A stretch of DNA of 64,000 nucleotides, taken from positions 124,001 through 188,000 of the forward strand of contig CDRNST010000096.1 of NCBI GenBank assembly GCA_977016875.1, read 5' to 3'. The notes under the pieces are model-generated. The model was given only the letters and a program-made list of their open reading frames with translations, did not search any database and had not been told where the DNA came from. This DNA comes from Pavona decussata. Taxonomy: Eukaryota. The position numbers and the translations under genes were made by a program. The first letter of the stretch is position 1. Each line of letters starts with the position of its first letter. Below are positions 1-64,000 of the stretch, one piece after another.

Positions 1-82
1 CTGAAATATATTTTTTAAACAGGAAAAAATAGAAAAAACAGTGACGGCCCCTCGTGGTTTGAAAAACACCCGAAATAAACAT

Positions 83-241
83 TGTCATGATTGTTATGTA
101 ATTATCCAGTTGTCAAAGGTAGTCCATTTAATTATCCAATCAATCATACCATTATATCAGGTTACAGCTTTGTACTTTAAAGGTTAAGACACGATAGAAT
201 AAATTCATTCTTCTGTCCAAACTTGTTGTCCGATCTTAACA
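83..241 (+). repeat. 5' LTR of a Gypsy-type retrotransposon (159 bp)
   Basis: Starts TGT and ends ACA, has an internal AATAAA near 198, and is followed immediately by a PBS and the gag ATG. Confidence 0.8.
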
Positions 242-259
242 TGGTGTCAGAAGTGGGAT
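242..259 (+). promoter_or_regulatory. Primer-binding site, tRNA-Leu type
   Basis: TGGTGTCAGAAGTGGGAT is complementary to the 3' end of tRNA-Leu(CAA) and abuts the LTR end. Confidence 0.85.
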
Positions 260-268
260 CTCTCTAAA

Positions 269-1274
269 ATGGATAAATTAGACCCTCCTGATCCACTCTC
301 CTTCGAAGGAAATGTACGAGAAAACTGGAGAAGGTGGAAACAAGAATTTCAGTTGTACCTAGTAGCAACTGAGAGTGATGGAAAATCCGACAAGATCAAG
401 TCATCTATTCTACTCACTTGTATTGGGAAAAGGGCGCGTGAAATTTACAACACCTTCACTTTCCCGAGTGACGAGGACAAGATGAAAGTCAGCTCGATCC
501 TAAGCAAATTCACAGCATACTGCAATCCTCGAAAGAACACAACCTTTCTACGTTATCAGTTCTTTTCCTACAACCAACAGGATGGACAGCCTTTTGATGA
601 TTTTGTTACCGAACTAAAAAAACGTGCTGAGGAATGTGCTTTTGCCAGTCTGAAAGACTCTCTGATTACTGACAGGATCGTGTGCGGAACGACTGACAAC
701 AAACTTCGTGAGCATTACCTACGAGAAACAGATCTCAAGTTGGAGAAGGCCATTCTACTTGGTCCCGCTGCTGAGGAATCGAGAAAACATGCTGAAGAGC
801 TTAAACATGCATCGAAACCCACTCCGGTCGACATAGTCGGCCAAGGGGCGATACCCAAGACAATCAAAGGCGCGACATCAGAGTACTTTGCTAACTGCAA
901 ATTTTGTGGTCGTGGACATAATCGTGGAAAGTGCCCAGCATATGGAAAGACATGCAACGAGTGTGGTGCTGCCAAACATTTCGCACAATGCTGCCCTAAC
1001 AAACCCCGTAGATTTAATCCGCAACAAGCAAGCAACAGGCCGATTCGTGAAGTCAATCGCCAGCCTGACATCACAGAGGATGAATGGGAGAATTTTGTCG
1101 GTGCGATAACTGTCGAAAGCCTAACGGAAGAGAAAGATGTCAACGAAACGACTCTACACTCAAACAATCCAGAGGATGAGGAACTCGAAGGGTCTGTCGT
1201 TTTGGAATCCAATGGAACTAACATTAACTATAAGCTTGACACTGGCAGTCAAGTTAATGTTCTTCCGAAAAAGG
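269..1274 (+). pseudogene. gag: Gypsy gag plus the start of the aspartic protease, 3'-truncated
   Basis: Gag-like N-terminus, two CCHC knuckles (CKFCGRGHNRGKC, CNECGAAKHFAQCC) and protease motif KLDTGSQVNVLP. Homology stops at 1274, where Sola TIR sequence resumes. Confidence 0.85.
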
Positions 1275-2677
1275 AACTTCGTTCTGTTCAATTCGCATCA
1301 AAGAAAACCCAGTTTTCTTCTTGAAAATTTACTTTTGAAGTGTTTATTAAGTATCTGAGTCCAAAAATACTTCAGTGGATGAATTTTCCTGGTCATGAGG
1401 AGCCACAAAAAAATCTCAAAAATTCGCTCCCTTCAAGTTCTGAATTTGGTGCACTTTTTTAATAGAAAATTTCGCGATCCGGTAAAATACTAAAACCCTT
1501 CAAATTTAGAATTATAGATTGAGGAAGTATCGCTCTAAAACCAGGTTTAAAAAATAGCTTCGGGCTTTTTACCAGCGCCGAGCATTAGCGGCCTCAAAAG
1601 CATGAAAATCGCAATATCAACGGGTAAACAAACTGCACATGACTGCAACCAGTATGAAGAGAAACTATTGAAATTTCATGTAGTTTACCTCGGCATTCGC
1701 CTTTAAACCACCAGTGAAAGGTCATGTTTTGCTAACTGCAATAAGGCATTGTCTAAATAAGATATTTGGTTGTGTGTGTATCCTTTCATTATTATATAGC
1801 CATCTTGATGTGTGAAGTCAACAAGAGAAATTATCATCGCTTATTGCGATGGAGCGACAATAAACTCAAATGACTTACCATCGGACCACTTCTTTTCGAC
1901 TTGAAGATCGTTTAAAATGGAGATGAGTTGGATTTTCTTTGAATTTCGAAACGATTTTTTTGTTTCGAGCTGTCGCTTCGAGATCCGTTCGCAGGATTTA
2001 CTTGAAGCGAAAGCGCTCGTGAATCAATTCGACTCTGTTTATGGCATAAGTCACGTAACAAAATGTCACGCTTTTTTTAATTCACGTGACGTTAGGTTTG
2101 ACTATGTTGGGTGAAAAACACACGGGAAACGTGTGTCCTGACATGCTGAAAACAAAAACAAAAAAAACAAATTAAAAACAATGAAATCTTTACCAAAGTG
2201 TGGACAGGACCGATGATTTATAGTCGAATGTTTTTATCATCTATACACGCCAAAAGGACTGAGCCACAAAGCAAGCCTTGCTAAAGTATGATACTCTGCA
2301 TTTTAACGAGGTAAAACCTAGGGGAACACTTTTCTTGTTAGAACCACTAACTATTAACGCCTTGGTTTTCGCCTTCATGCAAAAGTCACTACGGTCTCAT
2401 CCCTGACTGTTCTCTTGAGGATGGGACAAAACAATGTTATCAGCCAGAAAAAAATCACTCCTCACTGCTGACATGCGCATCCTTGACAAAAAATAAAAAA
2501 ATAATAAAAGGAAAAAAAAAAACTAGTACATTTCTTCGTTTCTTATTTTTTGTTATTATTATTGTCATTTGCTTCATATTTTATACTGTCAATCAATTTA
2601 GTTTAACGTAGTTCCGCTATTGCGCAAATATTTGTCTGCAGCTATGTAAGCCTATGTCCCAATGTAAATTTTCATTA

Positions 2678-2716
2678 TACCTGAAGAAGGCTGGGTTGGC
2701 CAGCCGAAATATAGTA
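2678..2716 (+). ncRNA. Minimal type I hammerhead-ribozyme-like motif, probably in a Penelope-like element end
   Basis: tac-CTGAAGA-A-GGCTGG(gttgg)CCAGCC-GAAA-TA-TA-gta: conserved core, 6-bp stem II, 3-bp stem I, palindromic ATAT in place of stem III. Confidence 0.6.
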
Positions 2717-2859
2717 ACCTTTAAACCGTAATTCTACGTTGTATCGGTCTCTGCTTCTTTTATCATTCTAGTTGGGATCTGAGCTATGCTGACATGTGAA
2801 GGAATATACCATGTTTACTGAATCGCGCACTTTGGTTTTCGGACAACCAAAACTGATAA

Positions 2860-3344
2860 CAGGGGCACCCAACGGATGGTTTTGGTAAATTATCTGTTCG
2901 GAAGGCCCTTAATCCCCTACAATTTTCTGAGGGGAATTTTCACCTCGAACTTTCGTGATATGGAAAATTTAAGGCCTATTGTTTTCGGATTGATAAAAAT
3001 GTCGTTTTGGGGAAAAAAGGTCAGCTAAGATTTTCGGAAAGGAAATAAGACCTAAGGTTTTCGAGAAATGGACAAAAATGCCCTAGTAATTTCGAAAAGA
3101 CTGAAGTTCCCTAGAATGACCGAACAGATAAAAATATTATAGCGCAGCCTAAAATGAACCTACAGAACTTTAAAGGCACTCCAGATAGCCTAAAAAACCA
3201 ACATTACCAAATTCCAATTCGACCTGGAAACAGTGGAGAGAAGAGCCACTCCGTGGATTCCACTGAATTTCCTATTTATTTATTTATTTTTATTTAAATA
3301 GCGTTTCAAAGGATCTAAGAGAAAACTGTCGTTGGGTGCCCCTG
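2860..3344. mobile_element. P-element-like MITE
   Basis: TIRs CAGGGGCACCCAACG / CGTTGGGTGCCCCTG with a perfect 7-bp TSD CTGATAA (2853-2859, 3345-3351). Confidence 0.85.
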
Positions 3345-3349
3345 CTGAT

Positions 3350-4560
3350 AACTCTTCAGGTCGCTCTAGGACGTCAACCCTTGCAGCATCTTGGTTGATA
3401 GAGCGCCGGTATGTGGGCCTCCCATGACGATGTAAAGATGTTTGCCTTTGCTTGCTTCACGGTCAATGCAAACTCCTCTTTAAGTTCGTTTAGCACATCA
3501 ACGGTGTGCTGCGACATCAGAATGTTTATCACTAGAGAGCTGGCGACGCAGCGTGTCTGGTGAACGTATTGCGCGGGACAGGGCGCTTGTCTCATTTGGT
3601 GTTATTTCTTGGCATGTACCTGACAGGAGCCACCCCTTCTCCACCATCAAAGTTCGTCCGTTCGCATTTTCCAATGAGCGTTTTAGCTGAGATCTAATAG
3701 GGCTGACGTCTGTAGATGCCAAGTATGAATTCAGTGCATCTATAGGCCTAAATGTAACTCCTGATGTAATATAATAAAGTTATTTTATGTTCTGAATCTG
3801 AACTGTGCAAAAGGACAAGCTTTTCACACCTAAATTTTAACTCTTACTATCATTTCACACATACCGTGTACTATGAGTAGAGCCCCCCCCCCCCCCTAAT
3901 CCCCTCGGGCTCGATCCAATGCTTGCAGTTTCTCGTACTTTTTTTGGTGTCGCCTCGGTAGCTTCCGCAATAGGCCTGCGGTCACGGCATATACCTATGC
4001 AAAAGATTGCTAAGCTCACTTATTGATTTATGTAGTGATTAGTTCAAAGTTCAAAACACCAGCGACGAAAAAGACAAATACTAGTCACGTTTGGGTTATA
4101 CTCCCACGCAGTCGCTTTTAGGGGAGCAGGTAATACGATGTCCCCTAAAATGACGACTGCGTGGGTCCAGGCTACGTTTGGATTGCACTGTTTCCAAACT
4201 AAATTGCCCCTTTTATTCGCAAATCAGTTACAGAGGAGGCCAGCGTATATGACAAAATTAAGGTGTACTCAGTACACCAGTTTCAAGTTGTCGCAATAAA
4301 GCTAAGGACTCCGACTTGCCTATCCCACGGTCTGCTTTTCTCACCTTGTCAGTAGTGAGAGCCCAGTTAAGAGAGCCCATGCGGATCTCGTCATTGGTTA
4401 GCACTGGCTCTGCACCGGCCAATTTCCCACTTAGATGGGATAGGTTAGACTTTCTCAAAGTCCGTTTTTGTGGGAGTCCAGTCAGGCGCTCAGCTCATGA
4501 CTCCGTCGCCTTGTTGGTCACTCTTTCGGTGCATAAGAAGACGACTTGTGGCAAGTCTAT
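3350..4560 (-). pseudogene. Sola3-like transposase fragments
   Basis: Minus-strand peptides KADRGIGKSESLALLRQ, VSPIRSQLKRSLENANGRT and KQAKANI..WEAHI..SINQDAARVDVLE, with frameshifts, inside the long-TIR element. Confidence 0.55.
4100..4175. repeat. Short palindromic MITE remnant
   Basis: cccacgcagtcgcttttagggga ... tcccctaaaatgacgactgcgtggg inverted repeat. Confidence 0.55.
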
Positions 4561-6945
4561 AATGGTCTACACAGAAATGTAGTCGAAGAAAGAATCACGC
4601 GCGCGCTAAGATAAGCTCAACTTCAGAGTAAACATCACTTATTCGAACATTGCTAGTGTTGTCCCGAAACGTGTTTGTCCTGAGAAATTTCACGAGGTAT
4701 GCATTAAAGGGCCCTAGCCAGCCACGCCTATATATGTTTATATGCAAGAGTTTGGCTATTATATTTTATTCAGAGCATATCGAAATGAACGAAATCACTG
4801 TGAAACTACTAAAGATAATGACACATACTTTCAGGAACACAAAGCAATAAGATTTTGCTTCACCATGCAATATCAATGGAAAATCTCCAGATTCCCGGAA
4901 CAATTTTGGCTTTCTCCCGAAACAGCATTTGTAGAGTTGTCACCCCCCGTGAAAATAGCGGAGGCTGACTAGGGTCCTTTAAGTTTATTGTTGTCTTAAC
5001 GGTTTTGCACTAGACTTGCCCCAACGAAAGATTTGAACGGTTTACTAAAACACTTTTTTTCTGCTTGACCACCTTGTCAGATAATTGAACTGGCATTCGC
5101 AAATCTCACAAGCTGATTTCACCCAGTCACGATCGAAATGGCCGTTAGAATGATTGCAATCATCAGAAAATTCTTTAAACGCGGCGTAAATACAAAAAAC
5201 TACAAGTGTTTTATAATATAGAAATTTTGTATATTTGGTAATTCTTTCAATCAGAACAACGGCGGTGTTTATAAGAACACAACAGATCATTGTAACTAAA
5301 ATAAACACATTTAAAAAAACAAGTGCTACAGATCAGAGAAAATTAACGATTAAACAGAAAACTGAACTTTTTTAAAGATCTTGTTAACGAAGAATTGATG
5401 CACCCAACCCTTTTTCAGGTGCTGTTATCATCAGCGATCACGGAACTCTTTATCTGTCTGTATATCTTTTATCTTGTTTATAGCTGTTATTTATGTTGGC
5501 AAACCGACACATGCAAAAAGAACGCACGTCATTCTGGTTGAAAAAACTGAAAAAGTTCTCGTTAATTCAAAATTTTCTTATATCACCTTCTACCGGTATC
5601 TGTTCAATTTCCTCTCGTTAAAACATCATTCAAGTAATTATCTTTGCTGAATAAACCATTCACGCACACGCCATGACCGTCGTGAAATAAACAACCTGAA
5701 TCGATCACTCAGTGTTCACGGAGAAATTCAAAAGCCGCGTTAATGCGTGAACAGTCACGTTTGCATGTTCAAATAACTTTAAAGGAACTAGTTTCAGGCG
5801 CCCTGATGTTTGGAATTTTTTTTTTTTTCGTTTTTGGCCGTATGTAAGAAAAACCAATCACTCCGAAGGAAGCCGTTGCGTGACCGAAACAAGTACAGTC
5901 AAAAACAGTCGAAGACGGAAGATTATAAAGTCCGGCGGTTTCTGAGATGACTGTGGAGAACTTTAAAATTAGATATTTCTGTTAATATTTACTATGAGCC
6001 GACAGGGTTTTGTTACCGTCAAAGGATTTTTGCCCCTTCAATTGGCATTTGCCAAGTGACGTGAATGCGATAGCAGAAGTCATTGGTCACTTAAGGAGAT
6101 CAATTATCAACCCTTCAAGCTATGATGGCTTTGTGTGGTACACTAAGCCAAGAAACTGATACTTAGATGACATCTTATTCAAGGTGAGCTAAATATGAGC
6201 TTTCTGTTGTTTGGTTCATCGTAATATTGAGGGAAACAAGAAAAAAAAAAAACAAAAGTCTTAGTTGATTTTGACAGAAACAACATGTGTATCGCTTACA
6301 GTTCTTGACAGATAATGTTGCAATTATCGGGATTTTGAGAGCGTTAGTTCTCAGCGCTGATAGAAAGCCCGAAACTGATTTTTAAACCTGGTTTTAGAAC
6401 GGCATTTCGTCAATCAAGAATTCTAAATTTCAAGTGATTTGGTGTTTTACCGGGTAGGGAAACTCTCTCCTGAAAAAGTGCGCCAAATTGAGAATTTCGA
6501 CTGAGCCAATTTTAGTAACTTTCGGTACCTTCCCCACGACCCTCAAAACTAAAGCAGAGATCTATTATTGGCCTCAAACGATTCGTAAACACTTCAACTG
6601 CACATTTCCAAGCTTAAAATGAGTTTTTTGTCGATGCGAATTAAACAGAGCGAAGTTGAGAGAAGGTATGGGACACGTCTACTTTGGGTGCTTTTATAGA
6701 CACTAATGGGCCCGAACAGATTTTATTCAATTTTTCTGGGTTAGAAAAAGAATTCCGAGAAATCAAAACCACCACATTACTAGAACTACCATAGGGTATC
6801 CTTAGTCAATTTGTGACGGACTTTCACTTTTTATCATGTGCCACCCCTCGCTCGGTGTTAGTAGACATTCCCTCTAAAGTCCCAGCGCCGTTCTTTGCTT
6901 ACTGGCGGTTTTTTTCGGGTAACGTTAGTCCTTTGTTAATTAATT

Positions 6946-7097
6946 GTTGTTGTCATTATCCATTCAATGTTTTTCTTCTATATTTATATATTTATACTTT
7001 TTATTTTTTTTTTTATTTTTTATTTTATTTTGTCATCCGCATTTTCCCATCCGCATCCGCCATCCGCAGCCATCTGGTCCGCGTTTTACAGATACCC
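6946..7097 (+). repeat. Dispersed repeat (transposon end fragment); inverted copy at 32585-32755
   Basis: tgtcatccgcattttcccatccgc...ccgcgttttacagataccc matches the reverse complement of gggtatctgtaaaacgcgga...gggaaaatgcggatgaca. Confidence 0.75.
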
Positions 7098-7390
7098 GGT
7101 TTGACAGCCCCATTAACTGTTGGGGGAAAATTTCCTGTCTCCGCAAAATAGACTGCGAAAAATATGGTTTGCTAGAAGGAGTGTGTTTGTTTGTGAGACA
7201 CCTCCAGGACGAAAAGCAAAAGAAAGGGTCTCTGTGCTGCTTCCCAAAGCGTTCAAATCTTACGTTTCACCAAGAAAGGTAATTAAAACCCGGGTACTTG
7301 AATTTCCCTCAAAGTTTTCGTTGTTAAAGGTATTAAAGAGTGAGCAATTCGACTTGAGAAGCCTTTTGTTGGTCTTATTACTATTATTAG

Positions 7391-9279
7391 CGACAACGCT
7401 CCTGTAAAGGAAATGAAGCTGAACCTAGTGCAAAGATTGCCCCAGAGACTTCACCAGACTGGGAAGAACTAGTAAAAAAGTTAAGTGAATTGGAAAAGGA
7501 AAACCAAGAACTGAGAGAAAATAATTCACACCTTAATAACCAAATCAAAGAGGTGTTTTTAATAACATTGAATTTTGTCTTTTTAACATGTTTTATTTTC
7601 AAGTCAAGTTTGCATTTGCAACAGTTGAAATTCAAGCGGCAACTTACTTATTGAAAATGGTGTAACAACAAAAACTGAGTTTTCATTTGTAGTTACAGCA
7701 TTTTCTTGTCATACGAAAAAGGTTTACTTGGTAAAAATACACATAAAGAAAAGTAATAAATAACATGACAATGGATGCCCCCAACATTTCCAGATATGAA
7801 ACAGGAGAACATCGGCCTTCAAAAGAACATTGATGAGCTCAAAGCTGCCAAAAAACGCTAACTGAGAAAATCATGGCTATCAGTAAGTTAACATTGCCTC
7901 AAGCATATGTTTTGCTTTACAAAGCAGTATTGTACTGATACATAATTAAATTACTTTTACTGACATTATTTTATTATAAATACACAAAGACAACACAAAG
8001 ACTAAATAAAATTAATAAGAAGTTGAACTTTCCCCTTCCACAAATCTTAAAACAACCGCTTGGTCAAGGTAACATGAAAAACATTGTGCTACAGTGACAC
8101 CGGCACCTTGAAAATTAAATTTATTATATATGAATCGCTCCATTTAATTATGGTTCTACACATAAGTTACTCTCAGCATTTTCAAGTTACATGCTTAATA
8201 GTAGAAACTCATGCCAATAAGACATCAATAATAATTTTCACCTGCATTTAGTGAATTGGTGCACAACTTCCATAAGGCGTTTACTATACATTATTCAAAG
8301 GGAGACCATCTCCTGTACAGCCCTAAAGTAATGGAGGAATTTGCGAAAAGAACACGCCGAGATTTACAGTGCCATCCTCAATGAGTCCAAAGAAAAGCCA
8401 ACAGCAAAACGGGAGGAGCTACATAGAGTTAGAACTGTGGCAATAATGCAGAGTCTGAGTTTTATCAAAATCAGGTGTTTCTCCTTCTACAGATACAAGG
8501 AAATTAAGAGTTCACAAGCTTATTGTACATACAAGCAACATCATGTTTAAAAAGCAAAAAATCTCTTCACATTTCCAGTAGCTTCAGCTATTACAATGAA
8601 AACGAGTGAAAAAAATCCTGAGATGAGATATACAATTAAGTTTATTATTCAAAAGTGGAAAGAGGGGGTGGGTGCTTTTGAATGAGGTCAAGCATTCTAT
8701 AATAGTATTATAATAATAATTATAATATTACATGGAAAAGAAAGAGCTTTTTCCTACTTCTTTCTTTAACATGGGCTTTTTCAATCAAGGAAATCATGGT
8801 ATATTGCATCACATCCCTTGAGTTAAGAACCAGTCAGACTATTTAGACTTTGATATCCTGTGGTGAGTATATTATGACAAGTTTTAAAACTGTTCTTGGA
8901 AAAAGCAGTTCTTACTCCTGATTAAAGATGATATCCACTTCATCTACGCGATTCTCCAGCTCACAAGAAGCCAAACAAGTACTGCCTGGCATATGTGCAC
9001 AGATTTATTGGATGTACAGGAAAAAATGCCAGCATTATCCACGCCATCTGACTTGCCTAACTCGACAGAAGGGTTCCAGTCACCATGAAGAGTGGTGTGG
9101 TAAGGCAATACAGAGGAGGAGCAGATGTTCAATCAGTCCTGCAGTACTTTGATTTTACATTACGAGAGTTCTTTGCTTCAAGTTATTTAGGCACCCTGCC
9201 CACAGAGCACAGAAGAGTGGATATTAGCAACATGTGGCAAAGCTGTGAAAACCTAAGGTTGGAAACGAAAAACTGTTAA
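7391..9279 (+). pseudogene. Degenerate spliced gene of unknown, probably transposon-borne, type; coiled-coil exons then DDIHFIY..TAWHMCTDLL
   Basis: AG/GT-bounded segments at ~7391-7552, ~7794-7882, ~8290-8474 and 8928-9270 contain frameshifts. A further coding-like piece (..ELKDYLRHFLAILSGDFP) lies at 20220-20400, beyond the LTR element. Confidence 0.3.
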
Positions 9280-10015
9280 TGAAGTTGTTTTCTTAGCAAC
9301 CATTAAAATACGATGGACTTAATAAATTAGATCTTGATAAATTCAATCTTGACAAAAATGAATGCAAAGAAACAAGTTCAAAATTTAAATTAAAATAATG
9401 GCCAAAAAACTCAATTTATTTTTGGAATATAATTTTGATTTTGTTTTATCACCCATCAAGAATTGAAACTGTTACTCCCTTCCATCCTTGCAATTCTGTC
9501 CACACTCTTTCCTTAAATCACAGTACATCTAACCTTGTTCTTTTCCTACTTTGCTTACAGGAATTTTTTTTTACCAAATTTAATTGGGTGGCTTTTGGCT
9601 GTATAAAATGAAGATTATGTTTTGGCTGAACAGTATCTCTCAAACTGAGGGGGACGGGCTGCACATGGGAATATGACCAAACATTTGAGATCCAAAAGCA
9701 CTCCAACAGCACCAAATACAAATGCAAACCTGACCTAACACAGACAAATATTTTATCTGGCCACTTGAAAACAAAATTATGAAATGGTGTTATACAAATT
9801 ATTTTGCATTGTAATGCCTGTCATATAAAAGAATCTCTAAGTCTGCAATGTTATTATCAGTACAAATTCAAACCTGTTCATATCCTACGAAGCTCAGGAA
9901 CATTGTCAAAACCTTTCCAGACCCTTAAAAATAATTTTAAATCATATTCCAAGGACACTTGCGCACTTTTGAAAACTTCAACTCCTAGAACACATCTGTA
10001 AACTAATTCCCAGAG

Positions 10016-10186
10016 CGCCAGTACCGGTCAGCGGTACATTAGTTATAGACAGGGGCAGTAGCGTCTCTGGCTCAGCCCTCGTGTTCTTGTGTGTATCAAC
10101 TCTTTCTGTGATCGCTCAGGCTTATTAAAGGTTCCAGTTGCATAACAAATCGTGTCATCAATTTACCTCTGCTCTATTCACTGGCG
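10016..10186 (+). repeat. 5' LTR (171 bp)
   Basis: Direct repeat of 19439-20171 once the MITE is removed. 7-bp terminal inverted repeat CGCCAGT/ACTGGCG and an ATTAAA signal. Confidence 0.9.
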
Positions 10187-10197
10187 TGGTGGCAGCG
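10187..10197 (+). promoter_or_regulatory. Primer-binding site, tRNA-Leu(AAG/TAG) type
   Basis: TGGTGGCAGCG directly after the 5' LTR. Confidence 0.75.
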
Positions 10198-10340
10198 TCC
10201 TCGAACTTACGCCAAGAAATCGGCACATTACACGCTAATTTCAAGGAAAAGCTACTCACTTCACACAGGTACGTCGATACTTCGAACATTCTCGTCGTTC
10301 AAGCACGATTTCATCGTAAAACCAATACGCAACAACATTC

Positions 10341-13300
10341 ATGGGAACCACAGCACGGGCTCTGAAACAATGGAGCCTCTCAAAGAACAAGACAATCAAC
10401 AGCTTCGAGAATTGGCGGCAGAATCTGGTTTATACTCTGTTGCTCGACACTAACTTCGCTCCATTTCTTGCCAATGGCGCCACTTGGGAAAAAAAGACTA
10501 GGGCCAGCCCTTACGCGGCTTCACTGATGACGGAGAAACAGTACCGCTATCCCGACGTAAAACAGCTTGACAGAAAGTTAATTTTTTGGAACTAATGCTC
10601 AGGCAGATAGCCAGCTATTGCCCCGTTACATCGGGAAACACCTTGCTAAAGAATTCAACTTCCATTCAGTCTCTTTGGAACATGATATGCTAGCATTTTG
10701 GCTTCCAAATCACAGGAGCCCACTCCCTGGATTTTGCAAACCTACATCTGGAAGCCGACGAATGCCCTCAAGACCTCTTCCAGAGAGTAATGGCCTTTGT
10801 AGAGGGCACCCTACTCCATGCTAACAGCCTTTCCCACCATGATGACGTTACCACTGAGGATGAGGAGCTAACTCCTACACTGGAGAATTTTATCGTACTG
10901 ACCATGCTCAGACTAATTAACCCTGAGTTGCCCAAGCCAGTGAAACAACGATACGGCACCGAATTACAATCACGAACTCTAGCATCCATAAAGCCAGAAA
11001 TATCTCAGGCACTCACCTTCCTACTCGATGAGATACGCACCGCCAACGACGCTAAGATCACGCACACCGCTGTTAATAATAATAATAATAATAACATTGT
11101 AATAATATAGTATTGAAATGATGATTAGTGGTTAGTGGTTATCGCAAACCCATTGGCAACAGATCCCAGTACAAGGAGAGCACACGACCTAACCGTTTCT
11201 CCAGGTCCTGCCCGCTATGTAAACAGGCTAACCGGCCTGAGATCGGCCATTTCCTTAGCGAATACAGTGTCCTTCCAGAACAGGATCATAGGTACATAGC
11301 TAAGGCCAGACAAATCGCTGACATCTTTGATGACCCGCCGATCCTGAAACCAGACCCCATGCAGACGAGCCAGGCAGCAACACTGATGACCCTGGTCCTG
11401 GTCCCTGCACTCATGTCTTCCGCATACAGACCCGCCAGTCACCATACCTTGATACGTTCCATGCACACCACCCAGCGTGCATAACCATTGACAGTGGCGC
11501 CACAGAGAACATGATCCGTCACACCGTTGTCCAGCGTCTCAGTTGCCACGTAATGCCCAGTTCTCAATCCAACCACCAAGCAGATGGCTCTTCTCCCTTG
11601 CACACGGTTGGTGAAGACTGGACATTTACCTTTGAAGGCCTCGTCGTTTAAAATCTCGACGTATATGTACTGGCAGGGACCCCCTTCATGGAAACTAATG
11701 ACATTGCAGTACGCCCAGCCAAGGGACAAGTAATCCTTGGAGACGGCTCCATCCACCACTACGGGTCGCACCAAGCTGCAGCAGTCAGCTCTGCGGCACA
11801 TCGTCCCGTGGTACTATTTCCCCTCCCTCGCCAACAACTATCTGGCCTGGAGAATTCCTTGAAGTAGACTTACAGAGTGATGCACCTCACGACTCAAAAC
11901 AAACTGACACGCCCAGCATAAGACAGCTATCAGCTTCCCAAATGTGGCCAACCCCGGCTATCATCTCCAGCGTCGCAGGAAAGATACGCATTCCCAATCT
12001 GTCTCCCTAGCCACATTTCCTCAAGAGAAATGAGCACTTCTGTCAGGTATGTGCCGTGTACGCACCAGAAGCCTGAAACGACAACCCACAACTGCAAGCC
12101 GCGCCAGAACACAGGCCACCTGTACTTCAGACCGGCACGAAACACTCTGCAAACGTTTGTCTTCACCCAGACAACTTACTTCCTCGCCATATCAGAGCCA
12201 AATTTACCTCACTCCTGGATGAGTATGACCACGTCTTCGACCCAAACTTCAAAGGTTACAATGGCGCAGCAGGTACATTTGAAGCCAGGGTAAACATGGG
12301 TCCTGTGGAACCTCCCCAATGGAGTTACAAGAGAAGTTCAATGCACTAGAAACATTGGGCGTCTTTAGACGCCCCAAAGACATCAACAATGCAGTATCTA
12401 TACCCATCCTTCCTCATCAAGAAAGTTAACGGTGGTCACTGCCTACTCACCGCATTTGCTGACGTTGGTCGTTACAGCAAGCCTCAGCCTTCTCTTATGT
12501 CAGATGTCGACTCCACCCTACGTCTTATTGCCCAGTGGAAACACATCGTCGCGACAGACCTAGCCAGCGCATTCTACCAGATTCCACTTTCAGGTGACTC
12601 TATGAAATATTGTGGTGTTGCCACACCATTCTGGGGAGTGCGTGTGTATGCGTGGTCTGCCATGGGCATGCCAGGGTCAGAGACAGCCCTCGAAGAGCTC
12701 ATGAGCCAAGTGCTCGGTGACCTGTTAGAGGAGGGCATCGTCGCTAAAATTGCTGATGACCTGTACTGCGGAGGCGACTCCCCTGAAGAACTCCTGCAGA
12801 ACTGGACGAAAGTCTTACAAGCCCTCCAAAAATGTGATCTTCACCTTTTCGCATCAAAGACCACCGTCAACCCACAATCCACAGCAATACTAGGCTGGAT
12901 TTAGAACTGTGGCACCTTAAGTGCCAGCCCACACCTCATCGATACCATTGCCTCATGCTCTGCACCCGACACCGTAGCCCGGATGCGGTCCTTCATTGGA
13001 GCTTCCAAGGTGCTCTCCCGCATCATTCCTGGATGCTCTACACTCCTCACTAAACCTGACAACACTGTCGCTGGCCGCGAATCTAACGAAATGATCCAGT
13101 GGACAGATGACCTCAGAACGTCTTTCCGCAATGCCCAGGCAGCCCTGTCCACTACCCACACTATCTCGCTCCTGAAACCTGGCAAACAACTGTGGATCGT
13201 GACAGACGGCGCTGTCCAGAAACCTGAAATAGGCACCACCTCACATGTCACCCGTAATGGCAAACTGCACTTAACTGGATTTTTCAGCGCCAAACTACGC

Positions 13301-13908
13301 GGCTCACAGACAGCGTGGCTTCCTTGTGAGGTGGAAGCTTTAGCTATCGCTGTTGCCACCAAGCACTTCAACCCTTACATCTTACAGTCTCTTCAGTAGG
13401 CCTGCATACTGACCGACAGCAAACCATGCATCCAGGCATACGAAAAACATTACCGAGGAGAGTTTCCGCGAGCCCCCACGTGTCTACATTCCTGTCTGAG
13501 AGCCAATACTGGGTCTCTGTACGACACGTATCCGGCTCTGCAATACTGCCTTCGCATTTCTCCAGTCATAATGCTGCCCCGTGTGAAGATGAAGCCTGCC
13601 AGGTCTGCGCATTTACGAAACTCACCCAAGAATCAGTTGTCAGACACATATCTACCCAAGACATACTTAGTGGCACCAAGCACCTCCCATTCACCAGCTG
13701 CACCACCTGGTTGACTACACGGGCCAAAAGCACTGATTTACGACGCACTCGTGCACACCTACAACAGGGAACGCCTCCTTCAAAAAAGCTGACGAACATG
13801 AGGGATGTTAAGAGGTACCTCAATGTGGCAACCATCGCGAAGGATGGCTTGCTTGTTGTTAACCGAGATGAGCCTCTCGCACCAACACGTGAATAGAGGG
13901 GCTCTTAA
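10341..13908 (+). pseudogene. gag-protease-RT-RNase H of the Troyka-like element, frameshifted
   Basis: gag [21 protein letters not shown]; protease ITIDSGAT (~11481); [26 protein letters not shown]; RNase H IVTDGA, CEVEALA, LTDSKP. A short (AAT)n insertion sits at ~11075-11130. Confidence 0.85.
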
Positions 13909-15348
13909 GAGCACCTTTTTTTCATGACCGAGTGAGTGGTGGCACAGGGTTCAAACATTGACTACCCTGATATTTTGCTCAGACATACTCTATGATAAGT
14001 TAATAAACGTGGTGTATTTCTTATGTTCAGATCTGCTTTTATTTTCCAGAAAATTACCAATACCTGTAACGGGCGCCGACCATCATAAAATGGCAGAAAT
14101 TAGTGCGCCGAGTAACAACACAAGAACTTCGCTGGTGAAAAGCGCAAAAGGACGCACGGTTTTTTTCAAATTGGTATATTTGTGTAAGAAACACTGGCAA
14201 ATGATTCAAGTCTAAAACCAGGATTGTTTACTTAAATGGGAATGCACGGCACGAGTTTGAAATCACCAATATTTCATTGTTTAAAAATCTCATTTTGGAG
14301 CAGTTTTTCAATAAACATTTTTCCCATGCAGTATAACTCAGAAGCACGTGAGATTACGGTTGTGATTAGTGGAAATGGTCTGCTTTTCAAGGATATAAAA
14401 ATTAGTCTGGGGCTTTTAACTTTGCACGAAAAAACACGCTCTATGTCGAGAAAATAACAAACTCCACTTGTCAACAGACACAAATAATCGAATTAGTCTC
14501 TGTTATCAAAGCCAATATTCCACGCAAATCTTAGTGCTTAGCACCTATTTGATTAGAAGGTCAACATTGCAAGTTTACCTTGCTAAAACAGTGGCTGTAG
14601 ATTGGTTTTCATTCCTACTTTCTCCTCAAAATTACCATCTTCCCTCTGACAGCGAGTTTGCGAAATCAACAACTATCTAAGCGATACCCGGGTGGCTCTT
14701 GTACAAACATTGGCGCTATTCTTGGCAGTTTCAAACACCCCATAGCTGCTATCTTTCTCTAAGTAAAACTGAGCTTGTTTCATCGTAAAAAAATTACCAT
14801 TGAGCGAGATTTCTGATTACTGAGCGACACTGTCGTTTTGACTTCTTCAATCCATGCATATCATTTGTATGTCACGCAATGGCATATCACACGCCTTACA
14901 AGGAAGACTTGCTTACCAATATTCCTTCAGGTGATACGAGAGTTTTGAGGATAAGGAAATAATTTTGGTTTGTTAAAAAAAGGCACTCTGTGATATAAAA
15001 TTCTTAAAACAAATGGACAGAAACGCCAAAAAAAACGAGAGAGGTTAAGGAGGAAAGACCCACCCACTGACAGACAAGCAGCCCAAACGATAGGAAGAAA
15101 AATAGAAAGAAAGAAAACGAACAAGCAAACAATGGAAGAAATGAAGGAAAGAAACAAATGTAAAATTTAGAAGAAGGAAAGTAGTAATAAAATAATGGGA
15201 AGGAAAAAGCGGGAGAACTCAACTCAAAAGAAAACCAAATTTGATAAGGTGAACCAATCCTAATGATATAATGACCATCACGTCATTCAAAATTTTTAAA
15301 CAAACAGATGATCGCGCAGCCATGTTGTCCTTCCAGATAACACATGAA

Positions 15349-15759
15349 ATGGATATCAATTGCTCTTTTCAGAGGTTAGCTGGGAGACAGTGCTCCCAAG
15401 ATAAACCAAGTCAAGCAAAAGAAAAATGTGCCCTTATCCTCCCGTTGCTTTCACGTGGAAAAAGCATCTCAGCACACACACAGTCTGTTGGCGTAAGTGA
15501 TGTTGAGTCGGAGATCGACTTAATTTTTGCACGGGCTTCAATTTTCACTGCACCTTGTGACATTTCAGGCATGACCATCTGTCCAGTTCATCCCTCCTCT
15601 TTGGGCATTGGGTGGTGGAGAGGTTCCCAACGATACCTAGCCATACCTTATCGAGCCACGCCAAAGGGAAATCGCGCAAGGCTGACCGTGGTATTAACAA
15701 GGCGCTTTCGAAGACTATCTAAGACGTACCAGAGCCAACAGGTACAAATTTTCCCGTAA
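15349..15759 (+). pseudogene. N-terminal remnant of a Sola3-type transposase
   Basis: CSFQRLAGRQC..PLLS..H..SEIDLIFARA..TICPVH..LGIGW Cys/His pattern; the same remnant is at ~51943-52270. Confidence 0.55.
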
Positions 15760-16029
15760 GGCAACGTAGTTTTGCTAATTCATGATAGGGGAAGGTCAAT
15801 ATGAAATTTAAAAGTTGTGTCTTATTTTAAAACTGAGCGAAAAGTCGTAAGTCGGAAAAAATTAACATATACTTGCAACAAGAAGCTCCCATTTTTAATA
15901 ACCAGCCTGTTTTTGGTGTGAGATAATTTAATTAACATGTTTATCACGAACTTAACTTTATTCTGTGAATGAAACCAACATGCTTATCTTCCTGGAAACC
16001 CAACTATAAACGCAACGCTTATGCTTTTT

Positions 16030-16079
16030 ATTATCGTCGTCATCATCATCATCATCATCAGCATCATTATTATTATTAC

Positions 16080-16127
<48 letters not shown>

Positions 16128-16440
16128 GGATACTATTTATAGCCGTAGCTACTAATCTGTGAAGAACTCCATTAAGTTCTTTCAAATAAACTGAACTCTG
16201 ACAGTTACACAATTTTGTAGTCTCATTATATTCCCTCAGAAGCCCTTCAGACTAACCTCTGGTACTGAGAGTGGTCATATCCAAGCTCATTACAGTGGTT
16301 ATTTTACATCTCCAAATTGGAGACGGGGCCGCCATAAAGATTTCAACGTGGCCATCCGAACCATTTGAGGGTCTAACCTTCTTCTCTGAAAATTCCTGAC
16401 CCTGAGTATGGGTGCGGTCGTGGTTCGAACCCTGCGGCGC
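16030..16440 (-). mobile_element. tRNA-derived SINE relic with a Deu/Nin-like core and (AAT)n tail, carried inside Sola3
   Basis: B-box GGTTCGAACC at ~16422, core TCGGATGGCCACGTTGAAAT..GGCCCCGTCT on the minus strand, microsatellite tail. Also present at ~52613-52972. Confidence 0.5.
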
Positions 16441-18039
16441 TTAATATTATTCTCATCATAATCATTTAGAAACCTTTTGTTATTTTATGTTCAGGAGCAC
16501 AGTTATCCTAATAGGTATCGTTGCTTTGGGTAGGAATATGCTGTGACTGTAAATTGCTATTAATCCGGATTCATCGGCCATATGGAACTGTGTAGCCCGC
16601 CTTGAATAGCTCAAGCTAAATGCGGGTAGTGTACATCTGAATAATGTAAAAGACGATTTTAATAAATGATTTATTTATTTGAGCGTAGCTTACATAACAC
16701 GCGAAAACTTTCTTATCGTAAAGAAGTAATTGCCAAAGCCTTAAAATGCGGTTCTTTCTCTTCTCTAGTCTCGTCGATAAAGCCAGGCAAGGCCAGGCTA
16801 TTAAGCTGGACATGGTGAGCCATTTGACACTAGTGGTAAAGTGCACGATGTACAAAGCATCTGCTTGTAAAAAATTTGTACTAAAAACTCCCATTCTAAA
16901 AGATAACAAGCTGGTAACAGATTTAGTACCATGTCAGCTAGGAGATTTTAAGCTTGAAGTGGGTAGATGCAGACAAACTGCCGTGGAAAAAATATAATCT
17001 GGTTGTTAGTTTTGTTGGGTGTCCTGCGCGCTCCGTCTCATTGTGTGACAAACATGATCGTCTCATTCTACAGACGATTCCTCTTAAGTGCATCTTCGGC
17101 CTGCAAAATTTCTTCTTCTGCGACTATAGATAATTGAATCATCGTTCTTAATCGTACAATTGAGTTACCATATTTGTTATAGCTGTGTGGAGACTCAAAT
17201 ATGGTTGAATCTGTCAGGAACTGTAATGTTTCATGCAGGAGTCATACGTATGGTTGTTGATTACTTGTGCTTTGGTAAACATGGTCGAAGGGAAGATAAC
17301 AATTTTGAAGGGAGAGTGGCGATAAAAAGCAGTCTACAGCCACAAGTTTTGCAAGGTAAACTGGTAATGTTGACTTTCAAATCAAATACGGTGCTAAGCA
17401 CTAAGATTTGCTTGGAATATTGGCTTCGATAACAGAGACTAATTCGATTATTTGTGTTTGTTGACAAGTGGAGTTTGTGATTTTTCTCGACATAGAGCGT
17501 GTTTTTTCCGTACAGAAGTCAAGAGCCCCCGACTAATTTTTATATCCTTGAAAAGAAGACCATTTCCACTAATCACAACCTTAATCTCAAGCGCTTCTGA
17601 GTTATACCGCATGGGAAAAATGTTTATTGAAAAACTGCTCCAAAATGAGATTTTTAAACAATGAAATATTGGTGATTTTCAAACTCGTGTCGTGCATTCC
17701 CATTTAAGTAAACAATCCTGGTTTTAGACTTGAATCATTTGCCAGTGTCTCTTACACAAATATACCAATTTGAAAAAACCCGTGCTTCCTTTTGCGCTTT
17801 GCACAAGCGAAGTTCTTGTGTTGTTACTCCACGCACTAATTTCCGCCATCTTACGACGGTTGGCGCCCATTACAGTTTTTGAGAATTTTCTTGAAAATAC
17901 AACCAGCTTTAAACAAAAAAAATATATTACGTTTGTTGGCTTATCATAGGGTATCTTTGAGCGAACTATGAAGATTTTGAATTTTTGAAGCATGTGCTAC
18001 ATTTTACTGATATCACGCGGTCTTCATGGACATTCTCTC

Positions 18040-19298
18040 TTAACCACTTTACACATCCAACTCGGCCACCCATCCAGTCATCAACTCAAAGCTGTAACCA
18101 AGCGCTACCTGTTTTCCCTGGACATGGACAAGGCCATTGACCGTGGGAATCAAGCTTGCCACCAATGTGCTTCCTGCGCCTAACCCCGCAAATGCGAGAG
18201 GAGAGTCATCTTCCTCTCTACCTGATGCCGTTGGCGTATCGCTCACCGCAGATGTATCAAGCGCTCGAGACAGCTCATACTAGTTTTCCGTGAGTGTGTG
18301 ACCTCCTTTACAGCCACAACCCTGCTGGAGGACGAACGACAGGAACACTCTACATGATGCCCTAATCCGCCTTTGTGTCCAAATGGATGCACTAGATGAA
18401 CCGTCAGTCATCATACGCACTGACCCTGCCTCAGGATTCAAAGCACTAACAGAAGACGTACTACTAAAACACCACAGAATCACCATAGAGATTGGAAAGG
18501 CCAAGAACCAGAACAAGAAGCCTGTAGCCAAGAGGGCAGTTCAAGAGGTTGAAAACGAGTTACTCTGACTCTACCCACTAGGCGGTCCTGTGTCTCCTGT
18601 GACCCTGTCAGTAGCGAAAGCCACCCTTAACGCATGCATCCGCTCACGTGGCCTTTCTGCTAGAGAGATGTGGACACAGCGAGATCAATTGTCAAACCAG
18701 CAGATACCGCTGCACAACTCAAACCTCATCGTTCAACAACACGAACAAGTATCGCCAACCACCATCACACTGAGAAGGCTAAGGCCCCCGTCACCAAGAA
18801 CCGCCTAGCTGAGCACATCACCATCGGTGACTTAGTCTACCTGTACCTTGATCGCAACAAGACTAGAGCACACAATCGCTACTTGGTCATAGAAGTCACC
18901 AGATCCTTCTGTAACATCAGAAAATTTGTCGGCTCTCTGCTTCGAAGCCTTCGTACCACGTGAAAACCTCAGATTTCTATCAAGTTCCATCCGAAGTAGC
19001 AGACTGCTGTCCGTCAGCAATCTACGATGATGCAGACTCATCATCCGATGAAGCCCCTCCAGCACAGCCAGGCCACTCTACACCTGTTGTACCAAATACA
19101 ATCTCGACACCTGCTACTCAAGAAGTTCCTGATGTCAACCTTGCTGCTGGTGGACATGGGCCCCGTGAGGACACCCTTCCTGATCCATTAATAGACTCCC
19201 CTGATAGTGACTCTGATACCAGTCCCCCGCCCTGCAGATCCACACGTTTGCGACGTCATCCAGCACGTTACACTCACTTTGCTCTAGACTCTAACTAA
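18040..19298 (+). pseudogene. Integrase and C-terminus of the Troyka-like pol
   Basis: HHCC motif HIQLGH..CHQC, then IRTDPASGF, KNQNKKPVAKRAVQE and IGDLVYL, with frameshifts. Confidence 0.8.
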
Positions 19299-19415
19299 CT
19301 TACCAAACACAGTAGCACACAGAACAATAATAGTTTTCATTAAAAGTTTTATATTCGTTCCCGTTTGTAATTAGCATGTAGCTCTAGGTTAGCTCGCTAC
19401 ACACTTGTAAGGCTC

Positions 19416-19435
19416 GAGGGGAGGAGAAAAGGAAG
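19416..19435 (+). promoter_or_regulatory. Polypurine tract
   Basis: GAGGGGAGGAGAAAAGGAAG, 3 nt before the 3' LTR. Confidence 0.85.
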
Positions 19436-19516
19436 TCACGCCAGTACTGGTCAGCGGTGCATTAGTTTGACAGGGGCAGTGGCGTCTCTTACTCAGCCCT
19501 TGTGTTCTTGTGTGTA

Positions 19517-20078
19517 CAGTTAACTCTCTCGTAAGCGACCACCCTTGGTGCACGACAAAGTGGTTGCTTACGGGAGGTGGTCGCTTACGGGAAAGATCAA
19601 CAAAATAAGCGTAATTTTACCTTAGCAGCTAAATTAGGCAAATAGAAACTAATTTATTTGATTTTTTCACATTTATTCATTCTTCTGATGAAACTTTGTA
19701 TAACATTTCGGAACAGATCTGTCCCGTTTACCTACAGATCTAGTTATAGCCATCTCCTCTGTCTGTAAACTGTTATTATCTGTCAGCATTCCGGAGTAGC
19801 GTCATTGAAAATTGAACTTTTGTCACTTCAAGTAATTATTTACTAACAATCATACGTGATTATGTTGGGTGGTCGCTTACCGGAAATAGAAAACAAAAGA
19901 ATATGTGTAATTTCTGGCCTAAAAAGTGGTCGCGGTCTCTTAAGAAATTGAGTGGTGGTCGCTTACAAGAGAGCTCTTGAAACAGTATTTAACTGAGAAA
20001 CAAAACGGTTGTTTAAGAAGTGGTCGCTTACGGGAGGTGGTCGCTTACGAGAAGTGGTCGCTATGAGAGAGTTGACTG
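19517..20078. mobile_element. Tc1/mariner (pogo/Tigger-like) MITE inside the 3' LTR
   Basis: TA|CAGTTAACTCTCTC...GAGAGAGTTGACTG|TA with repeated GGTCGCTTACG subterminal motifs. The 5' LTR shows the empty site gtgtgTAtcaac. Confidence 0.92.
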
Positions 20079-20547
20079 TATCAACTCTTTTTGTGATCGC
20101 TCAGGCTTATTAAAGGTTCCAGTTGTGTAACGAATCGTGTCATCGATTTACCTCCGCCCTATTCACTGGCAGGGGAACATAATGTAGCATCTTGTTGTCA
20201 TTTCTTCTAAAGTATATTCAGATGAAGCCAGACACGACTCAGAACTACTAAGGACAACTTGGTTAATCGATGAGTTCCAACAGTCTCAAAAGTGTGGCAA
20301 ACTACCATGCAGCTCTTTCTCACATTCTTAACGAGGGCCCTGAGCTAAAAGACTACCTAAGACATTTCCTTGCGATATTATCAGGGGACTTTCCAACTTA
20401 GAAATACAAAAAGAAGATTATTGCAGAGGTTTGTTGAATTGACAATAAGGGGGTTAAATATTTAAAAACCAAACCACCTATATATAGTAACAGGCCATTC
20501 TTTTACACATTGCATAAACATGAAGAGTTATCCTTTATAAATATTCG

Positions 20548-20613
20548 ATTATTATTATTATTATTATTATTGTTATGGTTATTATTATTATTATAGTTAT
20601 GGTTATGGTTATG

Positions 20614-20652
<39 letters not shown>
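20548..20652. repeat. (ATT)n/(ATGGTT)n microsatellite
   Basis: Direct inspection. Confidence 0.95.
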
Positions 20653-20699
20653 ATGCCAGATCAGAACCTTCTTCAGTTCCCTGGCAAGGCCCATTCCAT

Positions 20700-23600
20700 G
20701 TGTCACTGAATGCCGAGGAGTCAACAGTGTTGCTGTTCAGACCGGTTTTTAAAAAGCTTTACAGGAAGCTGCTTGGAAGAAACAAGGCAGTCATATCTAC
20801 TGGCTTTCCCATTTTCTTTTTTTTTTTTTTGTCTTCTTCCCTACCTCTCTCTTCTGCACACAAACGTTTTCTTTCAGCCGCTCCAAGCTCCGGTAAAATC
20901 TCCTCTAGACGTTCAGCATTTACAGTGACTGGCCAAATTAGAACTTCAGCTTCTTTGGCAAAAGTTAACAAGTGAGCGCTACACTCAGTCCACAAAGTCT
21001 CCTTTGTTTTGGACAATGACCACTTTCCTCCTTCTATCTTGGTTGCTGAAAGCACCTGGAGGCAAATAGAAAATTGAAGTGTTTCTTTTTTTTAGTTTGT
21101 TTTACCACTTGAATACCAGTACTTCAGACTTAGCTGACGTCTTACGCAACAGTCGCAAAACTAGACCGTACCTCACTCCAATGCATGGAACACAGAATGC
21201 CCCAATATCTTCAAGATAGAGCCCTGAATCTGTCTTATTTGGCGAGACAAGTTTCTTCACTCATTGATAGAAATCGTTTCTTGAAAATGCCATCCAGTGA
21301 GACATCCTAGATGCTGAAAGGTTCTATACTTTCCCTTGCTAAAGGGATAAAAATTCAGCAATGTGATAGTATTTGCCTTCGTATTCAACGTAATTTGGGC
21401 GCACCATCTGGTCAGTATGCAACAAGGAGCCTGCTTTGTATTGCGTTCTTCTTAACCACTTTGAAGGTGGCTCACCCTCAGATTGCTCTTCTCCTAGAAT
21501 AGTAGAATCTGCTGTTGTTGCAGTTACTTTATTGTTAAATAAGTCGTTAACACTGTCATGCATTTTACATACAAATGCATAGTTTTCCTGTTCAAGATCA
21601 GAGGCGAATTTAAGTCCAAGACATGATTCGTGAGACCAATTGTCGCACCCAGGATAATAATAACCCAACCAGTAACTTTTTGAAGGTGCCTTAAAGTTCT
21701 CATCCACATACTTGCATGTCCTCGATTCAAATAAATGACAGTAGCTAGGGTTGTCATCATCCTCGTCCTCTAGCAGTTCTGTTTGTGCAGCTATGGATGT
21801 TTGGGCAGATGCAGATGCAGATGCAATATCTTACAGAGCATATGGTGAACATTGGTTGTTTCCTTCGGCAGCGGAGCACAAATTGTCACTTTCTGCCTCT
21901 AGCAATGCGTGTACCAGTATAGAATCCAGTTCATCTGGCTCGACACCAATATCTGTTAAAGTGGATTCCATCCCAGGATTCAGATAAATTATTTAACCTT
22001 CCTTTTCTTTCCTAAGGATGTTTCCAGCAGTAAGCAACAGCAACATACTTAATTACTCAACTGTTTTAAGAACTTCCCTCTCGCCCTCTTGTAACCCGCT
22101 CAATATTTCTTATTCTGTTCTGTAGTCGTCGACCAAGACATCAGAGTTTGTTTGTTCTAAAACTGCCTCGTGAATGAACCTTTTCATGCTTTCATTATCA
22201 CTTTGTAGATGTCTGGAATCATCCTGATCATCATTTCCCCCGTGAACAGATTCCACTTCATTATCAACCATATGTAAGACTACATATGCCTTCCCAGGGT
22301 TAATCCCTTGTGTCTTGTGGTACAATGGACCAATGAAATCCACTCCAGTTGAAGAAAATGGATCAGTAAACTCTGCTCGAAATGACGGTAGAGCGGCCAT
22401 CGGTGGTGCAGACAATGCCCCTGCTCTGAACTTCTTGCAGTGATTGCAGCTCAACCTTAGCCTTCTAGTAATATGTCGCAGTTGTGGAATCCAAAACCTC
22501 TCTTGCACCTTGTTCATTGTGGACTGAGCTCACCCATGCAGATTCATCTGGTGGCAATGTTCCACGACCAACTCTGCCAATCTGTGCTTTCTTGCCAGGA
22601 ACATCGAGTGGTAGTCTGGGACTCGCCCATACCAACACCAGATCCCCACTGAGTCCTTCTTGATGGGAACTTTGGTTCTTTGCCTGTGTTAACTTGACCC
22701 ACCACTGCTCAGCTTGTTCAATCTCAAAAGGGTTAAGGGGGCTACGTGTTTGAGCCACCTTCCAGCAGTTGCCAATAAATCTTCTAATGAATGCTGTGAT
22801 CTTTAGAAGCTTCCAGTACTTGTGCTTCTGCATAAGTTCCTCGGTCCAAGTTTCTTGTGAGCTCTGATTTCCCTGTTTTTGGAGAACTGCAACATCCTTT
22901 TCCGGTAATGCTTTAGTTTGAGCTTCTGCTGTCTCCTTGACTTCTACATTCTCCGATGCTGGTCAGCCATTTAGGACCCTTCAGCCAAAACTGATCAATT
23001 CTCGCGGGAGGAACCCCCCTGGTTCCTAAGTCACTAGGATTCTCTGCTGTTGGGACGTCAGGCCACACAAGGATTCCAAGATCCCGTATCTTTGCCACTC
23101 TGTTCCCGACGTACTGTGACCATTTGCCCTTGTCTTCCAATCAGTAGAGTACAGTAGTGCTATCCACCCATGTGTGGGTCTCAACAAACGTGTTGGGGTC
23201 AAGTGCCTTAGTGGTATGATTCAGCAACTTGGCAAGAGTGAGGGCGGCAGTGAGTTCTAGGCGTGGAATCAACATGTTCTTAGAAGCAATTCTCGACTTG
23301 GAAACAAGAAGGTTTTGACTCACAGGCCCATCCAAGTACTTAGCAACAACGTGTCTGTCGACTTGTCCCACTGAGTGCGTAGTATTCTGGCCCTTTGATC
23401 CTCTCTCTGTGATCCCTTGTTCTCAGGTGTACTTTCAAGGCTGGGTACATTGCTATGCCACTGTATAGTGTGAACCCTCCTTTGTGCATGATCTGTGTTG
23501 CTTCCTCCTTAAACCGTGTGAGGGCTTCCACCTTGTTGCTCCCATATTGTATGTCGTCAACGTAAGTGTCATCCAGCAGCACCTTAGCTATGTCTGGAAA

Positions 23601-24148
23601 TTCTTCATGATGTGCCAATAAGTGTTTCTGGAGAGTCACACCAAAATGTAAGGGCTAGGTGCTGCACCAAAGATCACTCGTGTAAGGCTATACTCAACCA
23701 CCTTTCTCTCGTCCAAATTGTCAAACCAAAGTACTCTTTGGGCATCATGATCATCCAGGTTTTTGAGATTTCCTCCAGCTTCAAATTTGAAAATTCTAAC
23801 AACTGATCGTGTTTCAATGTTAGCGCCATTTTGATTTTCTTATCTGAGCCCACCAAACTTGTGTTTGCGAGGATTATAAACAACTCGCCTTGTGTTTTCC
23901 TACCGAAGTTAAAGTCTCAAAAACGACCTAGTAACGTGTGAATGTACCTTTTGTCAATGAATTATTAGAACTGTTCCCTTGTCGCTTGTTCTCAACCGAA
24001 AATTATCTACAATTATCCAAGAGTCGTCGCTTTCTGTGTTCTCGGGCGAAATCTCCAATTCGTGTCCTGGCAGGGTCGCAACTTTCAGTGTGGGGAACAT
24101 GTTAGAATAAGGCAGAAATTTCCCTGATGCACTGAAGAAATTCACCAT
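20700..24148 (-). pseudogene. Degenerate gene with a PHD-finger-like module, split by a BEL/Pao fragment
   Basis: Start MVNFFSASGKFLPY at 24148, acidic stretches, and CHLFESRTC..WLG..YPGCDNWSHESCLGL..FVCKMH at ~21570-21750; multiple stops. Confidence 0.4.
22272..23760 (-). pseudogene. BEL/Pao pol internal fragment (RT-RNase H-integrase start)
   Basis: RVIFGAAPSPY, DTYVDDI, SKSRIA..IPRLEL, WVDSTTVL, YVGNRV, ENPSDLGTRG, RFWIP..CNHC..GVDFIGP. No LTRs. Confidence 0.9.
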
Positions 24149-25049
24149 TTTCCAGTTTACTGTTTAACCTGTTTATTCCGTCTTCATGCCAACCAGCCAA
24201 TGCAAGAAAAACGCAGTGTTACAGTACAAAACCCAAAACCAAGTGCCTTTTAACGAGCACGTGTGTTCTAAAAACCTGAAAACCCTATTTCTAAATATGG
24301 TCATAAAATCTGACGCGTAATGCAAACTGGGGAGTTTACGACAAAAAACCTTTTCAATTTTTTGTCAAAATTATGAATGACATGCACTGGTAAATAAATT
24401 AACAATAATACAGTCACTCTTATACTTCCTTGTCAAATGACAAGTAGAAACCCCCCCCCCCCTCCCCCATCCTTGGAGAATAATTTTTTAGTGTAATTGC
24501 TCAGATGATTCTCACAGAAAATGCATTTATTTTCATTTTATTTGTTTCCTCTTAAAAGAACAACAAATCATGCCAAGGCCATTTTGAAAATGAGTGCTAC
24601 AGTATATTACTCACCCAGCACAGAGTGATTATAATAACATGACACAAACCTAAAACAACTGTCCAGAGTGCGTACACTTACATTCATTCATAAATGGAAT
24701 CACATATTTTGGTTAAAAGTAGAACAAAGAACAACCAAGTGTGATCTAACACACAATTAGCTATGTTAGGTTAGGTCGCATGCACCACCTGAAATGTATG
24801 AACATGTTCTCCAAGCCCTCTTTCTTTGACAATCTAGACAGAGGGGAGCCTTTCAAGGTATGTCAGTACAATTCGAGATGCTATTGTGTTTTCCCTCAAA
24901 ATCACTCATAGGCATTAATTGGGTTTGTTTGGAGACAAAGTGTCAACCGTAATAATGTATCAAAAAATTACTATTCCCTTTCCACTACTTTTGGGAATAT
25001 GTATTCATAATAAACTTGTTTTAAGCATGGAATGTTTACTGCCGAAGCG

Positions 25050-25420
25050 TCATCCCTTTCTATTTTCACAAAAGCTACATCTTTTGAAGTCCATACGACA
25101 AAAAACAAAAGAAGACCACCGTCTCAAAAGAAGGAAAGGCTGTCATTCTACGAACAAACAGAAACCTTTTTGCTAGATTAGTCTTAATTGGCCAAAGCAG
25201 GCAAATGGATCTCAGACAGTTGCTAGTCCATGAGCTGGGCCCCCTTCCATGGTTGCTGGCACTGTTTGATGGCGCACTAGTGAAAACCAAGAAAGCAGCT
25301 CTACCTAAACGTCTAGAAGATGGGATAGAGAATCTTCAACACTTGCCAACTCAAACAACGGCAGTGATCATCGACGTAATGGTGATGATTCAACCGTTGG
25401 GCAAGACACCAGAGATTCTT
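25050..25420 (+). pseudogene. Academ-like polyprotein fragment
   Basis: LFARLVLIGQSRQMDLRQLLVHELGPLPWLLALFDGALVKTKKA..AVIIDVM motif leading into the XPG/PIN-like region. Confidence 0.55.
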
Positions 25421-26040
25421 TACCGGATAATATTAGAAAGTCTGACAGCAGAAAATTATTCAAAAAACAAATAAATGAAATACTAATCAATATTTAAAAA
25501 ATAAATTGCTCAACTTACACCTTCTTCAATTCTTGAAATAACGAAAAGCTTCTAAGTTTGTAACAATCCTGTAATTTCTAACAATATAGCTTACGAATCC
25601 TTTTTGTCCTATATATTTACTTATTTGTTTACTACTTATTAAAGTTTTATTTCAGCTGCTGCTGTTGCTTTGTTAATTATGTCAATTTGTATATGTTACA
25701 GGTCAAAATTAACTTTAGGTACTTTTTTTTAACCTAGGCAAATTTTATATTAACCTAGGTTATTTTTTTTTTAACCTAGGTAATTTTTTCCTATCAACTG
25801 TCTAAAAAAGGGCTTTCCCTTTTTTGGGGGTGTAGTAAAAAAATAGGGGCATGGTATTTTTGGGGGGTTCTGAAAAAGAATAAAAAAAAATTGTATTCTC
25901 CTGCCTTCCTATCTCCCACATCCTACCCCGGTACCTACCCCGGACGTTCTCAGTAACCACCCCCCCTGGGCACATGTGACCATACCACCCCCACATTCAA
26001 ATATCAAGTAGAATTAATATTCCTTTTTTTTTTTAAACGC

Positions 26041-26110
26041 ACTTACCGAGATTCGAACTCTCAACCTTCCGCTCTGTAATCCTTCTTCATATCCACTTGA
26101 CCACGCAAGC
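26041..26110 (-). other. Degenerate tRNA-like A/B-box segment in the Ginger 5' region
   Basis: Minus strand has TGGTCAAGTGG (A box) and GAGTTCGAATC (B box) at tRNA spacing; stems are degenerate. Confidence 0.4.
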
Positions 26111-26570
26111 AATCGTTGCAAAGTACCACATATTTTTTGTAATGATTAGTTATTGGTCCCAGACTCCCCTTGACCAGAACTTTAATTTATTCATACCTGC
26201 GCGGTTACCTTTGTGCATGGACTTCTGTTCTCAAACGTTTCGAAATCGCCACGTGTGCAGATGAAACGGTATTTTACGAGAAATTGGACGCCTTAAAAGC
26301 TTCAAGCAAGGGAAAAGAAAGCAAAACAACATTGTTTATTTCCGACGACTTCTACGATAACGCCAAAATCTGGCTAGGACAAGACGAACACTCGTTCGAG
26401 TCAATGTCAAAGAAAGAGTTTGCAACTGTCAAACGTAAACAGTGGACTCTATGTAAAGTATATGAAATGATTCATATATGAACTGCGGATGTAGATGAAA
26501 GTGAGAAGTGATCATCGCAGTGAATTTTCCAATTTATGCAATTGGAAATTAGAAGCCTGAAAAAAATTCA

Positions 26571-26603
<33 letters not shown>

Positions 26604-26642
26604 GTTACCGGTGCGATGCTCTACCAACTGAGCTATGAAGCC
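26571..26642 (-). ncRNA. tRNA-like cloverleaf (GGT at anticodon position), unit 1
   Basis: GGCTTCA/TGAAGCC acceptor, GCTC/GAGC D stem, ACGGG-TTCGAAT-CCCGT T arm. C33 and an A:C mismatch in the anticodon stem. Confidence 0.8.
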
Positions 26643-26820
26643 ACACATTGGGAGCGAGGTCAATTGTAGGTTCCCATTTTCCCGTGAGAGGAGTGAAACG
26701 ATGTAAAGTATATGAAATGATTCATATATGAACTGCGGATGTAGATGAAAGTGAGAAGTGATCATCGCAGTGAATTTTCCAATTTATGCAATTGGAAATT
26801 AGAAGCCTGAAAAAAATTCA

Positions 26821-26853
<33 letters not shown>

Positions 26854-26892
26854 GTTACCGGTGCGATGCTCTACCAACTGAGCTATGAAGCC
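26821..26892 (-). ncRNA. tRNA-like cloverleaf, unit 2
   Basis: Identical to 26571-26642. Confidence 0.8.
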
Positions 26893-27070
26893 ACACATTG
26901 GGAGCGAGGTCAATTGTAGGTTCCCATTTTCCCGTGAGAGGAGTGAAACGATGTAAAGTATATGAAATGATTCATATATGAACTGCGGATGTAGATGAAA
27001 GTGAGAAGTGATCATCGCAGTGAATTTTCCAATTTATGCAATTGGAAATTAGAAGCCTGAAAAAAATTCA

Positions 27071-27103
<33 letters not shown>

Positions 27104-27142
27104 GTTACCGGTGCGATGCTCTACCAACTGAGCTATGAAGCC
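27071..27142 (-). ncRNA. tRNA-like cloverleaf, unit 3
   Basis: Identical to 26571-26642. Confidence 0.8.
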
Positions 27143-27259
27143 ACACATTGGGAGCGAGGTCAATTGTAGGTTCCCATTTTCCCGTGAGAGGAGTGAAACG
27201 ATGTAAAGTATATGAAATGATTCATATATGAACTGCGGATGTAGATGAAAGTGAGAAGT

Positions 27260-27298
27260 GGCTTCATAGCTCAGTTGGTAGAGCATCGCACCGGTAAC

Positions 27299-27331
<33 letters not shown>
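27260..27331 (+). ncRNA. tRNA-like cloverleaf, inverted copy
   Basis: Same 72-nt sequence on the plus strand, starting exactly at the inversion junction. Confidence 0.8.
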
Positions 27332-28849
27332 TGAATTTTTTTCAGGCTTCTAATTTCCAATTGCATAAATTGGAAAATTCACTGCGATGATCACTTCTCA
27401 CTTTCATCTTTCACAGTGGACTCTGTATCAGGGAAAAATTCAAGATAAAAATGGAAGAAATGTTATTCCAAAAAGTGAGCTCTTCAAAATCTTGACCGAT
27501 GCACATTCTGCTATTGCTCACCGTGGCAGGGATAAGACAGACCATTACGTGCGTGGACATTACTCAGGAATTAACCAAGAGGTAACTGAATTATTTGTGT
27601 CGCTTTGCACTCTACATCAATCTCAACGCAGTGTGACAAGCTATATGAAGAAACCTGTTATTAAACCAATTGCAGCCGATAGTTTCCTGAAGCATGTCCA
27701 AATTGATTTAACTGACTTTCGAAATTTGCCTTGTTCGTGTACTTCAAGTCATAAATGGGTGCTTCACATTAACGATCATTATAGCAAGTATTCTTGGTTG
27801 ATTCCACTGAAGTCAAAGACATGCGAGGAGGTTGTGCAAGCACTGCAAAACGTTTTTTTAATGTTTGGACTTCCACACACCTTGCATAGTGACAATGGAA
27901 AGGAATTTACAGGCAAAAAAAATGAAAGATTGCTGAGAGACAAATTCCATTACACAAGTTCATGGTGCTCCAAGAACGCCCACTACACAGGGGCTGGTAG
28001 AGCGAGGCAATCGTACTTTCAAAGAAAACTTAAGTAACATTCTTAGAGAGAAAAAGGCTGAGCTCAACAGTTGGTGCAGTGTACTGGGTGAAGCAGCTTA
28101 CAAGAAAAACATAACCATACATGATGCAACCAAACAAATTCCATACGTTGCAGTCTTTGGAACAAAACCATGGAAGGAAACAGACAACAATGGTGTCTCA
28201 ACAGAGGATAATGATGAAACATCAACAGCTGTCACACCGTCTTCATCATCCCAGAAAAGGCAGTTAGAAGAGCAATTGGAGCAAAGAAAAAAGATGCAAA
28301 AAACTGTAAATCAAAATCAAGAGCAATATAATGCAAAAATGAAACAAGCCAGGAGTAAAAAAACTTCCTTTAAAGTCGATGACATTGTAGCTATAAAAAT
28401 TGATAAGGTAGATAAGACCTCGCCTCTTCATCCAAATGTCCTCATTGGCAAAGTTCTCCACGTTGAAAATAACTATACGAAAGTTGTTACAAGACATGGA
28501 ATAATTTCAACTTTTATTTCAACAAATCGTTTAAACAAATGCACAGCTACTAGTAATGTTTTTGATTACTCCAAGGAGATTGCCTTTTCATCAGCTGGCA
28601 AACAAGAAATGAATTATAAATAAAAAGATCGGTAACATTGTTCGTGTCCAATTTACTGTCACTCTTCAAGACAATTTCTTAATTAAGTAGCACATTCCTC
28701 TGTATTGTTCTAGGTATCTTTTAACTTAAATGAGTCCATAGCCTTACTTAAGTAAAAGGAAAATCAATGAAAAGAAAATCAATGTAATGTGGCTTAAGGG
28801 TACTCCAAAACAAAACAACCCCAACCTTACACAAAAGCAAACTGAGCAT

Positions 28850-29090
28850 TTAACTCTAATCACTAAAACTTACGGCTTAACCCTAATCACTGAAATACAT
28901 CTAGTAGCCCTAACCTTCCATGAAAGCTAACCATTTGAAATAAGCACTTAACCCTAATCACTAAACTAAGGGCTTAACCCTAATCACTGAAATACATCTA
29001 GTAGCCCTAACCTTCCATGAAAGCTAACCATTTGAAATAAGCGCTTAACCCTAATCACTGAAATACATCTAGCAGCCTTAACCTTAATGT
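28850..29090. repeat. Subterminal tandem repeats with TAACCCTAA motifs in Ginger2
   Basis: Repeated cttaaccctaatcactgaaatacatctagtagccctaaccttccatgaaagctaaccatttgaaataagc units. Confidence 0.85.
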
Positions 29091-30314
29091 TACTTAAAAC
29101 TAACTGAAACAGTATCCTTATGCAAAGACCCTAGGTAAAAAAGATTTAACCTAGTTAAAAAAAAATAACCTAGGTTAAAATTTTTTTAACCTGAATTGAA
29201 ATTTGACCTGTAACATATACACCAAATTTATTTGCATTTCGTTTAGTATTGTCATACCTACCCACCTCGACTAGCTTTAGGTATTTGCGCGTAAGTATAT
29301 ACCTATCTTGTAACTTTCTGTTTTCAATTAAGTGTTGCTGTTGTGTTGTGTTTTAGTTGACCAATCACATCACATGATAGAACAATGAATTCCCGCCAAA
29401 GTCAATCGAACCAATCACGAGCAGTCAAAATCACAACGGTCAAAATCCGAAAAGTTCCAGTTATTTAAAAAAAAAAGGAACCAAAATTGTTATGCTGTGT
29501 CTAGATGTCCGGAAGCCAGACAGGATTTTCAAAATACTCTGTGACCGGCAGTCCGATAATTTCACAATTTCGGGTCTATGTATGCGAATAGTCGATTTAT
29601 CCAGCGCCATTGTCGATTACAGTCCCCAAGTTGTTGTGTCAATTTTTCTTACCGCTCTGCACTATTTGCAAATTTCGGAATCATCAGACTTGTGAAAATT
29701 ATTTATGAAAGTTTTTCCGACGATATCCAGTTCCTTGAGGGGCGAATTGCACTCGGCTGTAATATCAAGTCAACGAGTATGAGAGGGCCGCGCCCAAACG
29801 AGCAAAGACCTGCTCAAATTGTCATTTATCCGGGCATCAAAAGAACAATTGTAAAAACCCGATTTATCCTGGAATCAGTCAATGCAATCTCCAGAGTAAA
29901 CACTCGGAAGTTAAATCTGAAATTGCAGTCTTCAAGCCTTGATAAAGGACCTGGAAAAAAGGTCTGAAAAAGCAAAGAATCAATTATGAATTTGAAGGCA
30001 GCCCGTGAAAAAGCAAGTAACAGCTTCTTTGAAATAATGAGACCACAACTGCGGAAGAGCAATCCAATGAGATACGCTGGGATGCATCACTTCATTTCAG
30101 ATCGCAATCGCATGACTCTAAAGAAAATGATTGGCGATTGCCAATTATGATCGAGGAGTTCCTAAGTATGAGGTGCAATTACTGCCAAAATTCAGCCACT
30201 GTTATTTTTATTGTGCCTCTGTTTTGACAAATGGTGCCTCTAATATTCAGCGGTCTGGGAACAACTTTCGGTTGACTTAACCGAGGAAGACTGGGGACCA
30301 GTGTCCACATCCAA

Positions 30315-31505
30315 AATGGCCGACTCTGTGGCAGCTCTTCGCCAGCTTGTTGAAAGAGAATTACGAAACATCAGCAGCAGTGTATCAACAGACCCCATGA
30401 GGACCCTAGTGAAAAACGACCAAGTTGCCGTTCCTGTTAATTTCTTGGATTCGGTTGTGCGGTTGAATGAGGATATTTACGGAGACATTTTGGCTGCAAG
30501 ACGTATTTTAGAAAACTTGAGCTCAACCTTCAGTACGAACTCTTCAAATCAATAGCAATACGCCAGGGCATCCTTCTCATGAAATAAGCGTCAACCAGTT
30601 ACAGTCACTCATAGACTTAAGATTTACAGTTCCACAGATTACTTCATGTGTCCTCGAGAACCATTGAATGGTGTCTTGCTGAATATGGCATCTCATCAGG
30701 GCCATTCTCCACCATCACGGACAAGGACTTGGATGGCCAGATTAAAGACTTCAAGGTCTTTCATCCTAACTGTGGATCAAAGAATCTGGCTGGTCTACTT
30801 TTATCATCATAACAATAAATCAATGTTAAAAGTTTTCTTGGCTTTACTTTGAATATTAATTGTCTTTTTTTGCAGATATTGAAAAATTTTTGAAGTTTAC
30901 AACAGGAAGCTCAACACCATCTCCAACTGACATTCACCAGTTGATGGTCGAGATTTCTGCAGAGGCCTCAGCAATTTTCGCCTCCACATGCTTGTTGAAA
31001 CTTATCATTCCAGAGTCAATAGCTGATTTAAATTAAAAATCATTTAGTGCAAGTATGACGGCAGTAATGGATGGGCAGGGAACTGCCTTCACTGTGCCAT
31101 GATTATAACTGGAAGTAGCAAATTTTAGTGTTCGATATTTTTGGTAACAATGTTTCCTTGTTGGGTTTGTTTTACAGTGTAAATTTTGTGATGGATCTAC
31201 GGTATGTTTGGTTGAACCCTCTGAAATAAGTTAGGAAAGTCTGAAAATGTGCTCTCATGGTAAAAAAAAGCTAAAAAGGTGTATAATTCAAAAATACATA
31301 AAAAGAGCAAAAAGAATCATAAATTGACAGAAATATGCCCTACACTGAGTGGTCACTTACTCGCGTTCTTGTTTTTTGTTTTTTTGCATCAAAAGTAGCA
31401 AATATATCGTGGATAGGCCTGGTGAAATGCTTTTCAAAGAAAACTGTACTCGAAGGAAGAAATTTTGCATTTCAATGAGGGAGTTACGTGTAAGAGCAGT
31501 AAACA
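30315..31505 (+). mobile_element. Deleted element: IS3EU-like transposase N-terminus joined to a terminal HECT-domain exon (copy 1)
   Basis: FTVPQI..VSSRTIE..LAEYGI..FSTITDKDLD..FHPNCGSKNLAG at ~30620-30800, then exon 30876-31102 FLKFTTGS..IFASTCLLKLIIP..AFTVP*. Duplicated at 47133-47820 plus 50175-50298. Confidence 0.55.
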
Positions 31506-32584
31506 GCAACAAAATGACTGATTTTTAGAATGCCATCAGACTTCTTCAGTGTAAGCACAGGTGCAACCGCAATTCCCATTTAGCTTTTAATTCCCAAATC
31601 GCTCTCTATTTGATTATTGTATAATATTTATTGTTTCAGCAAAGGCATTTTTGTGAACAAGTTAGCCTAAAATTGAGTTGGTAGGAAAGTAATTTAACAA
31701 CTTTAAATTACCCCACAAAATGCTGGAAATTGCATTACAGAGGAGCTACCTAAAATTCGAAAACAGACCCCTTTAAAGGTTTCTGCCTTTGACAGTCATT
31801 TTCCACCCCCTTCCCCCCTCTTCCCCTTACTCTCTCTCTTTTTCTCTTGCCTGGATCTACCAACTGGGCGGAAAAACCACTGTGCATGCTTGCTGAAAAT
31901 AGTGCCTGTTAAAGTTTCAAAATGGCGGACAATGAATTGCATTTTTCCACATAACTCCCACATAACTGGGGACCAGTTTCTGACTGATCGCACATGTGTG
32001 CGTTGTTATCACAAATTTAACAGTCAGCTCAATTTCTTCACAAAATGAAGGGCTACTTTAGATGGTAACCGAATATTGTTTTCCAATACGTTTTGGGCAT
32101 CGTTCTGTTGGCAGCTATTATGGCTGTTCTGGACGATGAGACTTCAGTGGACCTTGGATTGTCAAGGTCAGAATTTTGGTGACAGTAAGTTTGATTATTT
32201 TTGAAGATAACGAAATATGACTATTTTTTCCTTCCAATGACTTTTTAAACGCCATTCCAATGTGGTCATCTATTTCTTTGACACGAAAATCAAGTCAGTG
32301 TGTTCTTCCCGCATGTCGTTGAAACCTTCATGTCCGCTGTCCTCGGGAATGGTAGGCAATTCCGCCTGTTGTCTCGGCTAATTCAATTTGTTTATGTTTG
32401 TGTAAACCTGTCATGTAATTTTAAGTCAGTATTCTACTCCTTGTTTGAAAATGCTGTTTAAATGACTGTATTTAAAACCGTAAGTTATCGAGTTTGAAAT
32501 AAACTTTTTGAAGAGTACCTTGATGTTGTTGTCATTGTGTTCAGGCTCCGCGAAGTTTGCGAATAACGGACAACTGGTTTGACA

Positions 32585-32755
32585 GGGTATCTGTAAAACG
32601 CGGACTGGATGGCTGCGCATGGCGGATGGGAAAATGCGGATGACAAAATAAAATAACAAATTAAAAAAAAAGAAAAAATGAAACAATATAAAAAGTATAA
32701 ATATATAAATATACAGATTAACAAGAAGAAAAAAAATTGAATGGAAAATGACAAC
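32585..32755 (-). repeat. Inverted copy of the 6946-7097 repeat
   Basis: Visual alignment. Confidence 0.75.
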
Positions 32756-33229
32756 TTTACTGCGTGTTTTAAAGTCTAGCAAATCTCGTTCTATTTCGTG
32801 CTGTGGCACATGTCCGCGTTCTTTCTTCCAAGCAACACAAACGTCCAAAAGGTATGATTCATTTACAGAGATTAATTGATTAAAATTTTGTGGCCTGCCT
32901 GCAAATTTAAATCTCGCGACCATTGATATTTTCATGTGCGTAATTGACTAAAATTGTATTGTCTCATCCGAAAGTTTTAGCTATCCTGACGGGTCTTGCT
33001 GAAAGTTCGAGGACACGTAGTAGCAATTGTTTCGTTAGAAAATTTTAGGGGACGTTTTTCGCTATACCTGTGACTACAAAAATTAAGCGGGAGTCTGAGT
33101 GAATATAAACTGCTCATCTGAATATTATAGGCGTATAACCTATTCATCCAAAAACGTTAGGGGATAAAATTATACGCTCTGTCAGACCTAAATAATGTAA
33201 ATTCCTGATAATACCTCATTTTCTCACCA

Positions 33230-33478
33230 AAAATTTTAGCAGCTTTTAGAATAGTTACGACAGACGAAAGTTTTAGAGGACAAAAACACCATCCGAAAAT
33301 TATGTGAGTTATAAAACGTGTGCACATCATTCCCGAAAATTCTAGGGAAACTTGATGGTTTTCCGAAAAACCTCAAAAAGTCTGGTCTAGGGGATCGCTT
33401 GGCGAAAACTTTCGAAATTTTTAGGGAACCTTCCATCCGAACAGATATTTTACCAAAATATTCCTTTGGGTGCCCCTG
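33230..33478 (-). repeat. One end of a P-like MITE related to 2860-3344
   Basis: ccgaacagatattttaccaaaatattcctttgggtgcccctg is the reverse complement of the CAGGGGCACCC end; the partner end was not found. Confidence 0.6.
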
Positions 33479-34946
33479 TACATCCTTTTCTAGTTTACAA
33501 TAAACGTTTTGTGCGCTTGTTTATTTTTTTAAGCGGACTGAATTATTATAACGTTTGCCGCTCGCCGAGGTGGCGTCTATGTGGTAAGTGACAGCCAAGT
33601 CACCGTTGCGTGCGGGAGACTCAATGCAAAGCTGTGAGCCATGATTAAAGCGTTTTTAATGCACCGTATGAATCTGTTTTGGCTTTTTTTTTCCGAGAAC
33701 TTTCAGCCATTTACAAAAATTACAAACGATCAACCACATGATCATTTCGGCGGGAAAAATACCACAGTTGAGAAACCATAATGAAAATCGAGGTCCCATT
33801 CCTACAAGAGCCACAGGCGATCCAAACATGGCTGCAAATAAAGGGTTTGTTAGAGGAACGCTAGTGATAGATTCAATAACATAGTTATACCCGAACATTC
33901 TCAATGAAAAAGTCGCACTTTATGGCGTTTGTGTGTTTGTCTTTTTCTGAGTTAACGCCATTTAATCGATTTTTTTATTCCCGGTTAGAAGAAATACGAG
34001 TGAAAAACCGGGAAGCAAAGAAAGCGATACAACGAACGGAACGCAAGGAGTATTAACACGTCTTATGAAGACTACCGACTAAAAGCAGATTGATGATTGG
34101 TTTAGTGGTCTCTTTAAGAGGGAAAGTCTACTAAGACCGAGCGAAATGTTATCTCAATATCATTCTTGAGCAGCAGAATACTAATAAAACACATCCCTTA
34201 AACTTAAAACTTGTAAAAAAAAGTCGTTTTTTTAACTGTTGGGTTGCCTTGTTGTTTATTTAGGTCCTCATTAATTTAAATTATGCAAACGTCTTATTCT
34301 TTGTACATCAGGGAAACTGTTCCATTTTAGAGGCTGTGGTTGGTCAAGAAAAAAAGTGGTGTTGTGGTCAAAAGATGACATGGCCTGGATTGCCAGTATG
34401 AATGACTTGTTAAACAAAATGTTTGGCAACGATTTCCTTTCTTATGAATGGGATAGAGGATTAAAATGAATGGTGATGTCACCAGAGTATTTCCCTACCT
34501 ATCAGTATGATCATGCATTGTGGGAGCAGATGTTCCCTACAGTTTTGACCAGTGTCACTTCCTTTTTGGAAAAGCCTCAAATTCCTGCAGCCATTCCAGG
34601 TAGCAGCCCAGCTAACATGCCAGCTACCAGCCCTACTGGCCCAGCCAGCAGCCTTGTCACGAGTTCAGCAACAAGCCCTGCTTCTGGTCCTATGAATACA
34701 TGTACCAATCTCAGCTCTACATCTAGTCACACATTTGATACTACCAACTCTACTGGCCTAGTCAGCAGCCCTTCCACAAGCTTAACATCAAGCCCTGCTA
34801 CTGGTCCCGCAAATGGCAGTTGCAGAACTACATCCAGTCACATAATTGACGCTAGAGTTGCCTTTTAACCTTTTCATGATTTAAGAATCTGTGCTGCAAA
34901 GAATAGTTCCAGAGGCCGACTTGCTATCCTGAAGCTTCCACCTGTA

Positions 34947-35900
34947 ATGCAAATTGCAGATGATGACATCGAGTTGGTTGTTGATCCTGGGTGTCTCAAC
35001 AATCTGTTACAGTCCCCAGTCAGGCCTTCAGAATCAACAATCAAAAAGGCATATAAACTAATGAATGAGGGAAGCGGTGAAGACAGCAATGACGAGGACC
35101 TCAACACTGCAGTTAAATTTGGAGATTGTGGGGTCTTCAATAGCAGAGCTCTACGCATTTGGATGGAAGACTCACGAGCTGCCTCCATTAAGTTTAGAGT
35201 GCAAGAAGAGGAAAATTGGCTGAACAGTACAAGCACCACATTAACACCTCAACAGATTAATGAAATTAGAACCTTGCTTTTTAACAGTGAACCTCAGAGA
35301 GAAATCCTTAGAATTGGTGACATGATTGTTGATGCTGAAGCATTGCAACCTTAGCTCCTGAGAGGTACCTTAGTGGTTTGTAATTGATGCTGCATGTCTG
35401 AGGCACAGCAAGGAAGCCATGTCAAGAAAGTCACATTCATTATATCTACCATCATTTACACAAACGTGAGCTTCAAGAAGGAATCTTCGCTTTCTTGAAA
35501 CATTTTGAAGCCGTATCTTTCAGGCAGAGATCTGAGTAATGTCATATGGATCCTTACTCCAATCCATGTAAATGGGAATCACTGGGGTCTCCTTTGCCTT
35601 AATATGGCACAGCAACAAGCAATCTATGATGATGGGCTAAAACAGAATCCTCCAAGAAACACTGTTGAATTTGCTCATTATCTACTGAAGGCTGTCTCAT
35701 GTAATTCAGAAAATAAATGGAACATCACCTTACCAATTGAGCGTTTTGGAATGCCCAGACAGCCATCATTTGGGGAAGGTTGTGCTAGCTGTGGTGTTGG
35801 TGTGATCTTGGCAGTCTATGATTTCATAGACAACCCTGCAGATAACAGAATTCCTAAATTACATTGGCATTTTCCTGGGAAGACATCGCCAGATAATTCT
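34947..35900 (+). pseudogene. Ulp1/SENP-like (peptidase C48) remnant, probably transposon cargo
   Basis: ILTPIHVNGNHWGLL..YDDGL..MPRQP..ASCGV carries the His/Asp/Gln/Cys motifs. Upstream stops and frameshifts; Ser/Thr/Pro-rich segment at 34470-34868. Confidence 0.75.
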
Positions 35901-36789
35901 CTATCGCTTTACACAATGGAAATGAATAATATTATTATCATTGTTTATTGTCTACATTTTATTTATCTTTATGTCCGGAGTAAATGAAATTCACTTGCAG
36001 AAACATTCATGATGTTTTTTTAATGTATGATGGTTTCTTAGAAACTATTTTGATGTAAAATAAGCGTGAAATATTTTTGAGAAATAGTGCTGATAATCCA
36101 TATCCGCCAGGAAATTGAGTGCTTTACGAAATTTTGTGATGGTTTTCAATAGTTTTCGACTGTCAAACGAAAACATTGTATTATAGGTTACACGAATATA
36201 TGACTTGTACTCTGAACGTGACTTCAATCGACCAAAGTTTTTCTCACCTTGTTAAGCACCTGAAATTACGGAAAGGGATGAAAGAAGTCTAATTAAAAAT
36301 TACATGTTTTGACAGCTGTAGAACATGTTTTAAGCTCTCTTTGTAAACTTGAGCCTTCGTCCGCAACAATAGGAGTTGACACATTACATAATTATAATGA
36401 CCACAAATATTCTATGAATGCGGCTTTCAAATCCCCTTTAGCACTAAAATCGAGCCTCTAGCTTGTCATGTTTCGAAAAGCATTATTGTAGGAAAGTTTG
36501 TTTGTCAACTGCAAAGGTCTGTAAGTTGTATTTTATATTTAAAAGTTTCTAATTGCTACATTGTAATTGTCATTTTCCTTTTTGGTGGCAAAATTGTATT
36601 AGTTTTAACTTGTGATTCTGTTTAGTACCTGTCCATAACTTTTCAAGTGCAAACTTTTTTCCACCATTTTGTTAAACAAGCAAAGTTATGCTGAGTACAG
36701 AATTGTAAATAATTATATGGCCCATTGTTCAAGGAATGGAAGATACAAATGAATTTTCAAATATGCATTTTAAAAACCTCTATATTTTT

Positions 36790-37774
36790 AAACAAATGAA
36801 GAGCTCCCAGACATCTTGCAAGAAGAAGGTGCTTATCCTTTTCTTGCAGAGGTGGGTTATCACGGGGTGCCTGCAAGGGAGACAAAAGAATCAATTAAAA
36901 ATGTTGTGAGGTAGGTTTATGCAAGAATAATTTTAAGTGTTAACACAAAATATTGATGAAAATTAAATTAGTTAACTAAAGTTGGCTCACAACAGTTTTA
37001 AGTTTACTTTGAAGGTTAGCAAAATTAAGTATAATTACGGTGATGTGAAACTTGAACACTGTTTTCAGCCACCTATGAATTAAATGTTCAGATAAAAGAA
37101 TCATTTTACCGGAAAAATTGCAGCGCATTTTTCCCGTTGTGTGGCCATGTCCAAACTGTCCACAACATTGAAAGTGATGGCCACAAATGAATCTGTTGGA
37201 GCTTTTAAATCAGGCATCAGAGCCTACCTCCTTTTGGCCCTCACCTTTTTTTTGGGGGGGGGGGGAGGGGGGGTTAAACTTTTCTTAGCATGTCTGCAGT
37301 GCTGGGATTTCTTAGCACATTTCCATAATTTAGATTTTGTTTGTGACCTTTTATTGAGGCTTTACTATCACATACAATGAAGAAGTCCTGACTTTAAGAA
37401 CGATGGTTATACATGGACTGGTCCTTTAAAATTCCAGAAAGAAATATTCTTCTTATGTATATTTGGCACCAAATCATCTGTTCATCCTCTGGTCTGATTC
37501 AGATCAATCTGCATAAATCGGCAAGTGGGGGAGGTACTCCCACAGTTGGTGCAATTACAGGAAGGTTTGTCCACATGTGGTGTCCTTGGTGCAGTGCAAA
37601 AATCACCTAAATTGTGGGAATCAGCATTTGTTGCTGGCGCTGGTTATAGTGTTACAGCCAACAACTTGATAGACGAAATACAACCTAAATTTAGTCTTAG
37701 CCAGCTGAGGAAAGACAAAGAAGCAGACAGTTACCACAATTTGTGTGAATGTATTTACAGCCTTGAAGCAAACT
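36790..37774 (+). pseudogene. Two internal exons of a HECT-domain (G2E3-like) gene
   Basis: An exon ending 36910|GT and exon AG|37503-37774|GT splice in frame: FLAEVGYHG..VVRSIC..LVQLQEGLSTCGVLGAVQKSPKLWESAF. Confidence 0.55.
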
Positions 37775-38444
37775 GTAAGTACCAAAGATAAAGTTATGTG
37801 GTCAGGCTAGTTACCTTGTCCACTAAGGCTTGAATAAACTTTAAGAATAGGACATCAGTGTTGCCATAGAAACATAGAGATGATGGCACGTCTTTTACAC
37901 ATTAAATAAACAGTAATCTTTAATTTTATTTCATTTTTTTTTTTGCTTTATTGCTTTGCAAGGCTGCCATGTGGCCAGCAAGTAATGCGTTATTGTGTAA
38001 TTTGTTGCTTGAATTTGTAGTTTTAAAAGCATCATAAGAATAGTAAACATCGTTAGTACTGTATTGTAAGTAATTAGTATCGTATTGCAAGTAACAATAT
38101 AATTGTTAGCAGCGGTGTTAGCTGTATTGTAAGTTGTGTAGCTAGTTTGTCGTGTAGGTAACTATAGTTAAGTATGCTTCTTTTTTGTTTTGTAATGTAG
38201 TATCATATAGTAATATAATTAATGAAATGCATTGGTCTGAAGTACTCAATAAAGTGTTCTTACAAAAGAAAATATTTTTATATATTCTTTTAATTAATTT
38301 TTTTATTTTTTTTAATAATTTTTTTTTAATTTAATTAAAATAAAAAAAATTAATAAAAAAAAAAAAACAGTAATCAATTTTTTGATATGAAGATCTAAAC
38401 TGTTAAAATTACCTATTGTGTAACTTTGCTTTAGCCTACACCTA

Positions 38445-38710
38445 CAATCCTGGCCAAAAATAATGGGAGGATTTGCAAAATTCATCACAAACTGTTCCCC
38501 CTCCCCCAAGCAATGTTGTTACGATGCTGTGTTGATCTACAGGCTGAATGATTCCAGTTGCTCAACATTGTTTGGGGGGAGGGGGGCTTTCCAAAAAATG
38601 CAAAGATAGCTTAATAAAAATTTTAGAGACTGGTTTAAGATGTGCAGAATAAAAATGTTCATTGGCAATGTTATTTTGTGTTCTGTCCCAGGAATTTTTG
38701 GCCAGGATTG
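38445..38710. mobile_element. MITE, probably Tc1/mariner type
   Basis: TA|CAATCCTGGCCAAAAAT...ATTTTTGGCCAGGATTG|TA, with an internal inverted repeat. Confidence 0.8.
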
Positions 38711-38789
38711 TAGGTGTTAAGGGCTTTAAGCCTGAAATTTAAAATAAATCTTAATGAAAACAAAAGTAAGCAGACCTTTTAATTTCTTC

Positions 38790-38990
38790 AGAAACATTTT
38801 ATCTTAGTTTTTTGGAATTATGATTGGGAAATTGTACTTGTGGGATAGTAGAAGTCAAATTCTTCCAAATATATATGGATTTAAAAAGAAAATTGCTGTA
38901 AAATATGAAACGGAAAAATATATAAGTCTCCATAGTAAAAAAAACAAAGGATTTCTTTGAAGCTAAATGGATAGTGTCACCTCTTGTAAA
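38790..38990 (+). pseudogene. 3' tip of an L1/Tx1-like ORF2
   Basis: IGKLYLWD..LPNIYGFKKKIAVKYETEKYI..KW pattern. Confidence 0.5.
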
Positions 38991-39117
38991 TGCTTAATTA
39001 TTTAAAGGCTTTAATATGCATTCGCTTTCTGTATGTGACATATGTAACACTAATTAATATGTTACTTACATTATACATAGACAAGTGAAAACAAACGATA
39101 AAAACGAGCGATGTTTT

Positions 39118-39401
39118 GGGGAGCAGGGTTGGCGCAGTGTTTGAGCACTCGCCTTCCACCTATGTGGCCCGGGTTCGATTCCCGGACTCGGCGTCATAAG
39201 TGGGCTGAGTTTCTTGGTTCTCTACTCTGCTCCGAGAGGTTTTTCTCCGGGTACTCTGGTTTTCCCCTCTCCTCAAAAACCAAGAATTGATTTGATTTGA
39301 TTTGATTTGTAATTAGCTTTCTTGGATTGTAAAGCGCCTTTGATCATTTAGATGTTAAAGGGCGCTATATAAGTATTAAAATTTAATTTAATTTAATTTA
39401 A
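39118..39401 (+). mobile_element. tRNA-derived SINE with a V-like core and L2-type tail
   Basis: A box TGGCGCAGTG, B box GGTTCGATTCC, core GGTTTTTCTCCGGGTACTCTGGTTTTCC, 3' stem-loop AGCGCCTTTGA..TAAAGGGCGCT, (AATTT)n end. Confidence 0.85.
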
Positions 39402-39639
39402 CCTTTACTTACTTACATTATATTTCCTAAACATTTAGTTCTAGTTTGTTTGAATTTTTTTTTCTTACCGTCTATTGTTAGTGATATTGGTGTTTTTAGT
39501 GTTGTAATAATTTTAGCTGTAGTAGTATTATTAGTGTTAATTAGTTGTATTATATTGCTAGTATGAGTAATATTAGTTGTAATATTATAATTATGTAGGC
39601 AAGTAACTAATTTGCTGCATTAATATCAATTTGTGTCAT

Positions 39640-42600
39640 TAAAAAGCATTTTCCACTAAAAAAAGCAAATCAATTTTTTCAGTAAGATCCTTGATCCGCT
39701 TCGTTGTAATATTACCAGCAAGATCTTGGTAGGTGGCGACTTTAACTGTCCAATGCCGGCTTTTGATAAAGTGGGTGGCAAAGACGTCCTCCATAAGAAA
39801 AACGTAGTCCAAGTGATCCAAGATTTTTGTAACAACCTTGATCTAGTCAATGTTTGGCAAACTAAACAGGCAGATGAGACGTGCTTTTCCTTGGCGAATC
39901 GCTCAGGAAAGTCAAATGTCAACTAGATTTTTGGTTAATTTTGACACAACTTTTAAACCGTGTTACCAAAACTGACATTAATGCCTACTATGACTCTGAT
40001 CACTCACCTGTCACCATCTTAATCAGTCCAGAAGAAAAACAAAAACAAAGATGGCCAGAATTTTGGAAGTTTAATAATTCACTTCTACAAGGCAAAGAGT
40101 TTGTTTCAAAAATAAAGTTTATTATTAAAATCGCTAGGGAAATACATAACGATGTCACCGACAAAAGGCTCTTTTGGGAAATGGTGAAAATGTAGATCAG
40201 GATTTTCTCTATTCGATTCGCTAAGAATAAAGCTAGGGAAAAAAGAAATACAGAACTGGAACTTCTTCGAAAACTTGAGAATCTGAACTCTTGTATTGAT
40301 GCGGCTTAAGAAGAAAGTCATCTCGCATGCAAAGCTCGAATGCTAAAAATTAAATTAGACCAAATTGCTGTGCAGAAAACTAAAAGTTCCATTGTGCCAA
40401 GCAGAACTCGATGGTATGAATCGGGAACAATAACAAAAAGCATATAAAAAAACTGAAATGTGCTGAAGGTTCCTCTTCAGAGGACCCAAAAATCATATTG
40501 AATGAAATGAGAAACTTTTACCAGCAACTATACGTTTTTCAAAGTTCCTCCCCCGCTCGTTTTTCAAACTTTCTCAACTCCGAATTGTTGCCAAAACTAG
40601 ACAATGTAAGGCAAAGCCTCTGTGAAGGTCTGACTACTGAAGTAGAATTTGTCTCCCCTGAAAACAGTGCAACATAATAAGACCCCCGGCACTGATGGTT
40701 TATCAGCTGAGTTCTATCTTTGTTTCTGGAATGAGATCACTAGTCCCTTGATTGATTGTTTCAATCATGGGGCGCTATCGGGAGAACTCTCCATCTCCCA
40801 AAGACAATCGATTATTTCTTTGATTCCAAAAAAAATAAGGATCCTCTGCCTCCTAAGTGCCCCATCTCACTCCTAAACACGGATTACAAACTTGCAACTA
40901 AATGTATCGCAAAACAGCTCGAGAAAGTTATCCCGCATCTTATAGGAAGGGATCAAACAAGATACATCAAACGTAGATTCATAGATGAAAACATCCGTCT
41001 AATTTCCAATATTATCAATCAATACGAAAAAGAAGAAGGAATGATTCTCTTCCTGGATTTTGAAAGGGCTTTTGATTTCTTGGAATGGGAATACCTCTTC
41101 GAAGTGCTTGATGCAATGAACTTTGGCCCAAGCTTCTGTAACTGGGTCTGTACATTTTATCATAATATCTCGAGTTGTGTTGTTAATAATGGATACGCAT
41201 CAGATTTCTTTTCCCTGCAAAGAGGGGTGAGACAAGGGTGTCCTCTCTTAGGGTTGCTTTTTGTTCTTGCTGTAGAACCTCTTGCTAATCAGGTCAGAAC
41301 AAATGACTCGATCAAAGGTGTCAAGAATGGGAATAAGGTTTCTAAACTCACTTTGTATGCTGATGATACTACTGCATTTATTCACGACGACTCCTCGGCT
41401 GTATCCTTATTTTCTCAACTTGAACAATTTGGTAGCTTTTCTGGGCTGAAATAAACGAGTCAAAAACTGAAGGTCTGTGGCTAGGATCGTGGAAAATTGG
41501 ATTCGGAAAAGATGAGCCTTTTGGCATTTCATGGCCGAAGCAGTATGTCTCTACACTTGGGGTAGTGTTTGCCTATGAAAGGCGCGTTGGATGTAAAATC
41601 AACTTTGACGAACGGCATGATAAACTGAAAAAGGTTTAAACCTTTGTTCAGGTCGGCACGTAACAATTTTGGGAAGAATCTCCATTGTCAAAACACTAGC
41701 ACTTTCTGGGCTGAAAATAAACAAGTCAAAACACTAGCACTTTCAAAACTTATTTATAATTGTTCTGTCCTCGAAGTACCTGCTGAGTTTGCCAAAAAGG
41801 TCAATAGCATAACCTTTCCATTTATATGAAACTTCAAACCAGACAAAATCAAAAGAAATACGCTGACTGGTCCCATATCCAAAGGTGGCCTCAATGTGAT
41901 TAATTTTGTGGATGTAGAAAAATCTGGATCCCTATTGTTCGTCGGAGAATAGTGACTGGTGTGCGTTCCTCAATTCTATGCTCCAAGAGTTAGGAGGCTC
42001 TTTCTTGTTTCAATGTGAGAGAGATGGAAAGTCGGTATTTTATAAAGCCTGGGCAAACAAAGGCATTAGGAAAATCAACAACCTCCTGGTTTCTCAGGGT
42101 CATTTTCTCTCCTTTGAAAACTTAAAACGCAGTTTTAGAGTTCATTGTACCTTTCTCGATTATGCCGGTCTTCTTGCCGCAATTCCTAAAGATTGGAAAA
42201 GCGCTATCTCAGCAAGTAACCAGACAACTACCAACAAATCATTAGAACCGTCTCAAAACTTAGCAAAACGTCTCAGCTAAACTTGCTCGCCTGTTTCTCG
42301 CCCAAATGTCTTTTTGTCCTCCACTAGCTGAAGCTTTTTTAAAAGAACAAAAATTAAACCCCGGAGCTGTTAATGAACTTCTTCTTTTTTTTAAATTACT
42401 ATTGACAATAAACTACGAGGCCTCCAGTTTATGCTTATACATAATATTATTCCCACCAATAGATGCCTTTGCAAATGAACATAACAACTTCACCCCAATG
42501 TGAGGAGTGAAACTTCCCTACTGAAACTACCATCCATAAGTTTTAGAGTGCCTTGCTGTAAAACTTTTCTGGAAGGATGTCTTAAATTGGTGGAACTTCT

Positions 42601-42830
42601 AGCGTTCTGATGAAATAAATCCCGGTGCTACTGAATTTTTGTACGGTTACAAACCAAAATCCACCTTCTTTCACGCTTTCAATCATTACCTGCTAATTGC
42701 CTGGTATTATATCTATCTAGCTAGATACAAGTCTGAGACCCCAAAACTAGAGAAACTGCAATAAAAAACGACAACTATACTAAATATAGGAACAAGTGGA
42801 CCTCTCTGTGCATTCCTGATACGCGGTTGT
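39640..42830 (+). pseudogene. L1/Tx1-clade LINE ORF2 (endonuclease, RT, C-terminus), degenerate
   Basis: GGDFNC, LDFWLI, SDHSPV, WKFNNSLL, KTPGTDGL, PISLLNTDYK, LDFERAFD, GVRQGCPL, LYADD; many stops. Confidence 0.92.
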
Positions 42831-43072
42831 GACTTCTTAACTTAATTTAATCTTCCTTTTGTTTTTCTTTTGTATTACTATATTGTATGTAAAGGTTTCA
42901 GTCCGGAAGCCAAGACATCAAAATTAGGGTTTGGTACAATGATGGGGTCAGAAAAGGTTTGATAGCGGATTTTGATAGAATAAGGCCTGATGATCAATGT
43001 CAGGTAGTTTGTACAGTTCAATTGTGGTATAGGTCACGAGTAAAGGGGGTATTTTTATATGCCACCCCTTAA

Positions 43073-43610
43073 AAAACGAGGCTCAGCCATTTGACTACTG
43101 ATAATGCCTAAACTTTAATGTTTATTATGCCTGGAATCTTCAGACGTAGTTACATCTTTGTGATGCGAATCCCAATCATGCTCAAAATATGCAAAATAAG
43201 GTCACATGACTGAGCACGTGACAGCCGAGAGGCCAAAACTAGCATTTGAGAGCTATAAATAGCATATTCAAACGTCTGCACTTCCATAAATTTATCAATT
43301 GTCGATTTATTTTCTGTTGTTTTCTTTGAACAGATCGTATATTCTACAGTTTCAGTCAAATTCTTGCTTATTCAGCCTGGAACAATAAAAAGATTACCAT
43401 TTTTGTCCATCTACAAGTCAACATGAAAACGAGGCTCAGTCAGGTAGCTACTGTTTATGGCTGTATCTAAAGTTGTTTATGAAGAAAATCTGATATCGTT
43501 ACCTCTTAATGATATAAAGGCCAGTCATGCTCAAATTATGCAAACTAAGGTCACGTGACTGAGCATGTGACCTCTGAGAGGCCAACAATTCTCTTTTAGT
43601 GCTAGAACTA
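43073..43610. repeat. Diverged ~190-bp direct repeat with ~353-bp period upstream of the Academ ORF
   Basis: aaaacgaggctcag...catgctcaaa.tatgcaaa.taaggtcac.tgactgagca.gtgac...gagaggccaa at 43073 and 43426. Confidence 0.75.
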
Positions 43611-44223
43611 ACCTATAAAAAATCGTCCTCACTGCCATGAACGTATAAATTATACGTTTATGGCTACTCAAAAGTTTTCAACTTTATACACATTCTTGTC
43701 AGGGTTTTTGAACTACGATTTGTAGCCATCTATATTAGTTTTACAACTTGATTTATAAATGAAATAAAAGATTTTGTGGCTAGAAATTGTATCCTTTATT
43801 CGCTTTTCAACTGGAGTGAAGCAGCTCATTGTTACAAGTATCCTCGTTTCCATGGAGAACCAAATCGAGGCTGTATACTCGTTTTCAAGAATTTCCAAAT
43901 CTAGGCTATAATGTCTAATGTGGTGGCCTCCATGGTCGATGCTGTGCAATCTCTGTATGTACTTTTATCTAATAGCTATATCTCGTTTAGCTTAATTCAA
44001 ACTTTTATTAGCCAAGAAAACTTTTTTTCCACGTCTCTCTCTTTTTTCCACTTGTTATAGTCACATTAGTTATTAGGGTGTGACAATCCTCGAAAAGACA
44101 CAACCTTAAACAATGTTTAGATTTGCACGCCATGATATTCTTTTAGACTCTTAAATTTTTTTTCATATTTCCCTTTAATTTTTCTTTCATATATCACTAT
44201 GCAATTCGTTATTAGATTGAAGA

Positions 44224-46186
44224 ATGGCTAGTGAAGATAGAGAACCCTTCCCTGATAGCTTCGCCATACCATTACCTCCAAAACCAAAGAAACGAAAGGT
44301 AATCTTCGTTAGTAAAGTATGCGTTATTTGTCAGGCTGACCACACAGGCGTACCAATATTGCAAAAGTGACCAGAGCGTCTGAGCAACGTCGTGATCAGG
44401 AAGTGCGGCAAGGTTTGTGAATTCTACTACTGACTCCAGAGTACCTTGGCACTCAAATTGTTATGCATCATATACAAGCAAGCAAAATATTCGCAATACA
44501 TTTTCTAGTGATCTTTTGAAGCAGTCAAGCCAAAACGAAGATGACGCCGTCTCTAGTAGGACATTTCAGTCAGGGATGGCCCCGGTGGATTAATCTAAGT
44601 GTTTGATACGTAAGAACAAGACTTATAAAAAGAGTAGAGATCTTACTAACCTGCACACATTCGAGGCCTGTCAAAGCATCCGATTAGCAGCAGAAAGAAA
44701 AGGAGATAGCTCCATGTTACACATTTTGAATAACGTTAACGGAGACCTTATTGCAGCGGAGGCCAAATATCACAAGAACTGTTTCACGACTAATGTCAGT
44801 AAGAAAAGCACGCTTTGTCTAGCCAAGGGTGAAGCCGTAGATTCACCCTATGAAAGGGCTTTCCAAGAATTTGTAATTGATCTAGCCGCTGGTATTGAAC
44901 AGGACAGAGCATACGATATGATGTCACTACTAGGCAAATATTGGGATATTCTCACACAGAAAGGTGCCGCTAATCCAGAAAGCTACACCACCCAAAATCT
45001 CAAGATACACCTGCAGAAGCATTTCTCCAGTTCGACTGTATTCCATCAACCAGCTGACCAGAGTAAGTCTGAAGTTTACTCAAGTGGCATTAATATACAG
45101 GATATTCTTAATGCATGGGCAGTATTCCAGCCCCCTGCAAATGGAAATGTAACTGTTAACGATGACTCACCACAGTTTAGTGAAATACATCGTGTTGCAA
45201 CCTTAATCAAACAAGAGATAAAGAAATGCACAGGCATTCTGACCAAACCTCTTAACACTCAAGATGTCAGTATGGAGACTGCCAGACAACTCATTCCAGA
45301 CTGCCTGTATTTGCTAATCAAGCTGCTAGTCACAGTGGATAAGCATGGTAAACCATCTGATGCGCTGAGCCAGTCAACAAACATGGAAGACGAATGACAA
45401 ATTATGTGATACAAAGCATACGAGCCTGGCTATGTGTGTTCACCATCTCACATCATCCAAGCACCTTATCGAACTGTTGAACAGAATGGGACATTGTGTT
45501 TCCTACGATGAGATGCGTGCAGTGAATACGAGTATTGCAGAGGAAGTTCGTGCTAAGGTAAAAGCATTTAGGACTGTAATACCAACTAACATTAAGCCTG
45601 GTAATAATAATTTGAATGAGGAGACTCAATGGCAAGAATACTACGGATGCTACTATGATGGCGATCTATCAGATGAAAACGTTTGGTCCTGATCAAAGCC
45701 CCACCCTAGTAGAACAGAGAACCAAGCGATGTTCATTACAGGCAACCGGCACCGTGTATGACATTGAAAAGCGTCCTCTTCGAAGATGTCCAGCTATTAC
45801 TGATCACATTGGCTCTGGTTACATGGAGTGGTGCAAGGATACAAATGATGAAATACGCACCGCTCGTACCGCTGATTTCATCTGGGCTCTTCTTCGACTT
45901 TGTCCAATGAAATTGGGGGAGGCTGTTATTGTAGAAGCATTGCACAAACAAGAGATTCCAAGCCGGGGAGAATTCAACGCTATTCGTTATCCAGAGATGC
46001 CCATAGTCAGCCATATTGGCTACTGTTCTATGGTCGATGGATCATCCAATGACTATTCTACCATCTACACAGTACTGAAACATGCACAGAAGATAAGCGC
46101 CTCAATGGGTCAAGCCAACGCCGTGATTACCTTTGACCTTGCGATATACAGCAAGGCAAAGAAAAATCAATGGAGATTTCCTGATT
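44224..46186 (+). pseudogene. Academ-type transposase, 5' part, degenerate
   Basis: DLIAAEAKYHKNC, HHLTSSKHLIELLNRMGHCVSYDE, LNEET..GKNTT, STIYTVL, VITFDLAIYSKAK. Truncated by BEL sequence. Confidence 0.7.
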
Positions 46187-47128
46187 CTCAATTCAAGACC
46201 GCTGTCATATGTATCCTCTGAAGATGTGGATAAACCAGTCACGCCATCACACTTACTTTTTGGATGAAGGTTATTGAGCTTACCTGACACAAGCAATAAC
46301 GGAGACTTATCAGATCCTGATGTTGAACTGTCATCTAAGGACTCAAGCAAGAGAGTGAACCACCTTAACAATGTGATGAGCCATTTCTGGAATAGCTGGA
46401 AGATTGAGTATTTGGTGGAGCTCCGAGACTCACATCGATGTTATGCCAAGAGTACTGATCCAAACACCCATAGCAGTTGGTGACATTGTTGTCGGGCATG
46501 ATGAGGAACGACCTCAAGGATTTTGGAGACTTGACAAGGTTGAACATTTGATAACTGGAGTACATGGTCTTGTCAGAGGCGCGACTACAAGAGTGAAGCC
46601 AAAAAGCCCCAGATCCTCTACCTTGAGACGTCCAATTCAACTGTTGTACCCGTAGCAGATAACAAGTGGAAATGGACCTCTTTGCTTTGGACAACCATGG
46701 ACATTCTGCAGTGAACCAACCTGATGAGGTCCATCAACAGCCAATTCAACCAAGGAGAAACCCCAGAACATCAGCTGCAGTAGAGTCGGAGAGAAGGAGA
46801 AGAGCACGGATTGAAAAACTTGTTTAACTAATTTGTTTAATAAAAAATGAACACTGAACATTTTCTAACTTGTGCTTTCCAGTTACTCATTACTTGCTTG
46901 TAGTATTCCTTTACTGGTAAACAGGGGGGAGGATGTTAGGAATATGCACACTTTACGGGCCTATTTTGTAACAGGCTGTTAGCCTAGTATCATGGGATTG
47001 AAAACCCATGTGCTCGATTTTAAATGGAGAATATTGGAGGAACGTAATTAAATGTTGTTGTGTTTTTGAAGACTGAACCTGAATTGATCCTTTACAGCGC
47101 CTAAATCCACTTACCCTTTTTCTTATAA
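46187..47128 (+). mobile_element. BEL/Pao 3' fragment: integrase C-terminus, PPT and 3' LTR
   Basis: NSRPLSY..TPSHLL, FWNSWKIEYLVELR, VGDIV..WRL..G..GLVR, LRRPIQLLYP. PPT AGGGGGGAGGA, then TGTT at 46934; the LTR end is uncertain. Confidence 0.85.
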
Positions 47129-47132
47129 GCGG

Positions 47133-47820
47133 CGTCTTGCTAAACATGGCACCTCATCAAGACCATTCTCCACAATCACGGATGAGGAGTTGGATGGCCA
47201 GGCTAGAGACATCAAGGTCTTTCATCCTAACTGTGGATCAAAAAATCTGGCTGGTTTCCTTTTATCATCATAACAATAAATCAATGTTTTAAGTTTTCTT
47301 TGCTTGACTTTCTCTTTTTTGCAGATATTGAAATATGTTTGAAGTTTACAACAGGAAGCTCAACACCACCTCCAACTGACATTCTCCAGTTGATGGTAGA
47401 GATGTCTTCAGAGGCCTCAGTAATTATTGCCTCCACATGCTTGTTGAAAATGATTATTCAGGAGTCAATGGCTGATTTAGATCGGAAAGCATTTAGTACA
47501 AGTATAAAGACAGTAATGGATGGGCAAGGAACTGCCTTCACTGTGCCATGATTATAACTGGAAGTAGCAAATGTTAGTGTCTGGTCGATATTTTTGGTAA
47601 CAATGTTTCCTTGTTGGGTTTGTTTTATAGTTTAAATTCTGCAACGGATCTCGGGTTGGTTTGGTTCAACCCCCTGAAATAAGTTGAGAATGTCTGAAAA
47701 TGTACTCTCATAAAAAAGGTTACAGGTCTATGATTCAAAAATACATTAAAAGAGGAAAAATGACATAAATTGACAGAAATTTGCCCTACATTGAGTGGTC
47801 ACTTACTCACGCACTTGTTT
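47133..47820 (+). mobile_element. Copy 2 of the transposase-N/HECT-exon deletion derivative
   Basis: Aligns with 30675-31370; HECT exon at 47325-47551. Continues at 50175-50298 after an insertion. Confidence 0.7.
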
Positions 47821-50170
47821 ATTAGTCGGGCGAACCGACTATAGGTTTATCCTCGTATTTCTCCTCAAAGCTCCATCACGTGCAATGGGGAATACCGCAG
47901 ACACGTAATAAAGGCGCAACCTTCTTTCCATGATGTCGAAGTCGATGGCGGCCATGTCGAATATGTTAACAAATGGTGTGCTTTTCACCGAGAAAACATA
48001 AAGCCAATGTGGAAATCAAAGCCGAAAGTGGCACACCATGCAAACTAACCAAATTTTCCTACCACGCAGAAGAAGATGTAATTTTGGGTGAACAGGCGGG
48101 TGAACGCAGCCACGCAAATCAACCATGCCACCGATAACAACGAAACAGTAGTGGTCATCACACAGTTTAAAGGTGTAAAATAGTTTCCGTCAGTGATAGA
48201 TACCGTCTTTAACAAATTAAGTGAAAATCTGCCGGACATCTCTGAACAACAAATCAAACACGCGGAAGACGAACTCAAAACAAACGAAGTAACCTGTGAC
48301 AACATCCAAAGCGTACACATAATGGTGTTTCATGTTTTCATGCTTTGTTATCAACCAAGTTATTGCTATTTGTTCAGTGCTGCATTGACTGAGCTCGTTT
48401 ACTGGTCAGATAACAATCAATCACCACATCATGGAGTTAATGGCTATGGGGAATTCCCCAAAGCCGCTTTTAATAGAAAAATAACAATGTTTATCAATAA
48501 CAATTTATTTCGAGTATATGCTAACTGGACCAGTAAAGGTGGGGGCACACAAAACGCGCACGAAATAACTACAATCAAAGAAATCGGGGAAAGGAGTGGG
48601 GAGGAGGTGGGCCTTCAAATGAAAACTGCACTTGTCGGACGTCAAGTCAGAATGGCAGTGGAAAGATAGCCAGATGGGAATATAGCGTGGCCCATCCTTG
48701 GCGCCTGACTGGGCCTCTCCAAGATAATATACCAGATAAAATGTATATGGAATTGTAACAAGATTTAATTAATGGAAAAATAATTTCCAAATGGCAAAGA
48801 TATTGTTACAAAAGAGATAAGATGAAAGGTGGCTTACAACTTAAGATAATACACATGAATCGGCATGGAACATAAAAATCCTATTTGTGCCAACTATTCC
48901 ATTTACAACTGAGTGACTTGCTCCAAGAAGGTCCAATCTCAGCAAAATTCGCCAATGCTCAGATGTATGAACAGTTACGATTTTTCATCAAGAATTCTAC
49001 GAAAATTAGGACGCCACGTATTTCGGTCAAAGAAGGTGACCAAACCACACGGTATTCATTGTTCACTTCCACATTGGAAGGTGTTACTGAAAAGTACTAC
49101 GAAGATAACAATGAAGCGGATACCATAGAAGAAATAGATGAGGACAAGCTATGTGAAGTTATTTTGACAACAAAAGGTATTAAATTGCATGTCAATAGCA
49201 CAAACACTGTCCTCGAGATTTGTTTTTCTTTATTTCATTGTAGTAAACGGGAGTTTTTCACCATTGTATTCTTGAGTATATTTCTTTATCAGACATTGAT
49301 ATCAGACATTCATACGTTTATTTTAACCTTGTTTGTTTTCATTAAACTTGAAATCTTAAGTAGGGGTAATCCAAATTTTGTTTATGAAAGCCCTCGTTCT
49401 CTGGCTCGCCATAAATACCTCCAAGAATGTCAAGCAATCAGAGGACACCGTTCCCACGCGTTCACTGTTGAGTTAATTTTCCCGACATGTCAAACCACGT
49501 TGACAGTATTAACTAATATGTTTGTGTTACCATACCGAAATTTGACTTTTCTAAACGTTTTAGCGGCTAGATTCCAGAATACTCGGCCACTAAAATCTAG
49601 AACTTAAAAACTTGCTACCGCAGTCCCGCAGTCATCTAATTTGCATCCACTAGGGGACTGCGGACCACGGCGTTTCAGCTACACTGTAAGTAGAATAAAA
49701 TTATGTCTTAGATCAACTTCAGTACGATTACCTAGTAGCTTTCACTTTCACCTGTCGGTCAGTTCAAATAAGGAATGTTTTCACAATAAAATATATATCA
49801 GTGCAATTACAGTTTCATATTTTTTTCACACATGCATCTATTGGCCTGTACAAATCACCCCCAGGAAGGGGCGACTCCTTAAATAAAAAGGACTGGGGTG
49901 TTCGTCATACCTTTAAGGTACCTCTTGGCTGTTCAGCCTTAAAAGGTCCACGGCAGCAGCTTCTGTGATACGTGTTAGGGTATTAAGCCAAAAATATATG
50001 ACAGTGTGTTGTTTTAGAATTGGTACCTCCTAGGGGTGAAAAACATTTTCAAGCCAGGACCTTGGTACCTCAAAAAGTATTTCTTTTAAGAACCACTGCG
50101 CACCATAAATGGTCAACATTCGTAACAGCACGCCTACCTATAGCCCGACTTACGATCTTAGATCATCTTG
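47821..50170 (+). mobile_element. Helentron/HINE-like non-autonomous element
   Basis: Absent from the paralogous region near 31370 and inserted in a T-run. 5' ATTAGTCGGGCGAACCGACTA stem-loop, subterminal IR AGTCGGGC/GCCCGACT, 3' hairpin GATCTTAGATC then CTTGTT. Confidence 0.7.
48900..49225 (+). pseudogene. RPA70-C-like OB-fold/zinc-ribbon remnant
   Basis: TCSKKVQ..MLRCMN then RISVKEGDQTTRYSLFTSTLE..DEDKLCEVIL across a frameshift. Confidence 0.4.
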
Positions 50171-50297
50171 TTTTTTCATCAAAAGTAGCAAATATATAGT
50201 GTTTAGGCCTGATGAAATACTTTTTTAAGAAAACTGAATTCGAAAGGAGAAATTTTGCATTATTTGAATGGGGGAGTTATGTGTAAGAGCAGTAAAC

Positions 50298-52612
50298 AAT
50301 TTTTGGACCACGATTTAATACATATTTGGAGCATAAGACATCACGATATGAAACGTTTTACTTGGAGACAAAGAAACCCTTTTATTCAAAGAAGGCTGGA
50401 CCACTGGTTAATCAGTGATCTTTGGCAGGAAGACAAAGAAGACACTGACATTCCTTCCATTAACCCCGACTGCTCCGCCATATCTCTCCTTTTTAAGAGC
50501 GCCTTTTTTTCATGACCGAGTGAGTGATGGCACAGGGTTCAAAAATTGACTACCCTCATATTTTGCTCAGACATACTCTATGATGAGTTAATAAACGTGG
50601 TGTATTTCTTATGTTCAGCTCTACTTTTGTTTTCCAGAAAATTACCAATAGCTGTAACGGGCGCCGACCGTCACAAAATGGCGGAAATTAGTGCGTCGAG
50701 TAACAACACAAGAACTTCGCTCGTGTAAAGGGCAGAAGGAAGCACGGTTTTTTCAAATTGGTATATTTGTGTAAGAGTCATTGGCAAATGATTCAAGTCT
50801 AAAACCAGGATTGTTTACTAAACTGGGAATGCAAGGCACGAGTTTGAAAATCACCAATATTTCACTGTTTAAAAATCTCATTTTGGAGCAGTTTTTCAAT
50901 AAACATTTTTCCCATGCGGTATAACTCAGAAGCACTTGAAATTAAGGCTGTGATTAGTGGAAATAGTCTTCTTTTCAAGGATATAAAAATTAGTCTGGGG
51001 CTCTTAACTTCTGCACGAAAAAACCATGCTCTATGTCGAGAAAATCACAAACTCCACTTGTCAACAAACACAAATAATCGAATTAGTCTCTGTTATCGGA
51101 GCCAATATTCCAAGCAAATCTTAGTGCTTAGCACCTATTTGATTAGAAGGTCAACATTACAAGTTTACCTTGCTAAAACAGTGGCTGTAGATTGGTTTTC
51201 ATTCCTACTTTCTCTTCAAAATTACCATCTTCCCTCTGACAGCGAGTTTACGAAATCAACAACTATCTGAACGATACCTGGGTGGCTCTTGTACAAACAT
51301 CGGCGCTTTTCTTCGCAGTTTCAATACACCATATCTGCTATCTTTCTCTAACGTACCATTGAGCTTGTTTCATCGTAAAAAAATGACCATTGAGCGAGAT
51401 TTTTTTACTGAGCGACACTGTCGTTTTGACTTCTTCAATCCATGCATATCATTTGTATGTCACGCAATGACATATCACACTCCTTACAAGGAAGGCTTGG
51501 TTACCAATATTCCTTCAGGTGTTACACAAGTTTTGCGGATAAGGAAATAATTTTGGTTTGTTAAAAAAGACACTCTGTGATCTAAAATTCTTAAAACAAA
51601 TGGAAAAAACGCCAAAAAGAGCGAGATAGGTTAAGGAAGAAAGAACCACCGATCGACCGACAGACAAGCAGCCCGAACGATAGAAAGAAAAAAAGAAAGA
51701 AAGAAAACGAACTTGTAAGCAAACAAAGGAAGAAATGAAGGAAATAAACAAATGTAAAATTTAGAAGAAGGAAAGTAGTAATAAAATAATGGGAAGGGAA
51801 AAGCGGGAGCGCTCAACACTAAAGAAAACCAAATTTAATAAGGTGAGCCAATCCTAATGATATAATGACCATCGCGTCATTCAAAATTTTTAAACAAACA
51901 GATGATCGGGCAGCCACGTTGTCCTTCCGGATAACACATGAAATGGATATCAATTGCTCTTTTCAGAGGTTAGCTGGGGGACAGTGCTCCCAAGATAAAC
52001 GAAGACGAGCAAAAGAAAAAAAGTGCCCTTATCCTCCCGTTGCTTTCATGCGGAAAAAGCATCTCAGCACACACACAGTCTGTCGGCGTAAGTGATTTTG
52101 AGTCGGAGATCAACTTAATTTTAGCACGGGCTTCAATTTTCACTGCACATTGTGACATTTCGGGCATGACCATCTGTCCAGTTCATCCCTCCTCTTTGGG
52201 CATTGGGTGGTGGAGAGGTTCCCAACGATACCTTATCGAGCTACGCCAAAGGGAAATCGCGCAAGGCTGACCGCGGTATTAAGAAGGCGCTTTCGGAGAC
52301 TATCTAAGACGTACCAGAGGCAACAGGTACAAATTTTCCCGTAAGGCAACGTAGTTTTGCTAATTCATGTTAGGGGAAGGTCAATATGAAATTTAAAAGT
52401 TGTGTCTTATTTTCAAACTGAGCGAAAAGCCGTAAGTTGGAAAAAAATTAACATATACTTGCAACAAGAAGCTCGCATTTTTAATAACTAGCCTGTTTTT
52501 GGTGTGCGATAATTTAATTACAATGTTTATCACGAACTTAATTTTTTTTTCCGTAAATGAAACCAACATGCTTATTTTCCTGGAAACCCAACTATAAATG
52601 CAACGCTTATGC

Positions 52613-52657
<45 letters not shown>

Positions 52658-55262
52658 GGATACTTTTTATAGCCGTAGCTACTAATCTGTGAAGAACTCC
52701 GTTAAGTTCTCTCAAATAAACTGAACTCTGACAGTTACACAATTTTGTAGTCTCATTATATTCCCTCAGAAGCCCTTCAGACTAATCGCTGGTACTGAGA
52801 GTGGTCATATCCAGGGCTCATTACAGTGGTTATTGTACATCTCCAAGTTGGAGACGGGGCCGCCATAAAAATTTCAACGTGGCCATCCGAACCATTTGAG
52901 GGTCTAACCTTCTTCTCTAAATATTTCTGACCATGAGTATGGGTGCGGCCGTGGTTAGAACCCTGCGGTGCTTAATATTATTCTAGAAACTTTTTGTTTG
53001 TTTTTTTTATTTTCAGGAGCACAGTTATCCTAATAATTATCGTTGCTTTGGGTAGGAATATGCCGTGGCTGTAAATTGCAATTAATCCGGATTCATCGGC
53101 CATATGGAACTGTGTAGCTCAAGCTAAGCCTAGCTGATGTTACAAAGGGCATTGAAAATGTTGTCCTTCTAAAGGACATTTGTTTGTCTTTTAGCATGTC
53201 ACTGACACATCCGTTCATCGCAAACAGCCTTACATGAAAAAGATTCAGTCACTTTGTCTAGGCTGCATCTGCCAGCAATAAGATTCGTTTTCCGGGCTCT
53301 TATCTGCTTTTTGCTTTAAGTATGTTCTTCATTGGCCTTACAAGCTGAGTGCTAAAAGCATTGGTGGCATTTATACCACTGTTAGGCTAACCTTCAGCCG
53401 ACACTTACACCACCGGCCCGTGTTACACTACCCTCCTTGAATAGCTTTCGCTAAACGCGGGAAGTGTACATCTGAATAATGTAAAAGATGATTTTAATAA
53501 ATGGTTGATTTATTTGAGCGTAGCTTACATAAAGCGCGAACTTTCTTATCGTAAAGAAGTAATTGTAATTGCCTTTAAATGCGGTTCTCTTTTGTTGTTT
53601 TAGTCTCGTCGATAAAGTCAGGCAACCCCCCCCCCCCCCCCCCTAGTGGTACCATTCTGTCCACTGCACGTGCACGATGTACAAAGCATCTGCTTGTATA
53701 ACATTTGTACTAAAAAATCCCATCCTAAAAGATAAAAAGCTGGTAACAGATTTAGTACCATGTCAGCTAGGGGATTTTAAGCTTGAAGTCGGACGCAGAC
53801 AAACTGCCGCGGAAAAATTATAATCTGGTTGTTAATTTTGTTGGGTGTCCTGCGCGCTCGGTCTCGTTGCGTGACAAACATGATCGTCTCATTCTACAGA
53901 CGATTCCTCTTGTGTGCGTCTTCGGGCTGCAAAATTTCTTCTTCTGCGACTATAGATAATCGCATCGTCGTTCTTAATCGTACAATTGAGTTACCTTATT
54001 TGCCATAGCTGTGTGGAGACTCAAATATGGTTGAATCTGTCAGGAACTGTAATGTTTCATGCAGGAGTCATACGTATGGTTGTTGATTACTTGTGCTTTG
54101 GTAAACATGGTCGAAGGGAAGATAACAATTTTGAAGGGAGAGTGGCGATGAAAAGCAATGTACAGCCACAAGTTTTGCAAGGTAAACTTGTAATGTTGAC
54201 TTTCAAATCAAATACGGTGCTAAGCACCAAGATTTGCTTGGAATATTGGCTTCGATAACAGACTCTAATTCGATTATTTGTGTTTGTTGACAAGTGGAGT
54301 TTGTGATTTTTCTCGACCGAGAGCGTGTTTTTTCCGTGCAGAAGTTAAGAGCCCCAGACTAATTTTTATATCCTTGAAAAGAAGATTATTTCCACTAATC
54401 ACAGCCTTAATTTCAAGCGCTTCTGAGTTATACCGCATGGGAAAAACGTTTATTGAAAAACTGCTCCAAAATGAGATTTTTAAACAATGAAATATTGGTG
54501 ATTTTTAAACTCTTGCCGTGCATTCCCAGTTAGGTAAACAATCCTGGTTTTAGACTTGAATCATTTGCCAATGTCTCTAACACAAATATACCAATTTGAA
54601 AAAACCGTGCTTCCTTTTGCGCTTTACACGAGCGAAGTTCTTGTGTTGTTACTCGACGCACTAATTTCCGCCATTTTGTGACGGTCGGCGCCCGTTACAG
54701 TTTTTGAGAATTTTCTTGAAAATACAGCCAGCTTTGAACAAAAAAAATATATCACGTTTGTTGGCTTATCATAGGGTATCTCTGAGCGAAATATGAAGAT
54801 TTTGAATTTTTGAAGCATGTGCCACATTTTACTGATATCACACGGTCTTCACAGACATTCTCTCTTAATACCATAGTAAGACAAAAACATGGGCCTTCCT
54901 ATTGGAAGTTAAACTTAATCCATCAAAGTGTGCCAATCTGGGTGGATGAATTTAAAAAAGTTAACGATAAAAGGGTGTTATGGATCTAATTAAATACAGA
55001 ATAAGGCAAGACTCGATCAGGTTCCGGAAAGAAAAATGATGCGAAAGAAGGAGAGAGATTTTCGAAATTGAATCCAGGCTCAAGAGGACTGTAGTGTGTG
55101 TCCGTCTCCAGCAATTATTGAAAGACAGGAAGCCACCAAAGAAGAGCATGATCAAATATATGAACGTATATCTAATGGAGCAATAATAAGATAGAGAGCT
55201 ACAAGGTATGGAAAAGATGATAAAACCAATTAATATTTTTTGAATCTTGAAAATTACAAGAA
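50298..55262 (+). pseudogene. L1/Tx1 endonuclease fragment split by Sola3 copy 2
   Basis: FTWRQRNPFIQRRLDHWLIS..SAISLLF|NTIVRQKHGPSYWKLN reads through once 50497-54868 is removed. Confidence 0.8.
50497..54864 (+). mobile_element. Non-autonomous Sola3-type transposon, copy 2
   Basis: TTAA|GAG...CTC|TTAA with long TIRs. Collinear with 13909-18039 apart from an extra ~0.3 kb near 53125-53440. Confidence 0.85.
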
Positions 55263-56459
55263 AGCTAAAAGTGGTCTTCCAAAAGACAGCTTTTTAAAGA
55301 CAGCTTTCCACAAATATGGACAGAAATCAACTTTTGGTGGCACAAGTCAAAAAATCGATTTTGCTCATAGGTAGGCCCTAGTAAGAAACAAAACGAGCTG
55401 TAGTTAGTTTTTCCAAATATGGCTTCCTTAAGCGGAAGCTTGCGAAAAACGATTTTCAGTACAGTTGACTTCAAAACCCCCTTATGGCCGGACGGAATTT
55501 TCCTTAACTTTGGCCGGCCGCATATCAATCCAAAGCCGGTCACAGATCTTGAAATGTGACCACACGGGAAAACGTACACTAACGATTTTCCGTTAAACGG
55601 TTGAAAACGTTAGCTATCCGTTAGATATCCTTTGAAAACGTTTATAATGTTAGACAAATCGTTAGGCATTAGTTTTCAACCGTTAGAACGGATGCTGTAT
55701 CCGTTAGGTAATAATTAGCATTCGTTAGCTCAAGTTTGGCGTCCGTTAGAACGACTAGCTAAAGCGTTAGAATGATTCCATTACCGTTAAATGGATATTA
55801 AAATCCGTTAGAATGACTGGCTAAAGCGTTAGAATCATTGCATTACCGTTTAACGGCAATTATAATCCGCTTAGAAGGTCGCTTGCTGCTAAAACGGTAC
55901 TTTTCCGCCTTTCATTGGTTTTCATCGCCGCTTAACGCCATCGAAAGTTAACCACTCGCCCGAACTCGTTATATCAATAGTAATTTGGTGTTTACTTTCC
56001 AACATTATTTTACGCAGTAAATTCAAAAAACTGATGCAAGAAAATAAACAGTTCGTAAACGAACTAAACGGAATAAAAATTGGCTACAAAAGACGTAGAC
56101 AGCTTACCTCCGGTTACCTGTTTGCTGTTGGTTTCTGATGAATTGAGTGAAAACGTAAGCTTATAATTATGGGCACAAACGAAAAGCTTCCTTTGAAATA
56201 AGCCTTGAAAACTCGTGTGTACAATATTTGTTTATTATCCAAATGAGACATGCTGAATCAAAATCCTTATAATGCACAAAGTTCAGTGTCGAAATCGTGC
56301 AAGATTTCGATCGCCTAGCAGAAATAATCACGTGCTTTCAGTTATGTAAACAACAGGCCCTAAGTCCCAGTCCATTTGTCCAAGAAGGCGCATTTCCATG
56401 ACAACAAAAACATTGGGGTTGATCTTCGTCCGAAGTAGAAAATAGTTTTACGAAACACA

Positions 56460-58193
56460 ATGGCTGAACAACACGGAGAAAGAGAAAATGGTGATGAATT
56501 CGTTAATAAGCTCAAGAAATTTCTTCAAGATGGCTGCGGATGTACTCTTCGTCCAAAGGACGGTCCATGCTCTCAACAATTCTCAGAAGAAACCGCTATG
56601 TTCAATTTGAACAATTGCCTCGAACTGTCGAGTGCTGAGCTAGATTTGGTCATCTTAGCAAGTATCCAGGCATTCACTCGAAGCGAATTTATTGGTGAAG
56701 AAAGGAGGAGTCCTCGATGCACGTTTTATTTTCAATCGAAACCAACCTGCAAGGAAATGTTTTTGCATTTCTATGGTGTGAGCTATTCCCGATTTAGACG
56801 GCTGAAAGAACACTATGAGAAGCACGGTATTGCTCCACGTCAACACGGGAATACTAAACGACTGCCAGAAAACACGCTTCCCCAGTCAACAATAGAGGAT
56901 GTTCATTCATTTATTGCGAACTATGTGGAAGAAAATGCGATTTCACTTCCAGGAAGGAAACCTGGATTCAAAAGCGACGACGTCAAAGTCCTTCCGTCGA
57001 GCGAAACAAAGATTGGTGTTTGGCGTGTGTACGAGACAGCCTGCAAAGCTGCGGATAAACACCCTGTAAGCTACTCGAAATTTTTACAAATATGGGGACA
57101 GTTTTACCCTTACGTGGTGATCTCAAAGCCAATGACAGATCTTTGTATGACTTGTCAGCAGAACACGAACAAACTACAGCGTGCCGCCAATCTTTCGGAA
57201 CGTGAAAAGGTTGAGTGCATCAGGGCCCACAAGGATCACATAAACAGTGCGCTATCTGAAAGAGACTTCTACAGAACCTTTTGTGCAAACTCTCAGAAAA
57301 AATTGGAGACTGATGACGCCGTATTAAATTGTGCGAACAGAAACGCCTGTTCATGGAACGGCACGATGCACTACTCATTTGATTATGCACAGCAAGTACA
57401 TATTCCAAGCAATCCCTTACAACAGGGACCAATTTACTTTAAAACTCCCCGAAAATGCGGGATTTTCGGGGTCATGTGCGAGGCAGTTCCACAACAAGTC
57501 AACTTTTTAATTGATGAGGCCGCTTCAGCTGGAAAAGGAGCGAATGCAACAATTAGTTACGTTCATTACTATTTTGCACATCATGGACTGGGGGAAACCG
57601 ATGTGCATCTCAACGCCAACAATTGCTCGGGACAAAATAAAAACAATTATTTTGTGTGGTACTTGGCGTGGAGAATTTTGATGCACCTTCATGATACAAT
57701 CCTGTATTCGTTCCTCGTTGCTGGCCACACTAAGTTTGGCCCAGATCGCTGCTTTGGGATGATCAAGAAGAGCTATAAAGTGACATACGTGTCGTCGCTT
57801 TACGAACTGGCGCGCATGGTTAAAAACTCCAGTAGTGTCGGTGTCAACAAAGCCCAGATCATGGGGACTCATGATGGCAGAATAATCGTTCCTGTTTACG
57901 ACTGGGTGTCCTTTCTGGAAAGGTACTTCAAAAGGATCCCGAATATAAAGAAATACCACCATTTCCGATTTTCAAAGGAAAATCCAGGTGTTGTCTTCTG
58001 CAAAGAGTTCGTGAACAGCCCAGAACAGTCGTTCGTGTTGTTAAAGGATCGAGCGATCATTCCTCCTTCTTCTGTCCTTCCATCAATCGTCAGGCCTGAT
58101 GGACTTTCACAGGAGCGCAAGAATTACCCTTACCTGGAGATACGGCAATTTTGCAAACCAGGCACAGAGGACTTGGTAGCTCCTGTGCCGTGA
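56460..58193 (+). CDS. Sola (Sola2-like) DDD transposase, 577 aa, open but with D-to-N at the second catalytic position
   Basis: GCGC..C..CKEMF zinc motif, TDLCMTC, HYSFDYAQQVHIP, GPIYF..RK, ANNCSGQNKN (usually ADNC), GHTKFGPDRCFG. Confidence 0.82.
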   Translation: MAEQHGERENGDEFVNKLKKFLQDGCGCTLRPKDGPCSQQFSEETAMFNLNNCLELSSAELDLVILASIQAFTRSEFIGEERRSPRCTFYFQSKPTCKEMFLHFYGVSYSRFRRLKEHYEKHGIAPRQHGNTKRLPENTLPQSTIEDVHSFIANYVEENAISLPGRKPGFKSDDVKVLPSSETKIGVWRVYETACKAADKHPVSYSKFLQIWGQFYPYVVISKPMTDLCMTCQQNTNKLQRAANLSEREKVECIRAHKDHINSALSERDFYRTFCANSQKKLETDDAVLNCANRNACSWNGTMHYSFDYAQQVHIPSNPLQQGPIYFKTPRKCGIFGVMCEAVPQQVNFLIDEAASAGKGANATISYVHYYFAHHGLGETDVHLNANNCSGQNKNNYFVWYLAWRILMHLHDTILYSFLVAGHTKFGPDRCFGMIKKSYKVTYVSSLYELARMVKNSSSVGVNKAQIMGTHDGRIIVPVYDWVSFLERYFKRIPNIKKYHHFRFSKENPGVVFCKEFVNSPEQSFVLLKDRAIIPPSSVLPSIVRPDGLSQERKNYPYLEIRQFCKPGTEDLVAPVP

Positions 58194-58401
58194 ACTGAAC
58201 TGAACTGAACTGTCTATCAATGATGTCTGGCTAAAAATGTAGTTTTTGATACTTCGTGAGGACTTTCGTTCAAGAGAAAATTAATGTAAATACAAAAAAG
58301 TACCCAGTTCATAGTTATACCTTTTCAAATTTTCATTTGTATATTGTAATGATTCACATTAAAAATAATTGTTGCATTTCGAGTTCCTCTTTATTCAAAA
58401 C

Positions 58402-58885
58402 AAACTTCTATCGAAATAAGACTACAAGGCCGAGGTTTCTATGAGCAAATAGTCAGCAGCCAAGTTGACTGTCGCTTATAGAAAATGAGGGCGAGCAGCC
58501 TGATTGTGTACACTCTAAATAATGATTGCAGTACAGAACTTACAATTTTTGGGCGAGACCAAGTTCTATCAGATAAGCTTCGAAGAAAGACAGCAAAAGA
58601 GCGCTCGCGCCCAGCCACTTGTTTTATAATACTTTACGACAAACATTTAATTGGAATAAAACACAAACAATCCTCAAGTAAGTGGACACGTGTCACCCTA
58701 ATTCGGATGTCGGCTGCTTGACAGTTAACTCGCAATTTTCGCGCGAGACCGTGTTCTATCTGATAAGATTCAAGAAAGGATGACGACAGAGGGCGCGCGT
58801 CAAGCCACTTGTTTTGTCACACTTGTTGACAGAAATTCGATTAGAGTGAGACAAAAAGTAAGCTTGGTCACACTTTCATTGACAG
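58402..58885. repeat. Diverged ~190-bp direct repeats between the two genes
   Basis: caatttt..gcgagacc..gttctatc.gataag..agccacttgtttt at ~58543 and ~58733, with a third TTCTATCGAATAAG near 58406. Confidence 0.65.
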
Positions 58886-59029
58886 AAATTCGATTATGGT
58901 AATAATAACAAGGTAAGGTAAGGATCTGTTTCCTCAGAGGTCCATTTCGGCAATAGACACTGCTTCGCACAATGAATAATTGATCATTATCCTCTTGTTA
59001 AAACTGTGTTCACAACTCGTTAAGAAATC

Positions 59030-61350
59030 ATGTCTGTCAACAAAAAAGTTAAAGTGTTTTGGAAAACTTCTGATGAATGGCGCGATCACCCTCACTGGCC
59101 AAAGAGGAAAGACATCAGGGCTTCGGGCGATAATACCGAGACCCTAGTCCCGCCAAAACAAGGCGACCCAGTCAAAATTAAATTTGGAGCGAGATGGTAC
59201 GATGCAGAAGTTGTTGAAGCCTGGCAACCAAGAACAACAAAAAACGGTAAGTTTCTTGTTCATGTTGTAATTTCGCCCTCTCACGTATATCAATGCCAAT
59301 TTTCTATTCATGTATAAAACCTGTTAATTGACTCTTCAGCAAATTAACTTAACTACTTTTAACTCCTAGCGAAAAGATCTTCCCGCACCGATGGCCAACC
59401 AAGAGAAAAATCCAACGAGCAAACTAAGCAGTCGTTGGCGAACCAACTCAGCACAACACATCCGTATGAAGGCTTCGTGGCGGAGCAACAGGAACGAGAG
59501 GTCATCAAAGCGAGCAGCCAAGAGGATGAAACCTAGCGAAACCGAGAGCAACACTGGTTCATCTCATACAGAAAAGGACGAGCGGGAGGTCGAGACCATC
59601 AGACAGCAGTTGAATGCCAGAACTGAAGAGTGTGCAGCATTAAAAGATCAGCTGCGGGACCTGCAGCGAGCCAATGCTGATGTCCTTAAATGGCAGCAAA
59701 GTGTACAAGAAAACCTGTGTAAGGTAAGAAGAATGATGAGTATGATTTGCATTTTCAGTTGCTATGATTAGGATTATGGTCCCTTAGTAACGTATAGCAT
59801 ACTAGTAGTATCGGGTGAAGTACAACAGTTTCTCTAGAAACTAATCTACCTTTTTGTCATCTAAAGTTTCTTTAACTAGCAAACTACGTATGTTATATTT
59901 TATTTAGAACTTACACATAGAAGTTTTTTAGCTATGGACGCCAAATGTAATTAAGTTCTATAACCCTTACCTTTTAACTTGATGCTATGAGCTTTAACGT
60001 AATTATCTGACACAGTGTAGGAAATGGTAGTCCATATAAGCAGTATGATATGTTTTCCGGCGTATCTTATCGAAAAAAATCGAAAACGTCAAATTCAATT
60101 TTGTTCCGTAATCGAAAGTTTGATTAAATTGATTGATTGGGTTTTTTTGCTGGAAAGATCAATTGGCTATGTCGGTTTCTTTGTATGTTAAAAAAGCAAA
60201 ACAAACAAAAGCGTGCCAATACAAGATACAAGCTGGTTCCGGGAACGTTGAAAACATGCGCTTCGCTTGTATAGGCTTCCTGTTGGTACAAGCGAAAAAT
60301 TTGGGCATTGCACTAAGTTTATAATGATTTTTTTTTTTTTGATTTTATTTCATTTTCATATAGATGATGGAGTGTGTAGAAGATTCAGTCGCGGCTATGG
60401 AGGACAACTTCGCAAAGGCATTGAAAAGAATCGAGCGGCGATTGGAGTCTCTGGAGACTCTAGCATCTACTAACCATGGTTTGGTAAGTTAAAGTCACGA
60501 ACCCCTGTGTCGAAAATCAATGTTGTTCACATGTCACTTCAATACGTGTGATTTGTTTATCCAAGATTGCATGCAACAATGACTTTAACTGTGCTATTTA
60601 CGTTATTTACATTGGTATGGAGGAGCAAAATATCTATGTATTGTTTTTACTCATCTTAATTCAAGCCAAATAGCATCGATCAGACAACGTCAGTTTTACT
60701 TTTAATTGTGATGTTACTCGCTTTTCGTACTAAAGTCTCGTAAAAGTCTAATGTCTAAAATGTGGCTGTTGATTGATCGTTGTTTGTTATTATTATTGCA
60801 GCTCAGTACAAGTACTATCCAACACGAAAAAACGGCTGACTTACAGCAGACATTGCCTTCAGACCTCCAGACGATCGACGAAGACGACCTCATGGTGTTA
60901 TCCTGCATCATGGAAGACGTCAATTCTGAAGACAGTTGTCCCGCCATGTTAGCTCCACCTGCAGCGCCCTGTGCACCAGCCGCTTCCAAAACACCAACAG
61001 TCATGCCAAGCTCAGCGTCGATCAGCGAGGAGGTCGTCCAGACTTGCGCCACGCCGAGGAAAGTGCAGGGGGTGCAGTCCGTTTTGCAGTCGGAACAAGT
61101 TCCGCACCGAGTCGCTGTAAAGCTGCTTCCTTACTTCTTCACGAAACAGGAGCTGAGTAGCAGCAACACGGAAGGAACACACAAGAAGCAGCGCCTAGAT
61201 ACTACAAAATTGAACTCGTTTAAGGTTTTAGTGTTTACGAAATTTCCAATAGACTCTCTGGAAGAGAAGGAGAAATGTTGGAAATTCATCAAGGGAAAAA
61301 TAAACGATAGGTGTCGGGCCACCAAGTTCGTATTGGGAAGGGAGGGTTAG
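59030..61350 (+). CDS. Four-exon accessory gene (Tudor-like N-terminus, coiled coil, C-terminal BEN domain) with one frameshift
   Basis: Exons 59030-59246, 59370-59723, 60364-60483 and 60802-61350 with GT-AG introns in compatible phase apart from one extra base near 59530. C-terminus AVKLLPYFFTKQELSSSNTEG..RLDTTKL..W..IKGKINDRCR. Confidence 0.72.
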
Positions 61351-61627
61351 AAAAATTATTGTAATCGTTAACTTTTCCTTGAAAGTTGCACTTTAAATTT
61401 GTAATTTGTAAATTAGTTTTTTATAGTGTGTGAATTAAAGATCATTGCGTTGCATAATTTATTTGCTTTTATTGAGGTTGAATTCCATTTGTGCATGAAA
61501 CTATTTAAATTTATCTTAAACCTTCAGTCACAACGACTTCATGTACACCACTACAAATTATGTGAAGGCTATGTAATGCACAGTTCGATAACCATGCACA
61601 TGCCAGTTCAAACTTTTTCAGACTTTG

Positions 61628-61686
61628 CAGACGGATTTCCGGCTTTTGCTTCACAGCGGCGTGAAACAAAGCCGGAAATCCGTCTG
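61628..61686. repeat. Palindromic mini-MITE/hairpin
   Basis: 19-bp perfect arms cagacggatttccggcttt / aaagccggaaatccgtctg. Confidence 0.75.
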
Positions 61687-63393
61687 TGTTCGCAGCTCTC
61701 AGAACTGCATGACATTTTCGATTCACCCACACCCACTTAGTATGTTTCTTGACTCACTGTCACGTGCAAACAGAACGTGTGTAGGGACTGGGAACGAGGC
61801 TGCTTTGGGATGTAAACTTCGTTTGAAAGATATGAAATTGGCTTGTCTTCATTCTTGAATTTGGTGTTATCTTTGCTCTTTTCGAAATGGCTTTGCAAAC
61901 TGCGATCTTCTCGCTAGAACGACTGACATTTTTCGACATTCTTTGTCAAGATGTTAAATTCAAGCGACATTTTCCGACATTCTTTGTCGAGATATTAAAC
62001 TCAAGCGATCGAGCGTTTCATTTTTGTTGTTTACTTGCGGACCCTTAAAAGGAAGCTCACCAGTATCCAACTGAGTAAGTTACATCGTTAGATTTTTACA
62101 GTAAAATATATGGCATTCCCAGTATTTTGTTTTGAAATCGTTTGTCTTCGTTCGGTCGTTCGAATGCGTTGTTATGTTGACCGTGAACTTTTTCTTGACA
62201 CAGCTGTTGTTACAAACGCTTTTAGGTCAGCATTATTCGTTAGCAGGCCGTTAGCTGTTATTAATGCTTTTAGGTCGGCATTGTCCGTTAGCAGACCGTT
62301 AGGGTTGTTGTACGTAGCCGTTTAACGCTTTGATCTTTTCGTTAGAGGAGGTTGAGAAAACATTTAACGATTTGAGCAATTCGTTCTATGAACTCGCCAA
62401 ACCGTTTAAAAACGCTTTGAGCATTCTGTTAGAATCCTTTAGACAAACGTTAGAACGCTTTCAATATCGTTAGCTATCCGTTAGTTTTTAGCCGTTTAAC
62501 GAAAAGTCACTAGTGTAGGTTTTCCCGTGCGTGGTCACAAATAACATCTATTGCTTTTCTAGGTCTTTTTCTTCTGTTCCACAGAAAAACATTCAAAACT
62601 TAGGTTACTTTGATGCCGGAAAAAGGTCTAGAAAAACATGCAATAAATGCAAATTTTTAACAACCAAATTGTCAATCTTAAAGGGAGAGGTTCACGGTTC
62701 TGCACATGTCCATGAATCAAAATACGTTTTCGCCTTTGCTCACTATGACCCAAGCCTGTTTAATTTAATTCGTTGTTTATGAACCATTCGCAAAGGAATA
62801 GGTAACTCGCGTGGTAATTTTTTCATATGATTCCTTTATTTTGTATGCAAATAACTGTAAACACATCAAGCATGGAATAAATCCTATGGGTCAACCCTAC
62901 ATTCAATATCAACAATACGAGTACAATCCACTACCATTTTCTGTGCATTTTGGTCATCAGTCATTTTGCTTGGACTAATTATAGAATGTGATCACTGAAG
63001 TACAAGTGAGTGGGACTATTAAGGACATAAAGTTGATAAGAAATAGAAAAAGCATGTAAACCCCTTCCATGGGCAATAACTAAGATTTTCATAAAATGAC
63101 TTTCTAAGGCTTCACTGGGTCGATCATAATATCAAAACAAAGTTTGAAGTAAATTAATTTAGGTGACCCACAGGGTCTCGAATTTGTCACCTACCTTGTC
63201 GAAAATCTGGCATTCGCATTGTTAACAATGGCATGACATACCCGGTGACTGCAAACTACAAAAGCCAAAAGAGACTAAAAAACGTGCATCAGTTTGAGAC
63301 CCAAAGATACGGAAACTATACTGATACCTTACTGAAAAATCCAACATAAGTTTTAGGCATCTTCTTTATCTATTTGGCCAATACAAACATAAT

Positions 63394-63757
63394 AGGAGTT
63401 TAAGCAACAACCATGGCGACGACAACCACAACGCCACAAAACACTAGGTTTAATGAGCAAAAACAATCGCTCTGCACATGTCTTTTACATTTTGGTACAT
63501 TTTTTCGCTCTCCTTGCAAAACAACAACGTGAAATGACCAAATTCTAGGTTTTTTGGATAACGTGAGCACACGACGGTGAATTTTTCATTTTCTTTCTTA
63601 ACTTGAACGCCGTGCCTACCATTTTGGTTGCTGGATAGTTCGCTATTTTTGTAGAAGTTGAGCAAGTTGAAATAATCGCCAGGTGGCAGAAATAAAATAG
63701 TTATATTTTCAGATGACATTTTTGTTGCCATTGCCGTCATTGCTGCTTAAGCTCCCT
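63394..63757. mobile_element. MITE with AGGGAGCTTAAGCA-type TIRs; a second related copy starts at ~63761 and runs off the window
   Basis: aggagtttaagcaac... / ...tgctgcttaagctccct; 63761-64000 repeats the body. Confidence 0.75.
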
Positions 63758-64000
63758 ATTTTTAAGCAACAACGACGGGGATGGCAAAGACAACACCGTA
63801 AAGCAATAGGTCTAATGAGCAAAAACAATCACTCTGCATGTGTGTTTTACATTTTGGTACATTTCTTTGTCGTTCTCCGCAAAACAACGTGTAATGATCA
63901 CATTCAAGGTATTGTGGAGAACGTGAACACACGGCAGTGAGTTTTCTTTAACTTGTACGGCACTCCTGCCAATTTGGTTCCTGGATAGTTCGCCACTTTT

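Follow-up and report, generated by a model that had tools for sequence, protein, structure and literature searches.

The 250-nt unit found in tandem in the 64,000-nucleotide stretch of Pavona decussata DNA analyzed here (the window) is a non-autonomous, non-coding retroelement with a tRNA-like gene, and a Penelope-like element (PLE) most likely supplies the reverse transcriptase-endonuclease that copies and integrates it. The family to which it belongs is probably a cousin of the animal retrozymes that lacks a ribozyme and bears a tRNA-like gene. Throughout, coordinates are window positions and L-numbers denote other loci in the genome.

The window copy (labeled WIN) is a single insertion at 26451 to 27409 with a perfect 12-bp target-site duplication, ACAGTGGACTCT, which a direct-repeat search located at 26439 to 26450 on the left and at 27413 to 27424 on the right, exactly as in the original prediction. 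The long arm (26451 to 27260, sense strand on the minus strand) contains 3.24 head-to-tail units, reported by TRF as 3.2 copies of a 250-bp unit with 100% matches. BLAST mapping of the unit placed its sense 3′ end, which adjoins the left target duplication, at unit position 250 (...CTTTACAT) and its inner end at unit position 191. The short arm (27258 to 27409, sense strand on the plus strand) corresponds to unit positions 57 to 208 by the same mapping, forms inverted repeats of 152 nt with 100% complementarity, and has its end at the “short” start site of reverse transcription (...CTCACTTTCATCT). It starts 0 to 2 nt from tRNA position +1 and is joined to the long arm via three common bases (27258 to 27260). 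The original prediction was therefore right in describing three identical 250-bp units plus partials that landed as one event, but the right “partial” (27258 to 27409) is an inverted copy, so that the insertion is head-to-head and not a simple direct array. A TTC filler at the right junction (27410 to 27412, plus strand) was present in neither the unit nor the empty site when the filled and empty sites were compared. The window copy has no poly(A) or simple-repeat tail, also as predicted.

The insertion splits a host open reading frame (ORF) on the plus strand into an integrase-like upstream part (26170 to 26450) and a downstream part (27413 to 28037) with an rve integrase core (E value of 5.7e-10 in a domain search), both taken from the ORF list. 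This host ORF, with rve and Integrase_H2C2 domains, has only two copies in the genome. In the paralogue L056 (C96:116831-117517), located 33 kb upstream, the ORF is continuous, with Integrase_H2C2 and rve, and the 12-mer that is duplicated on both sides of the window insertion occurs only once, so that L056 represents a true empty site. With 962 bp and zero differences between units, the window insertion is a young, non-coding, multi-unit array that jumped ready-made into an integrase-like gene.

Both ends were in hand for 38 family insertions in the same 602-Mb genome, among which 26 were two-armed and head-to-head, 9 were 5′-truncated arrays in one orientation, and 3 were ambiguous. In the two-armed insertions, the sense 3′ ends of both arms face outward, and in every case (26 of 26) one outer end lies at unit positions 249 to 253 (a class with outliers at +18, +27, and +84) and the other at 203 to 214, leaving a one-sided tail of ca. 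45 bp (42 to 47 bp). Outer ends adjoin the target duplications with 0 to 4 extra bases, and some one-orientation arrays have a random truncated end that still adjoins the duplication (e.g., L024, L028, and L039). Array size ranges from 1.1 to about 10 units. The total span, including arms and any gaps, exceeds 1.5 unit lengths in 31 of the 38 insertions, and target duplications of at least 10 bp (range of 11 to 15 bp, mode of 12) were found in 28, with an AT content of 0.73 versus 0.61 in the flanks. Tabulating array length, end phase, and target duplication thus showed that the other loci are not mostly monomers and that most have duplications, bearing out the view that the element inserts as a multimer. 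The tandem-plus-inverted layout recurs in a second, older family, whose ends again fall into two classes separated by about 45 nt. Genome searches with segments of the unit returned only family copies among the best-scored candidates.

Inner junctions are variable 5′ truncations, often located at natural palindromes. Over the 38 insertions, the inner ends were scattered along unit positions 1 to 58 and 109 to 229, with no pile-up at the sites expected for RNase P (unit position 59) or RNase Z (131/132); an end at 57 to 59 was found only in the window copy, and none fell at 131 to 133. The idea of a template 5′ end at tRNA +1 was rejected as not general, since the window copy alone has its junction at this point. 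A motif shared by the two start sites, ATGAWTCAYTTC..ACTTT(A)CAT, was considered and rejected as loose and not significant, given that 82 of 1,000 shuffles reached its score.

The sequence variants provided another view of how arrays are built. Several are fixed within single arrays, such as 244C in L033 (4/4 units), 235C in L047 (7/7), 115A in L042, 165C in L006, and 246C in both L037 and L049. Four subfamily-diagnostic sites are found in every covering unit in WIN and L001, and in the majority of such units in L006 and L031. The private variants, shared by all units and by both arms, indicate that each array was built from approximately one unit of information, consistent with a template that is circular or copied reiteratively. 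In L040 one variant occupies 5 contiguous units out of 10, a pattern that requires either switching between templates or a post-insertion change. Some changes break stem pairs, namely, 125A (fixed in L044), 109A (fixed in L043), and 87A (in the L040 block). Contigs from four sequencing runs, one of them declared as RNA-seq, contain the whole unit together with the 250|1 junction, a structure for which circle, multimer, and DNA carry-over are indistinguishable.

Each unit carries a tRNA-like sequence that ARAGORN called as Thr-GGT and that scored 65.7 bits against the Rfam tRNA model (RF00005, E value of 1.5e-13 for the first unit). In the window, these modules lie on the minus strand at 26570 to 26642, 26820 to 26892, and 27070 to 27142 in the long arm, and on the plus strand at 27260 to 27332 in the inverted arm, where both programs also detected it. 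The modules have intact acceptor, D, and T arms as well as A and B boxes, while one pair of the anticodon stem is non-standard and a C occupies position 33; the defective anticodon arm beside good acceptor and T arms had been correctly noticed in the original prediction. A run of seven T, resembling an ordinary Pol III terminator, is located 6 nt past the tRNA 3′ end. It forms the loop (sense orientation) of a 10-bp hairpin, identified by repeat search and folding, that starts inside the 3′ acceptor strand of the tRNA (26552 to 26576, minus strand) and appears again at 26802 to 26826 and 27052 to 27076, with its inverted form at 27326 to 27350. The absence of a hammerhead, which had been anticipated, extended to any ribozyme on either strand of the unit at an Rfam E value of ≤10; the same hammerhead model found 50 copies above the cut-off elsewhere in the genome.

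The full unit is predicted to adopt a highly paired fold (z-score of −6.4), with leader positions 16 to 54 pairing with the tRNA and the 3′ acceptor strand locked in a hairpin at 125 to 149; enforcing the cloverleaf would cost ca. 22 kcal/mol. We ranked first, among the putative roles of the module, that of a Pol III/TFIIIC module (A box, B box, and seven T) for transcription or open chromatin, followed by that of a structural part of a highly paired template RNA and, in third place, by an RNase P/Z processing signal. A comparative test of the cloverleaf using a relative copy, L057 510-643 (76% identical to unit positions 96 to 228) was dropped because the 5′ half of its tRNA is interrupted by an unrelated repeat. 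The similarity of leader positions 10 to 47 to an old reverse-complement tRNA copy was not significant (363 of 2,000 shuffles), and this origin was discarded.

The insertion geometry is that described for PLEs, whose signature consists of partial tandems, an adjacent inverted 5′-truncated copy, and a tail of 30 to 40 bp at one end only (PMC8557442). A PLE enzyme cleaves and extends both strands, and reverse transcription begins at two adjacent internal sites, the tail being the sequence between them and a signature unique to PLEs (PMC11167929). The 250-bp family shows the partial tandems, the inverted 5′-truncated copy, and the one-sided tail, and elements with reverse transcriptase and GIY-YIG domains exist in the genome, where at least 933 GIY-YIG candidates were found. 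One of them, L055, is an intact PLE with a 1,041-amino-acid ORF containing RVT_1 and GIY-YIG domains. Its own insertion has the same geometry as those of the 250-bp family, comprising an inverted truncated copy (1,342 bp, 100% identity), a tail of 85 nt on one side only, and a target duplication of 9 bp. L055, the one PLE compared, has no sequence similarity to the 250-bp unit. Where the original prediction had invoked a borrowed non-LTR or Penelope reverse transcriptase, the geometry makes the Penelope type the best fit, and a SINE moved by a LINE is disfavored by the tail and the paired ends.

In the mechanism that we propose, a PLE enzyme would make nicks staggered by about 12 bp in the two target strands, and each 3′-OH would prime cDNA synthesis on the sense RNA at one or the other of a pair of internal start sites separated by 45 nt. 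The two antisense cDNAs would run inward and pair where complementary, which would explain why the junctions favor palindromes, and host repair would seal the product. Initiation at internal sites requires a template that reaches past them, a need that would be met by an RNA longer than one unit or by a circular one. Amplification could proceed by rolling-circle reverse transcription of a circle or, on a linear RNA with terminal redundancy, by repeated strand transfer. One point against this scheme is that Pol III would be expected to terminate at the seven T that immediately follow the tRNA, before reaching the start sites. A more specific version, which we regard as speculative and doubtful, makes the family a ribozyme-free counterpart of the retrozymes, in which the tRNA module would recruit Pol III/TFIIIC, or RNase P and/or RNase Z together with an RNA ligase, to yield unit-length and possibly circular templates that a Penelope-type enzyme would copy round and round from the two fixed internal sites. 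If true, host tRNA biology would replace the hammerhead in the life cycle.

Several other explanations have to be weighed against PLE-mediated integration. RNase P and/or RNase Z might cut multimers at the tRNA mimic in place of a hammerhead, the products being ligated into circles and copied by rolling-circle reverse transcription. The good tRNA score of the cloverleaf, a unit devoid of ribozyme, arrays made from ca. one unit of information, the start of the window short arm next to tRNA +1, and the tandem junctions in RNA-library contigs would all agree with this route. However, only 1 of 38 insertions has an inner end at the RNase P position and none at that of RNase Z, cuts by both enzymes would remove the tRNA from the template and yet all inserted units keep it, the predicted fold pairs the leader with the tRNA, enforcing the cloverleaf comes at the energetic cost given above, and arrays with stem-breaking changes (L044, L043, and the L040 block) were still copied as multimers. 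We consider it unlikely. LINE-driven movement of an ordinary tRNA-derived SINE, with the inversions produced by twin priming and the arrays by template jumping, is a still weaker candidate and in our opinion a very improbable one. It would account for the A and B boxes in the head, and target duplications of 11 to 15 bp and 5′ truncation also occur in the target-primed reverse transcription of LINEs, but such an element should not lack an A-rich or microsatellite tail, insert as multimers instead of monomers, be inverted in two-thirds of the insertions, or carry an internal run of seven T upstream of its body. Neither does it fit two discrete 3′ ends 45 nt apart that are paired in all 26 two-armed insertions.

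A foldback or Mutator-type DNA transposon, whose long inverted arms would consist of tandem repeats, would be suggested by the inverted arms themselves, the narrow size of the target duplications around 12 bp, and termini that are loosely alike (ATG(T)AAAGT...). Nevertheless, this terminal similarity is the one reached by 82 of 1,000 shuffles, the ends are asymmetric and imprecise (203 to 214 versus 249 to 253, with the three outliers), filler bases appear at the junctions, and precise matching terminal inverted repeats are not found on every copy. Furthermore, nine insertions run in one orientation only and have their target duplication next to a randomly truncated end, and neither excision footprints at empty sites nor a transposase gene flanked by family ends was seen, so we give this possibility hardly any credence. 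Equally far-fetched is the tandem duplication of a monomer after its insertion, or an assembly artifact. Tandem repeats can expand by unequal exchange, and the L040 block could reflect such an event, but the identity between units over 962 bp and the perfect target duplication of the window copy leave little time for expansion, and unequal exchange cannot produce private variants common to both inverted arms. The same architecture is repeated at dozens of loci, and the unit junction appears in contigs of independent runs.

The PLE-mediated reading places the family among several known types of elements. PLEs and their non-autonomous derivatives, such as MRC1 of Chlamys, share with it the partial tandems, inverted 5′-truncated copy, one-sided tail, two internal start sites of reverse transcription, AT-rich targets, and multicopy head-to-tail insertions (PMC8557442, PMC11167929). 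The 250-bp family differs in having no ORF and a tail of 42 to 47 bp instead of the quoted 30 to 40 bp, and the literature searched contained no report of a tRNA-like module in PLE derivatives. Animal non-LTR retrozymes are dispersed, non-coding tandem units of 170 to 400 nt with target duplications of >4 bp that co-exist with PLEs, by which they are thought to be mobilized; their RNA is highly self-paired, and a type I hammerhead per unit cuts the multimer into monomers that RtcB circularizes (PMC7229834; bioRxiv 10.64898/2026.07.22.740005). The 250-bp family resembles them in its small non-coding tandem units with target duplications and in its self-paired RNA (as predicted by the fold), but has a tRNA-like gene and the run of seven T and no hammerhead. 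Tandem insertion also sets it apart from tRNA-derived SINEs, which insert as monomers, carry an A-rich or LINE-type tail, and avoid Pol III terminators within the element. Both are short and non-coding, with a tRNA-like head containing A and B boxes and a borrowed reverse transcriptase, but the family inserts as inverted multimers without such a tail and has seven T directly after the tRNA. A precedent for the capture of a small-RNA gene (tRNA or 5S) by a LINE-independent non-autonomous retroelement is found in the TRIMp3 elements Helenus, Ajax, and Cassandra, which are LTR elements with a primer-binding site, a polypurine tract, and integrase-made target duplications of 4 to 5 bp (PMC10886601), whereas the 250-bp family shows target-primed insertion of the PLE type.

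The mechanism of PLE transposition is still poorly understood. To our knowledge, only one PLE enzyme has been studied in vitro, and its most surprising property was the use of two internal start sites. On our preferred reading, the family would be a compact, very young, and high-copy natural record of this mechanism, in which each two-armed insertion uses both start sites, one per arm, and the junctions mark where the cDNAs met; a 250-nt substrate would suit both in vitro and cell assays. Small-RNA-gene hitch-hikers, present in SINEs moved by LINEs and in TRIMp3 among LTR elements, would extend to a third class of retroelements, apparently the PLEs in the case of this family, which also shows that a retrozyme-like tandem lifestyle is possible without a hammerhead.

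The element in the window has a period of 250 bp, with 3.2 copies and 100% matches at 26451-27260 (TRF), and there are no differences between units over all of its 962 bp. ARAGORN and Rfam detect one tRNA-like sequence per unit on the minus strand, plus a fourth copy at 27260-27332 on the plus strand. We found by repeat search that 27258-27409 is a perfect inverted copy, 152 nt long, of part of each unit. Therefore, while the units are identical as originally noted, they do not form three copies plus partials in a single direction, since the right partial is an inverted arm. A long arm, 3.24 units in length and with its sense strand on the minus strand, is joined head to head to a short inverted arm that spans 0.6 unit. 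Numbering the unit along the reverse complement of 26451-26700, position 1 begins CGTTTCAC, the tRNA extends from 59 to 131, seven consecutive T (137-143) lie within a 10-bp hairpin that begins in the 3' acceptor strand, and position 250 terminates in CTTTACAT. The tRNA-like module has an Rfam score of 65.7 bits, and the defective anticodon arm noted before is there, with anticodon GGT, a C at position 33, and one non-standard stem pair (ARAGORN/Rfam). Elsewhere in the window, ARAGORN called a tRNA-Cys (GCA) at 12090-12182 on the minus strand that, at 93 nt, is longer than a standard tRNA and may be intron-containing or a tRNA-like repeat.

The repeat search also recovered the perfect 12-bp target duplication, ACAGTGGACTCT, on both sides of the whole element (26439-26450 and 27413-27424). 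The left duplication directly adjoins the long-arm end at unit position 250, while three additional bases, TTC, separate the short-arm end at position 208 from the right duplication. Each flank has a single further genomic match; both matches lie 33 kb upstream, on the contig of the window, and overlap by 12 bp. At this paralogue (L056) the 12-mer occurs once and the ORF, with Integrase_H2C2 and rve domains, is uninterrupted, which confirms that an integrase-like ORF is interrupted in the window. The name Ginger2 given to it could not be confirmed, and only two copies of this ORF are found in the genome. The window element is thus a true, recent insertion.

The unit was searched against the whole genome (1180 contigs, 602 Mb), where 40 of 682 candidate places were scored and yielded 177 matches, and it was mapped onto 38 insertions with both ends available. 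Most (26 of 38) are two-armed, with the sense 3' ends of both arms pointing outward. In all 26, one outer end falls at unit position 249-253 (long end) and the other at 203-214, mostly 204-209 (short end); no clean short/short or long/long pair was seen among them. Another nine are arrays in one orientation, with the 3' end at either site (+18 in L024) and the opposite end randomly truncated, four of which (L024, L028, L039, and L052) adjoin a clear target duplication of 11 to 15 bp. The architecture of the remaining three is ambiguous. Across the 38 insertions, inner ends are scattered over positions 1-58 and 109-229, with none at 59-108, and cluster at the natural palindromes of the unit near 125, 153, and 217-229. 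Target duplications of at least 10 bp, found in 28 insertions, measure 11 to 15 bp with a mode of 12 and are richer in AT than the surrounding DNA (0.73 versus 0.61). None of the copies examined has an A-rich or simple-repeat tail, as originally noted for the window element. One copy (L010) contains an 822-bp sequence (1881-2702 of the locus; G000:C436, about 2129909-2130730) with unit positions 121-130 duplicated on both sides as a 10-bp target duplication, which suggests that another mobile element has inserted into the tRNA-bearing one.

This architecture resembles the one seen in Penelope-like elements (PLEs). PLE insertions are 5'-truncated partial tandems, often next to an inverted 5'-truncated copy, with a "tail" of 30 to 40 bp at one end only (Craig et al., PMC8557442). 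A purified PLE protein cuts and extends both DNA strands, reverse transcription begins at two adjacent RNA-internal sites, and the genomic tail is the sequence between them, a signature termed unique to PLEs (Frangieh et al., PMC11167929). The tRNA-bearing family matches all these points, with a tail of ca. 45 nt, so that by geometry its reading as PLE-dependent is well supported. The genome is rich in PLEs, with at least 933 GIY-YIG candidates, many as head-to-head pairs. On two contigs the GIY-YIG matches are regularly spaced, by 2833 bp on G000:C1115:1602-7537 and by about 6.8 to 7.2 kb on G000:C19:482195-510075, which suggests tandem arrays of GIY-YIG-encoding units. The one PLE examined, apparently intact (L055, G000:C179:253000-261500; ORF at 2283-5405 on the plus strand), has an inverted truncated copy of 1342 bp at 100% identity, a target duplication of 9 bp, and an extension of 85 nt that is limited to one side, with no hammerhead detected by Rfam. 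It shares no sequence with the unit and was therefore ruled out as the partner of the family.

Constant outer ends and variable inner ends identify the outer ends as reverse-transcription start sites, and hence the template RNA as tRNA-sense. Insertion would start with nicks in both target strands, about 12 bp apart, each 3'-OH priming at one of the two start sites and both cDNAs extending inward. Being antisense, the two cDNAs could pair only at palindromic sequence or by microhomology, which would account both for where junctions concentrate and for the overlap of 3 bases in the window. With both start sites internal, the template must run past unit position 250, which is possible only if the RNA exceeds one unit in length or is circular. 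In the predicted fold, the stem CUGCGAUG/CAUCCGCAG closes a loop (189-209) that is rich in pyrimidines and A and contains the short start site, an arrangement reminiscent of the anole element, for which a start site in a stem-loop has been reported (PMC11167929).

Variants called relative to the family consensus indicate that each array stems from about one unit of information. Several occur in no more than one or two arrays but there affect all units of both arms, namely 244C in L033 (4/4 units), 235C in L047 (7/7 units), 115A in L042, 165C in L006, and 246C in L037 and L049. Likewise, four diagnostic sites (45, 150, 210, and 232) that set the subfamily of the window (the window copy, L001, L006, and L031) apart from the rest are carried by all covering units of the window copy and L001 and by most units of L006 and L031. 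A mutation in one unit cannot reach all daughter units by plain transcription and copying, and unequal exchange cannot bring a variant into an inverted arm; retrotransposition must therefore have passed through a single-unit bottleneck and then amplified that unit. Amplification could have proceeded by rolling-circle copying of a circle or through strand transfers repeated along a linear RNA with terminal redundancy. In L040 one variant is found in five adjoining units out of ten, a pattern that calls for a template switch or a later event.

In its mode of action the element resembles non-LTR retrozymes of animals or non-autonomous derivatives of PLEs, but the hammerhead that defines a retrozyme is absent. 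No hammerhead, twister, HDV-like, or other self-cleaver was found in the array on either strand (Rfam, E ≤ 10), in agreement with the original prediction. The hammerhead type I model gave 50 matches above cut-off elsewhere in the genome, often as head-to-head pairs a few hundred bp apart, so that hammerhead elements co-exist with the family and the blank for the unit is meaningful. Such pairs, 280 to 490 bp apart above the Rfam cut-off (e.g., G000:C8:760893(-)/761378(+), C19:942334(-)/942721(+), and C44:356323(-)/356605(+)), indicate that elements with a hammerhead, either retrozyme-like or PLEs, share this inverted geometry and co-exist with the tRNA-bearing family. The element also differs from a SINE in lacking a LINE-type tail and in not being inserted as a monomer. 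The tandem tRNA-bearing insertion as observed is solid; in the literature searched, no PLE-dependent element was described as carrying a tRNA-like module, the nearest precedent being the TRIMp3 group (PMC10886601), with a small-RNA gene on a non-LINE-dependent element.

The proposal that the tRNA mimic replaces a ribozyme as processing signal was not supported by the tests applied, and tRNA processing remains a proposed mechanism. Among the 38 insertions, inner ends do not pile up at RNase P or RNase Z sites, a junction at tRNA +1 occurring only in the window copy, and every unit keeps its tRNA although double cutting by both enzymes would take it out of the template. The circular monomer is predicted to fold very stably, at -74.5 kcal/mol (z-score -6.4), with the leader (16-54) paired to the tRNA region and the 3' acceptor strand locked in hairpin 125-149; enforcing the cloverleaf would cost 22 kcal/mol in this prediction. 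Changes that break a stem pair are fixed in some arrays, which were nonetheless copied as multimers. The A box of the module is good and its B box perfect, and the run of seven T lies 6 nt past the tRNA 3' end, as in a normal tRNA gene with a terminator. A Pol III product should thus be ca. 85 nt long and end before the start sites, which makes a plain SINE-type promoter role also problematic. Recruitment of Pol III/TFIIIC, for transcription or chromatin, seems somewhat more likely than processing as the role of the module.

Over unit positions 96-228, a diverged relative (L057, 510-643) shows 76% identity; it has preserved the T arm, the hairpin with the T run, and the stem-loop of the start site, together with a second hairpin of the same shape and different sequence. 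Its family has 830 candidate places, in which tandem copies are spaced at 233 to 261 bp, inverted pieces are adjacent, and ends fall into two classes separated by about 45 nt. The tRNA 5' half in L057 is broken by another repeat, making this locus uninformative on cloverleaf conservation. Just upstream lies an imperfect palindrome of 315 nt, 77% self-complementary (86-400; G000:C20:1480785-1481099), and 425-514 is part of yet another repeat, which at other places forms inverted pairs separated by about 160 bp. The unit itself is present in 20 public runs of nine studies, among them one declared RNA-seq library and runs under three other organism labels. In four runs, contigs span the entire unit together with the 250|1 junction, which is compatible with multimeric or circular transcripts, the contigs showing no ends and DNA carry-over being possible. 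Runs labeled with three other organisms (X16-X20) contain 83 to 96% of the sampled words of the unit; the family, with its sequence almost unchanged, is therefore not confined to the sequenced organism.

Follow-up and report, generated by a model that had tools for sequence, protein, structure and literature searches.

A probable Sola-type transposon copy with a BEN-encoding second gene in the stony coral Pavona decussata

Ends, insertion site and subterminal arrays

The window analysed here, a 64,000-nt stretch of Pavona decussata DNA, contains at positions 55556–62538 an element that begins with GTGACC at its 5′ end and finishes with GGTCAC at its 3′ end. It has terminal inverted repeats (TIRs), a target site duplication (TSD), subterminal arrays of short motifs and two genes. 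The first encodes a transposase. The second, downstream, has four exons; its product has a putative Tudor-like domain at the N terminus, a coiled coil and, at the C terminus, a BEN domain. The features are as follows, with the evidence for each in brackets.

55552–55555, no strand: left TSD copy, AAAT (direct reading; flank matches overlapping by 4 bp at 19 paralogous empty sites)
55556–55608, plus strand: left TIR (end-to-end alignment; GTGACC start common to 62 related ends)
55579–55870, plus strand: left subterminal array of CCGTTAG-type motifs, in which two 62-nt units occupy 55742–55865 (repeat families)
56460–58193, plus strand: transposase ORF, 577 aa, Pfam DUF7869, Sola1-like DDD motifs (intact ORF, Pfam scan, relatives)
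58537–58857, plus strand: pair of diverged 131-nt direct repeats in the intergenic stretch ahead of the accessory gene (repeat-family search)
59030–59246, plus strand: accessory exon 1, putative Tudor-like domain, phase 1 (alignment, pN/pS, fold model, splice sites)
59370–59723, plus strand: accessory exon 2, linker and coiled coil (related RNA-run contig, frames, exon 2 of the relative L061)
60364–60483, plus strand: accessory exon 3, coiled coil (spliced contig, homologous L061 exon, splice sites)
60802–61350, plus strand: accessory exon 4; its BEN domain covers about 61114–61320 (Pfam BEN match; 36 relatives in the genome)
62086–62484, plus strand, the same strand as the left array: right subterminal array of CGTTAG-type motifs (repeat families and motif count)
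62484–62538, minus strand: right TIR (GGTCAC at the outer end; alignment of the two ends)
62539–62542, no strand: right TSD copy, AAAT (direct reading; paralogous empty sites)

The TIRs are imperfect and about 55 bp long, and relatives share these termini. Positions 55563–55608 pair with 62484–62529 as an inverted repeat of 46 nt at 85%. In every relative the end consists of GTGACC, one to three variable bases, and then CACGGGAAAAC or a variant of it; the left TIR of the window copy has lost 2 bp from the spacer ahead of CACGGGAAAAC. An earlier note on this DNA had described the inverted repeats but drew the element at 55561–62531 with CAC termini. The repeats exist, but the CAC start is wrong: it lies 7–9 bp inward of the true ends, and the relatives all begin with GTGACC. 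The same note had seen no separate Sola ends around the transposase; GTGACC...GGTCAC, together with the 4-bp duplication, are the element's own ends.

The element is inserted within an interspersed repeat, and the bases on either side of it form a perfect 4-bp duplication, AAAT. Nineteen copies of this repeat lack the interruption, and at these the matches to the left and right flanks overlap by exactly 4 bp. Perfect duplications were found at four complete copies (AAAT in the window and at L032, ATAT at L036, ATTT at L061). At 62 distinct related ends from the Pavona decussata genome and coral metagenomes the flanks read A-W-W-T: the A at −4 and the T at −1 are invariant, −3 and −2 are mostly W, and the positions further out are unbiased. 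The 2-bp duplication (CA/CG) proposed earlier is thus replaced by one of 4 bp, as read from several insertions and empty sites; the CA/CG pair sits within the variable spacer of the TIR, where the left repeat is missing 2 bp.

The claim of subterminal repeat arrays was confirmed. The window contains 31 occurrences of CGTTAG where 15.8 would be expected, and 20 of the 31 are concentrated near the ends, within 55579–55832 and 62086–62484. Across the family the subterminal motif is composed of a CCGTT core and a subfamily-specific tail, and it is found on one strand at both ends.

The transposase and the accessory gene

The transposase gene of this family is intronless and of the DDD type. A Pfam scan (E up to 1) of the 577-aa protein returned DUF7869 and weak matches to HTH_29 and DUF7096, with no CMC family domain; a literature search found no papers on DUF7869. 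The family motifs are FDYAQQ, IYFKTPRK, DEAxxxGKGANxTI, ADNCxGQNKN and GHTKFxPD. The Sola motifs quoted in the earlier note are present in the ORF, but its NCSGQNKN is read here as NNCSGQNKN, against DNC in 64/64 relatives. The residue concerned, N387, stands in the position of the second catalytic D, which is found in 25/25 aligned homologs and at 64/64 other loci. The replacement is a CpG-type change of GAC to AAC (64 relatives DN, one NN).

Relatives of the transposase at 50–82% identity, both in the Pavona decussata genome and in other coral data sets, are likewise flanked by GTGACC ends. The ends and the transposase co-occur in copies on contigs C274, C78, C206, C126, C6, C49 and C194, as well as on metagenome contigs, so that the co-occurrence proposed as a check holds across this whole range of identity. 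No other genomic copy exceeds 82% protein identity to the window transposase, and no copy was found in which GTGACC ends accompany a different transposase. Non-autonomous derivatives also belong to the family.

The earlier report of a second, BEN-encoding gene downstream of the transposase is supported by the last exon, whose ORF matches Pfam BEN over residues 122–190 (8.4e-7, 29.5 bits against a cut-off of 23.2). In exon 1 the relatives align with 78% mean column identity, and pN is 0.15–0.27 against a pS of 0.65–0.85, with synonymous sites saturated. By this pattern of substitution, the accessory gene is under purifying selection. A Pfam scan, in which the accessory exons were taken singly, gave no match for the exon 1 domain. 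Its fold model (pLDDT 67) has the Tudor domains of KDM4A/B/C, RBBP1 and ARID4B as its top Foldseek hits, which are weak (E 0.1–1.8, TM 0.5–0.57). The 131-nt direct repeats at 58537–58857 are possibly the promoter region of this gene.

The exon structure draws on contigs from RNA runs. One of these spans 58586–59245. In a spliced contig, 59718 is connected to 60364 across a GT..AG intron, and loose letters of the same contig connect the last bases of exon 3 with the first of exon 4. The one junction observed for exon 2 has its donor 5 nt ahead of the conserved AAG|GTAAG donor. The RNA-run contigs are only 95–99% alike to the window copy, and therefore derive from other, related copies; they show splicing for the gene family, not expression of the window copy. 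Subfamilies agree in where exon 2 joins exon 3 and exon 3 joins exon 4. Exon 2 of L061 matches both halves of the window exon 2, and exon 3 is also homologous in L061. An exon 1 homolog was not detected in L061, the one full-length relative compared; another Tudor-like ORF there may stand in for it.

In the window copy, exon 2 lacks 8 nt after 59502, which are present in a related RNA-run contig. The result is a frameshift and a premature TAG at 59534–59536. Judged from its sequence, the window copy is dead and no longer able to work on its own, because of N387, the 8-nt frameshift in the accessory gene and the 2-bp deletion in the left repeat.

It has to be asked whether the BEN gene belongs to the element's machinery or is a passenger acquired in a single capture from the host, with no part in transposition. 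Passenger-like genes (Fanzor) are on record in Sola2 elements (PMC3627910), the four genomic copies of about 50% identity showed no BEN exon next to them, and the orientation of the two genes differs between subfamilies. Against this, the BEN gene adjoins the transposase in 13 of the 17 full-length copies of the genome, as judged from match coordinates, and the check for the gene pair in related data yielded about 24 metagenome contigs that carry both genes, in tandem or convergent, including the 55% clade. The conservation of exon 1 in the face of saturated synonymous sites and the shared positions of the later exon junctions also argue against a passenger, and we consider this reading unlikely.

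Superfamily assignment

We conclude that 55556–62538 is probably one copy of a stony-coral family of cut-and-paste transposons with two genes, which belongs to the Sola superfamily and is Sola1-like by motif. The Sola1 group, including Sola1-1_AP of the pea aphid, reportedly goes back to Bao, Jurka and Kapitonov in 2009. Sola elements are defined by a 4-bp duplication and a DDD transposase (PMC10741241), and AWWT duplications (ATAT, AAAT, ATTT) have been reported for Sola2 elements (PMC3627910). The core of Sola1-1_AP contains FD..., ...FYYKRK..., DE....KRG.N.I, SDNCxGQN(R/K)N and GHT, as printed in alignment blocks (PMC3985635 supplement; Majorek et al., 2014). Compared by eye with these blocks, the coral transposase has the same order and wording of motifs in a DDD RNase H-like core, and by motif it looks nearer to Sola1 than to Sola2/3. 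The 4-bp duplication, the TIRs and a length of several kb are further points of likeness to Sola1, from which the coral family differs in its conserved second gene. Sola2 elements with Fanzor1 from Dictyostelium and Polysphondylium (Bao and Jurka, 2013, PMC3627910) share with the coral element the AWWT 4-bp duplication, short inverted repeats and the presence of a further gene next to the transposase. Their core motifs (DFAENY, DGxAxQYK, SHG), however, fit the coral transposase less well than those of Sola1, and their second gene is a TnpB-like Fanzor rather than a BEN protein.

The exact boundary could be drawn in another way, with T...A as the outermost bases of the element (TGTGACC...GGTCACA) and only the central 2 bp, WW, as the duplication. 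The invariance of the A at −4 and the T at −1 is what would be expected of element bases, and filled and empty sites look identical under the 4-bp and the 2-bp readings. Convention, however, takes the longest flanking direct repeat as the duplication, and published Sola elements are described with duplications of 4 bp (PMC10741241) and of the form AWWT (PMC3627910). We regard the T...A boundary as improbable and retain GTGACC...GGTCAC with a 4-bp duplication.

The earlier note favoured either an EnSpm/CACTA shell that had swapped in or captured a Sola transposase or a two-component Sola lineage with convergent ends. For the shell speak CACGGGAAAA, which is present near both ends in inverted orientation, and the subterminal arrays and second gene, which are also En/Spm traits. 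The CAC, however, is not conserved: that of the Pavona decussata copy is replaced by TTTGGG in the 82% subfamily and by GAAAGCG in another. The CACTA-like look arose because the ends were placed 7–9 bases too far inward. Further, the duplication at the empty sites is 4 bp, a hallmark of Sola, and therefore the shell or capture idea fails. The same ends accompany the transposase family throughout its range of identity and in other data sets, no copy of them was found with a different transposase, and the transposase has no CMC Pfam match. A G-G...C-C element with a 4-bp duplication, which the earlier note had named as speaking against its own proposal, is the element itself. We thus give the shell with swap or capture almost no credence. 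As for the Sola lineage, the part that stands is a lineage with a BEN gene, by co-occurrence and purifying selection; there are no convergent CACTA-like ends.

That the locus is a domesticated host gene pair and not a transposon is hardly credible: the transposase ORF is uninterrupted though its catalytic Asp is lost, and no close genomic copy was found, but the locus has inverted repeats and a target duplication, lies inside another repeat and carries a frameshifted partner gene, and the RNA-run contigs come from other copies.

A possible DNA-binding partner and its significance

The point of interest is that the second gene, which encodes a BEN-domain DNA-binding protein, is conserved throughout the family; the rest is an ordinary broken copy of a probable Sola element. 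In animals, BEN proteins bind DNA sequence-specifically and act in the regulation of chromatin. In the mechanism that we propose, the transposase would cut at the GTGACC ends, and the BEN protein would be a DNA-binding partner encoded by the element, able to recognise the subterminal motifs and to help unite the ends or the transposase. Such a role would be akin to that of the Myb-like partner of PIF/Harbinger or of TnpA of En/Spm.

The likeness to PIF/Harbinger probably lies in the pairing of a catalytic protein with a separately encoded DNA-binding partner and in short repeated motifs near the ends. PIF/Harbinger elements differ in having an unrelated transposase family, a 3-bp TWA duplication and a Myb/SANT partner instead of a BEN protein. 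With EnSpm/CACTA (CMC) elements the coral element shares subterminal arrays and a second element-encoded product, but it lacks the CACTA termini, the 2–3-bp duplication and the Transposase_21-type enzyme. A search of the accessible literature for a BEN-type second gene in Sola elements or DNA transposons found nothing relevant.

A stronger form of this proposal, which we put forward only tentatively, is that coral Sola1-type transposons are truly two-component. The Tudor-like/coiled-coil/BEN protein would bind the CCGTT-core motifs, and since the tails of these motifs vary from one subfamily to another, protein and motif appear to co-evolve. The transposition complex could not be assembled or targeted without this protein, on this view, and its Tudor-like domain would possibly steer insertion to marked chromatin.

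Because the claim of a chimeric transposon fails, the locus offers no evidence that superfamilies swap transposases. The coral Sola family is now well delimited by its exact ends, its target preference and its non-autonomous derivatives. This description aids repeat annotation, since such proteins are currently labelled only as DUF7869 or uncharacterized. A transposon lineage that spreads a BEN gene under selection is a plausible reservoir of such genes and a tractable system for studying partner function. If the two-component proposal is true, coral Sola elements would offer the first described case of a BEN-domain partner in a cut-and-paste transposon superfamily, and they would be a possible source of host BEN genes.

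Ends, target site and empty sites

Within the window, 55563–55608 pairs with 62484–62529 as an inverted repeat (46 nt, 85%). The transposase and both ends were searched against the genome that the window comes from (602 Mb, 1180 contigs), giving 80 protein matches for the transposase and dozens of matches for the ends. In every related copy, GTGACC and one to three variable bases precede CACGGGAAAAC. We compared 62 distinct ends, taken from this genome and coral metagenome contigs: in all of them the four bases flanking GTGACC on the outside read A-N-N-T (ATAT 18, ATTT 17, AAAT 9, AATT 8; a few have a central G or C), and no base bias was seen beyond these four positions. Because the related ends are built in this way, we place the bounds of the element at 55556–62538, with AAAT on both sides.

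Features of the element in the window
55552–55555: left copy of the duplication, AAAT (read from the sequence)
55556–62538: element, bounded by the GTGACC block as in relatives
56460–58193, + strand: transposase ORF, 577 aa (ORF reading)
59030–59246, + strand: accessory exon 1
59370–59723, + strand: accessory exon 2
60364–60483, + strand: accessory exon 3
60802–61350, + strand: accessory exon 4 (BEN)
62539–62542: right copy of the duplication, AAAT (read from the sequence)
Accessory exons follow a four-exon model with canonical GT/AG sites.

The left repeat is GTGACC-A-CACGGG and the right is GTGACC-ACG-CACGGG; with a spacer of A versus ACG, the left arm is thus 2 bp shorter by loss. The earlier note took CAC as the termini and CA/CG as a 2-bp duplication, but CA and CG both fall within the variable spacer. 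CAC lies inside the GTGACC ends, and it is not conserved: an 82%-identity subfamily (L061, a full-length relative) has GTGACCTTCTTTGGGAAAAC and another has GTGACCTGGAAAGCGAAAAC. Perfect duplications flank three further complete copies: L032 (1410 bp, AAAT), L036 (1573 bp, ATAT) and L061 (about 9.7 kb, ATTT).

The two flanks of the element are two halves of a single interspersed repeat. The left flank, ending at 55555, has many genome matches at 85–87%, and the right flank, over the 142 bases that start at 62539, has many at 89–93%. Both flanks match at 19 places in the window's own genome, and the matches overlap by exactly 4 bp in each (at 2 of the 19 the alignment of the right query starts only at its second base). 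Thus, the inserted DNA is 55556–62538 plus a 4-bp duplication. Less probably, T...A would be the outermost bases of the element, with a duplication of only 2 bp; given the invariant A and T, this reading predicts identical filled and empty sequences.

Empty sites, by contig of the window's genome
C153: left match 1130084–1130346, right match 1130343–1130484
C10: left match 2570464–2570736, right match 2570733–2570874
Remaining 17: C51, C90, C43, C6, C519, C391, C195 (twice), C182, C327, C273, C169, C131, C79, C68, C72, C15

The host repeat (55290–55555 and 62539–62680) is abundant and about 400 bp long, with copies 85–93% identical; the genome has several hundred candidates, and the empty sites above are intact copies. 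A different repeat family of about 260 bp adjoins it at 62678–62938 (copies 90–92% identical, 773 first-look candidates).

Family assignment

The transposase matches Pfam DUF7869 (1.5e−17), and no Pfam match to CMC families was found at E up to 1. Its closest named database proteins are uncharacterized and come from the stony corals Oculina, Montipora and Acropora, and DUF7869 clusters in the ESM Atlas come from molluscs, arthropods and rotifers. In one such cluster, 11% of members also carry the bacterial DDE_Tnp_ISAZ013 family. A DDD transposase and 4-bp duplications are the defining traits of Sola elements (PMC10741241), and Sola2 elements have AWWT duplications, ATAT, AAAT and ATTT (Bao and Jurka, 2013; PMC3627910). 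Majorek et al. (2014; PMC3985635) give in their supplement the RNase H-like core sequences of Sola1-1_AP, Sola2-1_HM and Sola3-1_HM. Aligned by eye, with no computed score, the coral family (FDYAQQ, IYFKTPRK, DEAxxxGKGANxTI, ADNCxGQNKN, GHTKFxPD) matches Sola1-1_AP block for block (FDLEKV, FYYKRK, DESEGKRGSNEI, SDNCGGQNRN, GHTQS), whereas Sola2 (DFAENY, DGCAGQYKN, SHG) and Sola3 (DYCQ, SDNASSYHGN) are weaker fits. Judged from its sequence, the element is most probably a Sola-type transposon, with ends and a duplication of Sola type.

Like ends surround transposase relatives of 82% identity (C274, C78, C206, C126; elements of 9.6–10 kb), 77% (C6, C49), 70% (C49, C194) and still lower, down to a clade of about 50% (L025, L026), and relatives on metagenome contigs are bounded by ends of the same kind. 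These common ends leave no separate shell, and the proposed CACTA shell with a swapped or captured transposase falls away; the CACTA appearance arose because the ends had been drawn too far inward. An EnSpm/CACTA identity is ruled out by the GTGACC ends, the 4-bp duplication and the lack of a CMC Pfam match. The earlier observation was therefore partly right, in that the TIRs (85%), subterminal arrays (CGTTAG enrichment) and two genes (577-aa ORF, Pfam BEN match) are all present, but its headline interpretation was wrong.

The about 50% clade (L025, L026 and L027, on C157, C273 and C45) has longer transposases (682-aa ORFs) and keeps GTGACC ends and AWWT flanks; its subterminal motif differs. 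Non-autonomous derivatives of 1.4–1.6 kb or longer carry the same ends and motif arrays (L032, L036, loci L046–L060). The terminal type GTGACCGTGCACGGG was found at at least 16 of the sampled ends. Transposase relatives of only 27–35% identity, on metagenome contigs L108, L113, L114, L117, L123 and L124, are probably from other eukaryotes.

The accessory BEN gene and the state of the window copy

ORF pieces lie 3′ of the transposase on the same strand, and the last one matches Pfam BEN (8.4e−7, 29.5 bits, cut-off 23.2). Searched singly, exon 4 has 36 relatives in the genome, and one lies within 0.8–10.2 kb of 13 of the 17 full-length transposase copies with identity ≥62%. No BEN exon was seen in this genome near the four transposase copies of about 50% identity, and none was detected near members of the L025–L027 clade. 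On about 24 coral metagenome contigs, the 55% clade included, the transposase has a homolog of exon 1, exon 4 or both next to it, arranged in tandem or convergently. The other suggestion, that of a Sola lineage with two genes, one of them for a BEN partner, is borne out; we found no description of such a lineage in the literature searched.

Gene orientation is variable: in L061 the transposase cassette is flipped relative to the window, and the BEN gene points to the same end. L061 (C78:2967000–2976990) is complete at 203–9874, has a transposase 81–82% identical to that of the window, and is one of a subfamily with four near-identical genome copies. Both of its genes have uninterrupted ORFs, separated by about 3.5 kb of unassigned DNA. 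No homolog of window exon 1 was found in the L061 subfamily; a minus-strand ORF at 5364–5594, with the end GGMVTVNWQGETVEAKIIAL, resembles a Tudor-like first exon of another kind.

Exon 1 shows strong conservation (mean column identity 78% in alignment A2 of its homologs), with pN of 0.15–0.27 against a saturated pS of 0.65–0.85. The top matches of its AlphaFold model (pLDDT 67) are Tudor domains of KDM4A/B/C, RBBP1 and ARID4B, at E of 0.1–1.8 only, so that the Tudor-like label is tentative. Exons 2 and 3 resemble coiled-coil sequence. One contig, from a run presumed to be RNA and 95–99% like the window, skips 59719–60363 (GT..AG), and in its loose bases the end of exon 3 runs directly into exon 4. 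Accessory genes of this transposon family are thus spliced. The donor used is 5 nt upstream of an AAG/GTAAG donor that L061 conserves. This sole spliced contig (59718/60364, run X16) has an additional 51-nt skip inside exon 3, and is either an alternative transcript, an aberrant transcript or a feature of a related copy.

The window copy itself is a relic. At residue 387 its transposase has N, encoded by AAC preceded by GCC (a CpG-type change), where D (ADNCxGQNKN) is found in 25/25 aligned homologs and 64/64 other loci. Exon 2 lacks 8 nt after 59502 that a related contig has; its conserved frame is that of 59372 before 59502 and that of 59370 after, and L061 matches both halves. With the 8 nt, exons 1 and 2 total 579 nt, in phase; without them the frame meets TAG at 59534 (the exons were joined only to locate this premature stop). 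The left repeat has its 2-bp deletion, and the transposase search found no copies more than 82% identical in protein in the assembly.

Subterminal motifs

Inside the element, 3′ of the BEN gene, are a perfect 19-nt inverted repeat with a 21-nt loop (61628–61686) and, after it, two 41-nt tandem units (61925–62006). The 64-kb window contains 31 CGTTAG hexamers where 15.8 would be expected, a count not reached in any shuffle. Of these, 20 lie within 55579–55832 and 62086–62484, all but one on the + strand. Within the first 400 bp of ends the subterminal motif averages 7.3 forward and 1.8 reverse, compared with 0.05 outside, and within an element both ends carry it on one and the same strand. Subfamilies share a CCGTT core, with differing tails that give CCGTTAG, CCGTTTA, CCGTTAA and CCGTTCG. 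Such a core with varying tails is the pattern expected of binding sites co-evolving with a DNA-binding protein that the element encodes, which may be either the BEN product or the transposase through its N-terminus.
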